Virus record (IMG/VR): IMGVR_UViG_3300020463_000007
Location: 64,001 to 128,000 of that record
DNA from: a virus
DNA length: 64,000 nucleotides
Direction: 5' to 3' (one strand)
Under the pieces are notes generated by a model that was not told the origin of the DNA, did no database searches, and saw only the letters and a program-made list of their open reading frames with translations. Below, in pieces: positions 1-64,000 of this stretch. The translations under genes were made by a program, and so were the position numbers. The stretch's first letter is position 1. Each line of letters begins with the position of its first letter.

Positions 1-1
1 T

Positions 2-3000
2 ATCATCTAGTGCTGAAACAGGAGATACTCCTGTAACATGATCCCAACCGTCTGTACCATCGCTGTGTTTTTTAATTGTTGCTGTTTTAGAACCTGAATT
101 ATATGTGTTCACATAACCATACTGGCCGGCGCCTGCACCAGAAGTAATGTATACACTCATTCCTACGTATGTGGTATTAATACCAGTATCAGTATTTGAA
201 ATAACAATTTGTGTAGTATTTCCAGTTTGTGCAACTCCTGCGGCAGTTTTATATCCTGCTCCACCTAAATCACTTGCTGGATCAGTAAGTCTTACTTCCA
301 TTACTCCGCCGTCGACAACCACTGCACTATTAACAGCTGCACTATATCCCTCACCAGTTACACTAAAGGTAGTACCACCTGCCGTATAACCTGTTCCTGC
401 ATTTGTATATTCAAATGTTAAAATATTGTTTCCGTCTGTTAAAACGTTTGCAATTTCTGCTTCTGTCGATTTGTTATCAACAGTACCAGTAATAGCAGTT
501 TCTGTAGCATCTTGTCCTTCAGCTACTGTACCAAAATCTCCATAAGAGTTATTACCGTTAGTAGCACGAATTTTCCCGCCATTTTCTGCTAAGTAACCTA
601 CGTGATTATAATATGTAAACACAGACACAAGTTCAGCTCTTCCTAAATTTGTAATCCATGCTCCAATACCGTCACTTAAAATTTGTGTAAAGTCGTTAGC
701 AACAATTGAATCGTTTCCTGCATCATGTAATGCTCCATCAACTTTCATTCCAATACAAGCTGTGCCAAATGTTGAAACATTTTGTACATAAGGTGATTTA
801 CTTACAATATGAACATTTGTATCTGCTGGTCCGTATCCTGGATCCAAACTTACAAATGCACCTGCATCTGGACGTTTTGTTCCGTAAGCGTTAGCTGATC
901 CTAATGCACCTGCTAGTCCACTTATAGTACAATTTCTAAGTCCTGTACCATTTCTCATGTAGAACATATCTTCTTTTGCATTACCACTTACTGAGTTAGC
1001 ATAGTATCTTGCATTTAGTAATGTTTTGTAATTACCTGTAAATTTAAGGTCATATATTACACCATCTAGGTATCTATCAACGTCTCTTCTACATGCTGAC
1101 TCGCTGTATGTATAACTTGGATATGTTGCATTAATAAAAGCTATTGCTTCTGATTTTAAAAATTCTCTGTTTGCCTCAATACATTCTTGTGCAAATAAAT
1201 ATCCTGTATCCGTAGTAGGTGTATTTGTTCCTGTAGTCTGTGGAGTAGTAGAATCGCCACTAGCACCATTTACACGGAAATCAATATAATCTTCTAGCTG
1301 TTGGAATAATCCATTTGCCGCTGTGCCTGCAGCACCTGACCCTGCTACTTTGGAAGTAACTTGACTTTGTGCATTGCCGCCTGTTTTTGTTACAGAACCG
1401 TTTGTACAAATATCACTTATAATTGCTTTAAGTCTTTGGATAGCTGCAATACTCTTTGGTGTATCTGCAGCTCCTGTTACTGCTGGTGAAGCAACAACTT
1501 TTGTACCTCGCAACTCATCTCCAATAACTGCTGTTTCTCTTGGCACAATAATTGGTAAGTGTTCCGTAAATTGGCCTGTTTTACAAAAAAGACTATTGTT
1601 AGCAACTCTTTCTGTTGGAATATTAGTTGTTACGCCAGCGGTTAAAGCGGCTGTCAAAATACCTATTAAAGTATTAACAGTAGTTTGTGCATCTGTTTCT
1701 TCTGTATAATTAGAATCTATAACCTGTGAGTGAGCTGGACTAAAACTGTTTGTTGTTTGATAATTCACAGCTGGTGCTAAATTACTTAATACCCTGTCTA
1801 TAACACTATTCAACATATAGTTAATAGTTTCGTTATTTTTGTCAACTACTCCTGCAACACCTAGTGTGTTTGCAACTGGACTTGTTAAATTTGAACCAGT
1901 AAAATATCTTAACACATCATCTCTTGTTGATTTATTACCATTATGAGTAAGGTCATGTGTAATTGCATCTACAAGTTTACCCATATCAGCTCTAAATGAA
2001 ATTTGTGCTGCACTATTAAAACTAAACCCAGACCAAATGCCTGCGCCTCCTGATGTTTTGTTTACTGCATATTGTACTGCTTCTTCAACAATAAAATTTC
2101 TGTTTCGTTTTATAAGATAACCAGCATTTTCTCTTAATGCACCTGCTTCAATCTGTTCACATGCATATTTAATGGACTTCCATGGTCTTGCTAGTGTTAC
2201 TCCGTAATTTGATGCTGGTAAGTTTTGTCCTGTACTAGTATCCACATAAAATATATTATTAATTCTACCAATATAACTCCATTCAGGTGCGTTACCTGCT
2301 GAATTAACGGTAAGAACTTGTCCTGCATTACCAATTGGTAATCTTCCTGGTCCTGATCCGCTGTAATAAACTAAATCACCTTGAGTAGTTAAAACATCTG
2401 TCTCTGGCCCGCCTGCAAGTTGATTCCAATATGTGCCACCTGAGTCATTAGCAGGATCGTTTACTCCGTTATTAGAAGTGTGTGCTAAAATACAAATATA
2501 ACTGCTTGTACCTTGTCTTACTGAATCTCCAGCATCATATAATGTTGAATCCGACCAAGCATTTTTCCAAGCAACACCACTGTTTAATTTTTGCCAGTAA
2601 GTTGCATTAGGTGGTCTATGTCCTGAACTATCTGCAATACACAAATAAGTGTATCCACCTAGTCTAACAACATCTCCTGTAAAGTATTCGTAGTTAGAGC
2701 TGTCATCACCCCAGTCGCCTATAAAACGGAAACCTGCTGTAAATAAATCCCAATCACTTGGACTTGAAGTTGGTCTTGCTCCTAAGTTATTTGTTTTAGC
2801 AACATAAGAATATCCACCATATGTAACAAAGTCACCTGGCTGATATCTTGTAACGCCTGCCCAACTATCTTCAAATTCTAATCCTTCAACAAACTGATTC
2901 CATTTTGCTTCATCATCACTTAGATTCGTTTGACTAGTATGGTAAGTTACACAAATCCAAATTGCGCCGCCATGTTTTACAACATCATTTACTTTGTATC

Positions 3001-3715
3001 TAGTTGCAGAGGCCCAATCGCCTTTGTATTCAATGCCTTTATTTGAAAATTGCCATTTTGCTTGGTCAGCTTCTAGTCCTGATGAGGCAGTTGATGCTGA
3101 TGTATGTCCTGTAATACAAACATAAACAATACCACCATATTTTACAATATCGTTTACTCTGTATCTAAAACTTGTTGTCCATTCACTTTTCCAATTGAAA
3201 CCTTCTGAAAAAATTTGCCATTTTGCTTGATCTGCTTCTAAACCTAATGATGTACTTGCAGCAGAAGTATGTCCTGTAATACAAATATATACAGTTCCAC
3301 CGTATTTGGCAAGGTCATTGACTTTATATCTATAGCTAGTTGTCCAATCATTTGAATAATTAAAACCTTCAGCGAATGTATCCCACTTAGACTGATCTGC
3401 TTCAAGGCCGTCTGCAACAGATGCTGATGCAGTATGACCAGTGTTTGCAATATATAAATATCCGCCATATGCTACAACATCGTTAACTTTATAAGTTGTA
3501 CCTGCTACCCATTGTCCTTTCCAATCTTGTCCATCGGAAATTTTGTTCCAATAAGATGATTGGCTTGTGGTAAAAGCTGCTGGAGCCGTATGACCTTTAA
3601 TAGCAATATAGGTATTACCGCCATATCTGACAATATCGTCTTTGTAATATGTGGTTCCTGTTACCCAGTCACCTTTCCATATAAATCTTATTCTACCTAG
3701 TTTAAATTCAGCCAT
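2..3715 (-). CDS. Giant virion adhesin/fibre protein with CBM5/12-like Trp/Tyr repeats and a beta-helix region; runs off the left edge; paralog of 3754-8532
   Basis: Not in the ORF track (no stop inside the window). ATG at 3715 after GGAG; translates MAEFKLGRIRFIWKGDWVTGTTYYKDDIVRYGG... with repeated W-x4-Y-x2-[ND]D-x-V-x-YGG-x2-Y units. Shares blocks such as IGDELR, SKSPY.QNVS.FG, SIVANDFTQIL.DGIG, ELVSVFTYYNH.GYL and RATNGNNSYGDFG with the neighbouring gene. Confidence 0.85.
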   Translation of the reverse strand, partial: MAEFKLGRIRFIWKGDWVTGTTYYKDDIVRYGGNTYIAIKGHTAPAAFTTSQSSYWNKISDGQDWKGQWVAGTTYKVNDVVAYGGYLYIANTGHTASASVADGLEADQSKWDTFAEGFNYSNDWTTSYRYKVNDLAKYGGTVYICITGHTSAASTSLGLEADQAKWQIFSEGFNWKSEWTTSFRYRVNDIVKYGGIVYVCITGHTSASTASSGLEADQAKWQFSNKGIEYKGDWASATRYKVNDVVKHGGAIWICVTYHTSQTNLSDDEAKWNQFVEGLEFEDSWAGVTRYQPGDFVTYGGYSYVAKTNNLGARPTSSPSDWDLFTAGFRFIGDWGDDSSNYEYFTGDVVRLGGYTYLCIADSSGHRPPNATYWQKLNSGVAWKNAWSDSTLYDAGDSVRQGTSSYICILAHTSNNGVNDPANDSGGTYWNQLAGGPETDVLTTQGDLVYYSGSGPGRLPIGNAGQVLTVNSAGNAPEWSYIGRINNIFYVDTSTGQNLPASNYGVTLARPWKSIKYACEQIEAGALRENAGYLIKRNRNFIVEEAVQYAVNKTSGGAGIWSGFSFNSAAQISFRADMGKLVDAITHDLTHNGNKSTRDDVLRYFTGSNLTSPVANTLGVAGVVDKNNETINYMLNSVIDRVLSNLAPAVNYQTTNSFSPAHSQVIDSNYTEETDAQTTVNTLIGILTAALTAGVTTNIPTERVANNSLFCKTGQFTEHLPIIVPRETAVIGDELRGTKVVASPAVTGAADTPKSIAAIQRLKAIISDICTNGSVTKTGGNAQSQVTSKVAGSGAAGTAANGLFQQLEDYIDFRVNGASGDSTTPQTTGTNTPTTDTGYLFAQECIEANREFLKSEAIAFINATYPSYTYSESACRRDVDRYLDGVIYDLKFTGNYKTLLNARYYANSVSGNAKEDMFYMRNGTGLRNCTISGLAGALGSANAYGTKRPDAGAFVSLDPGYGPADTNVHIVSKSPYVQNVSTFGTACIGMKVDGALHDAGNDSIVANDFTQILSDGIGAWITNLGRAELVSVFTYYNHVGYLAENGGKIRATNGNNSYGDFGTVAEGQDATETAITGTVDNKSTEAEIANVLTDGNNILTFEYTNAGTGYTAGGTTFSVTGEGYSAAVNSAVVVDGGVMEVRLTDPASDLGGAGYKTAAGVAQTGNTTQIVISNTDTGINTTYVGMSVYITSGAGAGQYGYVNTYNSGSKTATIKKHSDGTDGWDHVTGVSPVSALDD

Positions 3716-3733
3716 TTGCTACTCCGTTTTTAA

Positions 3734-3740
3734 TATTTAT
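3734..3740 (-). promoter_or_regulatory. T4-type late promoter (ATAAATA)
   Basis: ATAAATA 18 nt upstream of the ATG at 3715; the motif recurs before structural genes throughout the window; T4 gp55 consensus is TATAAATA. Confidence 0.65.
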
Positions 3741-3753
3741 GCCATTTTAATCA

Positions 3754-6700
3754 TTATGCAGAGAAATACATACTTGATAAATAATGGCCATCTGCTCCAC
3801 CTTTTATAATCATTTTTTGCGGCACTTCAATTGTCGCCGCCGCAGTTTGGTTTATATTGTTAGTTGCTACTGTAATTTGTCCAACATTCAATTTATTTGT
3901 GCTGGCATTAGATCCGCCACCACTTACTCTTGACGATACATAAGCAGCAATAGCTTTTTGTGTTGGTACAATATTGTTAGAATTTGCAATAAATGTTTGC
4001 TCTTTAGAAAATTCATTAACTACAACTGCTGTACCACCTATTACAACTCCACCCAAAGTAAGACTTTGTAATCCAGAAAAATTAAATAAACTAGAATTTA
4101 AAGTAATAATACCTGTGGATTGTTCAACTAAGAATTGCTCGCCTGCTCTGAAGTTACCGTCCTGATCTGTGGAAGTATAAAATACTCTACCGCCGCCTAC
4201 TTCAATTACTTCATTAAATTGTTTTGGTTCTGCTCCTGATTCAAAATTGTAACCATCTGTATACAATATCGGATAATTTGTTTCACTGAAATCTCCTGTA
4301 CCTATATCAAGGAAGTCATGTCCTGTCAATCTTATTTGACTATAGTTTTCTCTTAGTTCAACGCTTGTACCATGAGTTGGTGATTCAGCGTTTCCTATTG
4401 CAGGATCTACCTTAATTGTAATATTGTAAGGACCTGCTCCTGATTGTTGGTCGATACTTACGACTTTGTAAATTATGTCATTTATACCATTGATGATAAT
4501 ATTTTCTCCAGGCCCTGGTAAAGCTGTGACACCTTCTAATACTAATTGCTGTCCAGTCTGGAATATTTCAGCATAGCCCGAACCTGATATAGTTGCACTT
4601 GCTACGTTCCAATCTAATCCTCTAGCATTAAACACAGGCTGTCCTAACACTCCAGATGCCGCCACATTGACTGTGTAATTTGCATCAATTGTATTAGGAT
4701 AATCGTGAACTGTAACTGTAGGTGCAGAACTATATCCGCTACCTGGATCGTAAATTGTAAATCCTGATATACGTGATGACGCAACATCAGCTCTAATAAT
4801 AGGTTTAGCACCGTAGTTAACTGAACAAGCATCAGTAGTACCTTTTGACCCTATAAATGCTGGCATACCGGAAGCCGTTAATCCTCCAGCAACCACAGCA
4901 TAACCTCCTGTGGTAGTAAATGCTTTAGTAGTACTATCATCTAATATAGATGACCACACACTTGCAGATTGAGAAGTAATTATTGTGTTATCTGCACTAT
5001 TAGTACATAACCAAACTCCTTGTGTATATGCAAGATTATTCCATAGTCCTGTTGTACTGTCTTGTAAATTTGTTATATTAATATAAGAATCATACCATGT
5101 TATTCCATCTAGACTGTAAATTATTTTTGAATCACTATTACCTACAGCAACAAATCTACCATTAGCATATTGCATATCTTGCCAGTTTGATGTTACAGGT
5201 AAAGTTCTTGTAGTCCATGTTGTTCCGTCTGTAGAAGTTAATGCAGTATTACCTGATTCTGGTAATATTACAAAAACACCGTTGCCATATTCTATTAATT
5301 TGTTTTGTCCAGATATAGTGGTTCCTGCACTCCAGGATACACCGTTGTTTGTACTGATAGCAGTCTCTGTTGCACTTCCGCTTGAAATTGCAATCCATTG
5401 ATTTGCTTTAAATGCAATATCTATCCAGTTAGCTCCGTTTGCTAAAATTGTTTGTGTCCAACTTTGTCCATTATCTTGAGACAAACCTCCTACTGTGGTT
5501 TCAGTTGTACCTTGCAAGGCAACCATATAACTGGTTCCTTTCATTGCTTTAACTTTGGTCCAAGTTCCTGTTGTGCTTCCTGTAGACGTAGTCCATGCAC
5601 CCCCGGCATTTCCAGAGTAAGAAATTAAATCTGTTTTAGCAATTACAAAATTAGTATCATTTGCTGTAATTGTATCTATTTTATGAGGTACTGTTAATGC
5701 TGTACTTGCGAATGCTGGCTCTGTAACGTCTACCCTAGGTTCGATAGCATATCTAGTAGCTGATGTAAGTGTTCCTATAATTGGGTATCCAGGATATATA
5801 TGTTCCCATCCTGCGGTTCCGTCACTTTCTCTTTCAACTGTAGCAACTTTTGTGCCGCTGTTGTAAGAACTTATTCTTGCATATTGTCCGTCTCCTGCTC
5901 CTGATAGTATAACAATACGTTGTCCTACATAAGCTGCCGAAGTACCTGTTGTATCTGCATTAGATAACTTAATACTTGTAGTGTCTCCTTCTTGGGCGTT
6001 GTTTACAATATATGTGTAATTTAATCCACCAGGTGTACTTGAATCTCCTGGATCTGTAACTCTAATATTAGTCAAAGCATTTTTTCTTAATTCTTCAAAA
6101 CCTGCAACTACTCCATATCCTGATCCAGATAAATTAATTGAAGGTGTACCTGTGTAGTTTTCTCCTGCATTACTGTATCCAAATGCTAGTGCAGATGTTC
6201 CGTTAGTTTCTACTACACGTATTTGAGCTTGTTTAGATCTATTGTTTACTGTTCCTGTTTTAGCAGTTTCTGATGGATTTACACCTTCAGCTACAGATCC
6301 AAAATCTCCATAAGAGTTGTTTCCATTTGTTGCTCTAACCTTTCCTCCAAATTCACAGAGATAGCCTATATGGTTATAGTATGTAAACACAGACACAAGT
6401 TCTGATTTGCCATCATAACTACACCAATAACCTATACCGTCTGGTAATATTTGTGTGAAATCGTTTGCAACGATAGATCTATTTCCTGCATTGTGTAAGC
6501 TACCGTCTACTCTAAGTCCTGTACAACCTGTTCCAAATGAAGATACATTTTGTATATAAGGAGATTTTGACGTAATATGAACAGTAGTATCTCCTGGACC
6601 TGTGCCAGGATCTAAACTGACATATGCACCTGCTGTAGGTCGTCTTGTTCCATAACTGTTAGGAGTGCCAAGTGTACCACTAAGCCCATTCAAAGACATG

Positions 6701-8532
6701 TTTCTTATACCTCCACCATTACGCACACGGAACATATCACTTGTTTCATATCCTGCTTTAGGAAATACAGAAGTACTCCTTAATTCATCTCCGATTAATG
6801 CTACATCTGCTGGTACGCTAATAGGTAGTATTTCTTCATATACACCTGTTTTAATAAAAACTGATGCTGGTGCCCTGTTGCCTAAATCTGCTTGTATGTA
6901 ATCACATGCAAATTTGATTGTTTTCCATGGTGCACCTTCTGTAACTCCATTAGTTGCTATATCTTGTCCGTTGGCAGTTGATACGTAATATACTTTTGGT
7001 ATCTGTCCAAAACTTCCCCATGCAGCTATTTCGCCAGTATCTAATGTTGCGTCAATTGGATTGTTTGCTTTTAATACTTGTCCTGCCGCTCCTATTGCTA
7101 ATCTTTCATCAGCCATTGAGCTATCTGTTTGCGAATTATGTGTTCTTAAATCTCCTCTTTCTCTAAGAACGTTAGTAGCTTCGCCTTCTATCAATACTGA
7201 CCAAAATTGTTCTTGGGTATAATCGATATCTAAATCTGGTCTTGCACCTGAGGACGATGAAAGGTGTCTTTTCATTGCTAAGTAAGCAGTCCCAGCAAAT
7301 AATACAACATCCATTTTTTCATATTGAGTATTATCTGCCCATTCGCCTCTGTGATGTCTACCTGTTACAAGAACTTGCCATTTGTTAGAACCATCTGGCA
7401 CTTCACCTGTACTGTCTGTCAGACAAATATATAAAAAACCATTTAGTCTTACAACATCACCAGTCTTGTATTCATAGTTACTGCTATCGTCGCCCCAATC
7501 ACCTAAATGTCTGTATCCTTCTTTTAATAATTCCCAATTGCCTGTGTCTTGAATTTTACCGTTGATACTTGGTACTGAACTTGCATTATTTTTTAGAGCA
7601 GTATAAGCATACCCACCGTATAAAACAATATCACCTTTTGAATAGTGTGTTTGATAATTCCATACAGTTTCATAATCTAGTCCAGGTAACCATAATTCCC
7701 ATTTTGTAGTTGAAGGATCACCTGTTTCGTCAACAGTAAAATACGTTGAGCTTGATGTATGTTCTGTTTTACATTTCCATAATGATGGACCATATTTAAT
7801 AACATCATTTAATTTATAAAGTGTATTAATAGCCCATATGCCTTTGTATTCAATTCCTGAATTAACAATATCCCAATAACTGTAATCGTTACTAAGATTA
7901 GTTGAACTTGTATGCCCTGTGTTTGCTCGATATACAATACCGCCATATTTAACTACATCACTTACTTTGTATCTGATTGAACTTGACCAATCACCACTCC
8001 AGTGATCTGATTTTGAAATTTGTGTCCATGCAGTTTGATTTGTTTCTAAACCAAGTGCTTCTGTAGCCGCTGAAGTATGTTTCGTGCTAACCATGTAAAC
8101 ATAGCCGTTATACCTTACTACATCTCCTAATTCGTAATCTGTGGATATTGTCCAGTTGTTTAACCAATTAGAACCTTTTGCTACAATTTCCCATTTAGAA
8201 TTATCATTAGTTAGTCCTAAAGTGCTAGTGGCTGCTGATGTGTGCGGAGTTAAAGCTCTATATACATATGCCTTAAATTGTACAATATTGCCAACATCAT
8301 AATATGTGCTAGGTGTCCAATTATTTTTCCATTCGTAACCGTCTAGCATTTTTACCCATTTTGGGCTTGTTGCATTTAGGTCTGTATAAAAACTAGAATC
8401 AGAAGTATGTCCGATCAAACATACAAACGCCTTGCCTTGATATATTACAATATCATCTTTGACAAAAGCTGTTGCCGCTGACCAAGTATTTTTCCAACGG
8501 AATCTAATTCTATCAATTCTAAAATCTGCCAT
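3754..8532 (-). CDS. Large virion adhesin/fibre protein: N-terminal CBM5/12-like repeats, central pectin-lyase-like beta-helix, Asp-box/BNR-type propeller
   Basis: 1592-aa ORF. About nine W..T.Y..GD.V.Y.G..Y repeats; YYVS...G.D...G.....PWKTI..A and I..G.Y.E beta-helix start; S.D.G.[ST]W repeats (SQDNGQSW, STNNGVSW, STDGTTW, SLDGITW). Confidence 0.8.
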   Translation of the reverse strand: MADFRIDRIRFRWKNTWSAATAFVKDDIVIYQGKAFVCLIGHTSDSSFYTDLNATSPKWVKMLDGYEWKNNWTPSTYYDVGNIVQFKAYVYRALTPHTSAATSTLGLTNDNSKWEIVAKGSNWLNNWTISTDYELGDVVRYNGYVYMVSTKHTSAATEALGLETNQTAWTQISKSDHWSGDWSSSIRYKVSDVVKYGGIVYRANTGHTSSTNLSNDYSYWDIVNSGIEYKGIWAINTLYKLNDVIKYGPSLWKCKTEHTSSSTYFTVDETGDPSTTKWELWLPGLDYETVWNYQTHYSKGDIVLYGGYAYTALKNNASSVPSINGKIQDTGNWELLKEGYRHLGDWGDDSSNYEYKTGDVVRLNGFLYICLTDSTGEVPDGSNKWQVLVTGRHHRGEWADNTQYEKMDVVLFAGTAYLAMKRHLSSSSGARPDLDIDYTQEQFWSVLIEGEATNVLRERGDLRTHNSQTDSSMADERLAIGAAGQVLKANNPIDATLDTGEIAAWGSFGQIPKVYYVSTANGQDIATNGVTEGAPWKTIKFACDYIQADLGNRAPASVFIKTGVYEEILPISVPADVALIGDELRSTSVFPKAGYETSDMFRVRNGGGIRNMSLNGLSGTLGTPNSYGTRRPTAGAYVSLDPGTGPGDTTVHITSKSPYIQNVSSFGTGCTGLRVDGSLHNAGNRSIVANDFTQILPDGIGYWCSYDGKSELVSVFTYYNHIGYLCEFGGKVRATNGNNSYGDFGSVAEGVNPSETAKTGTVNNRSKQAQIRVVETNGTSALAFGYSNAGENYTGTPSINLSGSGYGVVAGFEELRKNALTNIRVTDPGDSSTPGGLNYTYIVNNAQEGDTTSIKLSNADTTGTSAAYVGQRIVILSGAGDGQYARISSYNSGTKVATVERESDGTAGWEHIYPGYPIIGTLTSATRYAIEPRVDVTEPAFASTALTVPHKIDTITANDTNFVIAKTDLISYSGNAGGAWTTSTGSTTGTWTKVKAMKGTSYMVALQGTTETTVGGLSQDNGQSWTQTILANGANWIDIAFKANQWIAISSGSATETAISTNNGVSWSAGTTISGQNKLIEYGNGVFVILPESGNTALTSTDGTTWTTRTLPVTSNWQDMQYANGRFVAVGNSDSKIIYSLDGITWYDSYINITNLQDSTTGLWNNLAYTQGVWLCTNSADNTIITSQSASVWSSILDDSTTKAFTTTGGYAVVAGGLTASGMPAFIGSKGTTDACSVNYGAKPIIRADVASSRISGFTIYDPGSGYSSAPTVTVHDYPNTIDANYTVNVAASGVLGQPVFNARGLDWNVASATISGSGYAEIFQTGQQLVLEGVTALPGPGENIIINGINDIIYKVVSIDQQSGAGPYNITIKVDPAIGNAESPTHGTSVELRENYSQIRLTGHDFLDIGTGDFSETNYPILYTDGYNFESGAEPKQFNEVIEVGGGRVFYTSTDQDGNFRAGEQFLVEQSTGIITLNSSLFNFSGLQSLTLGGVVIGGTAVVVNEFSKEQTFIANSNNIVPTQKAIAAYVSSRVSGGGSNASTNKLNVGQITVATNNINQTAAATIEVPQKMIIKGGADGHYLSSMYFSA

Positions 8533-8541
8533 TATATTATC

Positions 8542-8910
8542 CTATCCACTTGACGATGCGCCATCGTCATATGTAAAATCTTGTCCTACTCTTGCAACTA
8601 GTTCGCCTTCTGCATTTATGTAATAACTAACATTTCTATCGTCCCAGCGAAATTGTTCATAATTTAAATTTTCGTACACAAGTCCTTTGTTAACATCTCT
8701 ACCTTCATAAAAATCTTGTCCTTCAGCAAAGTCTGGATAGTTTGCTGTAGGATCCCCTGGTTTGTTTATCGTCAACGAATCATCATTTTTTAGTTGATCT
8801 ACTTTACCTATAAACAATTCACCTTCGTCTGTTCGACGTAATCCATAAAAGAATCTATTTTGAAATGATCCTAAAATACTATCTGCACTTGTTCCTACAT
8901 AATTTGCCAT
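8542..8910 (-). CDS. Hypothetical virion-module protein
   Basis: 122-aa ORF, AGGA RBS, tightly packed in the operon. Confidence 0.75.
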   Translation of the reverse strand: MANYVGTSADSILGSFQNRFFYGLRRTDEGELFIGKVDQLKNDDSLTINKPGDPTANYPDFAEGQDFYEGRDVNKGLVYENLNYEQFRWDDRNVSYYINAEGELVARVGQDFTYDDGASSSG

Positions 8911-8919
8911 AACTTATCC

Positions 8920-9249
8920 TTACACAATATCCACATAACTTATTACAACATCTAAACTATCATTTTCATTTGATTGAAAAGATATCGAGTTATTAGGTGC
9001 TAAAATTATTTTTTCAGCAGGGCCTAATGGTTTTAAACTTGAATTAGGTGGTATCACTACGTCCTTTAAATAAAATCCTTCAACACTAGTATCATCTGCT
9101 ACTAAAATATTAACAAAAATATTAGATTGAAGTAGATTTGTAAGACTCACACCAATAATAGTTGATCTTGTAGAACCATCGCATACAATACCTGGTGTCT
9201 TAACTACTCCTACATCTTTTAATACTTTACTTCTAAAAAACGTTGCCAT
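8920..9249 (-). CDS. Small beta-rich virion adaptor-like protein (paralog of 13032-13388)
   Basis: 109 aa; ends in K.IL...+..I.F......D.V.SY pattern shared with 13032-13388. Confidence 0.75.
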   Translation of the reverse strand: MATFFRSKVLKDVGVVKTPGIVCDGSTRSTIIGVSLTNLLQSNIFVNILVADDTSVEGFYLKDVVIPPNSSLKPLGPAEKIILAPNNSISFQSNENDSLDVVISYVDIV

Positions 9250-9253
9250 ACTA

Positions 9254-10726
9254 TTATCCTAAACTTAATACCAATTCTAACGCAATAGCTTCTGCGTCTG
9301 CTGTTGTAATACCTGATGCAGATCCTGCAACAGATACCCAACTTGTTCCATCAAATATTTCTACTCTTTGCTCTGCTGTATTTAATCTCATCATACCAGT
9401 TTCACTGTTTACAAAAGGTGGGCGTTCTAGTGAAGTACCATGAGGAATAACTAATCCACTAGTACCTGAAAATTTTACATAACCTGTTCCAGTTGTGGCA
9501 AATTGTGTTACGCTGTCTGTTACTTCATTTTTTATAACATTATCTTTAATACTAATTGTATTGTTAAAAAGTGTCTTACCAGTGCCTGCTGGCGCCATTT
9601 CTATATTAGTATTTGTAGCTGATGTTAAAGTATTTCCATCTATTGTAATGTTGTCAACTGTAACTTGCGGAGCATTTAATCTTGTGCTATTGATATCTAC
9701 TACTGTTGAACCTGCAATATTAAATCTTATAATATTGTCATTTGCACCCGGAGTCAATTCTGCTGTAATTTTAGTATCGCCGTCTAAATCTTGTACACCG
9801 TTTAGCACAATCCAGTTAGAACCGTCGTAGCCTTCGAATGTATTTAAATCTGTATTATATCTTGTTTTTCCTCTAGACGCTGTAGGTCTTTGTGCAGTTG
9901 TACCTGTTGGTAGTTTTAGTGCTCCTGTTGAACTAAAATTAACATCTTTTGCCGTACCCGGCTGTAATATTAAGTCAACAGTTGAAGCTATTGTACTTCC
10001 ATTAATACTTATAGAATCAACTACAATTGATCCTGCACCGCTTGCTCGTAATTCTAAATTAGCGTTAGATGCTGACGAAGTAATATAATTATCTCTAATT
10101 TGCACATCGCCTATATTTGCTTCAGTAGTGTTTACATTATTAATCCAAGAATTATTCCATCTTTTACTTACATTACCTAGATTATATGTATCAGTTATAT
10201 CTGGTATTAAATCACTTGCAATTTCAGAATTAATAGTAATTGAATCTGTATCATCATCACCTAATACAATATTTCCGTCTGCTGTAATGTTACCTGTAAC
10301 ATGTACGCTACCATCAACATTTAAATCAGAATGTATATGTACTTTACCTGTACCATTAGGACGAAATTCTAAATTAGCATTAGAATTATTAGTTCTAATT
10401 GTGTTACCTTCTATATCAATTGCATCGATAGATAGTTTGTTTTGATATATTACATCATCAAGTGTACCTAGATTTAAATAGTTACTTGTTGTACTAATTG
10501 TGTTATTTGAAAAATTTATATCGGAAATTGTTGCTGTACTAGCAACTAAATTTGTAGTTTTAGTAGTTCCGTTTACGTCCAAGTCATATTGAGGTGAACT
10601 TGTTTTAACGCCGAGACGTGAATTATTAACATCTAGATATAAAAGGTCGGTCTCAAAAGCTAAATCAATTCCATTACGAACTAAATTCGACTTTAAGAGC
10701 GGACCGGATATGCGACCAACAGCCAT
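9254..10726 (-). CDS. Fibre-like virion protein (MAVGRISGPLLK family)
   Basis: 490 aa; GAGGAG RBS; beta-repeat shaft (N.I......NL...P.GTG.V) and two P.GT...RP....G..R.NT.....E..DG..W motifs. Confidence 0.8.
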   Translation of the reverse strand: MAVGRISGPLLKSNLVRNGIDLAFETDLLYLDVNNSRLGVKTSSPQYDLDVNGTTKTTNLVASTATISDINFSNNTISTTSNYLNLGTLDDVIYQNKLSIDAIDIEGNTIRTNNSNANLEFRPNGTGKVHIHSDLNVDGSVHVTGNITADGNIVLGDDDTDSITINSEIASDLIPDITDTYNLGNVSKRWNNSWINNVNTTEANIGDVQIRDNYITSSASNANLELRASGAGSIVVDSISINGSTIASTVDLILQPGTAKDVNFSSTGALKLPTGTTAQRPTASRGKTRYNTDLNTFEGYDGSNWIVLNGVQDLDGDTKITAELTPGANDNIIRFNIAGSTVVDINSTRLNAPQVTVDNITIDGNTLTSATNTNIEMAPAGTGKTLFNNTISIKDNVIKNEVTDSVTQFATTGTGYVKFSGTSGLVIPHGTSLERPPFVNSETGMMRLNTAEQRVEIFDGTSWVSVAGSASGITTADAEAIALELVLSLG

Positions 10727-10837
10727 CTTTTCTCCTCAATACGGGCATCATTAGCGTGCCTCTAACCAATTTGGACCTACCCCATCGCTGGTTAACCGCG
10801 GTTTGTGAATAAAACATTGGTCATATTCTATTAACAA
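10727..10837 (-). promoter_or_regulatory. Putative structured 5' leader (cis-regulatory RNA candidate)
   Basis: GC-rich 110-nt leader between late promoter and RBS with stems GAAUA/UAUUC, CGC-GG/CC-A-GCG, GGCA/UGCC and a possible UGACCAAU/AUUGGUUA pseudoknot. Confidence 0.45.
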
Positions 10838-10844
10838 TATTTAT
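10838..10844 (-). promoter_or_regulatory. T4-type late promoter (ATAAATA)
   Basis: Motif in the intergenic gap upstream of 9254-10726. Confidence 0.65.
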
Positions 10845-10859
10845 CGTTTTTATAGATTA

Positions 10860-12329
10860 TTACCCTAGTAGTATTGTAAATTGTAGTAAAATGTCGTCGT
10901 ATTCTGCTCTAGTTACAACGCCACCGGAACCTGCCGCACTTATATAACCCGCACCGTTGTAAGTTTCTAACAAGTTACTCTGTGTGTTCCATCTAGTATC
11001 ACCAAGCTGTGGACTTGCAGGTCTTTGAGATGTATCACCATAAGGTATAGTTACAGCATATGATCCAGGAAACTGATTTGCTCCGTATCCTGATACAGCA
11101 AACTCTATTATATTGTTATCACTTTTTATTTGCTGACTTCCTACAGTTTCTCCGATTGATATATTATCAATTTTAACTGCTTTACTAGACCCTGTGCCGG
11201 CGGGAGCAAGTATTAAATCTGTATCTGTCGATGTACTAATAATATTGCCGTCAATATTAATATCATCAACTTGTAGTCCATGTACAGCTATGCCTGTTGA
11301 ACTAACAGTACCAACACTTACATTATTTACAGTAAATCCAATTGTATCGTTTGTTGGGTGAGCAACTACATTAGTTAAAGAATTATCTGAATATACGCCG
11401 CCAAATATAGTATTTCCATTGTAATAGCCTTCAAAGTTTGTTGTTTGATGATTAAACCTTATTCCAGAATTTGCACTAGTTCTTTGTGCAGTTGTGCCTG
11501 TTGGAATGTACATTGCAGCAGTAGTATCCACAGTAGTATCTCTGCTTATTTCTATATCTGTTGTTGAGCTTATTGTTTCATTTGCAAAAGTTAAATCTTC
11601 TAATTTTACTATACCACTAGCATTACCTCTTAGGTCTAAGTTTGAATTAGAAACTTGTGTAGTAATATAGTTTGTTTCTATTTTTAAGTTTGGAGTATCT
11701 AGTTTAGCTCCGTTCAATCTAAATGTTTGTATGTTATTCCATTTATTCGCTGAACTACCTAAATTAGATACATCAGTAACATCAGGAGTTAGGTCACTTG
11801 TAAATTCAGTGTTGAAATCAATAGTGTCTGATCCATTATCTCCTATAGTTATATTGCCACCCATAGTTACTGTTTGTGGAGTATCTAAATTTCCAAAAAT
11901 TTTCATATCCGAATATGCTTCAACTCTTCCTGTGCCATTTGGAGTAATGTCAAAACTAGCATTACTATTAAATGTAGAAATTGTATTGTCAGTAATTCTA
12001 ATATTATCTGTTTCAACTGTAGTTGCTCTAATTGCCTCTGCCGCATTAAACAAAATATTTCCTGTTGAAACTTGTAAGGTATTACCATTCAAGGTATAAT
12101 TTGCTATTTGAGTGTTATTTGCTGATACTTGTAAGTCACTAGTACGCATACTTGCACCAATAATATCTAAATCAGTAGCAGGTGCATCTTTTTTAATACC
12201 TAATCTACTTGTGCTAACATCAAAAAATAATAAAGGAGTGTCAGAGGGTTGATTACGAAAGTCTAAATCAACTCCGTTACGTTCTAAATTTTCTTTTAAA
12301 AGTGGTCCCGATATTCTACCTACGGCCAT
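10860..12329 (-). CDS. Fibre-like virion protein, paralog of 9254-10726
   Basis: 489 aa; identical MAVGRISGPLLK start, collinear repeats, GTTAQR and GDTSQRP motifs. Confidence 0.8.
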   Translation of the reverse strand: MAVGRISGPLLKENLERNGVDLDFRNQPSDTPLLFFDVSTSRLGIKKDAPATDLDIIGASMRTSDLQVSANNTQIANYTLNGNTLQVSTGNILFNAAEAIRATTVETDNIRITDNTISTFNSNASFDITPNGTGRVEAYSDMKIFGNLDTPQTVTMGGNITIGDNGSDTIDFNTEFTSDLTPDVTDVSNLGSSANKWNNIQTFRLNGAKLDTPNLKIETNYITTQVSNSNLDLRGNASGIVKLEDLTFANETISSTTDIEISRDTTVDTTAAMYIPTGTTAQRTSANSGIRFNHQTTNFEGYYNGNTIFGGVYSDNSLTNVVAHPTNDTIGFTVNNVSVGTVSSTGIAVHGLQVDDINIDGNIISTSTDTDLILAPAGTGSSKAVKIDNISIGETVGSQQIKSDNNIIEFAVSGYGANQFPGSYAVTIPYGDTSQRPASPQLGDTRWNTQSNLLETYNGAGYISAAGSGGVVTRAEYDDILLQFTILLG

Positions 12330-12347
12330 ACTGTATCTCCTATACAG

Positions 12348-12355
12348 TATTTATA
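12348..12355 (-). promoter_or_regulatory. T4-type late promoter (perfect TATAAATA)
   Basis: Exact T4 late consensus followed by AGGAG RBS and the ATG at 12329. Confidence 0.8.
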
Positions 12356-12358
12356 GGT

Positions 12359-13030
12359 TTACTTATCGAAGTTATGTAGGGCAGTTACTGGTTTACCTGC
12401 ATCAGGTGCAGATGTAAACACTAGATAATATCCTGTTGGTCTTGCTGTACCATTGCCTGTACCAGCGCCTGTAGCTGTGAATACTGTATCTACAGTATTT
12501 GCACTTGCACCAATAGCTGTAAAGTCTGTTGTGCCAACTGTGACAATTTTATATTCTGTACTTACTTGAAAAGAACCAGCAGTTACTTCTCCGCCTGTCC
12601 CTGTTGCTGCTGTTGGATTCTGTACAAGTGTATAGTTTGTAGTTGCCAACTGAAATACATTTTCAACAAGCACTAGAACATTTTGAGCCGCCGCTGGAGC
12701 AACTTGATTTGTATCTTGTGAATTCAAAGGCCCAAAACATACTGCTGTTGCATCGCCGTTACCTAAACTTTGCTGTATAATACCTGCTGGAAAGGGTTCT
12801 GCATATCTTAAATTTCTCCAAGCACCGTTTTCATAACCTTCAAATTTATTATTGCTTGTGTTATATCTTATTTGTCCGTTAGCAGGAGTTACAGGACGCT
12901 GAGCTGTTGTACCTGCAGGTATACGAATTGAATTTGTACTGTCTGCAACTACTTGGTCTAATGTATCTATTTGTACACCTCTACCATAAATATTACGCTG
13001 GTTAGTATTTTGACCTTTTAGTAAACGCAT
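12359..13030 (-). CDS. Virion fibre-associated protein
   Basis: 223 aa; IPAGTTAQRP...GQIRYNT...FEGY motif shared with neighbours. Confidence 0.75.
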   Translation of the reverse strand: MRLLKGQNTNQRNIYGRGVQIDTLDQVVADSTNSIRIPAGTTAQRPVTPANGQIRYNTSNNKFEGYENGAWRNLRYAEPFPAGIIQQSLGNGDATAVCFGPLNSQDTNQVAPAAAQNVLVLVENVFQLATTNYTLVQNPTAATGTGGEVTAGSFQVSTEYKIVTVGTTDFTAIGASANTVDTVFTATGAGTGNGTARPTGYYLVFTSAPDAGKPVTALHNFDK

Positions 13031-13031
13031 C

Positions 13032-13388
13032 TTATACTTCCATGTAACTAACTACACAAGCTAAATCTGTATTTCCTGATCCTTGATCAGGAGATGCTGT
13101 AAAAGTAATTTTATCTCCTGCACTTAAAACAATTCTTTCTGAATCAAATGTAAAAGTTTCGCCTGCTGGTAGATTTAATTCTTTTACTACACAAGTTATA
13201 TTATTGTTCAATGCACTTCCTGACGGGATAATATGCATTGTAAAATTTGCATTTCTAGTAGATGCACTTCCACCACTAGGACTATATGTGTTACAAACTA
13301 ACACATTTGTTACAGCATATGTTAAACTAGCAGGAACGGTTAATACATCTTTTTGTGTTAATGTTAATTGATTTGTTGTTATCGCCAT
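13032..13388 (-). CDS. Small beta-rich virion adaptor-like protein
   Basis: 118 aa; LPAGETFTFDSERIVLSAGDKI...VVSYMEV, similar to 8920-9249. Confidence 0.75.
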   Translation of the reverse strand: MAITTNQLTLTQKDVLTVPASLTYAVTNVLVCNTYSPSGGSASTRNANFTMHIIPSGSALNNNITCVVKELNLPAGETFTFDSERIVLSAGDKITFTASPDQGSGNTDLACVVSYMEV

Positions 13389-13399
13389 TTTTATTTCCT

Positions 13400-14410
13400 T
13401 TAGAACACCATACTATAGACTAATGCTTTATTCTTACTTATCAATTCGTCTCTATTACTACTCTTATTAACGAAAAACAATCCCGATCCCCCAGTTGATT
13501 GCGTTTTAGAATAAATTTTAATACCTTCAGTAGGCGCACTAGGATCTGATGCAACATCGTTTTCACCTGGAGTTTCAGTAATTTCAATGTTGTCCTTAAT
13601 TTTTACTGAACCCGTACCTGGTGAACCTAGTACTAAATCAGTATTACTAGCTGTTGTAGTTATTTCATTGTTTTGAATCATTATGTCAAATGCTTCAATT
13701 CTGTCAGAGTATATATTTGCAACTTGTACATTATCAATATCAAATTGTAATTTACTATCTGTGCCTGTAACACTTTGATCATGTGCTTCAATTGATGTAT
13801 CTGATTCTTGTAGTCTTGCAGGTACAGCACCTGATGCAAGTGCATAAGTTACATAATCAACTACAGATTTTGCATTTGGTATAATATCGTCGTCCAAAGC
13901 TCCGCCTGTGACTGCACCTCCGCCATATTGAAACACTCTTTGTTCGTAATTTGTTGTGTTTGTTGCAGATATTACACCTGTACCGGGATTTAAAAATAAG
14001 TTAGCATCAGAAAACATTCCTGTTGCTTTTATAGGTACAACAGTAGTGCCTTGTTCAAACGTCCATGTTCCTGTGCCTGAAGTTCCACCTAATGTCCAAG
14101 ATAATTGTTCATCATATACCATAAATGCGTTTGACTCTGAACCTCTTTCAATCTCAATACCACTTCTATAGTTTAATGAAGCAGGTAAACCTGCGGCTAC
14201 ATTGTTTCTTGAAAGCACTATTATATTATCAGCTATTTCAACAGTAGTTGAATTTATAGTTTGTGTATCGCCTTTGACTTCTAAGTCTCCAGTTACAATT
14301 ACTTTTCCTGTACCATTAAGTAAACCGTCTGTCGTATCTAATGTGATTTCGCCACCTTCTTTTGTAACGATATTGTAATCACCATTTCCAATTCTTAAAT
14401 ACTTTGACAT
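13400..14410 (-). CDS. Fibre-like virion protein
   Basis: 336 aa; V.GDL.V.G....INST...I.DN.I.L and SGIEIERG fibre motifs; hydrophobic C-terminus. Confidence 0.75.
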   Translation of the reverse strand: MSKYLRIGNGDYNIVTKEGGEITLDTTDGLLNGTGKVIVTGDLEVKGDTQTINSTTVEIADNIIVLSRNNVAAGLPASLNYRSGIEIERGSESNAFMVYDEQLSWTLGGTSGTGTWTFEQGTTVVPIKATGMFSDANLFLNPGTGVISATNTTNYEQRVFQYGGGAVTGGALDDDIIPNAKSVVDYVTYALASGAVPARLQESDTSIEAHDQSVTGTDSKLQFDIDNVQVANIYSDRIEAFDIMIQNNEITTTASNTDLVLGSPGTGSVKIKDNIEITETPGENDVASDPSAPTEGIKIYSKTQSTGGSGLFFVNKSSNRDELISKNKALVYSMVF

Positions 14411-14424
14411 TATAATTCCTTTTT

Positions 14425-14450
14425 AAAATAGGGGGATTTCTCCCCCTATT
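14425..14450 (-). terminator. Intrinsic terminator or processing hairpin
   Basis: Minus strand AAUAGGGGGA-GAAA-UCCCCCUAUU followed by UU, immediately after the stop of 14454-14813. Confidence 0.65.
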
Positions 14451-14453
14451 ATA

Positions 14454-14813
14454 TTAAATAGCTGTTAACCTAATTAATGATTCTGTTGAATCGTCTTCAA
14501 CAGTCCACTTGTAACGATTGTTATCAAAGTCTACTGCTGTTCTGTTGAACATTTTTTTAAGTATTATTGCTCCACCACCTGGTGTAATACCTACTAAAGC
14601 ACATTCGCCTTCTGCATTAGGTGCAATTTCATTTACTAGTCTGCAAATTTTTGCAGAACCAGCGGCACTATCGCAATTAAATTTGTTAGTACCTCTTTGA
14701 GAAAGAATAAATCCTTCTCTAGATGCTGTACCATCATGGTATCTAATTGCTATAGTTGGTTGAGTATTGTCGCCTGTTGCGCCAAAAAATCTCTTGTTAA
14801 TTGGTCTTCCCAT
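14454..14813 (-). CDS. Small late protein, possibly capsid-associated
   Basis: 119 aa (MGRPINKRFFG...), AAGGAG RBS, own late promoter and terminator. Confidence 0.8.
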   Translation of the reverse strand: MGRPINKRFFGATGDNTQPTIAIRYHDGTASREGFILSQRGTNKFNCDSAAGSAKICRLVNEIAPNAEGECALVGITPGGGAIILKKMFNRTAVDFDNNRYKWTVEDDSTESLIRLTAI

Positions 14814-14898
14814 TTGTTTTCTCCTTTATACTTTTTACGTAATACGCAGTAGGTCAATCTGCATAAGTCCACATTAGTGGCCCGATTTATGACACAAG

Positions 14899-14905
14899 TA
14901 TTTAT
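14899..14905 (-). promoter_or_regulatory. T4-type late promoter (ATAAATA)
   Basis: Motif 85 nt upstream of the ATG at 14813. Confidence 0.65.
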
Positions 14906-14934
14906 CAGTTTACAAATAATTGTTTTGGAATAAT

Positions 14935-14967
14935 AAAAAAGAGAAAAGACGTCATAAGACGCCTTTT
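14935..14967 (-). terminator. Intrinsic terminator closing the putative ncRNA
   Basis: Minus strand AAAAGGCGUC-UUAU-GACGUCUUUU then CUCUUUUUU. Confidence 0.7.
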
Positions 14968-14974
14968 TAAAATA

Positions 14975-15189
14975 GTAAGCAAAATAGGTAGGACTTGGTT
15001 ACACCTACAAGCACGTACCGGAATACCATTCTAATACGTACAACCTAACCCCGCTAGTGACTGCGATGTGAACCTGCGGATTTCTCCTACAAGCCCTGGG
15101 TACCATCCCTGGTTAGTCAAGTTCGACCCTTCTGGTAAAGGCCTCTTCCTTGCACTATAATTAAGAGTTAATTACTCTCCTAATGCTTA
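14975..15189 (-). ncRNA. Putative stand-alone structured ncRNA (~215 nt), family unassigned
   Basis: No long ORF; GC-rich (32/60 in 15061-15120); flanked by a sigma70-like promoter and a terminator; 5' and 3' ends pair (UAAGCA/UGCUUA); several stems with G-U pairs and a GAAA tetraloop on the minus strand. Confidence 0.7.
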
Positions 15190-15195
15190 ATTACT

Positions 15196-15223
15196 AATAT
15201 AACATCTTTATGTGTAAAGTCAA
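15196..15223 (-). promoter_or_regulatory. sigma70-like promoter for the ncRNA
   Basis: TTGACT (15223-15218), 16 nt, TATATT (15201-15196) with extended -10 TG and an upstream A-tract. Confidence 0.65.
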
Positions 15224-15244
15224 CCTTTTTTGGATAAAAAAGTC

Positions 15245-15270
15245 AAAAAAATAGGCCCCGAAGGGCCTAT
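15245..15270 (-). terminator. Rho-independent terminator of the capsid operon
   Basis: AUAGGCCC-UUCG-GGGCCUAU followed by UUUUUU, 21 nt after the gp23 stop. Confidence 0.92.
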
Positions 15271-15291
15271 TTAAATTAGTTGTGTTAACTA

Positions 15292-16461
15292 TTAGCTGAA
15301 GCTTACGTTACCGTTAGTAATTGCAACGTTACCTAAGTAATCAGCCGCGTTACCAAGCGATGAAGCTGAGTTAGAAAGCTCAACGTAACCATATCTAGTC
15401 ATGAAAGACACAACTGGTTCGAATGAACTTGGATCTAACACTACACCACTACTCATCAATGGAATGTATGGGCAGTAGAATGCAGCAGCATCAGACTCAC
15501 TAGTACCTTTGTAGCCAACAAGTACAGCAGCATTATCAGCCGCATATGTGTTGACATACACTTTCATTGCACTATTTAAAGTTCCAACTAACTTAGTGTT
15601 TGTTGGTGCTTCAAAAGTACCTTCAGTAGTACGAGCGAACGCAGAAGTTGTAGCAGATTGTAGAATTGTTAACGCAAATGGGCTAACAACTGCAAAGTTA
15701 CCTGCACCTCTTCTTGTTCTTTGAGCGATCAAGTTTGATACTCTGTTAATTTGAACTGCAAGAGCAGCATGCTCATCACCAACAAAAGTAGCTGTACCAG
15801 ATACAGCAGCTTGGTCATAAGTTTCAGCGGCTGTTCCAGACAATGTAGTTAAGCTCTGAATGATCTCTTGATCAATTTCAGCGGTAATTTCTTGTGCTAA
15901 AGCAGCCATAATTTCTGCTTCTACATCAATACCGTGCATGGATTGTGCATCCTGTGCAGCTTCAAAAGTCCAGCGAGCTGATAGCTTTCTGGATTTTGCT
16001 TCTACAGTCTGTTTTAAGATCTGGATGGACATTTTACGTCCTGGCAAACCTTCTTTGGTTGCAGTTGCATCAGCAACACCAGACGGATCTGTACCCGTAC
16101 CTGAGTATGCAGTTGCAATTTTGAATGGGCTAAGAGCCTCTTCACCTGCTGTTGCGTTGTCATTGCTTTCAGCATAACGAACGCGAAGTGTGTGGATCTG
16201 ACCCACTGGTCCTGTCATCGGCTGTACGCCTACCAACTCGTTAGCGATAACTGTTGGCATCACACGTCTGATGACTGGAAGAATAACACGGTTAAGTGTT
16301 GCGATATTACCGGCGGAAGTTGCACCTGTGCCTGCTGCCTCTGACAAATACTTACGAGTGTTTTCGAGTGTACTTGCCATAACTGCTTTCTTGTTGCCAT
16401 TTAAGCCTTCAAGAAGAGCACCTTTGGTCTCCTGCCAGCGACTTTCTAGTAGTTCTGACAT
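15292..16461 (-). CDS. gp23: Major capsid protein (T4 gp23 family)
   Basis: RRVMPTVIANELVGVQPMTGPVGQI, VEAKSRKLSARWTFEAAQD, EITAEIDQEI, FYCPYIPL, FMTRYG motifs. Confidence 0.97.
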   Translation of the reverse strand: MSELLESRWQETKGALLEGLNGNKKAVMASTLENTRKYLSEAAGTGATSAGNIATLNRVILPVIRRVMPTVIANELVGVQPMTGPVGQIHTLRVRYAESNDNATAGEEALSPFKIATAYSGTGTDPSGVADATATKEGLPGRKMSIQILKQTVEAKSRKLSARWTFEAAQDAQSMHGIDVEAEIMAALAQEITAEIDQEIIQSLTTLSGTAAETYDQAAVSGTATFVGDEHAALAVQINRVSNLIAQRTRRGAGNFAVVSPFALTILQSATTSAFARTTEGTFEAPTNTKLVGTLNSAMKVYVNTYAADNAAVLVGYKGTSESDAAAFYCPYIPLMSSGVVLDPSSFEPVVSFMTRYGYVELSNSASSLGNAADYLGNVAITNGNVSFS

Positions 16462-16475
16462 ATTATATCTCCTTA

Positions 16476-17567
16476 TTAAATTCCAGCTAAACGTCTAATG
16501 TCAACGACATTATCGTCTACTGTTTTACTAGTTTGAACTATTTCTCTATTGCCTGTAATTTCTGTGCCTTCTGTAAGTGTAGCCTTTTTAGCTTTTTCTG
16601 GTGCTTCGCCGTCTATAACCGTTGGCAAATATTTGTCAAACTGAGATTGTAATCTGTTAGTTTGAACTGATTCCAGTAAGTCTTTCATAATCTCTTGCTG
16701 TTGATTACTTAATGGTGCAATCAACCCATGCATGATTTCTTTACGCTGTGCAGATTCAACAAGTTGTTTCTTTTGTTCTTGTTGTGCTTCTACTACTTTC
16801 TTTGCTTTAACAGCAAATGCTTTAGCTTCTGCTATCTGCTTGTCTTTAACATTAACAACTTTTAATAACTTAGCAGTTTCTGATTTTTCGTTTAGATAAC
16901 TACCTTGATATTCATTTGCAAATGCTTCAAACAATTTACGCCCAAAGTCATTTTTACGTGCTGCATCAATGTCTTCTTTAAGTTGTTTAATTTCTCCTCT
17001 AAGAGCTTTGTCAACTGTTGAAGAAACTGCTTTAGCACTTCTTTGAATAAAGTTTTCTTTAACTTTAGCCAAGTGTTTCTTAGCTTCTTTGACAAGTTTT
17101 ACCTTGGTAGCAGCTAAGTCTTTTTTGTCTTCGTAGAACTCAGATATTTCGTTGGCCAATGCGTCAACAACAAAATTTTCTAATTTAGAAAAGTTGTTAG
17201 CCATTGATTTTTGTTCTTCGTGTAGCTCTGAAACCTCTTTTTTAAGTGATTCCATTACAAAACCTTTTAGTAACTTTGCATTTTCACGCATAGCTACTGC
17301 ATATTTTGCTTTAGCTTCAGAAAGCTGTTTACGATCTTCTGTAAATTCAGTAATTTCTGCAGATAATCTCTCAGATACTAAGTTGTCAATGGCTTCTACC
17401 ATAGTAGCCTTATCGTGTTCGTATTTCTGAGCGAATTCCTCACGGAGTTCGGCGGTTACAGCAAGTTTATTTTCTTTAATTTTTGCTTCCCACGCTTCTT
17501 CAATTTGTTTACGCACATCCTCTGAAACAACATCGTTTTCGAAAAGTGTTTTTAGTGCATCCAACAT
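16476..17567 (-). CDS. gp22: Prohead core scaffolding protein (gp22-like)
   Basis: 363-aa coiled-coil E/K/A-rich protein between protease and capsid genes. Confidence 0.85.
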   Translation of the reverse strand: MLDALKTLFENDVVSEDVRKQIEEAWEAKIKENKLAVTAELREEFAQKYEHDKATMVEAIDNLVSERLSAEITEFTEDRKQLSEAKAKYAVAMRENAKLLKGFVMESLKKEVSELHEEQKSMANNFSKLENFVVDALANEISEFYEDKKDLAATKVKLVKEAKKHLAKVKENFIQRSAKAVSSTVDKALRGEIKQLKEDIDAARKNDFGRKLFEAFANEYQGSYLNEKSETAKLLKVVNVKDKQIAEAKAFAVKAKKVVEAQQEQKKQLVESAQRKEIMHGLIAPLSNQQQEIMKDLLESVQTNRLQSQFDKYLPTVIDGEAPEKAKKATLTEGTEITGNREIVQTSKTVDDNVVDIRRLAGI

Positions 17568-17582
17568 GTTTTATTTCTCCTT

Positions 17583-18209
17583 TTATTGGAGTCTACTGAT
17601 TATATTAATCAGAGATTCTTTTAAATATTTTTGTGCCTTAGGGTCTTCTTTTGTTGCCTGTGCAAATTGATAAGCCTTCATTCCACCTCGTGCATTCATA
17701 AGTTGTTCATAAATTGGAGTTGGATATGCACCGGGTGCTGATGGCTGTGCCACTACATCCACAGTGATAATTTCAAAATCGGAAACTTCTCCGTTTCCGC
17801 TTTCACTAACGTTACCAGAACCACGTGATGAGACACCTAGTTTGACTCCGCTTTCAAGCATTGTTTTCACTAGTTGTCCCATAGGTGTTGGTAAAATTTT
17901 AAGTTTTCCGTAACCGTTGTCGCCTTCCATCCACATTTCTGTGATCATATGGCTTACACGATCTAAATTAATATTCAGTCCTTCTGGATGATCAACTTCG
18001 CCGAGAACGCTATATCCGCCTGAGCATTGATCGTTGAGAGTTTTGACAGCCCTACCAATTTCTTGTACAGGATAAACACGCTGGTTAGCGTTGCGTACTC
18101 CGCCTTGTATACAAATACCTTTCATATACAAGTCTTTCCCTTCATTGGCAGACTCAACGACAATTTTTGCTTCGTCGAAAGTCAGTGTCTCAGATAAATT
18201 CATCACCAT
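17583..18209 (-). CDS. gp21: Prohead protease (gp21)
   Basis: N.NQRVYP, GEVDHP, LDRVSH, TPMG, LGVSSRGSG, DVVAQPSAPGAY motifs. Confidence 0.95.
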   Translation of the reverse strand: MVMNLSETLTFDEAKIVVESANEGKDLYMKGICIQGGVRNANQRVYPVQEIGRAVKTLNDQCSGGYSVLGEVDHPEGLNINLDRVSHMITEMWMEGDNGYGKLKILPTPMGQLVKTMLESGVKLGVSSRGSGNVSESGNGEVSDFEIITVDVVAQPSAPGAYPTPIYEQLMNARGGMKAYQFAQATKEDPKAQKYLKESLINIISRLQ

Positions 18210-18227
18210 CCAAATACCTTATATTAA

Positions 18228-19241
18228 TTAGCTACCAATAGTACTTTTTTTATTGGCTGCTGTGTCGCCTGCGCCTTTTTTCTCTGCGCCATGGCCTTTA
18301 GTATCAGACTTCATTGACTTAGAAGCTTTGCCACCTGGAACATTTACGTTACCACTTGCAATATCTTTTGGACTTGCTGGTGTCATACCTTTTTCGTCTG
18401 CGCCTTGTACTAAGTTTGAAGCATCTCCGCCCATGTTGTTAGCACCTGCTACTGGAGACTTGGTGTTTGCACCGTTGTCACCCATTTTAGGTGTAATTTT
18501 TTCAACATATTCACGCATCTGCTCTGTTGGAGATAGTTCTTCTTTAGAACCTTCCTCAACCTCGTCGTCTGATGTTTCATCAACTTCTTCGTCTGATGCT
18601 TCTGGCATTTCTTCGTCGCCTTCTTCATCGTCCATATCCATCTCAGCATCATCAGCTGGCATTTCATCTTCAGCGTCGTCCATATCGTCTCCGCCTTCTT
18701 TGTCTGCCATCATTTCTTCAAATTCTGCTTTTAATTCGTCTAAAGCGTCTTCTAGATCTTCGACTCTTTCTTCCATGTCGCCTTCTGGCTCATCTTCGCC
18801 GCCTTCTTCGTCGCCCATGTCAGCAATATCAGCCATCATACCATCAGCTGCATCACCTTTGTCCATGTCCATGTCGTCTTCGCCTTCGACTTCAAATTCA
18901 TCAAGATTAAAATCTTCTTCTACTTCATCATCATCAGAAGCTTCATCGACTTCTTCGTCGCTTTCTTCTTTCATCTCTTTGTCTTTTTTGGCTTTTTTCG
19001 CTTTTTTCTCAGCGTCATCGTCCATTGCTTCGTCAACTTCTTCATCATCTTTAGAAGCTTCATCAACTTCCTCATCAGATGTTTCATCTACTGACTCATC
19101 TTCTAGATCATCTTCTAAAAGGTTTTCATAAATTTCTCTGGATTTCTCAACCACAATATTGTGGAAAAGTTCTTCTGCTTTGGCCTTGTCTTCGTTAACC
19201 AGGCATTCAAGCATTTCTTCGAATTGTTTTGAATCTGCCAT
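18228..19241 (-). CDS. Highly acidic prohead core/internal protein (gp67-like role)
   Basis: 337 aa, D/E-rich with repeated SDEEVDE units; first gene after a late promoter, upstream of gp21. Confidence 0.75.
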   Translation of the reverse strand: MADSKQFEEMLECLVNEDKAKAEELFHNIVVEKSREIYENLLEDDLEDESVDETSDEEVDEASKDDEEVDEAMDDDAEKKAKKAKKDKEMKEESDEEVDEASDDDEVEEDFNLDEFEVEGEDDMDMDKGDAADGMMADIADMGDEEGGEDEPEGDMEERVEDLEDALDELKAEFEEMMADKEGGDDMDDAEDEMPADDAEMDMDDEEGDEEMPEASDEEVDETSDDEVEEGSKEELSPTEQMREYVEKITPKMGDNGANTKSPVAGANNMGGDASNLVQGADEKGMTPASPKDIASGNVNVPGGKASKSMKSDTKGHGAEKKGAGDTAANKKSTIGS

Positions 19242-19296
19242 TTTATTCTCCTATATATAATAAATTATTTTACCTTCACGGTAAGGCTGTCAATTG

Positions 19297-19311
19297 TATT
19301 TACTATTTATA
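19297..19311 (-). promoter_or_regulatory. Tandem late promoters of the head operon (TATAAATA-GTAAATA)
   Basis: Perfect TATAAATA at 19311-19304 directly followed by GTAAATA. Confidence 0.75.
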
Positions 19312-19363
19312 CGAAAATATGCCCGAAAATAGGCTCAAAACGACACTTTTTGCAAATTTTCTG

Positions 19364-20092
19364 CTAGATAGCGAAAATTTTTAAAAAATGTTGCATTTCC
19401 ATTGTGTTATAATTGCTCAAAATATTTAGTTCGTCTGGAGAATAATTATCTATAGCTATTACTCTAGTGTAGTTTATACGCGGATGTTCTTTGATAGTTG
19501 TAGCAGTTTGTTTAAGCCAATTTCCATGATAAGTAGCTCCGTCTATTGATTTTTTATAGTTTTCTGTATCTGCATATATATTATTAAAGTGACTACCTCC
19601 GTCTTTACCTGTATAGTCAAAGCCTAATATAAAAATTTGCTGAGGTCCATGTTGACTAGCAAGCCATAAAGCAGTAGGACCACTACTCCATCCTTTGCTT
19701 GGTTGAAAGAAATTTAACTTTGACATATTATTATATGCTTTGTTTGGATTTGTCCAAACTTGATCATTACGCAATTGATATTTGTGTTTGTTAATTTCTA
19801 AAACCATTTTAACATCAACTGCAATTAAATAATCAGGATCGTATTCTCTATATATAGCATTACATCCATATACTTTGCCATAGTTTTTAATAACTTGTAG
19901 GTCAACAGGATGTCGACTTAATCCGTTGCCTAAAACAAAAGATGTTATATTGTTATTTAAATTTTGTATTGTTGGACGGGGTGGTAATTTATTAGCTTTG
20001 GCTGCTCTTTTTGCTGCTTTTTCTTGTTTAATTTTTTCTTTGAGCTTGCGCCATTGATCTTTTGTGTAATCAGCTTTGTTGGGTTTTGTCAT
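19364..20092 (-). CDS. Conserved phage protein with glycosyltransferase-like (Maf/DUF115, sialyltransferase-type) motifs
   Basis: FVLGNGLSR, YGCNAIYR, PDYLIAVD, WSSGPTA, IFILGFD. Confidence 0.55.
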   Translation of the reverse strand: MTKPNKADYTKDQWRKLKEKIKQEKAAKRAAKANKLPPRPTIQNLNNNITSFVLGNGLSRHPVDLQVIKNYGKVYGCNAIYREYDPDYLIAVDVKMVLEINKHKYQLRNDQVWTNPNKAYNNMSKLNFFQPSKGWSSGPTALWLASQHGPQQIFILGFDYTGKDGGSHFNNIYADTENYKKSIDGATYHGNWLKQTATTIKEHPRINYTRVIAIDNYSPDELNILSNYNTMEMQHFLKIFAI

Positions 20093-20097
20093 CTAGC

Positions 20098-20346
20098 TTA
20101 GACACCAGCTGCTGCCGCCTGAGCCGCTAAACCATACATTTGTCTAGTGATATTAAGCTCTTTATTTTTTTCTTTGATATGTGCTTCAGAACCTTTTCTT
20201 GCCCTGTTAATTTGTGTAAGAGTAAGTTTTGTTTTTCTTGTGTCGTCTGATTTTACAACAGATTGATCATACTGTGGTTCATAAGAATCATCTTGTATAG
20301 TATCAAGTGTGTCTTTGTCAAAATAAAATAATTCACGTAGTATCAT
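20098..20346 (-). CDS. Small head-module protein
   Basis: 82 aa directly after the portal gene; TATAAATA 5 nt upstream of the ATG. Confidence 0.75.
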   Translation of the reverse strand: MILRELFYFDKDTLDTIQDDSYEPQYDQSVVKSDDTRKTKLTLTQINRARKGSEAHIKEKNKELNITRQMYGLAAQAAAAGV

Positions 20347-20351
20347 GCTAG

Positions 20352-20359
20352 TATTTATA
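20352..20359 (-). promoter_or_regulatory. Late promoter (TATAAATA) overlapping the portal stop codon
   Basis: Exact consensus. Confidence 0.65.
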
Positions 20360-22097
20360 CCGTTTGGTCTGTTCCTGGAGGAGGTGTTCCGCCTGGTGTA
20401 TCTCCTGTTACTGTATCTGGTGGTGCTCCTGCTCCGCCATCTTCTGGTGCTGGTGTATCATCAAGAATATCTTCGGCTCCATCAATGTCTGCACTAATAC
20501 CTGCAGAACTGATACCAACACTTCTCATTTCGCCTGAAGAATCACCTGGAGGTGGTTGTAAGTTTTCATCATTCTCTTCTCTCCATAATCTTTCATTTTC
20601 TGCAATTTCTTCTTTACTAAATCCTAAAAATCTTTCTAGTGCAAATCTATTTGACACGTAAGGTATTGCACTCATCTGTGTAAATGTTGGGACTCTTGCA
20701 TTATCAAGTTCTGCTTGTCTATAACTTGCAAAATTTTGTGGCGGTTGAAATTTTAAATCAAACATTGATGTATCAATGTTAACACCTTTTTCTAATAAAA
20801 ATAATTTAAATTCTTTATCAAACGCTTGTGTAACAAGTCCTTGTAATCTTTCACAATACTTGTTAAATCTTAATTCTTGAATATATGCTGTGCCTACTCT
20901 TCCATCATTGTACGAACTAGTAGCATCATCTGCCCCGGTCGGTAAATATGAACTAGGAATTCGTAAGCCACGTACGAGCTTATTAGTAAAGTATCTGAGA
21001 TCATCGATCTCTCCTAGGTTTGTGCCTCCTGGTAATGTTTCTACTTTTGATCCTCTACCTTCAGCTGTTTGCGGAAAGAAATAATCTTCATTAATTGACA
21101 ACGGATTATAACTACTATCAATTACATTATTACCTCCGCCTGTTGAACTTGGTATTCTTCTTTGATGTATTTCTGTTTTTACACGCTCAACAAATTGCAT
21201 CGCAAGGTGCGTTGGCATGTTTCCTACGTCTACATAAAACACTCTTCGCTCTGGTGCTCTTTGTACTCTATAAATTATAATTGCATCTTCTAATAGTTCT
21301 TTTTGTTTATAAACTTTAAATATACCTTCTAAAAGTGAATTACCGAAAGGATAATTGTTATCAAGTCCTTCTGATAAACTTAAATGTACTATATGTTCAG
21401 CGTTAATTGCTACTTCACCTTCACCTTGCTGATATCTACTACCTGCTTGTTGAGGTGCATTACCAACCATACCTCTTACGCCGCCGCTTTGATATCCACT
21501 ACCTCCTCCTGTAATATTACCATTAGTAATATGCGGAGTTGTAGCTACCATATCTTTGAAGTTTAAATTCATATCACGTATGATATATTGCTCTGGTGTT
21601 TTGCCTTCAGATTCATTAACAATAATTCTTATTAATTTTGCAGGATCAACATGAAATAATTTTTTTGTTTCAGGATCTCTAATAAACAATTGATCGCCAA
21701 ACTTGAATACATTACGCATTATTCTAAACATACGTGTGTGAAAGTTTTGTAGATTACACCATTGTCTTAGATATTGTCCTAATATGCTTACTTCTGAATT
21801 AGTTGCTGATTTGTTAAACTCAAATCTAAAGTTAGTTGAATTTTCTTTGTTGGACTGTGAACAAAATTCTGCTAGTATATCTAAAGCCGCGTTGACTTCT
21901 GAATCATTGTCCATGGTATTATATTGTCCGTAGCGTTCAACACGATTAGGACTTCCAACATACACATCTGGTAGATATGAACTATAGTTTGTTCTAGCTG
22001 GTCCTGCTTGAGCACCGCCGCCTCTTGTAAATGGAGAATAGCTTCCGGTCATATTGTCACCGGTCTGTACTGGTGTAAAGTATTTTTTCCAACTCAT
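20355..22097 (-). CDS. gp20: Portal vertex protein (T4 gp20 family)
   Basis: LLEDAIIIYRVQRAPERRVFYVDVGNMP, EDYFFP, GRGSKVETLPGGTNLGEIDD, ELRFNKYCERLQ. Confidence 0.97.
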   Translation of the reverse strand: MSWKKYFTPVQTGDNMTGSYSPFTRGGGAQAGPARTNYSSYLPDVYVGSPNRVERYGQYNTMDNDSEVNAALDILAEFCSQSNKENSTNFRFEFNKSATNSEVSILGQYLRQWCNLQNFHTRMFRIMRNVFKFGDQLFIRDPETKKLFHVDPAKLIRIIVNESEGKTPEQYIIRDMNLNFKDMVATTPHITNGNITGGGSGYQSGGVRGMVGNAPQQAGSRYQQGEGEVAINAEHIVHLSLSEGLDNNYPFGNSLLEGIFKVYKQKELLEDAIIIYRVQRAPERRVFYVDVGNMPTHLAMQFVERVKTEIHQRRIPSSTGGGNNVIDSSYNPLSINEDYFFPQTAEGRGSKVETLPGGTNLGEIDDLRYFTNKLVRGLRIPSSYLPTGADDATSSYNDGRVGTAYIQELRFNKYCERLQGLVTQAFDKEFKLFLLEKGVNIDTSMFDLKFQPPQNFASYRQAELDNARVPTFTQMSAIPYVSNRFALERFLGFSKEEIAENERLWREENDENLQPPPGDSSGEMRSVGISSAGISADIDGAEDILDDTPAPEDGGAGAPPDTVTGDTPGGTPPPGTDQTV

Positions 22098-24316
22098 ATG
22101 TTTAATCCTCCTCGACTAAACACATTACCCATTGCTCCTAAATTTTTTGTAACCTTAGTCATATTTTTTTGTTCTACTAATTGGCTTCCTATACCAGAAG
22201 CTGTTTGTTCCATAGCATCTTTCATGCCTTTGAAAACTTCAGGATCAAGTACTGCTTTAATAGCTTCTACATTACCAGTACCAAATGTTTCCATAGCTTC
22301 TCTCAGTTGTGTTATACTTGTTTCAATACTTGGTCCTGCATTAGCCTGAGTTTCCGGACTACGCATAGTATTTACCGCACCTTGTATGTTTGCGTTAGAA
22401 GATATGGCTCTTGATCGATCAAGATCTTCTGGAGTTGGATAACCTCTTACCATACTTTCCATACTCATTGCAACATTACTAGCAGATTCTGCTCCACCTA
22501 ATCCACCTGCACTCTTCATCGCCGCTATTCCAGCATCTAATTGTTTGGCTTGTGCTTGAGTCATAACCAATTCATTACCATGTAGTATAGCTAAAGTGCC
22601 TTTGCCAAAATTTTCTGTTAGACTAGCAAACGAAGTAAAGCCTTTCATTGCTTGATCCATTCCAGGTGTACCAAACATACGTTTTTTTAAATTTTGATTT
22701 GTATTAACATCTAATGGATTTACTTCTGATTTAGCTGGTGGTACAGGAATCCTATCTGCACTTGGATTTACTATCGCGTTAGCCGCATTTAATGCATTTA
22801 TTAATTTAATAGTTTCTTCTCTAGAAAGACTTGTTACCTTTGATAAAGTCTCAATTTCAGTTTTTAATTTTACAAGTTCATTTGTATTTTCCTGTGTTGT
22901 TCCTGCTATCAGTTTTGCATCTATATCTGTCTTAACACCTTCAAGCACGCCAGGATCAACTGGTGGAGCTTCACCTGTAGTAATATAATCTTTCGCTGCT
23001 TGTAGAGGTTTCATAATTGTATCAGTCACAGGATCTATCAAATTAAAATCTGGACTCATTGCTCTTTGTGTTAAATCTTTAAACAGTGGTCCCATAAATT
23101 CTTGGTATACTTGTTTTGTTACGTCGGCTTGAACTTTAGTTGCGGCCCTAATCATTGCTTCTTGTCCTCGCAATGCAGATTGCAATACCATTTGTTCTGG
23201 GTCTTCACTTATCGCACCGCCCTTATCAACAAACCCTCCTTGTTTAATTTGCTCCGAAAGTGCTTTTTTACGCATCTCTTGGAATTGACCTTGCATTTGG
23301 CTAAGTGTTATTTCTCCACGCTCGTATTGTGCTTGAACACCAATCATTGCTTCAGAAGTTTTTGCATATGACTCTGCAACTGCGGCAGTCGCTGAGTTTG
23401 TTCCGCCTAGTATTGCAAGTTCTTTATTTGCTGATCTATCTTTGGCGGCTGCTGCTGCAAGTTGACTCTTAAGTGCATTATACTCTTCTGTACGTCCTGC
23501 ATCCTGAGCTGCCTTCATCTGTTTCATAATACCCATAGAGTTACTAAACATACCTGCAAGTTGTGCTTGGTCTTCGCTAGGAAATCCTCTAATCATCATG
23601 TCTTTGAACAAGTCGCCTATGCCACTAGCATCAGCTTCACTAGCTGCATTCATCATAGCTTTCTGCATGTTTGCTTCCATGCCCATAGTCTTGGCTCTAA
23701 AGTCACCTTGCCTCTGCAATGCCGCTTGCTCTTTCTTAAGAGCATCATTACTTTTACCTGTAAGTTTTGATAATAAATCTAAATCTTTTGCATATTCTGC
23801 TGTACGTTGTTGTATTAGTGCATCTGAAGCCGCATTTTGTTTACCAGACATCATAGCCATGCGTTGTGTCATCATCATGGCTTCGCCAATTTCTTCGTGT
23901 GTTAGGCCAATATTTCTAAGCTGTGTTCCAAATCTGTTGTTTTCAGAATTTAACTGCTTCATGTTTGAAAGAAACAGCGTTGCTCCGTGTTCAACAGTAC
24001 CACCAAATCCAGCTAGTAGTTCACTGTTACTGGCTACTAAACCAGTCATTTCTTTGATACTTAGGCCAGCTCCTGTTGCTGCGGTAAGCATTGATTCAAG
24101 ACTACCGCCAAAATGTACTCCGGATTTAGTTAAAACCTGGTATTGACTTACTTGTTTTTCAATCTCTTTGGCTACAGCGCCTGCTGCGCCGCCTGCAAAT
24201 TTAATATTTGAAGCGAAATCTGTTAAACTTGGTTTGGTTAAACCAAGTGATTTAGCCATACCTATAGCGGCATTAGTAGTTTCTTTTGCCGCTTTGTTTA
24301 CATCTTCTTCTGCCAT
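22094..24316 (-). CDS. Tail tape-measure-like protein
   Basis: 740 aa, Ala/Met/Gln-rich helical body; C-terminal FGT...NFG.GT.A.LHG.E.V motif typical of tape-measure proteins; divergent from the gp26-like gene. Confidence 0.65.
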   Translation of the reverse strand: MAEEDVNKAAKETTNAAIGMAKSLGLTKPSLTDFASNIKFAGGAAGAVAKEIEKQVSQYQVLTKSGVHFGGSLESMLTAATGAGLSIKEMTGLVASNSELLAGFGGTVEHGATLFLSNMKQLNSENNRFGTQLRNIGLTHEEIGEAMMMTQRMAMMSGKQNAASDALIQQRTAEYAKDLDLLSKLTGKSNDALKKEQAALQRQGDFRAKTMGMEANMQKAMMNAASEADASGIGDLFKDMMIRGFPSEDQAQLAGMFSNSMGIMKQMKAAQDAGRTEEYNALKSQLAAAAAKDRSANKELAILGGTNSATAAVAESYAKTSEAMIGVQAQYERGEITLSQMQGQFQEMRKKALSEQIKQGGFVDKGGAISEDPEQMVLQSALRGQEAMIRAATKVQADVTKQVYQEFMGPLFKDLTQRAMSPDFNLIDPVTDTIMKPLQAAKDYITTGEAPPVDPGVLEGVKTDIDAKLIAGTTQENTNELVKLKTEIETLSKVTSLSREETIKLINALNAANAIVNPSADRIPVPPAKSEVNPLDVNTNQNLKKRMFGTPGMDQAMKGFTSFASLTENFGKGTLAILHGNELVMTQAQAKQLDAGIAAMKSAGGLGGAESASNVAMSMESMVRGYPTPEDLDRSRAISSNANIQGAVNTMRSPETQANAGPSIETSITQLREAMETFGTGNVEAIKAVLDPEVFKGMKDAMEQTASGIGSQLVEQKNMTKVTKNLGAMGNVFSRGGLNI

Positions 24317-24343
24317 AATTCTAATTCCAAGGTTTTTTAGACC

Positions 24344-24370
24344 ATAAATATACTATATGAATATATTTAT
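24344..24370. promoter_or_regulatory. Two opposed late promoters
   Basis: ATAAATA on + at 24344-24350 (towards gp26) and ATAAATA on - at 24370-24364 (towards the tape-measure gene). Confidence 0.65.
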
Positions 24371-24382
24371 CAAGGAAAAAAC

Positions 24383-25207
24383 ATGCCGTCACCATTAACC
24401 AAATATCAGCGACAGCCTAAACAATCAATTGACCTTCCTAGCAAAGGAAGATGGTATAGTCAAGGATCTTTGGAAAAGTCTGAAGAACTAGAAGTCTTCA
24501 GTATGACAGCTAGTAACGAAATTGCAACTAAAACTCCTGATACATTACTCAGCGGAAACACTACAGTAGATATTATTAAAAGCTGTATACCAAGCATTAG
24601 AAATCCTTGGGAAATTCCAATGACAGATATCTATACAATTTTAGCTGCAATAAGAATGGCTAGTTACGGTGGCAACATAAATGCAAAAAATACTTGTACA
24701 GAATGCAGTGAGGAAAACAATTACGATATTGATATTCAAAATATGTTAGCTCACTTTGCAAAAGGCAACTTTGAAGATAGTGTTGTTATTGATAATATGA
24801 AATTTAGTTTGAGAGCTTTAACTTTTAGAGAGTTAAATGACATCAATAAACAAAATTTCAAACTCCAACGCACACTATTGCAAGCTGTACCAAATATTAC
24901 AGATGAAAATCAAAAAGCAGAAGAACAACAAAAAGTTTATGACGCACTTTCTGTGTTAAGAAAAAACACAGTTGTTTCATCTATTGCTAAGATTGAAGTT
25001 GATAATGAAGAAGAAACTGATCTAAACGAAATAGCAAAGTTCATAGAAAATGCTGACAAGGATTTTTTTGTAAAAGTTGAACAAGCTGTTATGCGTAACA
25101 ACGAGCAGTTTATTGTTCCTGAAACAGATATCGAATGTGCCAACTGTGGTCATAAGTCTAAGTTAAACATTGAGCTGGACTACTCAAATTTTTTCGCACA
25201 AGGCTAA
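24383..25207 (+). CDS. gp26: Baseplate hub/tail assembly protein (T4 gp26-like)
   Basis: I.LPS.G.WY, D...IL.AIR.ASYG, two CxxC motifs (CTEC, CANC), C-terminal NFF. Confidence 0.8.
   Translation: MPSPLTKYQRQPKQSIDLPSKGRWYSQGSLEKSEELEVFSMTASNEIATKTPDTLLSGNTTVDIIKSCIPSIRNPWEIPMTDIYTILAAIRMASYGGNINAKNTCTECSEENNYDIDIQNMLAHFAKGNFEDSVVIDNMKFSLRALTFRELNDINKQNFKLQRTLLQAVPNITDENQKAEEQQKVYDALSVLRKNTVVSSIAKIEVDNEEETDLNEIAKFIENADKDFFVKVEQAVMRNNEQFIVPETDIECANCGHKSKLNIELDYSNFFAQG
25186..25195 (+). other. Candidate -1 ribosomal frameshift site (A AAT TTT / T TTT TTC)
   Basis: In-frame X XXY YYZ heptamers a few codons before the gp26 stop; -1 frame open 25174-25428. Confidence 0.65.
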
Positions 25208-25428
25208 TTCAGACAAAAGATTCTGATCTCAAGAAATTAGCCGAAGATTACGAAGACGAGATCAAAGGTATAAAGCATCAAGTTTATCAGTTATGCTGGT
25301 ACATGCGTGGTGGTGTAGATTCTTATAAGTTGCTACACGATACTGATTTGGAAGATTTTGAAATAATGAATAAAATTGTTATGGATAATATTAAAAATTC
25401 CAAAGACACTGGTATGCCTTTAGTATAA
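25192..25428 (+). CDS. gp51-like frame, probably expressed as a frameshift extension of gp26
   Basis: Missing from the ORF track. FRTRLIQTKDSDLKKLAEDYEDEIKGIKHQVYQLCWYMRGGVDSYKLLHDTDLEDFEIMNKIVMDNIKNSKDTGMPLV*; fills the gap exactly up to the convergent stop at 25429; first ATG only at 25303. Confidence 0.65.
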   Translation, partial: FRTRLIQTKDSDLKKLAEDYEDEIKGIKHQVYQLCWYMRGGVDSYKLLHDTDLEDFEIMNKIVMDNIKNSKDTGMPLV

Positions 25429-26784
25429 TTATTGATTCCAAAAGTCGTCGTCTTTAGAAATATCTTTGAAAGCATCACTCGCAGAAGAACCACTACCTGG
25501 CGTTAGAGGATTAACTGGTTCCAACGGATTATCATCTTTGGCTTTAGCAAGATTATCACCTGAGGTAGTACCCAATCCTACTATAGACATAGCTTCTTCA
25601 TAACCAGTATCGCCTAAGGCTTTTATCATATGTTCAGTTACATCTTCTGCTGTTGAATATTTGCTAGTAAAAGGATCGTACGCAAATATAAAATCAGCCA
25701 TTGCATTTGCTAATTTTTCTGCAAACTTTGTATCAAACGCAGAATATACCAACCCTGCGGCTGCAAATCTACTTCCCCATTTTAGGCCAAATGTAACCCA
25801 TTTGCCAGGATTGAGAAATCGCACTATTGGCATTATTACTTTACTAGCTAGGCCTTTTTTCTTGGCCTTATCTACTATTGCGCCTTTGCGTTGTGCGTAG
25901 ATCCAAAATATTCCAGACGCTAAAGTGTTTATACCTACTGCACTCATCCAAGCAACCGATGCATTCACAGTAGTTGTTCGCAACCTTACCATGTCTGCAT
26001 TATATTCTGCTTGTCCGTAAAACTTATTTGGATCAGTTGGGTGTGGATAGCCTACTCTACCTCCTGTGTCAATAGTGTCTAAAGGATTGTCTGACAGTTC
26101 TCCACCCTTGCCCCAGTTCAATTTTGTTTTGTACCAGGCTTTGAGTCTTACAGCATTCACAACCAATGCAACCGGCATAAAGATATTGATCATTTGGAAA
26201 AGTCTTGCAGTAAAAATCTTACCTGCTCCTTTTTCAAGTCTATTCCATGTTGCTCCAGAACCTTTGATTAACTTTGCTTCTTCTTTTGCTATAACATTAT
26301 CTAGGAAGTTTCCTGACTTAGCAAACGCAGCTTTTGCAGTTGGATTGCCTTTGGCAATCTGTTTTTCCATAAACTGCATCTGCATAGTTTTTACCACAGC
26401 CGCTTTGTTACCAAAAGTTAATTTTTTATTTTTGATAGCTTTTTTAAGCATATCATCAGTAACCTGTGCTGAGTATTTAGGCTCGCCAAATTTCCATCTG
26501 CCTTTGACTTTGTCTTGTTGTGCCCATTTCATTTGTTTTTCGTCGTAGATATATCTCTTTTTACCATCTGTGATTGTTGTTTGGTCAGGTATATGCTTAC
26601 CAGTAGGTTTGTAATTTTTAATATCTAAATCATCAGCATAACTTTTAATTGCGTTGATTCCCTTGTCAAGACCATAAACTCCAACAGAGGTTGCAATAGC
26701 TCCAATTAGCAATGGGATTAAAGGTATTGCTTCATTTAATTGCTGTTTTTGGTGTTTATGCTGTATTATTTCCAGAACTTGCAT
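25429..26784 (-). CDS. Late protein with hydrophobic segments, possible internal/ejection protein
   Basis: 451 aa; late promoter; N-terminal ...QLNEA followed by a hydrophobic helix; several further apolar stretches. Confidence 0.7.
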   Translation of the reverse strand: MQVLEIIQHKHQKQQLNEAIPLIPLLIGAIATSVGVYGLDKGINAIKSYADDLDIKNYKPTGKHIPDQTTITDGKKRYIYDEKQMKWAQQDKVKGRWKFGEPKYSAQVTDDMLKKAIKNKKLTFGNKAAVVKTMQMQFMEKQIAKGNPTAKAAFAKSGNFLDNVIAKEEAKLIKGSGATWNRLEKGAGKIFTARLFQMINIFMPVALVVNAVRLKAWYKTKLNWGKGGELSDNPLDTIDTGGRVGYPHPTDPNKFYGQAEYNADMVRLRTTTVNASVAWMSAVGINTLASGIFWIYAQRKGAIVDKAKKKGLASKVIMPIVRFLNPGKWVTFGLKWGSRFAAAGLVYSAFDTKFAEKLANAMADFIFAYDPFTSKYSTAEDVTEHMIKALGDTGYEEAMSIVGLGTTSGDNLAKAKDDNPLEPVNPLTPGSGSSASDAFKDISKDDDFWNQ

Positions 26785-26814
26785 TGTAAAACCTTAAATT
26801 ATATTAACTAGTAG

Positions 26815-26843
26815 TATTTATGACCTGTTCAGGTATTTAAATA
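26815..26843. promoter_or_regulatory. Divergent late promoters
   Basis: ATAAATA on - at 26821-26815; TTAAATA on + at 26837-26843. Confidence 0.5.
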
Positions 26844-26850
26844 TTAGTTC

Positions 26851-27036
26851 ATGATTCAGAAATATAAAATATTAGACAATCTTGACAACGAAATTGATAT
26901 AGTTAACTCGATAGAAGAAGCTAATCAATATATTCAAATGTATAAAGACATAAATCCGCATTTAGAATTGCGATATGAATCATTTGAATATAGTACTGTT
27001 AAAAGTGGTTTCGGAAGAGATCCTGATTTGCATTAA
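26851..27036 (+). CDS. Small hypothetical protein
   Basis: 61 aa, phage-like AT-rich codon use, fills the gap, followed by a hairpin with T-rich tail. Confidence 0.65.
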   Translation: MIQKYKILDNLDNEIDIVNSIEEANQYIQMYKDINPHLELRYESFEYSTVKSGFGRDPDLH

Positions 27037-27055
27037 AGTAAGTAGTATATGTTTG

Positions 27056-27139
27056 AAATGAGCTAAAGCTCATTTTGTTTTCGCTAACGCTCAAACATTG
27101 TATTTAAAAAGCAATTTACGAAGTAAATTGTAATTGCTT
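27056..27139. terminator. Cluster of hairpins, probably convergent terminators
   Basis: AAATGAGC-TAAA-GCTCATTT (27056-27075) then TGTTTT on +; CAATTTAC-GAA-GTAAATTG (27112-27130) followed by CUUUUU on -. Confidence 0.55.
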
Positions 27140-27450
27140 CATGTAGATTGTTTCAGTCAGACGGAACCTAATCGCTGGTTCCATCTAATCTTGACACTTC
27201 ATGTGAGTTCGTCACAGCCGAGATTCGGAAGTAGGTGTTTGACTTTGCTACTGGGCTCTGACCTTTCCCAACCTACGTCGATATCACGAAAAAATTTGCA
27301 AAACCGCTTTACCGCTTCGCGGATTTCTTCGCTATCCCCTGCCTCGTTCCTAGTGCTAGGGGTTTTTGTAGCATACAGCCTGTTGAACGACACCAGAATC
27401 TGAACATAGGTCATATGTCCTCAAGGTGAGTCGAGCGTCCCGACTAATCA
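27106..27450 (-). ncRNA. Putative large pseudoknotted ncRNA (~345 nt) directly 3' of the GIY-YIG gene
   Basis: GC-rich (33/60 in 27301-27360); at least ten stems; G-U pairs favour the minus strand; two loop-mediated pseudoknots (UGACC/GGUCA, CCCC/GGGG); ends in a terminator-like hairpin. Confidence 0.7.
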
Positions 27451-27455
27451 GTGTT

Positions 27456-27890
27456 CTATAGTTTGCCTAAAGTGTTTTTTAGATGTTCTTTTAAGATTTT
27501 TGAACTGCCTACTCGTACATTAATGATTCCGTTATAGTATTCATCGGTCTCAAGTACTCTACGATCAAACTGTTCTTTTGCCTCTATGTAACTTAATACG
27601 CCTCTGCTTGGACAATAATGTAAAATTTCTCTAGTAAAGCTGTCTTTGCCTAGTTTAAGCACATCTGCATTCAAATGATCTGAAGATCCCCAATAGTCTC
27701 TCCAATCACTTTCTTTATATCCGCGCCTTTTATTAATCTTGCCTTTGAGTGGTGGCTTACTTGTCTTAAATTTTGCTAATTTTTTGCCTATGTACTTTCG
27801 ATTATTAGTGAGATTGGTTATTAAATATACAAAACCTTCGCAATCACTTGGTAATTCTTCTACTTCGTCTCCTCGATAAGTCCATTGCAT
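27456..27890 (-). CDS. Compact GIY-YIG family endonuclease
   Basis: GFVYLITN...KYIGKK, YWGSS, F.REIL, conserved E and YYN; no C-terminal DNA-binding extension. Confidence 0.85.
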   Translation of the reverse strand: MQWTYRGDEVEELPSDCEGFVYLITNLTNNRKYIGKKLAKFKTSKPPLKGKINKRRGYKESDWRDYWGSSDHLNADVLKLGKDSFTREILHYCPSRGVLSYIEAKEQFDRRVLETDEYYNGIINVRVGSSKILKEHLKNTLGKL

Positions 27891-37254: not shown

Positions 37255-37704
37255 ATGAGTTCAAGAGAGAAAAAAATTTATGCAGAAATTACAGTACCAG
37301 GCAACAAATCTGAGCAATCTGTAAACACAAAAACTACATATAGAGGCATGAGTACAGTAAATTCTGATAATAATACTGTAAGTCTATACGATATCTCATT
37401 AATAAAACAAGATTTAATTAATCATTTTCATATACGCCAAGGTGAAAAATTAAGTAATCCTGAATTTGGTACAATAATTTGGGACGCTTTATTTGAACCA
37501 TTAACTGAAACACTCAAAGATGCAATTACGCAAAATGTAACAAAAATTGTAAACAGCGATCCAAGAACAAATGTAGACAAAATAGTTATTGATCAATACG
37601 AACAAGGAATACAAATAGAATGCACTATCACTTATCTTCCGTTTAATATATCAGAAACTTTAAGAATGAGATTCGACGAAGATGCAGGCTTTTTGAAGTC
37701 CTAA
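37255..37704 (+). CDS. gp25: Baseplate wedge subunit gp25
   Basis: IKQDL.N....RQGEK..NPEFG.......LFEP....DPR. Confidence 0.9.
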   Translation: MSSREKKIYAEITVPGNKSEQSVNTKTTYRGMSTVNSDNNTVSLYDISLIKQDLINHFHIRQGEKLSNPEFGTIIWDALFEPLTETLKDAITQNVTKIVNSDPRTNVDKIVIDQYEQGIQIECTITYLPFNISETLRMRFDEDAGFLKS

Positions 37705-37729
37705 TTATATGCGTACTTTACTATATACA

Positions 37730-37736
37730 ATAAATA
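37730..37736 (+). promoter_or_regulatory. Late promoter (ATAAATA)
   Basis: Followed by AAGGA RBS and the ATG at 37758. Confidence 0.65.
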
Positions 37737-37757
37737 GTGTAACAAGGAATATTACAT

Positions 37758-40700
37758 ATGCCGGCAACAGATAGACAGAATAGATTATTATTAGCAGAAG
37801 ATTGGAGACGCATATACCAATCTTTTAGAAATGCTGATTTTCAAAGCTATGACTTTGACAATTTACGTCGGACTATGATAAACTATCTTAGGGAAAACTA
37901 TCCTGAAGATTTCAACGATTATATTGAATCAAGTGAATATCTAGCACTTATAGATCTCATTGCTTATATGGGACAAAATATCTCATTTAGAATTGATCTT
38001 AACGCACGAGAAAATTACTTAGAATTAGCTGAGCGTAGAGAAAGTGTTTTACGTTTGGCACGTTTGCTGTCATACAATCCTAAAAGGAATCAAGCAGCTA
38101 ACGGTTTAGTAAAAGTTGAAAGTGTAAGCACTACAGAAGAAATACTAGATTCTAATAATGTTAATTTAGCAAATCAAACCATTGTTTGGAATGATCCAAC
38201 AAACCCTGATTGGTATGAACAGTTTGTAAAAGTACTTAATTCTACCTTACCAGTAAATGCAAAATTTGGTCGTCCTATTAAAAAAGATATTTCTAGCGGA
38301 ATCCCAACTGAACAGTATCGCATGTTAAGCACAAATACAGAAGTACCTGTGTATAGTTTTTCAAAAAACATAGACGGCAGAAGTGCAAGATTTGAAATAG
38401 TATCAACAGATATTAATGATCAAGTAATACAAGAAGAAGCACCATTTCCAGGAAATAATTTTGCATTCTTATATAGAGATGATGGGAGAGGTAGTGCAAG
38501 TTCAAACACAGGATTCTTCAGTCATTTCAGAGAAGGAGCGATAGACGAAGGTGTTTTTAATATTACTACACCTAGCACTAATCAAGTTGTATCAATAGAT
38601 GCTACAAATGTTAATAATACTGATGTATGGTTATACAAATTAGACTCATTTGGATCAGAACAAGAATTATGGACAAAGGTAGATTCTGTTGAAGGCAACA
38701 ATGTTGTGTACAATAGTTTATCAAAAAGTATTAACAATATTTACGCTGTTTTAACAAGGGTAGATGATAGAATTAGTTTAATGTTCTCAGACGGCGTTTT
38801 TGGAAATCTACCAAAAGGAAGTTTTAGAGTTTTTTACAGAGTCAGTAAAAATGAAAGAGTTATAATTACTCCAGATGATATGAGGGGTATTACTGTCTCT
38901 ATTCCTTATCTTTCCAAGACAGACAAAGTTGAAACATTAACCTTGACTTACGAATTAAAATACACCATTGATAATTCTACAGAAAGTGAGTCTAACGCAA
39001 GTATAAAACAAAATGCTCCTTCAACATATTATACACAAAATAGAATGGTCACAGGTGAAGATTATCAAATTGCACCATTAGGAATAAGTCAAGAAATAAT
39101 AAAAGTAAAATCTATTAATAGAACGTCTAGTGGAATTTCACGTTACTTTGATTTAATAGATGCTACAGGCAAATACAGTAAAACAAATTTATACGGTACA
39201 GACGGAGTTTTGTTTAAGGAAAATTTAGATCCTAAAACATCATTTAGTTTTGTTACAAAAACTGATGTTGAAGGAGCAATAATTAATACGATACAACCTA
39301 TTTTACGGGATAAAAAATTAAGAAATTATTACTATGATAATTTTCCTAAAATTTCAACAATTGATCTTGGTGTTACTTGGGTGCAATCTACAAAGACAAC
39401 TAATTTAAGCACAGGGTATTTTAAAAATTCAGCAGGTGTAACATCTCAGTTAGGTGCATTTACTTCATCTTTGTTGAAATTGTTAGTACCTGGGTCATTA
39501 ATTAAATTTTTACCCCCAACCGGGCAAAGTTTTTTGAATACAGATCTTGTTAGCACCACAGGATATCAAGGGAAAAAAGGTGTAGTAGATTATAAATGGG
39601 TAAAAATTGCCGCAGTGACAGGTGATGGTACTATTGTTGCAACTACAGGACAGGGTCCTGTATCTTTAAATGATATTATTCCTAACGGTTCAAGATTATC
39701 AGAAATTATTCCAGGACTAGCAGGTTCATTGGAAACAGACGTAGCAACACAATTAATTGATCAAGTATTTGCATATAAAACTTTTGGTCTGAGATATAGT
39801 ACGGATTCACAATCTTGGAGAATAGTCACTGAAAACAATTTAAATATAAATTCTCCTTTTAGTACAGGTAAGACAGGAGATATTTCTAATCAACAACTAG
39901 ATAGCAGTTGGTTGTTGCTATTTGAAACTAATGGCGAAACATATACTATTAAAAATCGTGCTATGAGATATATTTTTGAAAGTAATCAAGAGATGAGATT
40001 TTATTTTGATAAAACAGATAAAATTTACAATAATTTAACCGGTAAAATTGTTAAGGATAAAATAAGTGTTTTAAATATTAATACACAACCAGATAGTGCT
40101 TCACCATTTACTGTTAACTACGATTGGGAATTAACAGAAGAATACAGAGATGCTGAAGGATATGTTGATAGTAAAAAAATAGAAATTACCTTTTTTGATA
40201 GCGATGACGATGGCGTAGTTGACGACCCTAATATTTTTGATACTATTGTTGATGAAACAACAAATCCTCTTACAAAATATATTTTCCAGGAAAAAATTAC
40301 TACCACAGACGGAGTAGAAGATTTTAATTATATTTCTGCTACATCGTTAAATGTTATTGTTCTAAGCACTGAAGGGTCACTTAATCCTTTAAGCACATAT
40401 ACAAATGGACAGTTATTTTATTTTGCAACTCCTAATATATTTAAAATTTATGATAGTAGCATAGGAATTTTAGTCCAGACTACAAATTATAGAGCAAGAG
40501 TTGGTAGAGACGATATTACCTTTCATTATATACATGGAGCAGATGATAGTTCGAGAATAGATCCTAGTGCAAGTAATATTATTGACACATATATTTTAAC
40601 TAAAAGTTATGATACGGATTATAGGCTTTATTTAAATGATGCAGGTACATTGCCTTTACCACCTAGTTCAGATGCTTTAGCTCTTTCTTATAATGCTGAA

Positions 40701-41372
40701 TTAGCAAAAATTAAATCATTATCTGATGAAATAATTTATCATCCAGTTAAGTATAAAGTACTTTTTGGAAGTAAAGCGGAGGCAGATTTGCAAGCAACAT
40801 TTAAAGTAGTAAAAAACCCAGATCTAGTATTAAATGATAACGATATTAAATCAAGAATTATTGCTGCCGTTAACGAATACTTTGCACTCGAAAATTGGGA
40901 TTTTGGAGATAAGTTTTTCTTCTCAGAAATGGCAAATTACGTTATGTCTCAAATGACACCAGACTTAGTTACTTTTATTATAGTGCCTAATCAATCATCT
41001 CAAGTGTTTGGTAGTTTATATGAAATTAAAGCAGAAAGTGATGAAATTTTTATAAGTGGTGCCACAGTTGATAATATAGATGTTATTGATGCAGTCACAG
41101 CAACAAGACTACGAGCTGATGGTACTGTTGTCACATCAAGCACAAGAGTAAGTGCAGGTATACAAAGCTCTACAACAACAGCACAAACAACAACAGGAGC
41201 AACTACTACATCAACTGGTTCTAGTAGTTCTAGTACTGCAACTGGTTCAACAGGAGCAACAGGTAGTAATTATGGCACAAGTAGTTCAAGCAGTTCATCA
41301 AGCAGTTCATCAAGTAGTTCATCAAGTAGTTCATCAGGTAGCTCAGGTTCAAGTAGTAGCGGAGGTTACTAA
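37758..41372 (+). CDS. gp6: Baseplate wedge protein gp6-like, extended
   Basis: DFD.LR..MI.YL...YPE.FNDY.ESS, A.RRESV..LA..L.Y.P, F.DG.FG..P, QNRMVT.EDY. Confidence 0.85.
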   Translation: MPATDRQNRLLLAEDWRRIYQSFRNADFQSYDFDNLRRTMINYLRENYPEDFNDYIESSEYLALIDLIAYMGQNISFRIDLNARENYLELAERRESVLRLARLLSYNPKRNQAANGLVKVESVSTTEEILDSNNVNLANQTIVWNDPTNPDWYEQFVKVLNSTLPVNAKFGRPIKKDISSGIPTEQYRMLSTNTEVPVYSFSKNIDGRSARFEIVSTDINDQVIQEEAPFPGNNFAFLYRDDGRGSASSNTGFFSHFREGAIDEGVFNITTPSTNQVVSIDATNVNNTDVWLYKLDSFGSEQELWTKVDSVEGNNVVYNSLSKSINNIYAVLTRVDDRISLMFSDGVFGNLPKGSFRVFYRVSKNERVIITPDDMRGITVSIPYLSKTDKVETLTLTYELKYTIDNSTESESNASIKQNAPSTYYTQNRMVTGEDYQIAPLGISQEIIKVKSINRTSSGISRYFDLIDATGKYSKTNLYGTDGVLFKENLDPKTSFSFVTKTDVEGAIINTIQPILRDKKLRNYYYDNFPKISTIDLGVTWVQSTKTTNLSTGYFKNSAGVTSQLGAFTSSLLKLLVPGSLIKFLPPTGQSFLNTDLVSTTGYQGKKGVVDYKWVKIAAVTGDGTIVATTGQGPVSLNDIIPNGSRLSEIIPGLAGSLETDVATQLIDQVFAYKTFGLRYSTDSQSWRIVTENNLNINSPFSTGKTGDISNQQLDSSWLLLFETNGETYTIKNRAMRYIFESNQEMRFYFDKTDKIYNNLTGKIVKDKISVLNINTQPDSASPFTVNYDWELTEEYRDAEGYVDSKKIEITFFDSDDDGVVDDPNIFDTIVDETTNPLTKYIFQEKITTTDGVEDFNYISATSLNVIVLSTEGSLNPLSTYTNGQLFYFATPNIFKIYDSSIGILVQTTNYRARVGRDDITFHYIHGADDSSRIDPSASNIIDTYILTKSYDTDYRLYLNDAGTLPLPPSSDALALSYNAELAKIKSLSDEIIYHPVKYKVLFGSKAEADLQATFKVVKNPDLVLNDNDIKSRIIAAVNEYFALENWDFGDKFFFSEMANYVMSQMTPDLVTFIIVPNQSSQVFGSLYEIKAESDEIFISGATVDNIDVIDAVTATRLRADGTVVTSSTRVSAGIQSSTTTAQTTTGATTTSTGSSSSSTATGSTGATGSNYGTSSSSSSSSSSSSSSSSSSSGSSGSSSSGGY
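41286..41345 (+). repeat. Five 12-bp tandem repeats (TCAAGYAGTTCA) encoding poly-Ser
   Basis: tcaagcagttca x2, tcaagtagttca x2, tcaggtagctca. Confidence 0.9.
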
Positions 41373-44300
41373 TGGCTTACGATAATCATCAAAAAGATGG
41401 CAACGCTGATCCAAACGCTAAAAGAAAATCAGAACAACATCTACCTAAATATTTTAGAACAGTACCTAACAGCAAATTTCTATCAAGCACAATAGATCAA
41501 TTAATACAGCCTGGAACAGTAGAAAAACTTAATGGATATTATGGCCGTGAGACTGCGGCTTCATTTAACAAAGATGACAACTATATTGGAGATTTCTCAG
41601 ACAGCAGAGAGAATTACCAGTTTGAACCTGCTACAGTAATTAAAGATAATTTAGGTAGCGTAAAATTTTACAAAGATTATAATGATTATATGAATCAGCT
41701 TGTAAGTTACAATAGTAAGGTTAAAGATCATAGTGTCACAAATAAACAAGAGTATTACAGTTGGAATCCCCACATTGATTGGGATAAATTTATAAACTTT
41801 AGAGAATATTATTGGTTACCTAGCGGACCACAAACAATAGATGTAAGAGGACAAACCACTGAAGTAGTCAGCACTTATACTGTTACACTAGCAGATAACT
41901 TAGATAATTTTGGTTATGTGTTTTCACCTGATGGTCTTACACAAAATCCGACTATTAAATTATTTAGGGGAATTACATATAAGTTTGATATCAACACACC
42001 AGGATTACCTTTTACTATTAGAACTAAAAGATCATTAGATGATACTTTTTTACTTACAAATACCACAAGTAATATTGATAATCAAGGTACAGAAGAAGGT
42101 GTAATTACTTTTACTCCAACTGATACTACTCCTGATATTTTATATTATGTAGCAGATAATGATATAGAAGCAGCAGGTTTGATCAAAGTTGCTAATATTG
42201 AAGAATCTTCAGCTATAGATATTGACGCAGAAGTATTAGGTAAAAAAACTTATACAACAGGAGCAGGTTTTGATTTATCAAACGGAATGAAAATAAAATT
42301 TATCGGGGAAGTTACTCCTGAAAAATATGCTACTGGTGAATATTTTGTTGAAGGAGTTGGCGATAAAATTGTTTTAATAAATCAAAATGAATTAACTGTT
42401 CCTAGTGCATTTGTTAACGATGTATCCGTTAATTTTGATCAACAAGGTTTTGATAGACAACCTTTTGATACCGCTATTGGTTATCCTACAGTTAGAGATT
42501 ACATGTTAATAAACAGATCTGCTAATGATGGAAACTTATGGAGTAGATATAATAGATGGTTTCATAAATCAGTAATTGAACAAAGTGCCTCTTTAAATGG
42601 ACAACCTGTAAGCGTAGATGAATCAGCTAGAGCTAAAAGGCCAATTATTGAATTTAACAAAGGACTTAAATTATTTGACTTTGGAACACAAACTAAAACT
42701 AATGTAAATCTTTTAGATACCCATACACAAGATGTATTCTCTACTATAGAAGGTAGCACAGGATATAATATTGACGGAGTAGATCTTATAGATGGTATGA
42801 GAATACTTTTTACAGCAGATCCAGATCCCTTAGTCAACGGTAGAATTTTTGAAGTGAAATTTTTTAAATTTGATGGACCAGAAATAGAAATAGATCAAAA
42901 TATTAAACAAATTTCTTTGATTGAAGTAGCAGACTCTAAACCAATTACCAATGAAGTAGTATTAGTAAGCCAAGGCAATACATATAAAGGATTGATGTAT
43001 TATTATAACGGTACTACATGGAAGCAAGCTCAAACTAAGACTAAGGTAAACCAGCCACCTTTATTTGATTTATTTGATGAAAATAATAAAAGTTTTAGCG
43101 ATACCACCGTATATAATTCTTCATCATTCAAAGGTAACAAAATTTTTAGTTATAAAGAAGGAACTATAGGTACTGCTGATAATGAAGTTGGCGTGATTTT
43201 ATCTTATAGGACTATCACAAATGTTGGAGACATAACGTTTAAATTTGATCTACTTACAGAATTTTTTGAGTATTTAATAGGTAGTCAATTATATTACAAA
43301 AATACTGATATAGGATTTTTACAAAAATATTCTGCAATCGCAAGTTACACTAATTTAAACGCTTGGCAAAAGGCTCCTACAGATAGTAAGCAACCTGTAA
43401 TAAGACAATATGTATTTGATAATTCTACATCTATATTTGACATAGATGTTTATGAAGATAGTGCCGCTTTAGCTGATTTAAGTTTAACTGTATTTTTAAA
43501 TAATGAATTAAAATTGAAAGATGTAGATTATGAAATAGGCACATCTCCTAATAATCTTAAAACAGTTAAATTTTTATCTCCAGCTTGGACAAGTCAGACA
43601 GGACTTACTGTAGGAGATAAGGTGGTTTTAAAAACCACATCATCAGCACAAAAAAATGACAACGGTTATTATGACTTTCCAAGTAACTTAGAAAGAAATC
43701 CACTTAATAATAATTTAAATGAATTTACAGTAGGAGAAGTTAATAACCATGTATCAAGTATTGTTGAAGACCTATCTGATTTTTCTGGAAAATTTCCTGG
43801 CAAAAGTAATTTAAGAGATTTAGGAGACGTAACAAAATACGGTAACAGATTTGTAAAACATAGTTCTCCGCTAAACTTAGCAATGTATAGTATGTTAGAT
43901 AAAGAGTCTAACTTAATATCTTCCATGAGATTTGCAAGAAGAGAATATAGCAAATTTAAAAGATCATTTTTACAGGTAGCACACGATTTAGGTTGGGAAG
44001 GTCCAGTAAAAGAACATGTAGATAGGATTATGGCAGATTTGAATAAGGATAAAATTAATTCAATGCCATTTTACTTTTCAGATATGGTGCCTCAAGGATC
44101 TTTCACAAAAACAACACATCAAATAGATGACAACACAGAGGAATATTTTTTACTTTCTAAAACATTTACATTAGATACAGTAAGTAGAGATTCAGTTCAA
44201 GTATACCTTAATAGCAAACAATTAGTTCATAACAGAGATTACACGTTTAACAGCGAAGGCTTTTGTAGAGTAACTGCACCTAAAACAGGTGGTGATTTGT

Positions 44301-47300
44301 TAGACATATACGAATATGAAACTACAAACGGAAGTTACGTGCCTCCTACTCCTACAAAACTTGGTCTGTATCCAAGTTATGAACCAGAGGTATACATAGA
44401 TAATACGGTGCAAATAAATGCTCCGGTATCTCCTTCTGGCGCATATAAATTTTATGGGGTAGCTGGCGCTAATCAAATGGGTGCAGGAAAATTGGGTTGG
44501 TTTTGGCCATTATATGCTACACAATCTGAAGCTGTTGCCAAAGATATAGAGCAAGGTGGAGCAGGAGCAGCTCATAGACATACTTTTGTTGGATTAAACA
44601 GAACGTTTTATATGCCTAACACAAGTTCTAACCACGGCACTACTGAACCTGAACAAAATATTGATGAATGGATAGAAGGCGCACCAGTAATCCAAGGTCA
44701 TGATGGTAGTAAAACTGTTGCATATAAAGATTATAGAGATACCTTACTTTTAGAATTAGAATTAAGAATTTTTAATAATCTTAAAGTAAAATACGATACA
44801 AATTTATTTGATATACATGACTTTCAAGGAGGCGAATATAGAAAAACCGATTTTGATAAATCAGCTGTAGATAGTCCAATGTTGTCAGACTTCATTCAAT
44901 GGACTAACTTAGTAGATAAAGATTATACATTACACGATTTTTATAACAGAACAAATACATTTACTTTTAATTATGAAAGTGCAGCATCGCCTAGCGGCAC
45001 ACTTATGCCAGGTTTCTGGAGAGGTGTATATAGAGATGCATATGATACAGATAGACCACATACTCATCCTTGGGAAATGCTTGGCTTTTCAATAAAACCT
45101 ACTTGGTGGGAAACACAGTATGGTCCTGCACCTTATACAAAAGATAATTTAGTGTTATGGACAGATATACAAAACGGAGTAGTCAGAGAGCCTAATAAAA
45201 AAATTAAAATTTTAAACAAATACAAAAGGACAAATTTATTAGATCATATTCCTGTAGATGAAAATGGTAATCTTATTAGTCCAAACGATTCAGGATATGT
45301 ACAAAGTTTCGATTCCGCAAGACTAGGACAGTCCTTTAAATTTGGTCATGAAGCGCCTGTAGAAACTGCATGGCGAAGAAGCAGTGAATATCCTTTTAGT
45401 TTAATTACGGCTTGGACACTCAGCCAGCCATCTAAAGTTTTGGCTACAGGATTCGATAGAGCAAACCAAGTAAAAAATTTAACTAATCAAATTGTTTACA
45501 AAACACAAAATAATCAGATAAGGTTATCTAATTTAATTTTTCCAAACACACACTTAGATACAACACAAACTTATACTTCGGGGCTGATTAATTACATTGC
45601 AGGATATATGGCAAGTAGTGTAGTATTATCATATACAGAGTATAAAAATAATATTAAAAATATTACAAATCAAATTGGATTTAAAGTAGGCGGATATACT
45701 GATAAAAATAAGTTTAAATTAATTTTAGATAGTAGAACACCTCTTAATGAAGGTAATGTTTTTGTACCAGATGAAAACTATAATATCTTTCTTAATAAAA
45801 GTTCTCCAGTACAAACTATATCATATAGCGGATTAATTATAGAAAAAAGACCTAATGGATATAAAATTAAAGGGTATGACAATTATACAACTGCCTTTAA
45901 ATATTTCCCTCATTTTGAAAGAGATAGAGATCCAGTAATTACTGTTGGAGGAACATCTGAACCATACTCAGAATTTGAAGGAGGGCGAACTTATACTGTA
46001 GGTAGCATTGTAGAAAACGCAGGAAAATTTTATAGAGTAACTACACAGCACATAGCTGGAGATACATTTGATGATTCTAATTTTGCATCATTGACAAAAT
46101 TACCAGTGCAGGGCGGCCGTGAAATTATTTTACGCCGGGAGTTTGCGTCTTTTGCTCCTTTAGAATTACCTTATGGAACTATTTTATCAAGTATTCAAGA
46201 TGTTTGTGATTTTATTCAAGGCTATGGAAAGTATTTAGAATCATTAGGTTTTGTATTTGATAATTTTAGAAAATCTGCAAGTGTAGTAGATGACTGGGAA
46301 ACAGCTACTAAAGAATTCGCATTTTGGACTTTACATAATTGGTCTGCAGGCACGCTAATAAGTTTAAGTCCAGCAGCAAATCAACTAAAATTTAGAAGTA
46401 ATTATAGTGTAGTCGATAATATCTTTGAAGGATTTTTTGGATATACATTATTGAAAGTAGATGGTCGGAAATTAACAAATGATTTTGTGCAGGTTGATAG
46501 GCAGAATCCAAATGAATTTATTTTAAGGCCAAAAAATACTGCTGACGGAATTTTTGCAATCAAACTTCCATTAGTGCAAAAAGAGCATGTTGTGTTATTA
46601 GATAACAAGACAGTATTTAATGATACAATATATGATCCAGAGCCTGGATATAGACAAGAAAGAATTAAAGTATTAGGGTATAGAACTACTAATTGGGATG
46701 GTAGTTTAAACATAGAAGGTTTTGTATATGATGAAGCCTATATAGAAGATTGGCAACCTAATAAAGATTACTTTATAGGAGACATAGTAAAATATAAAGA
46801 ATTTTATTATAATGCAAATAGCAAAGTTCCTGGAACACAATCATTTGTAGATAAAAACTGGACACGCCTAGATTATAAACCAGAATCTGGATTAAGTCCA
46901 AATTTCGAGTATAAGACAAATCAGTTTGCAGATTTTTACGACTTGGATAGTGACAATTTTGATAGTGAGCAACAGAGATTAGCACAGCATCTTATTGGTT
47001 ATCAAAAAAGAAAATACCTGGAAAATATCATTAATGATGATGTGTCACAGTATAAATTTTACCAAGGATTTATTCAAGATAAAGGAACAAAAAACGCATT
47101 AACAAAATTATTTGATGTATTAGGAAGTGCAGACAAAGATAGCTTAGAATTTTATGAAGAATGGGCAATAAAACGTGGACAATATGGATCTGCCACAGGT
47201 TTTGATGAAGTAGAATATAAATTAGACGAAAACAAATTTAGACTTTCGCCTCAGCCTATAGAATTAGTAAAAAGTATTACTGGTGAAGAAACCGACTTGG

Positions 47301-50300
47301 TATATAGAATCCAACCTTATGAAACATATCTTAAACCAAAAAATTACAGTCACTCACCCTTTCCAAAGAAATATGTAGCACCTGAACAAGGGTTTGTTAA
47401 AGATAGCGGTTATGTTAATCAAGAAGATGTAAAATTTATTGTAAAAGATTTTGATTCAATTTTAAATATAGATTTCTCAAATTGTAATCAAGGTGATTTA
47501 ATTTGGGTCGGCAATGATAAACTTACTTGGAATATATACAGGCATGACACTACTGATTTTATTGTAGAAAAAGTTACTGGTGGAGATACAGAATTTACTG
47601 TATCATTAACTTCTACACCTGCAAATATACAACCAGGAGATATATTCGGAGTATATGACTTAATCAGTACCACACTTGATCAAGCAGATAGTACTTTTGC
47701 GAATGCTAGTACGACTAAAGCAGCTATAGGATCTTTCTTTAAAGTCAAATCTGTCAGCTTAGAAAAAATTACGTTTGAAAGTCCTGATAAAGTTGATGAC
47801 GTTGAAGATTGTAAAGGTAGGTTAAGCAAACTTGTTTCTGTAAGAACAGATAGTTTAACTAAATTAAATGAGTTAGCACAAAAATTAGCTTCCACAAAAT
47901 CTAAATTTTGGGTTGATAAAGCTGACGGAGATAATTGGACAGTATATGAAGCTACACAAGCATTTCAAAAATTACAAGATATAAGCAGTGGTGAAAGTAT
48001 ACCTAATGAGACATTTGCAACATCTATCACTGCTAATAAATCTAACACAGTTTTAGCTGTTGGTTCACCAGACGAGGACGATGGGCAAGTTTACATCTAC
48101 ACTAGAGGTTCAGCTAGTGCAAATTTTGTTTTGTCTCAAGTTATTACTGCTCCTACAGATACTGCATTTAGTTTTAAACAGTTTTATACAGGAGTCACTT
48201 ATACTATAGGAGAATTAGTAAAGGCAAATAATAAATTTTACACAGTTGCGGAGACACATATAGGCGGTGTAAATTTTGATGTAACAAAATTTACCTTATT
48301 AGAGAAACCTCCTAAACTTCAAAAGTTTGGTAGTGCAATATCAATTAGCCAAGACGGCAAATATTTAGTAGTAGGCTCTCCTAATGCAAGTAATGTAAAA
48401 ACCAAATATAAACAAGATTACAACGCCAGTACGTCATATATTTTAGATGATATTGTAAATTACAACAATAAACTCTGGAAAGCTACTACATCGATAGTAC
48501 CGCAATCCGTAAGTATACAGTTTACAAGTTTCGGAAGTGTTGTGCAACAAATTGAATCTGTAGGAAACACTACACAATCTTCAGAACAGATAGATGTGAT
48601 TTTAACAGGAAAATATCCTTTCACAGGAATCAATGTTGATCACGTCTTGGTAAAACTTCCAAAGTTAATGTATGCTGGTTTGGATATAAATGATCAAATA
48701 AAACTAAAGTGGAATAGTAAAACTATTGCAAATCAAGAGCAAACAACATACACATCAAAGATACCATTCCCAGGTGGCGGTATGCCAGAGTTAAGTTCAT
48801 CTTTCTTTAGTAGCACTCATCAGGTGCAAATGAAAGTAGATCTAATACTTAACATAAATGCCTTTACTAACCAACCTGTAGCAGGAGATAAAGTTCAGAC
48901 TCAAACAGGTTCGGGAACAGTTGCTTATTCATATGAAGTTGGAGGCAGTATAGGATTATACTTAAACAATATTACAGGAAGTTTTGATGCCACTGATAGT
49001 TTGTTTCTTGCAAGTGGCGACTTCGTAGGAGAATATACTACATCAGCACCGTCAGAATCTATAGACGTCAGCAGTTATTATGGTGGCTATGTGATGATTA
49101 CAGTTCCAGGTGGTTATAATATTTTTGCAACTACATCAGATCAAGCTAAGGGGCTAGTTTATCAGGAAGCTATTACTGATAGCTCAGCACCATCTAATTA
49201 TTATTATAATTCAAGAGACTTTGAGACTACTACAGTACAAAGTGAAGATACTTTAGCTAGTTATATAGAGACACTTACTTATCAAGGGTTACCAGGCGCA
49301 GGCGGAGCGACTACTCCTTTCCTAAGTCCTTTTTATGTAATTAGAGCACCAAAAGCAATCACAGACACATTATCTAACGGAAACACTTTTAAATTTTTTG
49401 TTCCTTCGTTAGCTAGATACTCCTCAGGTATAGATAATAATCCATCTAATATAGGATTATCTTATGCAGAAACAAACAAAGAACTTACTGTATACGATTT
49501 ATGGGACGGCTATATTAAGTTTCAATTTACAAAATTTAATTTATTTGGTGAGCCTTTTGAACCAAGAATAGGAGATACTGTAGAAGATGTAACAACAGGC
49601 GCTACTGCTGAAATTACATTTTATCAAAGAGATGCGTTGAATGCAACAATATTTGTAAAAAATGTTGTAGGTAATTTTTCCAATGGTTCATTATTTGGAA
49701 ACAATGCAGAGATTAAATTTTTAGGAACTCCTACTGATCCAAGTCCTATATATCAAGTTGATCGTGTGATGGGAGAAATTCAACGAAAATCTTTAGGATT
49801 ATCCGCAGAAGGAATAGGTAAATTAATTGTAGTTGATTCAGGAGCAAACATTCAGGTTCCATCAACTTCTGCAATGACAGATACAGAATATTGGTTTTAT
49901 CAAGAAAACACAGTTGCAGGAGTACCTGTAGCTGCAAACTTACCTAGTGCAGGCAATAATGACTGGATTAATGTTTATAGTATTCCAGCAGTAAGTGGTG
50001 CAACTGCAAGTGATTTCGAGAATCAAGGAATGTACTCTGTATTTGGCACAGGCTCAACAAATAGATATGGATTTTTACAAAGCTATATTGTACCAGAAGC
50101 AAAAGAAGATTTTTACTTAGGATCTGAGATAAAGGTTACAAAGAAAAACGATTTGTACAGATTATTTGTACACGCTGGTGAGGATTATACTAGATTTAGA
50201 GATTTTAGAAATCTTAAAAAAGATCTTGATGATAGCACTTTTCAACCAGGCAGAACTTACTTTGTTAAGCATGGTACAGACGAGCTAGGAGCAACATGGG

Positions 50301-53300
50301 ATTGGGAATTAGCTAAGGATAAAAGATTTCAAGGTACGTTTAGTAATCTTGTAAGCTATCAAACAGATGATGTTGTATACCTTGACAAAGGAATTTTCAA
50401 AGCAAATACTAATTTATCTCCAGGAATTTTCAACGGTGCAAACTGGACGCAACAAACACAACCTCTTGATTATTTAGGTTATGTGCCTAACAACACAGAG
50501 ATAGTTCCAATTTTTGATAGTGCTGATCCTAGTACAGTTTTAGATCAAGGTGGTTTATTTAATTTTGGTAGAATAGATGTATCTGATGATGGAGAAGTTT
50601 TAATAGGTCTTGCTAGATATAATGCCTTAGGCAAAAGACAAATAGTAGTATATAGAAACAAAAATGGAAATTATCAAAGACATCAAAGTATATTAGCAGA
50701 CAGTTTTCCTGCACCACTTAGTGCAATCGATCTTGATTTATGGTCAACAGGTAATACTTTATGGGGTGCTGATATTGCTATTAGCAGTGATGGTAATATG
50801 ATTGCCATAGGTGAACCTTTTGCTGAAGCACAGCGTGATGAAACAGATCCGTCACGTATAGAAATTGATCAAGGTAGAGTATTTGTTATGAAGAAAAATA
50901 CCACTACGGGATTTTTTGAATTATCGCAAACATTATATACTAGAGGAAACGAAGCAGTTGAATTATTTGGAATTAAAGTATCTTTTGACGGAAATATATT
51001 AGCAATTACTGCAAAAAATGCAGATTCTTCTGCTAAGACAACATTTGATAGTGTTACAGGCATACCTCAGACTACATGGGATAATAATTTTACTACATTC
51101 GCTAAAAAGTTTGTAGATACAGGTGTTGTACATTTATATGAAAATATAGATGATAATTTAGTATACGGACAAACACTTTCTTATGATGACTATAGAGACT
51201 CAACACAATCTGTAGCTAATATAGATGCTACAAGTAGTGTAAGAGATTTTGGTATGAATATGTTAGCAACTAACGGACACGTATATGTAGGATTACCTTT
51301 ACAAACAGTAGCCGCAGGCGAAAACGGAGCCATTATAGACTTTAGAAAAGAACCTACAAATAACATTTGGAATGAATATTCAAAACCAAAAGATACTGTT
51401 GATGTAAGTAAGATTAAAAAAGTTTTATTATACAATACAAAAGAAAATAAATTAATAAGTTATATAGACTACATTGATCCTGTACAAGGAAAAATTCCTG
51501 GAATAGCAGAACAAGAATTAAGTTATAAATTACATTATGATCCAGCTGTTTATACCACAGGTACTGCTAGTGTTAACACTAACAAGGCAGAAGTATGGGG
51601 CGAAGAACAGGTAGGAGAATTATGGTGGGATTTATCAACAGCTAAATTTTTAAATGCTTATCAAGGCAATACAATCTATAGTGTTAATAATTGGAATACA
51701 CAATTTACAGGTAATAGTATTGATGTATACGAATGGACAGAAAGTAATATATTACCATCCGAGTGGAATACTATTTCTGCGACAACTGAAGGAGTCACAG
51801 AAGGCATTACTGGAACTACAAAGTATGATGATACAGTATATTCAACAAAAAGAGTATACGATCCTATAGCACAAAATTTTAGTACAAGATATTTTTATTG
51901 GGTAAAAGGAAAGATTACAGCTCCTTCTATAGAAGGCAGAAAACTAAGTGCCTTTAATGTAGCAAGGTATATAGACGATCCTGCTGGTATGGGATATAGA
52001 TTTTTAAACTTTATAAGTCCTACAAGTTTTGTTTTACATAACTGTGAAGGTTTGTTGAAAGATAAGGAAGTTGCATTAAGTATTCAGTACTGGACTATAG
52101 AAAATCAAGATATTAATATACATAATCAATACCAACTATACACAGCGGGTCTAGATACTAGCAAACCTAATGCTGATATAGAAAGAAAATGGTTTGATAG
52201 TTTAATTGGTTATGATGACGCAGGCAGAATAGTACCTGATCCTAACTTATCTGCAAAGGAAAAATATGGAATATTAAATGATCCTAGACAATCTTGGTTT
52301 TTAAATAAAACTGAAGCCCTAAAACAAGTTATAGATAGAGCAAATATTGTTTTAAAACAAAACTTAATTGTTGATGATAAAATAATTACCCCATTGCTGT
52401 CCAAAGAAGCAGTACCTTTAGCAGCTGGTAACACATACGATCTAGCTGTAGATACATTCCAAGACTTAGAATTTGTTGGTACAGCTAAAGTAAAACAAGC
52501 GGTTTTAACTCCGGTAGTTGTTGACGGAAAAATTGTTAGGGTAACAATCACTGATCCAGGTAGAGGATATAAAGTCGTTCCAGCAGTAGAAATTAACGGA
52601 AGATACGAAACACCTGCAGATATTACAGTAACACTTAATAATGTTGGTGCGGTTACAGCAGTCACAGTCAATTCTCAAGGTAGCGGTTACGATTCAACAC
52701 TAACAACATTATCTGTAAGAAGATTTGCTGTCCTCGTAAGAAGCGATAGTACACTATCAGGTAAATGGTCAATTTATGAAAGAAATGTAAACAATACCCT
52801 TTGGTTAAGAAAAAGAAGTCAAGTATTTGATGTATCTCTTTTCTGGGAATATATTGATTGGTATGATGTAGGATATAATGAATTTACCACAATTAATCAT
52901 TTAATTGAATCAAGTTATCAATTAGAATCACTGGACGATACAACTGGGGATGTAATTAAAATTGCAAACGTTGGTACAGGCGGCTGGCTATTGTTAGAAA
53001 AAATAGATAATGCTGATTCAATAGATTATACAATAAATTACAAAACAATAGGAAGAGAAAACGGAACTATTAAATTTCTTCCAACATTGTTTAACACAGC
53101 AGTAGGATCAGGCTTTGATAGTGCAAGTTATGACATAAAGGTATACGATGTGCAGCCTGTAAAGGAAACAAGAATAATACTTCAATCATTGAGAGACAAC
53201 CTATTCATAGATGAACTAGCTGTAGAATATAATAATTTATTTTTATCAAGTCTTAAGTACGTATTTGCAGAACAAGGATTAGTTGACTGGGCGTTTAAAA

Positions 53301-56300
53301 CTAGCTTTATTAAAGCAAGGCATAATGTTGGAGATTTAAATAAAAAAATAACATTTCAAAACGATAATTTACCTAGCTATGAAGAATATCTTAAAGAAGT
53401 CAAACCTTTTAAATCTAAGTTACGAGAATATATAAGTGATTATAATCAACTAAATGTATCTGCGAACTTAGTAACTGATTTTGATTTACCTCCAAGATGG
53501 GATGATACTAGGAAACAAATTGTTCCTCCAGCAGTAAAAGTAATAGATAACGCTATAGTAGGAACAGATACAGACCTAACAACATATCCTAACAAAAATT
53601 GGGTCGATAATTTAGCTTACAAAATTAAACGTATAGAAATATCCGATCCAGGCACAGGATACACACAAGCACCTGTAATTAATTTTGTAGGGGAAGATTT
53701 GTCAACTACGGAAACAGGTACTGGCGCAACAGCTATAGCTAGATTAGGACAAGGTGGAAAAATAGCATCTGTAGAAGTTATTAATCAGGGAACAGGATAT
53801 TTAAATCCGCCGACCATTGAAGTAAATGGATCTATTGCAGAAGGTGGAAGGCAAGCTAAATTGATTGCTGTGCTCGGTGACGGACTAGTCAGAGGCATGC
53901 ACACAACAATCAAATTTGATAGGATTACTGGAAAATTTGTTGTTACAAAACTAAGTGAATCACAAACATTTGCGGGTACAGGAAGTTCATATGTATTTGA
54001 TTTAATATTTCCAATGGATTTAAGAACAAATACTGTAGAAATTACGGTAGCTGGCGAACTAGCATTACAAAGTGAATATACATATGAAAATATAAAAGAT
54101 ATTTCAAAAGGTTATGATAGGTATTTTGGTAGAATTACATTTGTTAAACCACCGGCAAACAATACTTCTATTGTAATTAATTATAAGAAACCAATTGAGT
54201 ATTTAAGTGCATCGGATAGAGTGAGTTTAGCATACAATCCAGTTGCAGGACAATTTGGTAATGATTTGTCGCAAGTAATGGACGGTATAGATTACGGTGG
54301 AGTAGAAGTTAAAAGTTTTGAGTTTGGTGGAAATACAGGTTGGGACTCTGCGCCATGGTTTACTGACTCTTGGGACACATATGATACAACATATGAAGAT
54401 GAAGTATTCAAATTAGATGGCAGTACAATTAGTATTACTCTTAGTAAACCTCTTGAAAATGGAGTAGTGTACAATCTATATAGAAACGGAATTAGATTAG
54501 ATGATCCAAATTGGGCACCGGAACCAAATTATGACTCAACACTAATAAGAAATCCTAATGCAATAATGCAAAGCATTACAGGTGATGGTGTAACTACGGT
54601 AATAGAATTACAAGAGTATGAAGTACCTACACAAGCAGACGATGTAATTATTGTAAGAAAAGTAACAAGTGACGGTAGCTTTATTAATGACCCAGAAAGT
54701 TATGATACATCAATAAGTGGCGGCTCATTAGCATATAATTCTGCAACAGGTTTAAAAGCAGAAGATATTACTATTGACGGCGATGGGTTTGTGACGCCTA
54801 CAACAAGTAAAGGACCAGAAGAAATTATTCCTGGACAAGTTTTAGATGCAGTTGATATTTCAGTCTATGAAAGACCAGTAGGCGGAAGTAGTATAGTTGT
54901 TAATAGAAATCATACTGGCGATGGATCAACTAAATCTTTTGATATAGGTAAATCTCCTTTTACTGGTAGTTCATTGTTTGTAAAAGTTGATTCAGATATA
55001 ATGGAACCAACTACTGATGATTCAACATTAGGATACACAGTAAATTATAAAAATAAAACTGTTGACTTTGAAGTAGCGCCTACAGACGGAGCAAAAATTA
55101 ATTTGACTTTAGTTGAAGTTGCAGGCTTACAAATTTTAGATATAGACAGTTTTGTAAGTGATGGTAGTTCAAACTCTTTTGAAACAAATGTTCGTTGGAC
55201 AGATAATGTGCAAGGTATTGCTACAAGTAATGGAAAGAAACTAGATGCTGTGCTTACAAAAAGCACTGGAGAATATCCAAATAATGTAGAATTAGTCTTA
55301 GCTAGTCCATTACAGGCAGGCGATGTTGTAAGATTTGCATTGTTTATAGGAGATGGAAATGAAATAGATTCATTCAGTCAAGTAGTTGTAGACGACTTTA
55401 TTGCAACTACTCCACAAGGCAACGACACACTTAATTTAAGTCAGGCACCTTTCTCATATGGTCCTGCAGGTATACACACACTTGTACAAGTAGGCGACGA
55501 TATATTACATTCGGGATACAACCAAGAATTTACAGTATCTAATGACAGGGAATATAAGTTAGATCTTTGGCAAATACCTATTGCTTTAATACAAGCTGCA
55601 CAAGTGCAAGTTTATCTAAATGGTAGACAACTTACTTACACAGTAGATTGGACTTTTACATCTGCAGAAGCATTTGATAGTGATACTCCTTTAGATCAAC
55701 AAAAAGGGAATACTGTTAAACTTGCTGACGGCACAGGAGTTGCAGGCGACAAACTGCTTGTGTATATTATCACAGAAAGTCAATATAGATTTGGTTACTT
55801 TGAACAACAAGGAGATTCATCCTCTGTGTTTGTACCAACTCCTACTATATGTTCTTTCGAAGTTGATCGTCCAATTGGTACAAGAATGAGGGTATTCCAG
55901 TTTAGTAATAGTACTGCCCAGAAATTTTCAAGAGAATCTTACACAGTTCAAGAAAATACTCCTATCACAAAAGGAAGTGCAGATTATTATTTCTTAAATA
56001 ATTTACGTGCAGGCTTATTTAAATTAAGAAATCAAGCTGTTGATTCTAAATATGTTTGGGTAATTTTAAATAATAAATTACTAAAGGCAGATGTAGACTA
56101 TAGTGTAACACATGACAAAAATTTTGTAAAATTTGTAAGTCCTCTAAATCAAGGTGATAGAGTCGAAGTTTTACATTTTGGAAATCCAACTGTAATTACT
56201 AAATTTGGATTTAGGCAATTTAAAGACATGTTGAATAGAACACATTACAAGAGAATAGATGGTGATAAAAATTATATATTAGGAAAAGATTTAAAACCAT

Positions 56301-56932
56301 ATGATAAAGTTATAGAACTTGTTGATGCAAGTGGTATTACTAATCCAACTGTTGGTTCAGAATATCCTGGCATTATTTTTGTAAATGGCGAAAGAATTGA
56401 ATATAGACAAAAAGAAGGTAATTTGTTAAAACAATTACAAAGAGGTACTTTAGGTACAGGAGTAAATGATTTACATACAAGTGGCACTGAAGTTTACGAT
56501 CAAAGTATAGATGCTTCTATGCCATACAAAGATGAAACAATAAGTACAGTATTTACAGCAGACGGTACAAGTTCTACGTTTGAGTTAGATTTTACACCAG
56601 GAGCAGGCGGAGTAAACGAGTTTGATGTATTTGTAGCAGGACAACGTTTGAGAAAGAATTCAATATCTTCTTATAAGTTTGAAACTACAATAAATGGTGT
56701 AACAACAAGCAGTATAGCCCAAGATAGTCCAGAAGGTGATCAAACACTACCAGCACAATTTTCACTTACCGGTAGTACTTTATCTTTACTTAATGCTCCA
56801 GGAGAGAATCAAAAGGTTATTATTATTAGAAAACAAGGAAAAATATGGACAGATCCAGGTAAACCACTAAGTCAAGCAGATTCTGATATAGGCAGATTCT
56901 TACGAGCTACAAGTGTTGACTTACCTCGATAA
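41372..56932 (+). CDS. Giant (5186 aa) baseplate-associated structural protein, gp7-position
   Basis: Uninterrupted 15.5-kb ORF coupled to gp6; contains CBM-like modules, FG-GAP-like propeller repeats, G.GY...P repeats and V..NG.......DY beta modules. Confidence 0.8.
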   Translation: MAYDNHQKDGNADPNAKRKSEQHLPKYFRTVPNSKFLSSTIDQLIQPGTVEKLNGYYGRETAASFNKDDNYIGDFSDSRENYQFEPATVIKDNLGSVKFYKDYNDYMNQLVSYNSKVKDHSVTNKQEYYSWNPHIDWDKFINFREYYWLPSGPQTIDVRGQTTEVVSTYTVTLADNLDNFGYVFSPDGLTQNPTIKLFRGITYKFDINTPGLPFTIRTKRSLDDTFLLTNTTSNIDNQGTEEGVITFTPTDTTPDILYYVADNDIEAAGLIKVANIEESSAIDIDAEVLGKKTYTTGAGFDLSNGMKIKFIGEVTPEKYATGEYFVEGVGDKIVLINQNELTVPSAFVNDVSVNFDQQGFDRQPFDTAIGYPTVRDYMLINRSANDGNLWSRYNRWFHKSVIEQSASLNGQPVSVDESARAKRPIIEFNKGLKLFDFGTQTKTNVNLLDTHTQDVFSTIEGSTGYNIDGVDLIDGMRILFTADPDPLVNGRIFEVKFFKFDGPEIEIDQNIKQISLIEVADSKPITNEVVLVSQGNTYKGLMYYYNGTTWKQAQTKTKVNQPPLFDLFDENNKSFSDTTVYNSSSFKGNKIFSYKEGTIGTADNEVGVILSYRTITNVGDITFKFDLLTEFFEYLIGSQLYYKNTDIGFLQKYSAIASYTNLNAWQKAPTDSKQPVIRQYVFDNSTSIFDIDVYEDSAALADLSLTVFLNNELKLKDVDYEIGTSPNNLKTVKFLSPAWTSQTGLTVGDKVVLKTTSSAQKNDNGYYDFPSNLERNPLNNNLNEFTVGEVNNHVSSIVEDLSDFSGKFPGKSNLRDLGDVTKYGNRFVKHSSPLNLAMYSMLDKESNLISSMRFARREYSKFKRSFLQVAHDLGWEGPVKEHVDRIMADLNKDKINSMPFYFSDMVPQGSFTKTTHQIDDNTEEYFLLSKTFTLDTVSRDSVQVYLNSKQLVHNRDYTFNSEGFCRVTAPKTGGDLLDIYEYETTNGSYVPPTPTKLGLYPSYEPEVYIDNTVQINAPVSPSGAYKFYGVAGANQMGAGKLGWFWPLYATQSEAVAKDIEQGGAGAAHRHTFVGLNRTFYMPNTSSNHGTTEPEQNIDEWIEGAPVIQGHDGSKTVAYKDYRDTLLLELELRIFNNLKVKYDTNLFDIHDFQGGEYRKTDFDKSAVDSPMLSDFIQWTNLVDKDYTLHDFYNRTNTFTFNYESAASPSGTLMPGFWRGVYRDAYDTDRPHTHPWEMLGFSIKPTWWETQYGPAPYTKDNLVLWTDIQNGVVREPNKKIKILNKYKRTNLLDHIPVDENGNLISPNDSGYVQSFDSARLGQSFKFGHEAPVETAWRRSSEYPFSLITAWTLSQPSKVLATGFDRANQVKNLTNQIVYKTQNNQIRLSNLIFPNTHLDTTQTYTSGLINYIAGYMASSVVLSYTEYKNNIKNITNQIGFKVGGYTDKNKFKLILDSRTPLNEGNVFVPDENYNIFLNKSSPVQTISYSGLIIEKRPNGYKIKGYDNYTTAFKYFPHFERDRDPVITVGGTSEPYSEFEGGRTYTVGSIVENAGKFYRVTTQHIAGDTFDDSNFASLTKLPVQGGREIILRREFASFAPLELPYGTILSSIQDVCDFIQGYGKYLESLGFVFDNFRKSASVVDDWETATKEFAFWTLHNWSAGTLISLSPAANQLKFRSNYSVVDNIFEGFFGYTLLKVDGRKLTNDFVQVDRQNPNEFILRPKNTADGIFAIKLPLVQKEHVVLLDNKTVFNDTIYDPEPGYRQERIKVLGYRTTNWDGSLNIEGFVYDEAYIEDWQPNKDYFIGDIVKYKEFYYNANSKVPGTQSFVDKNWTRLDYKPESGLSPNFEYKTNQFADFYDLDSDNFDSEQQRLAQHLIGYQKRKYLENIINDDVSQYKFYQGFIQDKGTKNALTKLFDVLGSADKDSLEFYEEWAIKRGQYGSATGFDEVEYKLDENKFRLSPQPIELVKSITGEETDLVYRIQPYETYLKPKNYSHSPFPKKYVAPEQGFVKDSGYVNQEDVKFIVKDFDSILNIDFSNCNQGDLIWVGNDKLTWNIYRHDTTDFIVEKVTGGDTEFTVSLTSTPANIQPGDIFGVYDLISTTLDQADSTFANASTTKAAIGSFFKVKSVSLEKITFESPDKVDDVEDCKGRLSKLVSVRTDSLTKLNELAQKLASTKSKFWVDKADGDNWTVYEATQAFQKLQDISSGESIPNETFATSITANKSNTVLAVGSPDEDDGQVYIYTRGSASANFVLSQVITAPTDTAFSFKQFYTGVTYTIGELVKANNKFYTVAETHIGGVNFDVTKFTLLEKPPKLQKFGSAISISQDGKYLVVGSPNASNVKTKYKQDYNASTSYILDDIVNYNNKLWKATTSIVPQSVSIQFTSFGSVVQQIESVGNTTQSSEQIDVILTGKYPFTGINVDHVLVKLPKLMYAGLDINDQIKLKWNSKTIANQEQTTYTSKIPFPGGGMPELSSSFFSSTHQVQMKVDLILNINAFTNQPVAGDKVQTQTGSGTVAYSYEVGGSIGLYLNNITGSFDATDSLFLASGDFVGEYTTSAPSESIDVSSYYGGYVMITVPGGYNIFATTSDQAKGLVYQEAITDSSAPSNYYYNSRDFETTTVQSEDTLASYIETLTYQGLPGAGGATTPFLSPFYVIRAPKAITDTLSNGNTFKFFVPSLARYSSGIDNNPSNIGLSYAETNKELTVYDLWDGYIKFQFTKFNLFGEPFEPRIGDTVEDVTTGATAEITFYQRDALNATIFVKNVVGNFSNGSLFGNNAEIKFLGTPTDPSPIYQVDRVMGEIQRKSLGLSAEGIGKLIVVDSGANIQVPSTSAMTDTEYWFYQENTVAGVPVAANLPSAGNNDWINVYSIPAVSGATASDFENQGMYSVFGTGSTNRYGFLQSYIVPEAKEDFYLGSEIKVTKKNDLYRLFVHAGEDYTRFRDFRNLKKDLDDSTFQPGRTYFVKHGTDELGATWDWELAKDKRFQGTFSNLVSYQTDDVVYLDKGIFKANTNLSPGIFNGANWTQQTQPLDYLGYVPNNTEIVPIFDSADPSTVLDQGGLFNFGRIDVSDDGEVLIGLARYNALGKRQIVVYRNKNGNYQRHQSILADSFPAPLSAIDLDLWSTGNTLWGADIAISSDGNMIAIGEPFAEAQRDETDPSRIEIDQGRVFVMKKNTTTGFFELSQTLYTRGNEAVELFGIKVSFDGNILAITAKNADSSAKTTFDSVTGIPQTTWDNNFTTFAKKFVDTGVVHLYENIDDNLVYGQTLSYDDYRDSTQSVANIDATSSVRDFGMNMLATNGHVYVGLPLQTVAAGENGAIIDFRKEPTNNIWNEYSKPKDTVDVSKIKKVLLYNTKENKLISYIDYIDPVQGKIPGIAEQELSYKLHYDPAVYTTGTASVNTNKAEVWGEEQVGELWWDLSTAKFLNAYQGNTIYSVNNWNTQFTGNSIDVYEWTESNILPSEWNTISATTEGVTEGITGTTKYDDTVYSTKRVYDPIAQNFSTRYFYWVKGKITAPSIEGRKLSAFNVARYIDDPAGMGYRFLNFISPTSFVLHNCEGLLKDKEVALSIQYWTIENQDINIHNQYQLYTAGLDTSKPNADIERKWFDSLIGYDDAGRIVPDPNLSAKEKYGILNDPRQSWFLNKTEALKQVIDRANIVLKQNLIVDDKIITPLLSKEAVPLAAGNTYDLAVDTFQDLEFVGTAKVKQAVLTPVVVDGKIVRVTITDPGRGYKVVPAVEINGRYETPADITVTLNNVGAVTAVTVNSQGSGYDSTLTTLSVRRFAVLVRSDSTLSGKWSIYERNVNNTLWLRKRSQVFDVSLFWEYIDWYDVGYNEFTTINHLIESSYQLESLDDTTGDVIKIANVGTGGWLLLEKIDNADSIDYTINYKTIGRENGTIKFLPTLFNTAVGSGFDSASYDIKVYDVQPVKETRIILQSLRDNLFIDELAVEYNNLFLSSLKYVFAEQGLVDWAFKTSFIKARHNVGDLNKKITFQNDNLPSYEEYLKEVKPFKSKLREYISDYNQLNVSANLVTDFDLPPRWDDTRKQIVPPAVKVIDNAIVGTDTDLTTYPNKNWVDNLAYKIKRIEISDPGTGYTQAPVINFVGEDLSTTETGTGATAIARLGQGGKIASVEVINQGTGYLNPPTIEVNGSIAEGGRQAKLIAVLGDGLVRGMHTTIKFDRITGKFVVTKLSESQTFAGTGSSYVFDLIFPMDLRTNTVEITVAGELALQSEYTYENIKDISKGYDRYFGRITFVKPPANNTSIVINYKKPIEYLSASDRVSLAYNPVAGQFGNDLSQVMDGIDYGGVEVKSFEFGGNTGWDSAPWFTDSWDTYDTTYEDEVFKLDGSTISITLSKPLENGVVYNLYRNGIRLDDPNWAPEPNYDSTLIRNPNAIMQSITGDGVTTVIELQEYEVPTQADDVIIVRKVTSDGSFINDPESYDTSISGGSLAYNSATGLKAEDITIDGDGFVTPTTSKGPEEIIPGQVLDAVDISVYERPVGGSSIVVNRNHTGDGSTKSFDIGKSPFTGSSLFVKVDSDIMEPTTDDSTLGYTVNYKNKTVDFEVAPTDGAKINLTLVEVAGLQILDIDSFVSDGSSNSFETNVRWTDNVQGIATSNGKKLDAVLTKSTGEYPNNVELVLASPLQAGDVVRFALFIGDGNEIDSFSQVVVDDFIATTPQGNDTLNLSQAPFSYGPAGIHTLVQVGDDILHSGYNQEFTVSNDREYKLDLWQIPIALIQAAQVQVYLNGRQLTYTVDWTFTSAEAFDSDTPLDQQKGNTVKLADGTGVAGDKLLVYIITESQYRFGYFEQQGDSSSVFVPTPTICSFEVDRPIGTRMRVFQFSNSTAQKFSRESYTVQENTPITKGSADYYFLNNLRAGLFKLRNQAVDSKYVWVILNNKLLKADVDYSVTHDKNFVKFVSPLNQGDRVEVLHFGNPTVITKFGFRQFKDMLNRTHYKRIDGDKNYILGKDLKPYDKVIELVDASGITNPTVGSEYPGIIFVNGERIEYRQKEGNLLKQLQRGTLGTGVNDLHTSGTEVYDQSIDASMPYKDETISTVFTADGTSSTFELDFTPGAGGVNEFDVFVAGQRLRKNSISSYKFETTINGVTTSSIAQDSPEGDQTLPAQFSLTGSTLSLLNAPGENQKVIIIRKQGKIWTDPGKPLSQADSDIGRFLRATSVDLPR

Positions 56933-56935
56933 ATA
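56929..56935 (+). promoter_or_regulatory. Late promoter (ATAAATA)
   Basis: Overlaps the stop codon of the giant ORF. Confidence 0.6.
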
Positions 56936-56954
56936 CAATGACAGGAAAAATAAT

Positions 56955-57569
56955 ATGACAGACAAATTACAGGATATGAGCGGAGTTTTAATACAAGGAC
57001 ACATAAAAATTCACGACCCAGAGTCTAATCATACGTTTGTAGATAAGCGTAATGCAATTCATTATGAAAATATGAGTTTAAGCCTAGCGGAAAGTATTGG
57101 TAACGGCGGATCAGGTTGGATATATGAAATGAGCTTTGGAAATGGCGGAACAAGTGTTGACCCAACTGGTATTATTACATATCTTACTCCTAACTCTACA
57201 GGCACTAATGCAAGTTTGTATAATCAAACGCATACAAAAGTAGTTGATGATAGAAGTGTTAACAATCTAGATCCTGTCAGAAATAAAATAGAAACTAGAC
57301 ACGTTAGTGGTACAAATTATACAGATGTATTAGTTACATGTTTACTTGATTATAGTGAGCCAAGCGGACAAGATGCATATGATACTGCAACAGACGGTTC
57401 AAGTCTATATGTGTTTGATGAACTAGGTCTAAAAGCATATTCAGCTGATGGAACAGGCAGATTACTTACACATGTAATATTTCATCCGGTGCAAAAATCA
57501 CTTAACAGATTAATTCAGATAGATTATACAGTTAGAGTACAAAGTTTAACTGGTTTTAATGAGGCGTAA
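56955..57569 (+). CDS. Baseplate/fibre-attachment protein
   Basis: Likely start ATG 56955 after AGGA rather than TTG 56913; FDELGL...HVIFHPVQKS.NR.I.I.YT motif. Confidence 0.7.
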   Translation: MTDKLQDMSGVLIQGHIKIHDPESNHTFVDKRNAIHYENMSLSLAESIGNGGSGWIYEMSFGNGGTSVDPTGIITYLTPNSTGTNASLYNQTHTKVVDDRSVNNLDPVRNKIETRHVSGTNYTDVLVTCLLDYSEPSGQDAYDTATDGSSLYVFDELGLKAYSADGTGRLLTHVIFHPVQKSLNRLIQIDYTVRVQSLTGFNEA

Positions 57570-57574
57570 AATAA

Positions 57575-59599
57575 ATGGCATATACTATATCATATACAGA
57601 CGCCGCTAACAAAGGTACAATAGTTTTAGAAGATAATACTTTAAACACTTCTACTTCTTTACAAATTCCAGGTAGAAACACTACTGCATATGGATCAGCT
57701 ATTGCAACAAATTTTTTACATTTATTAGAAAATTTTGCGTTCAATACTGCACCAACTAATGGTGTAGAAGGCCAGTTATGGTATGATAACACAGCAGGGT
57801 CTGAGACTTTAAAAGTTTATGATGGAACCAACTGGGTATCAGCAGCCGGAATTAAAAAAGCAGTTTCTTCACCAGACGTTTCTGCATCACAGTTAGGTGA
57901 CTTATGGGTTGATACAGATAACCAACAGTTGTATCTGTTTTCAGGATCTGGTTGGGTTTTAATTGGGCCTGAATTTAGTGATGGGTTATCTACAGGTGTT
58001 ACACCTGCAACAATAGTAGGCACAGATAATGTGTCATATACTGTTATTCAATTAGATGTCTTATCTAAGCCTGCTGCAATTATCTCAACTAGTGCGTTTA
58101 CTCCAAAAACAGCTATATTAGGGTTTACTACAATTCAACCTGGTGTAAATTTGAGTTCAGTAGACATCACTGGTGCAGGAAATTTAAAATATATAGGAAC
58201 AAGTGAAAAAGCTGAAAGTTTAGTAGTATCAGGATCTCCTGTAGCTGCCGCAAACTTTTTAAGAGCTGATGTAATAAGCACAACAAATTATCCTATCAAT
58301 ATTCAAAATAATACAGGAATAAATTATGGTTTGAATGCAGAATTAAATATCGGCATTGAAGGTAGTGCAGGAGTTATACAGCATCAGATCGAAGGTTCAA
58401 ACATAGACATAAGAGTTAAAAATAATGGAATATTAACAACAGTATTGAGAGTAGATTCTAATTTAAGAGTAGGTATTAATAATACAGCACCAGACGAAGC
58501 ATTAGATATTACAGGCAATTTAAAAGCTAGTGGCACAGCCGCTATAGATTCAACTACACAAAGTGAAACAATAGGAACAGGAGCTATTGTAACTAAAGGT
58601 GGTGCGGGTATTGCAAAAAATATATATGCTGGCGGAACTTTAAATGTTGCAGGTACCAGCACACTAAAAGATATTATGCCAGTTGCTCATAATTCATATA
58701 ACCTAGGTACAGATGCTATCAAATGGAAAAACATACATTCAGTTAGTTTTACAGGTAACTTGGTTGGTAACGTAAGTGGTACTGTATCAGGTAGAGCAGG
58801 TTCTGCTGATAAATTAACTTCAGCTACAACCTTCCAATTAGCAGGTGATGTTACTGCCGCAGCTTTTACTTTTGATGGTCAATCAGGAGGCACTACTAAA
58901 ACTTTTAATGCAACAATAAGTAACACAATTATTGGTGGTAAAAGTGCAACAGTTAGTTCACAAGCAGATGATGAGTTTTTATTAAACAGGGTCACTGGCG
59001 CAACAGGATTAGCAAAAATTACAAGAGCAAATTTATTTTCTTCAGTGGCAACAAACCCTGCAGGCGTAATGATGGCTTATGGCGGTAACACATCGCCACA
59101 AGATTGGTTAATGTGTGATGGAACTGAATATAGAATTTCAGATTACACATTATTGTTTGCGGCAATAGGATATAATTTTGGTGCAGAAGCATCAGTAACA
59201 ACAGGATTTTTTAAAGTTCCGGATTTAAGAGGTAGAACTACTGTTGGTAAAGATAACATGGGTGGTACTAGTGCGAATGTAATTACTGACGAATCAGCAG
59301 ATATTATGGGTTCACAAGACGGACAAGAAAATATAGACATACAAATTACTAACTTACCAGATCACAAACACGATTTACGTGGCGATGCATTAACACAGTT
59401 TTATGCAATCAACGATTTAGCGGCTCCAACCACAGATACAGGAGCATTTAGAGGAGATGGTCCTACAGCAACAAACGGTGGACAGTATTTGCCAAACAGT
59501 GGTGGAATTGAATCTGATTCAGCAGTTGGACAGCCTTTAAATTTAATGAATCCGCATTTAATTATAAATTATATAATTTATACTGGTAGGAGTACGTAA
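57575..59599 (+). CDS. Tail fibre with phage tail-collar domain
   Basis: PAGVMMAYGG.....WLMCDG......Y..LF.AIG..FG.......F.VPDLRGR; LP.H.H; NP....NYII. Confidence 0.85.
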   Translation: MAYTISYTDAANKGTIVLEDNTLNTSTSLQIPGRNTTAYGSAIATNFLHLLENFAFNTAPTNGVEGQLWYDNTAGSETLKVYDGTNWVSAAGIKKAVSSPDVSASQLGDLWVDTDNQQLYLFSGSGWVLIGPEFSDGLSTGVTPATIVGTDNVSYTVIQLDVLSKPAAIISTSAFTPKTAILGFTTIQPGVNLSSVDITGAGNLKYIGTSEKAESLVVSGSPVAAANFLRADVISTTNYPINIQNNTGINYGLNAELNIGIEGSAGVIQHQIEGSNIDIRVKNNGILTTVLRVDSNLRVGINNTAPDEALDITGNLKASGTAAIDSTTQSETIGTGAIVTKGGAGIAKNIYAGGTLNVAGTSTLKDIMPVAHNSYNLGTDAIKWKNIHSVSFTGNLVGNVSGTVSGRAGSADKLTSATTFQLAGDVTAAAFTFDGQSGGTTKTFNATISNTIIGGKSATVSSQADDEFLLNRVTGATGLAKITRANLFSSVATNPAGVMMAYGGNTSPQDWLMCDGTEYRISDYTLLFAAIGYNFGAEASVTTGFFKVPDLRGRTTVGKDNMGGTSANVITDESADIMGSQDGQENIDIQITNLPDHKHDLRGDALTQFYAINDLAAPTTDTGAFRGDGPTATNGGQYLPNSGGIESDSAVGQPLNLMNPHLIINYIIYTGRST

Positions 59600-61512
59600 T
59601 GAGTTACAGAATTAATAAAACAAATGGTGACTTACTAGTAGATTTAGTTGACGGACAAATTGATGTATCTACTTCAAGTTTAACTTTAGTAGGAAGAAAC
59701 TATACAGGATTTGGTGAAGCTGTTAATGAAAACTTTATAAAACTTTTAGAAAATTTTTCTAACACTACTGCACCTGGCACACCTGTAACAGGACAGCTTT
59801 GGTTTGATACCCAAGAACAAAGACTAAAAATATATAACGGAACTGCCTTCAAATCTGCTGGTGGCCCTATAGTGTCAGCATCACAACCTACAATGGTTGC
59901 AGGTGACCTATGGATTGATAGTAAAAATAATCAACTATATTTTTTCGATGGAACAGATTTAGTACTTGCAGGTCCTCCATATCAAGCAGGACAGCAAAAA
60001 ACTGGATTTGAAGTTGAATCAGTTATAGACTCAGTAAATGTTACAAGGACTGCATTGAAGTTATTTATAGGCGGAGCCTTAGTTGGAGTATTTGCAGACA
60101 GTCAATTTTACGTTGAGCTTGTAAATGGCATTCCTGGATATCCACAAGATGCTAATGATACACAAACTCCTAAACGACAATTATACAAAAAAGGATTTAA
60201 TCCTATAGCATCTGATTTCAAATACTTAGGAATAGCAGAATCAGCAGAAAGTTTAATTGATGCCGGCGGTACAAAATTCAATACAGCAAGTTTTATGAGT
60301 GCAGTTGGTAATACACAAACTACAGGAAAACTTTCAGTAAAAAATCAATCTGGACTTGCAGTCGGAGTTGGAGATATTGAATACGGTATACTGAAAGTAA
60401 ATTCTGGAACCAACCAATTAGAATTAGAAGCACAACAAGCTAACACAGATATAAATTTTAAAGTTAGAAAAGGTAATGCATATATTTCAGGAATAGTTAT
60501 AGATGCAACAAATGAAAGAGTAGGTGTATTTAATGATACTCCAACTGTAGAGCTTGACGTCATCGGCGCCGGCAAATTTTCAGGAAATGTTACAGTCGGT
60601 GGTAATTTACTTGTGTCTGGTGATACTACATTTTTAGATACAACAACTTTACGTGTTGAAGATAAAAATATAGAATTAGGTTTACAAAGTGATAGCACCC
60701 AAGCAAATGATGCCGCAATAGATGGCGGAGGCATTGTACTACGCTCAGTAGATGGAAGTAAAGACATACTTTGGTATGATGCAACAAACAGTTGGACATT
60801 TAATCAAAATGTTGATCTTACAACAAATGCAATTAATCCAAACCCAGCTTTTAAAATTGATGGAACATCTATATTAACAAAAACCGAATTAGCTTCAACA
60901 GTTACAACAGCCACAGGCCTTGTAAATATCGGCACACTAGGTTCTATTGATATTGATAATATAAATTTAGATGGTTCAACGATAACAGTGACCGGTGGCG
61001 GACTTAATATTGTAGCTTCCGGCGACATTTCTGTTAACACACAAAAAATTACAGGGGTAGTTGACCCCATAGCTGCTCAAGGAGTAGCTACAAAAAATTA
61101 TGTTGATACTACTATAGATTCAGAAAATGTAGGATTAGCATTAGATATTACCGGATTTTCAAATCCAAACGCCGGCGGCGTAGGAAATGGTCCGATAAAC
61201 GATGTAATTGCAGTATTACAAACATTGTATCCTGCAAATACAAAAAATGGCTCTATAGCCACAGTACATTGCACAAACTATGCAGGTGCAAGTATTAATA
61301 TTAGCCAAGGATTGCTATCTGGGGCACTTAATAAGTCTTATATAGCAGTAGATAAAGACAATGTATCATCATCTACATCTGTTATGCAGGATTTAGCAGT
61401 TGATGCAGCTGGTGTATCAGGTTCTGCAACCATTACACCAACAAGATATACAATGACTTTTACTAGTAATGGGTCTACTTGGTCACATGGTAGCACGAGT
61501 AATTATCCGTAA
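59599..61512 (+). CDS. Tail fibre-like protein (paralogous N-terminus)
   Basis: L.G+NY.G.GE..NENF..LLENF....P.....GQ.WFD shared with both neighbours; ATKNYVD motif. Confidence 0.8.
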   Translation: MSYRINKTNGDLLVDLVDGQIDVSTSSLTLVGRNYTGFGEAVNENFIKLLENFSNTTAPGTPVTGQLWFDTQEQRLKIYNGTAFKSAGGPIVSASQPTMVAGDLWIDSKNNQLYFFDGTDLVLAGPPYQAGQQKTGFEVESVIDSVNVTRTALKLFIGGALVGVFADSQFYVELVNGIPGYPQDANDTQTPKRQLYKKGFNPIASDFKYLGIAESAESLIDAGGTKFNTASFMSAVGNTQTTGKLSVKNQSGLAVGVGDIEYGILKVNSGTNQLELEAQQANTDINFKVRKGNAYISGIVIDATNERVGVFNDTPTVELDVIGAGKFSGNVTVGGNLLVSGDTTFLDTTTLRVEDKNIELGLQSDSTQANDAAIDGGGIVLRSVDGSKDILWYDATNSWTFNQNVDLTTNAINPNPAFKIDGTSILTKTELASTVTTATGLVNIGTLGSIDIDNINLDGSTITVTGGGLNIVASGDISVNTQKITGVVDPIAAQGVATKNYVDTTIDSENVGLALDITGFSNPNAGGVGNGPINDVIAVLQTLYPANTKNGSIATVHCTNYAGASINISQGLLSGALNKSYIAVDKDNVSSSTSVMQDLAVDAAGVSGSATITPTRYTMTFTSNGSTWSHGSTSNYP

Positions 61513-61517
61513 TGCTG

Positions 61518-61524
61518 ATAAATA
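61518..61524 (+). promoter_or_regulatory. Late promoter (ATAAATA)
   Basis: Intergenic, upstream of 61559. Confidence 0.65.
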
Positions 61525-61558
61525 CTATTAATATAATGCATATTAGGGGTTAATAAAA

Positions 61559-63085
61559 ATGGCATACACAATTGACAGATATAATAATTCTCAACTTACA
61601 GTTGTCGAAGATGGAACCATTGACCAAACTACCGACATTAAATTAGTTGGTAAAAATTATGCCGGATACGGAGAAATACAAAATGAAAATTTTGTTTTCT
61701 TATTAGAAAACTTTTCAGGAACATCAGCACCTCCTAAAGCAATCTCAGGGCAAATTTGGTTTGATAGTTCGACGAAAAAGTTAAAGTTTTATGACGGAAC
61801 AAAATTCCGCACAACAGGTGGCGCAGAAGTTAGTGCTACACAACCAGCAGGCTTAACAGAAGGTGACTTTTGGTGGGATACTGTAAATGAGCAACTTTAT
61901 GCTTTTAATAATACAAGTTTTGTTTTAGTTGGACCACAGGACGCTGGTTCACTCTTAACACAATGGAAGAGTGCTACAATAAACGACAATGCAGGGGTTT
62001 CACGTTCTATAATTAAAGCAATTATTAACGATGAAGTTGTAATGATTGTTTCTAATCAGGCATTTACAATAGATAGTACAGATGCAACAAACGCTATAGC
62101 AGGTTTTGATGTCGTAAAACAAGGCATGACACTTAAAAATACTGTTAATGCAACAGGCGGTGTTACTTCTACAAACTTTAGATATTGGGGTACTGCATCT
62201 AATGCAGACAAACTAGGCGGGGTCGATGCCGCTAGTTATTTACGAGCAGGTGATGCAAACTTTACTTCTCTAGCAGAATTTGCAGACATAGGTTTAGCGG
62301 TAGGTGATTCAAACGATTTTAGAATTAAAATTGAAAATGGCAATGAAGCAGTACTTGCAAACGAAATAGGTACTTTAATTACCATAAGAGCCAAAGATAC
62401 TGGCGGTTCTCTTAAAAATACATTAAAAATCCAAGCTAATTCTGTAATCCCTGGATTAGCTAGTGACGGTATTTCAACTGAGACTGTAACTTTAGGTACA
62501 GCAGATCATCAATTTAATAATGTATTTGCAACAAATTTTACAGGGCTTGCTGAAAAAGCAACCAATCTTGTAGTTGCTGGTACAAATAGAGCAGGGTCTG
62601 AAACAGTGGCAAACGGAACTGTAGCAACAAGGACCGAAGCTTCAGAGGTTATTAATGCACAGACTATTCCAGCAGGATCACTGAAAGCAAACTACTTTGT
62701 TGGAATATCAACACAAGCACAGTATGCTGACTTAGCAGAAAAATATACCACTGCTGAAGAATATCCAGTAGGAACAGCAATGGCTATATGTAGACATGGA
62801 GATCATGAAGCAGACCTAGCATCAGACGTAGATATGTGTATTGGTGTAACATCTGATTCACCAGCATTGCTTATGAATGCTAATAGTGAAGGACAACCAA
62901 TAGCATTAAAAGGTAGAGTACCAGTAAGAGTGTTAGGAAAAGTAGAAAAGGGCGATCCTGTATACGTAGGAGAAAATGGGGTATGTCAGTCAGCTGATTC
63001 ACAAGGGCGAGATATTGTAGGTATTGCATTAGAGTCTAATGAAGATGAAAACGAAAAGCTGGTTGAATGTGTATTAAAAGTATAA
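61559..63085 (+). CDS. Tail fibre-like protein with C-terminal chaperone-like domain
   Basis: Shared N-terminus; C-terminal YADLAEKY...IGV.S..PA..MN...IALKGRVPV.V.G.V.KGD...IVG.ALE. Confidence 0.8.
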   Translation: MAYTIDRYNNSQLTVVEDGTIDQTTDIKLVGKNYAGYGEIQNENFVFLLENFSGTSAPPKAISGQIWFDSSTKKLKFYDGTKFRTTGGAEVSATQPAGLTEGDFWWDTVNEQLYAFNNTSFVLVGPQDAGSLLTQWKSATINDNAGVSRSIIKAIINDEVVMIVSNQAFTIDSTDATNAIAGFDVVKQGMTLKNTVNATGGVTSTNFRYWGTASNADKLGGVDAASYLRAGDANFTSLAEFADIGLAVGDSNDFRIKIENGNEAVLANEIGTLITIRAKDTGGSLKNTLKIQANSVIPGLASDGISTETVTLGTADHQFNNVFATNFTGLAEKATNLVVAGTNRAGSETVANGTVATRTEASEVINAQTIPAGSLKANYFVGISTQAQYADLAEKYTTAEEYPVGTAMAICRHGDHEADLASDVDMCIGVTSDSPALLMNANSEGQPIALKGRVPVRVLGKVEKGDPVYVGENGVCQSADSQGRDIVGIALESNEDENEKLVECVLKV

Positions 63086-63103
63086 AAATAGGATTAGTTC
63101 GCT

Positions 63104-64000
63104 ATGACAGTTAACGCCCAAGAATTAATTACAGCAGCAACCTTTAACGGATTACAGAGTAGAATTGAGACTGTACTAGGACAAGGGTTTAGTGATACTG
63201 GGTACGGACAAACACTAAGTAGTTCAATTGTTGCAGCAAATACTGTAATTACGGCTACACATCTTTCTAATTTAAAATCAGATATAGATAAATGTAGAGC
63301 TCATCAAACAGGTAGTCTTACATCTCTATCAACAATTAATGCTACTGATAGAATTGGTGCATCAGAATCTATAGACAAAGATGGTACTACAGATACTAGC
63401 AAAGGTGTCAATGATTATCTTTCTATACTTTCTTCTCTAGAAGCAGACAAACAATTATGTGATGATACACAAGCATCTGTTGAGTCAGTATTGCAAAGCA
63501 CAAGAGTATCTGAATGGAATGGTACTATTACACATGTTTTTACAGTGACGTTCACAGACGCAGATGCAAGACGTCATTTTTTTAACGCTGGAGGACAAAT
63601 TAGATTTCAAGCTAACTTATCTAATGGTAGTGGAGGTAAAGACTCAGATTGGGCTTCTATGTTAGCGGCTATGGGGACAGTATCAATAGCATCACATGCA
63701 ACTACACAAACAGGGGCAGGAGTGCCAACAGCAATAGGAAATTTTGAACTTACTAGTTCTTCTCAAAGAATATTTCATAAATTAGGCACAGCTTACGATT
63801 ATCAAAATAACATGTATACTGTAAATGCTCGTACACTTGCTGATAATATTATTGAATTTAATATAGAATTTCAAGATAATGCTGACGGCGGCGGCGATCC
63901 AAATGTAACAGGCGACATATTAAGTTCAATTACACACCGTAGACCATCGGGTACATACGTTTCAGTACCATCGCCCACATACAACAACACTTCAGAACTC
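63104..64000 (+). CDS. Tail-associated structural protein, runs off the right edge
   Basis: Not in the ORF track. ATG 63104 after AGGA; MTVNAQELITAATFNGLQSRIETVLG...GYGQ...ARRHFFNAGGQIRF; open to the window end. Confidence 0.8.
   Translation, partial: MTVNAQELITAATFNGLQSRIETVLGQGFSDTGYGQTLSSSIVAANTVITATHLSNLKSDIDKCRAHQTGSLTSLSTINATDRIGASESIDKDGTTDTSKGVNDYLSILSSLEADKQLCDDTQASVESVLQSTRVSEWNGTITHVFTVTFTDADARRHFFNAGGQIRFQANLSNGSGGKDSDWASMLAAMGTVSIASHATTQTGAGVPTAIGNFELTSSSQRIFHKLGTAYDYQNNMYTVNARTLADNIIEFNIEFQDNADGGGDPNVTGDILSSITHRRPSGTYVSVPSPTYNNTSEL

Follow-up and report, generated by a model that had tools for sequence, protein, structure and literature searches.

The manA RNA family (RF01745) was first recognised in 2010, in marine metagenomes and in cyanophages of the T4-like type; the authors graded it as a candidate riboswitch acting in cis and considered its pseudoknot doubtful (Weinberg et al., 2010, PMC2864571). 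The seed alignment of that study shows flanking tRNAs as well as a promoter/terminator pair. More recently, manA RNAs were found to build RNA-only cages of 8, 10 and 60 subunits in vitro. Cryo-EM showed that kissing loops between molecules (L5-L7', L8-L9' and L3-L8') hold these cages together, along with a GNRA contact (L6-P6'); in 2026 manA was thus reported to form a natural icosahedral cage of RNA only, the first of its kind, though solely in vitro and outside any biological context (Ren et al., bioRxiv 10.64898/2026.07.01.735769). GOLLD and ROOL are natural RNAs that likewise form RNA-only homo-oligomers (Nature 2025, PMC12286853). Both are several-fold longer than the RNA described here, and Rfam scans revealed no relationship with it in sequence or fold. 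GOLLD and ROOL are often phage- or prophage-borne and adjoin tRNAs. Phage T4 itself makes two small stable RNAs of unknown function, species 1 and 2 (rnaC and rnaD), which are produced by the host polymerase and encoded beside tRNA genes. Some manA copies also lie beside tRNAs, an analogy that concerns gene organisation only.

The window analyzed here, a stretch of 64,000 nucleotides, lies within a 155,565-bp IMG/VR record. Since a record of this length is only ~44% complete, the window is assigned to an uncultured jumbo phage. At 66-71% identity, the capsid protein resembles that of jumbo phages of 340-470 kb, examples being Vibrio phage 2.275.O, Phosso, the GAP32 group and CBB. The head module (15292-19241, minus strand) encodes a protease (phrog_207), a phrog_10922 protein and the capsid protein, which is also the gene order of GAP32-type jumbo phages. 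The RNA unit is arranged on the minus strand in the order capsid-gene terminator, promoter, RNA body, RNA terminator, late promoter motif, freshwater-2 leader and 119-aa ORF. These features, in which R1 denotes a covariance model built in this analysis, are:

15292-16461, minus strand: major capsid ORF, matching phrog_138 (major head protein)
15249-15272, minus strand: intrinsic terminator of the capsid gene with a 10-bp stem, UUCG loop and T-run (terminator scan and sequence)
15196-15233, minus strand: sigma70-type promoter with upstream A-tract (sequence and scan)
14976-15189, minus strand: manA-family RNA body of ~214 nt, nine-helix manA fold inside an outer stem (RF01745 match, R1 match, covariation)
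14935-14967, minus strand: intrinsic terminator belonging to the RNA unit itself, with a stem at 14967-14944, a UUAU loop and a T-run (terminator scan)
14905-14899, minus strand: late promoter motif ATAAATA, 3' of the RNA terminator and 5' of the next ORF
14811-14882, minus strand: freshwater-2 leader (RF02980), 42.4 bits, below the 49.9-bit cut-off
14454-14813, minus strand: conserved 119-aa ORF (MGRPINK...), its AGGAGAAAACAAATG coming after the freshwater-2 leader

The original prediction of a stand-alone non-coding unit beside the capsid gene was borne out by this inventory: promoter, structured body and terminator are all present on the minus strand, and dozens of diverged relatives conserve the promoter, the terminator and the insulation against adjacent late genes. 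The UUCG terminator said to insulate the unit was found at 15272-15249, where it keeps late transcription of the capsid gene apart from the RNA unit. The promoter consists of a -35 element TTGACT (15223-15218), a 16-nt spacer, the extended -10 dinucleotide TG (15204-15203) and the -10 element TATATT (15201-15196). Within the 155-kb record it is the sole instance of a TTGACN plus extended -10 promoter, for which shuffles expect 0.35, and the strongest consensus promoter altogether; from its type, early expression of the RNA would be expected. The predicted transcription start (~15189 ± 2) is the first base of the outer stem, in which UAAGCA (15189-15184) pairs with UGCUUA (14981-14976). Because transcription starts directly in this stem, the predicted RNA is almost devoid of a single-stranded 5' leader. 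At the other end, the terminator begins 4-9 nt past the closed outer stem without overlapping it, and within the full-length transcript its hairpin pairs with an average probability of 0.99; the predicted 3' end at ~14936-14942 gives a primary transcript of ~250 nt.

Downstream of the RNA terminator lies GATAAATAC, which we take to be a T4-type late promoter motif. The freshwater-2 leader that comes next attains 67-77 bits in the relatives L008, L045, L024 and L053. Located between the late promoter motif and the start codon of the 119-aa ORF, it appears to be a late-transcript leader of a structural-module gene in these giant phages. Searches of Pfam and PHROG gave no match for the ORF itself. 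As the next gene is thus provided with a late promoter and a leader of its own, the window RNA does not qualify as the leader of that gene.

No match was obtained when the window was scanned at the Rfam gathering thresholds. In an E-value-based scan of the 551 nt from 14800 to 15350, positions 14978-15183 (minus strand) matched RF01745 over its full length (positions 1-192 of 192) with 41.5 bits and an E-value of 2.4e-9, that is below the gathering threshold of 55.2 bits. Apart from manA, no Rfam family was significant over the RNA body. Homologues were retrieved by blastn, which revealed a copy of 70.6% identity in Pelagibacter phage Mosig, and by nhmmer combined with R1, which located copies just 3' of the capsid gene in related IMG/VR contigs. 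R1 itself matches the window at 14971-15197 (minus strand) with 220.8 bits. Four homologues exceed the RF01745 cut-off (L001, 64.0 bits; L002, 56.4 bits; L053, 55.7 bits; L024, 55.5 bits), and both nhmmer (E-values down to 1e-33) and R1 (220-256 bits) connect them with the window copy. The window copy stays below the gathering threshold, yet the homologues linked to it pass, and membership in manA therefore rests on transitive homology. By these sequence comparisons the window RNA is a divergent member of a catalogued family and does not represent a new class of RNA. The original prediction had recognised no known family, had proposed an Rfam scan and had held that a hit to a known family removes novelty; with the full-length match to manA, novelty is indeed removed. 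It had not recognised the RNA as a tRNA or tmRNA, and ARAGORN detected no genes of either kind anywhere in the window.

The window RNA shares with RF01745 the nine-helix architecture, the conserved AGUG junction, a GUGGU-type loop, a GAAA loop of the GNRA class, the final hairpin, whose loop is conserved, and a closing helix, and both occur in aquatic T4-like phages. It differs in that its closing helix is AU-rich instead of GGG/CCC, that an extra outer stem is present, that the seventh loop lacks ACCA, and that the copy has its own promoter and terminator and is not situated in a 5' UTR. Furthermore, it is carried by a phage related to the GAP32-type jumbo phages and not by a cyanophage. The family hereby gains members in such relatives of GAP32-type phages and in pelagimyophages. 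The 155-kb record contains a single manA copy according to R1, and the phages with the closest cultured capsids (Vibrio phage 2.275.O, Sinorhizobium phage Phosso and Cronobacter phage GAP32) yielded no R1 match; their post-capsid spacers measure ~100 nt each.

The minus strand folds at -79.5 kcal/mol with z = -3.0 against shuffled sequences, the plus strand with z = -1.9. An alignment of eight sequences by MAFFT and RNAalifold comprises 64 pairs, 37 of which show compensatory changes. In a model-based alignment of 24 distinct sequences 92.1% of the cells pair, as against 34-43% when the partners are slid, both sides change in 63 of 68 pairs, and the observed pairing values were reached in 0 of 500 shuffles; this alignment was fitted to the model and hence leans towards the model fold, but the margin is large and the MAFFT/RNAalifold alignment is independent. 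The stems CUAACC/GGUUAG, GGG/CCC, GGA-GAAA-UCC, GUACGUA/UACGUGC, GUAGG/CCUAC and others map one to one onto the manA helices. All of the hand-folded stems, that is those just named together with UAAGCA/UGCUUA, AGAGU/ACUCU and GGCCUUU/AAGGGUC, recur as consensus helices with compensatory changes in homologues. The existence of two ORFs of 30-33 codons overlapping the region, among them one of 33 codons at 15005-15106 (minus strand), might suggest that the fold arises by chance or that a short protein is encoded instead of an RNA. In the homologue alignment, however, indels are placed in loops, substitutions in helices are compensatory and no coding frame is kept, and the full-length match is to an RNA covariance model. 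Since the covariation data already contradict it, this explanation has practically no likelihood, and in terms of comparative evidence the folded RNA is real.

The signals surrounding the RNA are conserved to different degrees. Scanning IMG/VR by pattern and then with R1 yielded 73 further matches; with the copies found earlier, the set comprised 67 non-identical copies. The promoter is kept at a fixed distance from the outer stem in 55 of the 67; it has the form TTGAC-N-TANNNT, ends 5-7 nt before the outer stem and is usually accompanied by an A-tract and TG. An intrinsic terminator beginning -3 to +4 nt from the model end is present in 34 of the 67 copies. The sequences of these 34 terminator stems vary widely while the 3' part of the RNA is constant, and the hairpins form with mean pair probabilities of 0.89-1.0 in full-length transcripts. 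Complementarity of the terminator's 5' arm to the RNA before it did not exceed that of shuffled arms, and no anti-terminator is therefore seen.

These properties bear directly on the possibility that the manA fold is a ligand aptamer and the terminator at 14967-14944 its expression platform, gating early read-through into the late genes. Promoter, aptamer, terminator and a gene on the same strand do make up a classical riboswitch layout, manA was rated a riboswitch candidate in 5' UTRs (Weinberg et al., 2010, PMC2864571), and some homologues are located directly 5' of ORFs with no terminator in between. On the other hand, the terminator of the window copy stands clear of the closed outer stem, terminator stems vary freely among the 34 homologues next to a constant RNA, the terminator hairpin forms with a probability of ~0.9-1.0, and complementarity to an anti-terminator does not rise above shuffled controls. 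The exclusive pairing of terminator and anti-terminator overlapping the aptamer, by which termination riboswitches are defined, was not found. Nor does the window copy occupy the 5'-UTR position implied by the Rfam type Cis-reg, a criterion of context and not of structure: a strong terminator and a separate late promoter stand between the RNA and the next ORF, which has a leader of its own. Copies abutting tRNA genes have nothing to switch, and a manA ligand was reported neither by Weinberg et al. (2010) nor in the preprint by Ren et al. Control of the downstream gene by a riboswitch or attenuator is thus clearly unlikely for this locus. The kept promoter, the immediate terminators, the lack of an anti-terminator and the varied neighbours argue for a free-standing early RNA and not for a switch serving the next gene.

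The neighbours of other copies are indeed diverse. About 15 homologues without a terminator run directly into a gene (gp32, redoxin or rubrerythrin), where manA might well act as a leader, and in another copy manA is followed by a nucleotidyltransferase/mannose-6-P isomerase gene. Eleven pelagimyophage-like contigs (L136, L098, L115, L169, L122, L124, L097, L133, L147, L099 and L138) carry promoter and manA without a terminator, followed by TATAAATA, an A/C-rich leader and gp32 (PF08804). With this arrangement, early transcripts for the ssDNA-binding protein would carry manA at their 5' end. In phage Mosig (L001, MT647606 108157-108386) manA lies directly 5' of a rubrerythrin gene and in L131 directly 5' of a redoxin/AhpC-TSA gene, in both cases without an intervening terminator, so that two peroxide-defence genes are found beside manA. 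In L113 and L100 (identical to L040) a tRNA-Gly(UCC) gene starts at the last bases of manA and the terminator follows the tRNA, and in L159 the manA unit resides among genes for tRNA-Gly, -Thr, -Leu and -Trp. Processing by RNase P would release manA as a free RNA from the copies that abut tRNAs.

Since downstream genes differ among the copies, promoter and RNA emerge as the constant parts. One might consequently regard them as a mobile cassette whose 5' structure has a non-specific role in cis, capping and thereby protecting or marking early transcripts or insulating late genes, with the free RNA being devoid of function. That the cassette precedes genes as unrelated as gp32, redoxin, rubrerythrin, nucleotidyltransferase/mannose-6-P isomerase and tRNAs in different phages, and that transcription starts directly in a helix, would fit such a role. 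Nine helices, conserved loops and covarying loop-loop complementarity, however, far exceed what a 5' stabiliser needs, and beside the capsid gene the conserved terminator leaves the RNA with nothing attached at its 3' side, so that this explanation is quite improbable. The window element is, with good confidence, a free-standing RNA gene of the manA family.

How the RNA may function is suggested by its hairpin loops. They are numbered here by taking the nine helices in order with the GAAA (GNRA) loop as L6, a numbering whose correspondence with that of the preprint is our own and not taken from its figures:

15133-15137, minus strand: L3, UACCA, the loop on the third helix, to which each of the two UGGUA loops is complementary
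15101-15105, minus strand: L5, loop UGGUA of the GGG/CCC hairpin, equivalent to GUGGUG, a conserved loop in the Rfam consensus for manA
15024-15028, minus strand: L8, loop UGGUA of the long GUACGUA/UACGUGC arm, its UGGU complementary to ACCA
14996-14999, minus strand: L9, the ACCA segment of the 11-nt loop on the final hairpin (stem GUAGG/CCUAC), counterpart of UGGU in L8

Complementarity between loops was scored against 300 permuted pairings of sequences, permutations that ignore the relatedness of the sequences, with the following results:

L8 x L9: observed 4.22; permuted 3.65 ± 0.06; observed value reached in 0 of 300
L3 x L8: observed 3.92; permuted 3.51 ± 0.07; observed value reached in 0 of 300
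L3 x L5 (the pair originally proposed): observed 4.15; permuted 3.92 ± 0.08; observed value reached in 0 of 300
L5 x L7: observed 4.01; permuted 3.85 ± 0.08; observed value reached in 9 of 300, a weak signal

Four control loop pairs gave no excess complementarity over permutations. More than 15 distinct complementary pairs of L8 and L9 occur among homologues, including UGGU:ACCA, AUGGAAU:AUUCCAU, AUGAUC:GAUCAU, AGGAU:AUCCU and CUGAU:AUCAG. As judged from these alignments, the clearest loop-loop covariation is that between the last two hairpin loops, L8 and L9, in agreement with the kissing loops of the manA cages, although such covariation looks the same for pairing within and between molecules. 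All of the kissing partners named in the preprint (L8-L9', L3-L8' and L5-L7') are complementary in the window RNA if the above numbering applies; the cages were made in vitro from other manA variants. For the pseudoknot that had been drawn between UACCA and UGGUA (L3 x L5) the loop positions proved right, and the pairing itself is a weakly supported candidate, one among several competing loop-loop options. A second proposed pseudoknot, CAAGU with ACUUG, had to be rejected: ACUUG belongs to a local helix, as the 3' strand opposite CAAG, and this helix is paired in 100% of the sequences and has the compensatory variants CUAG/CUAG, CAUC/GAUG and GCGC/GCGC, the last loop remaining constant.

The explanation that we favour overall, with a probability of roughly 0.6, is a free-standing manA-family gene whose released RNA self-associates via its hairpin loops. 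Host sigma70 RNA polymerase would start at ~15189 on the minus strand, cross the ~214-nt nine-helix fold and stop at the unit's own terminator near 14940. In the infected cell, the RNA would then be released as a free molecule, most likely binding to its own copies by way of the UGGU/ACCA and UACCA/UGGUA loops. Taken separately, the notion that the window RNA works as a self-associating assembly in vivo is a tentative one, to which we give slightly less than even odds. Against the free-standing, self-associating RNA stand the assignment of manA to the Cis-reg and riboswitch classes in Rfam and in the 2010 study, the ~15 terminator-less copies preceding genes and the score of the window copy below the cut-off. 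Among the functions initially suggested, a scaffold comes closest to the RNA-only cages formed in vitro (Ren et al., bioRxiv 10.64898/2026.07.01.735769), and no support was obtained for a decoy or a ribozyme.

For a family that has been a riboswitch candidate since 2010 and for which neither the study of that year nor the 2026 preprint reports a ligand, the anatomy of the gene bears on this gap. A strong promoter of host type with its start in the closing stem, a terminator that is kept but varies freely, a promoter reserved for the next gene and, in some copies, tRNA neighbours make up an anatomy that recurs in dozens of relatives, which argues that at least one branch of manA is made as a free RNA, as a self-assembling particle needs. 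It is conceivable, if on the doubtful side, that giant and T4-like aquatic phages express manA as a free and abundant early RNA that assembles in the cell into RNA-only rings or icosahedral cages and serves as a compartment or scaffold during infection. Should this be true, cages within the cell would overturn the 16-year-old label of a cis-regulatory riboswitch. Pelagibacter phage Mosig on HTCC1062 offers a cultured carrier system for manA.

The region behind the capsid gene harbours still other elements. The glutamine riboswitch aptamer (RF01739), absent from the window, is present between capsid gene and manA in relatives with 47-55 bits at a cut-off of 35 bits (L024, 3972-4021; L008, 4234-4281; L053, 4666-4713), and its occurrence beside manA in several relatives marks the post-capsid spacer as a hot spot for structured RNAs. 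In the closest relative (L117/L002), whose capsid protein shows 96% identity, the manA terminator and the freshwater-2 leader are separated by an inserted radical-SAM/SPASM ORF (4852-5820) that has a TATAAATA of its own.
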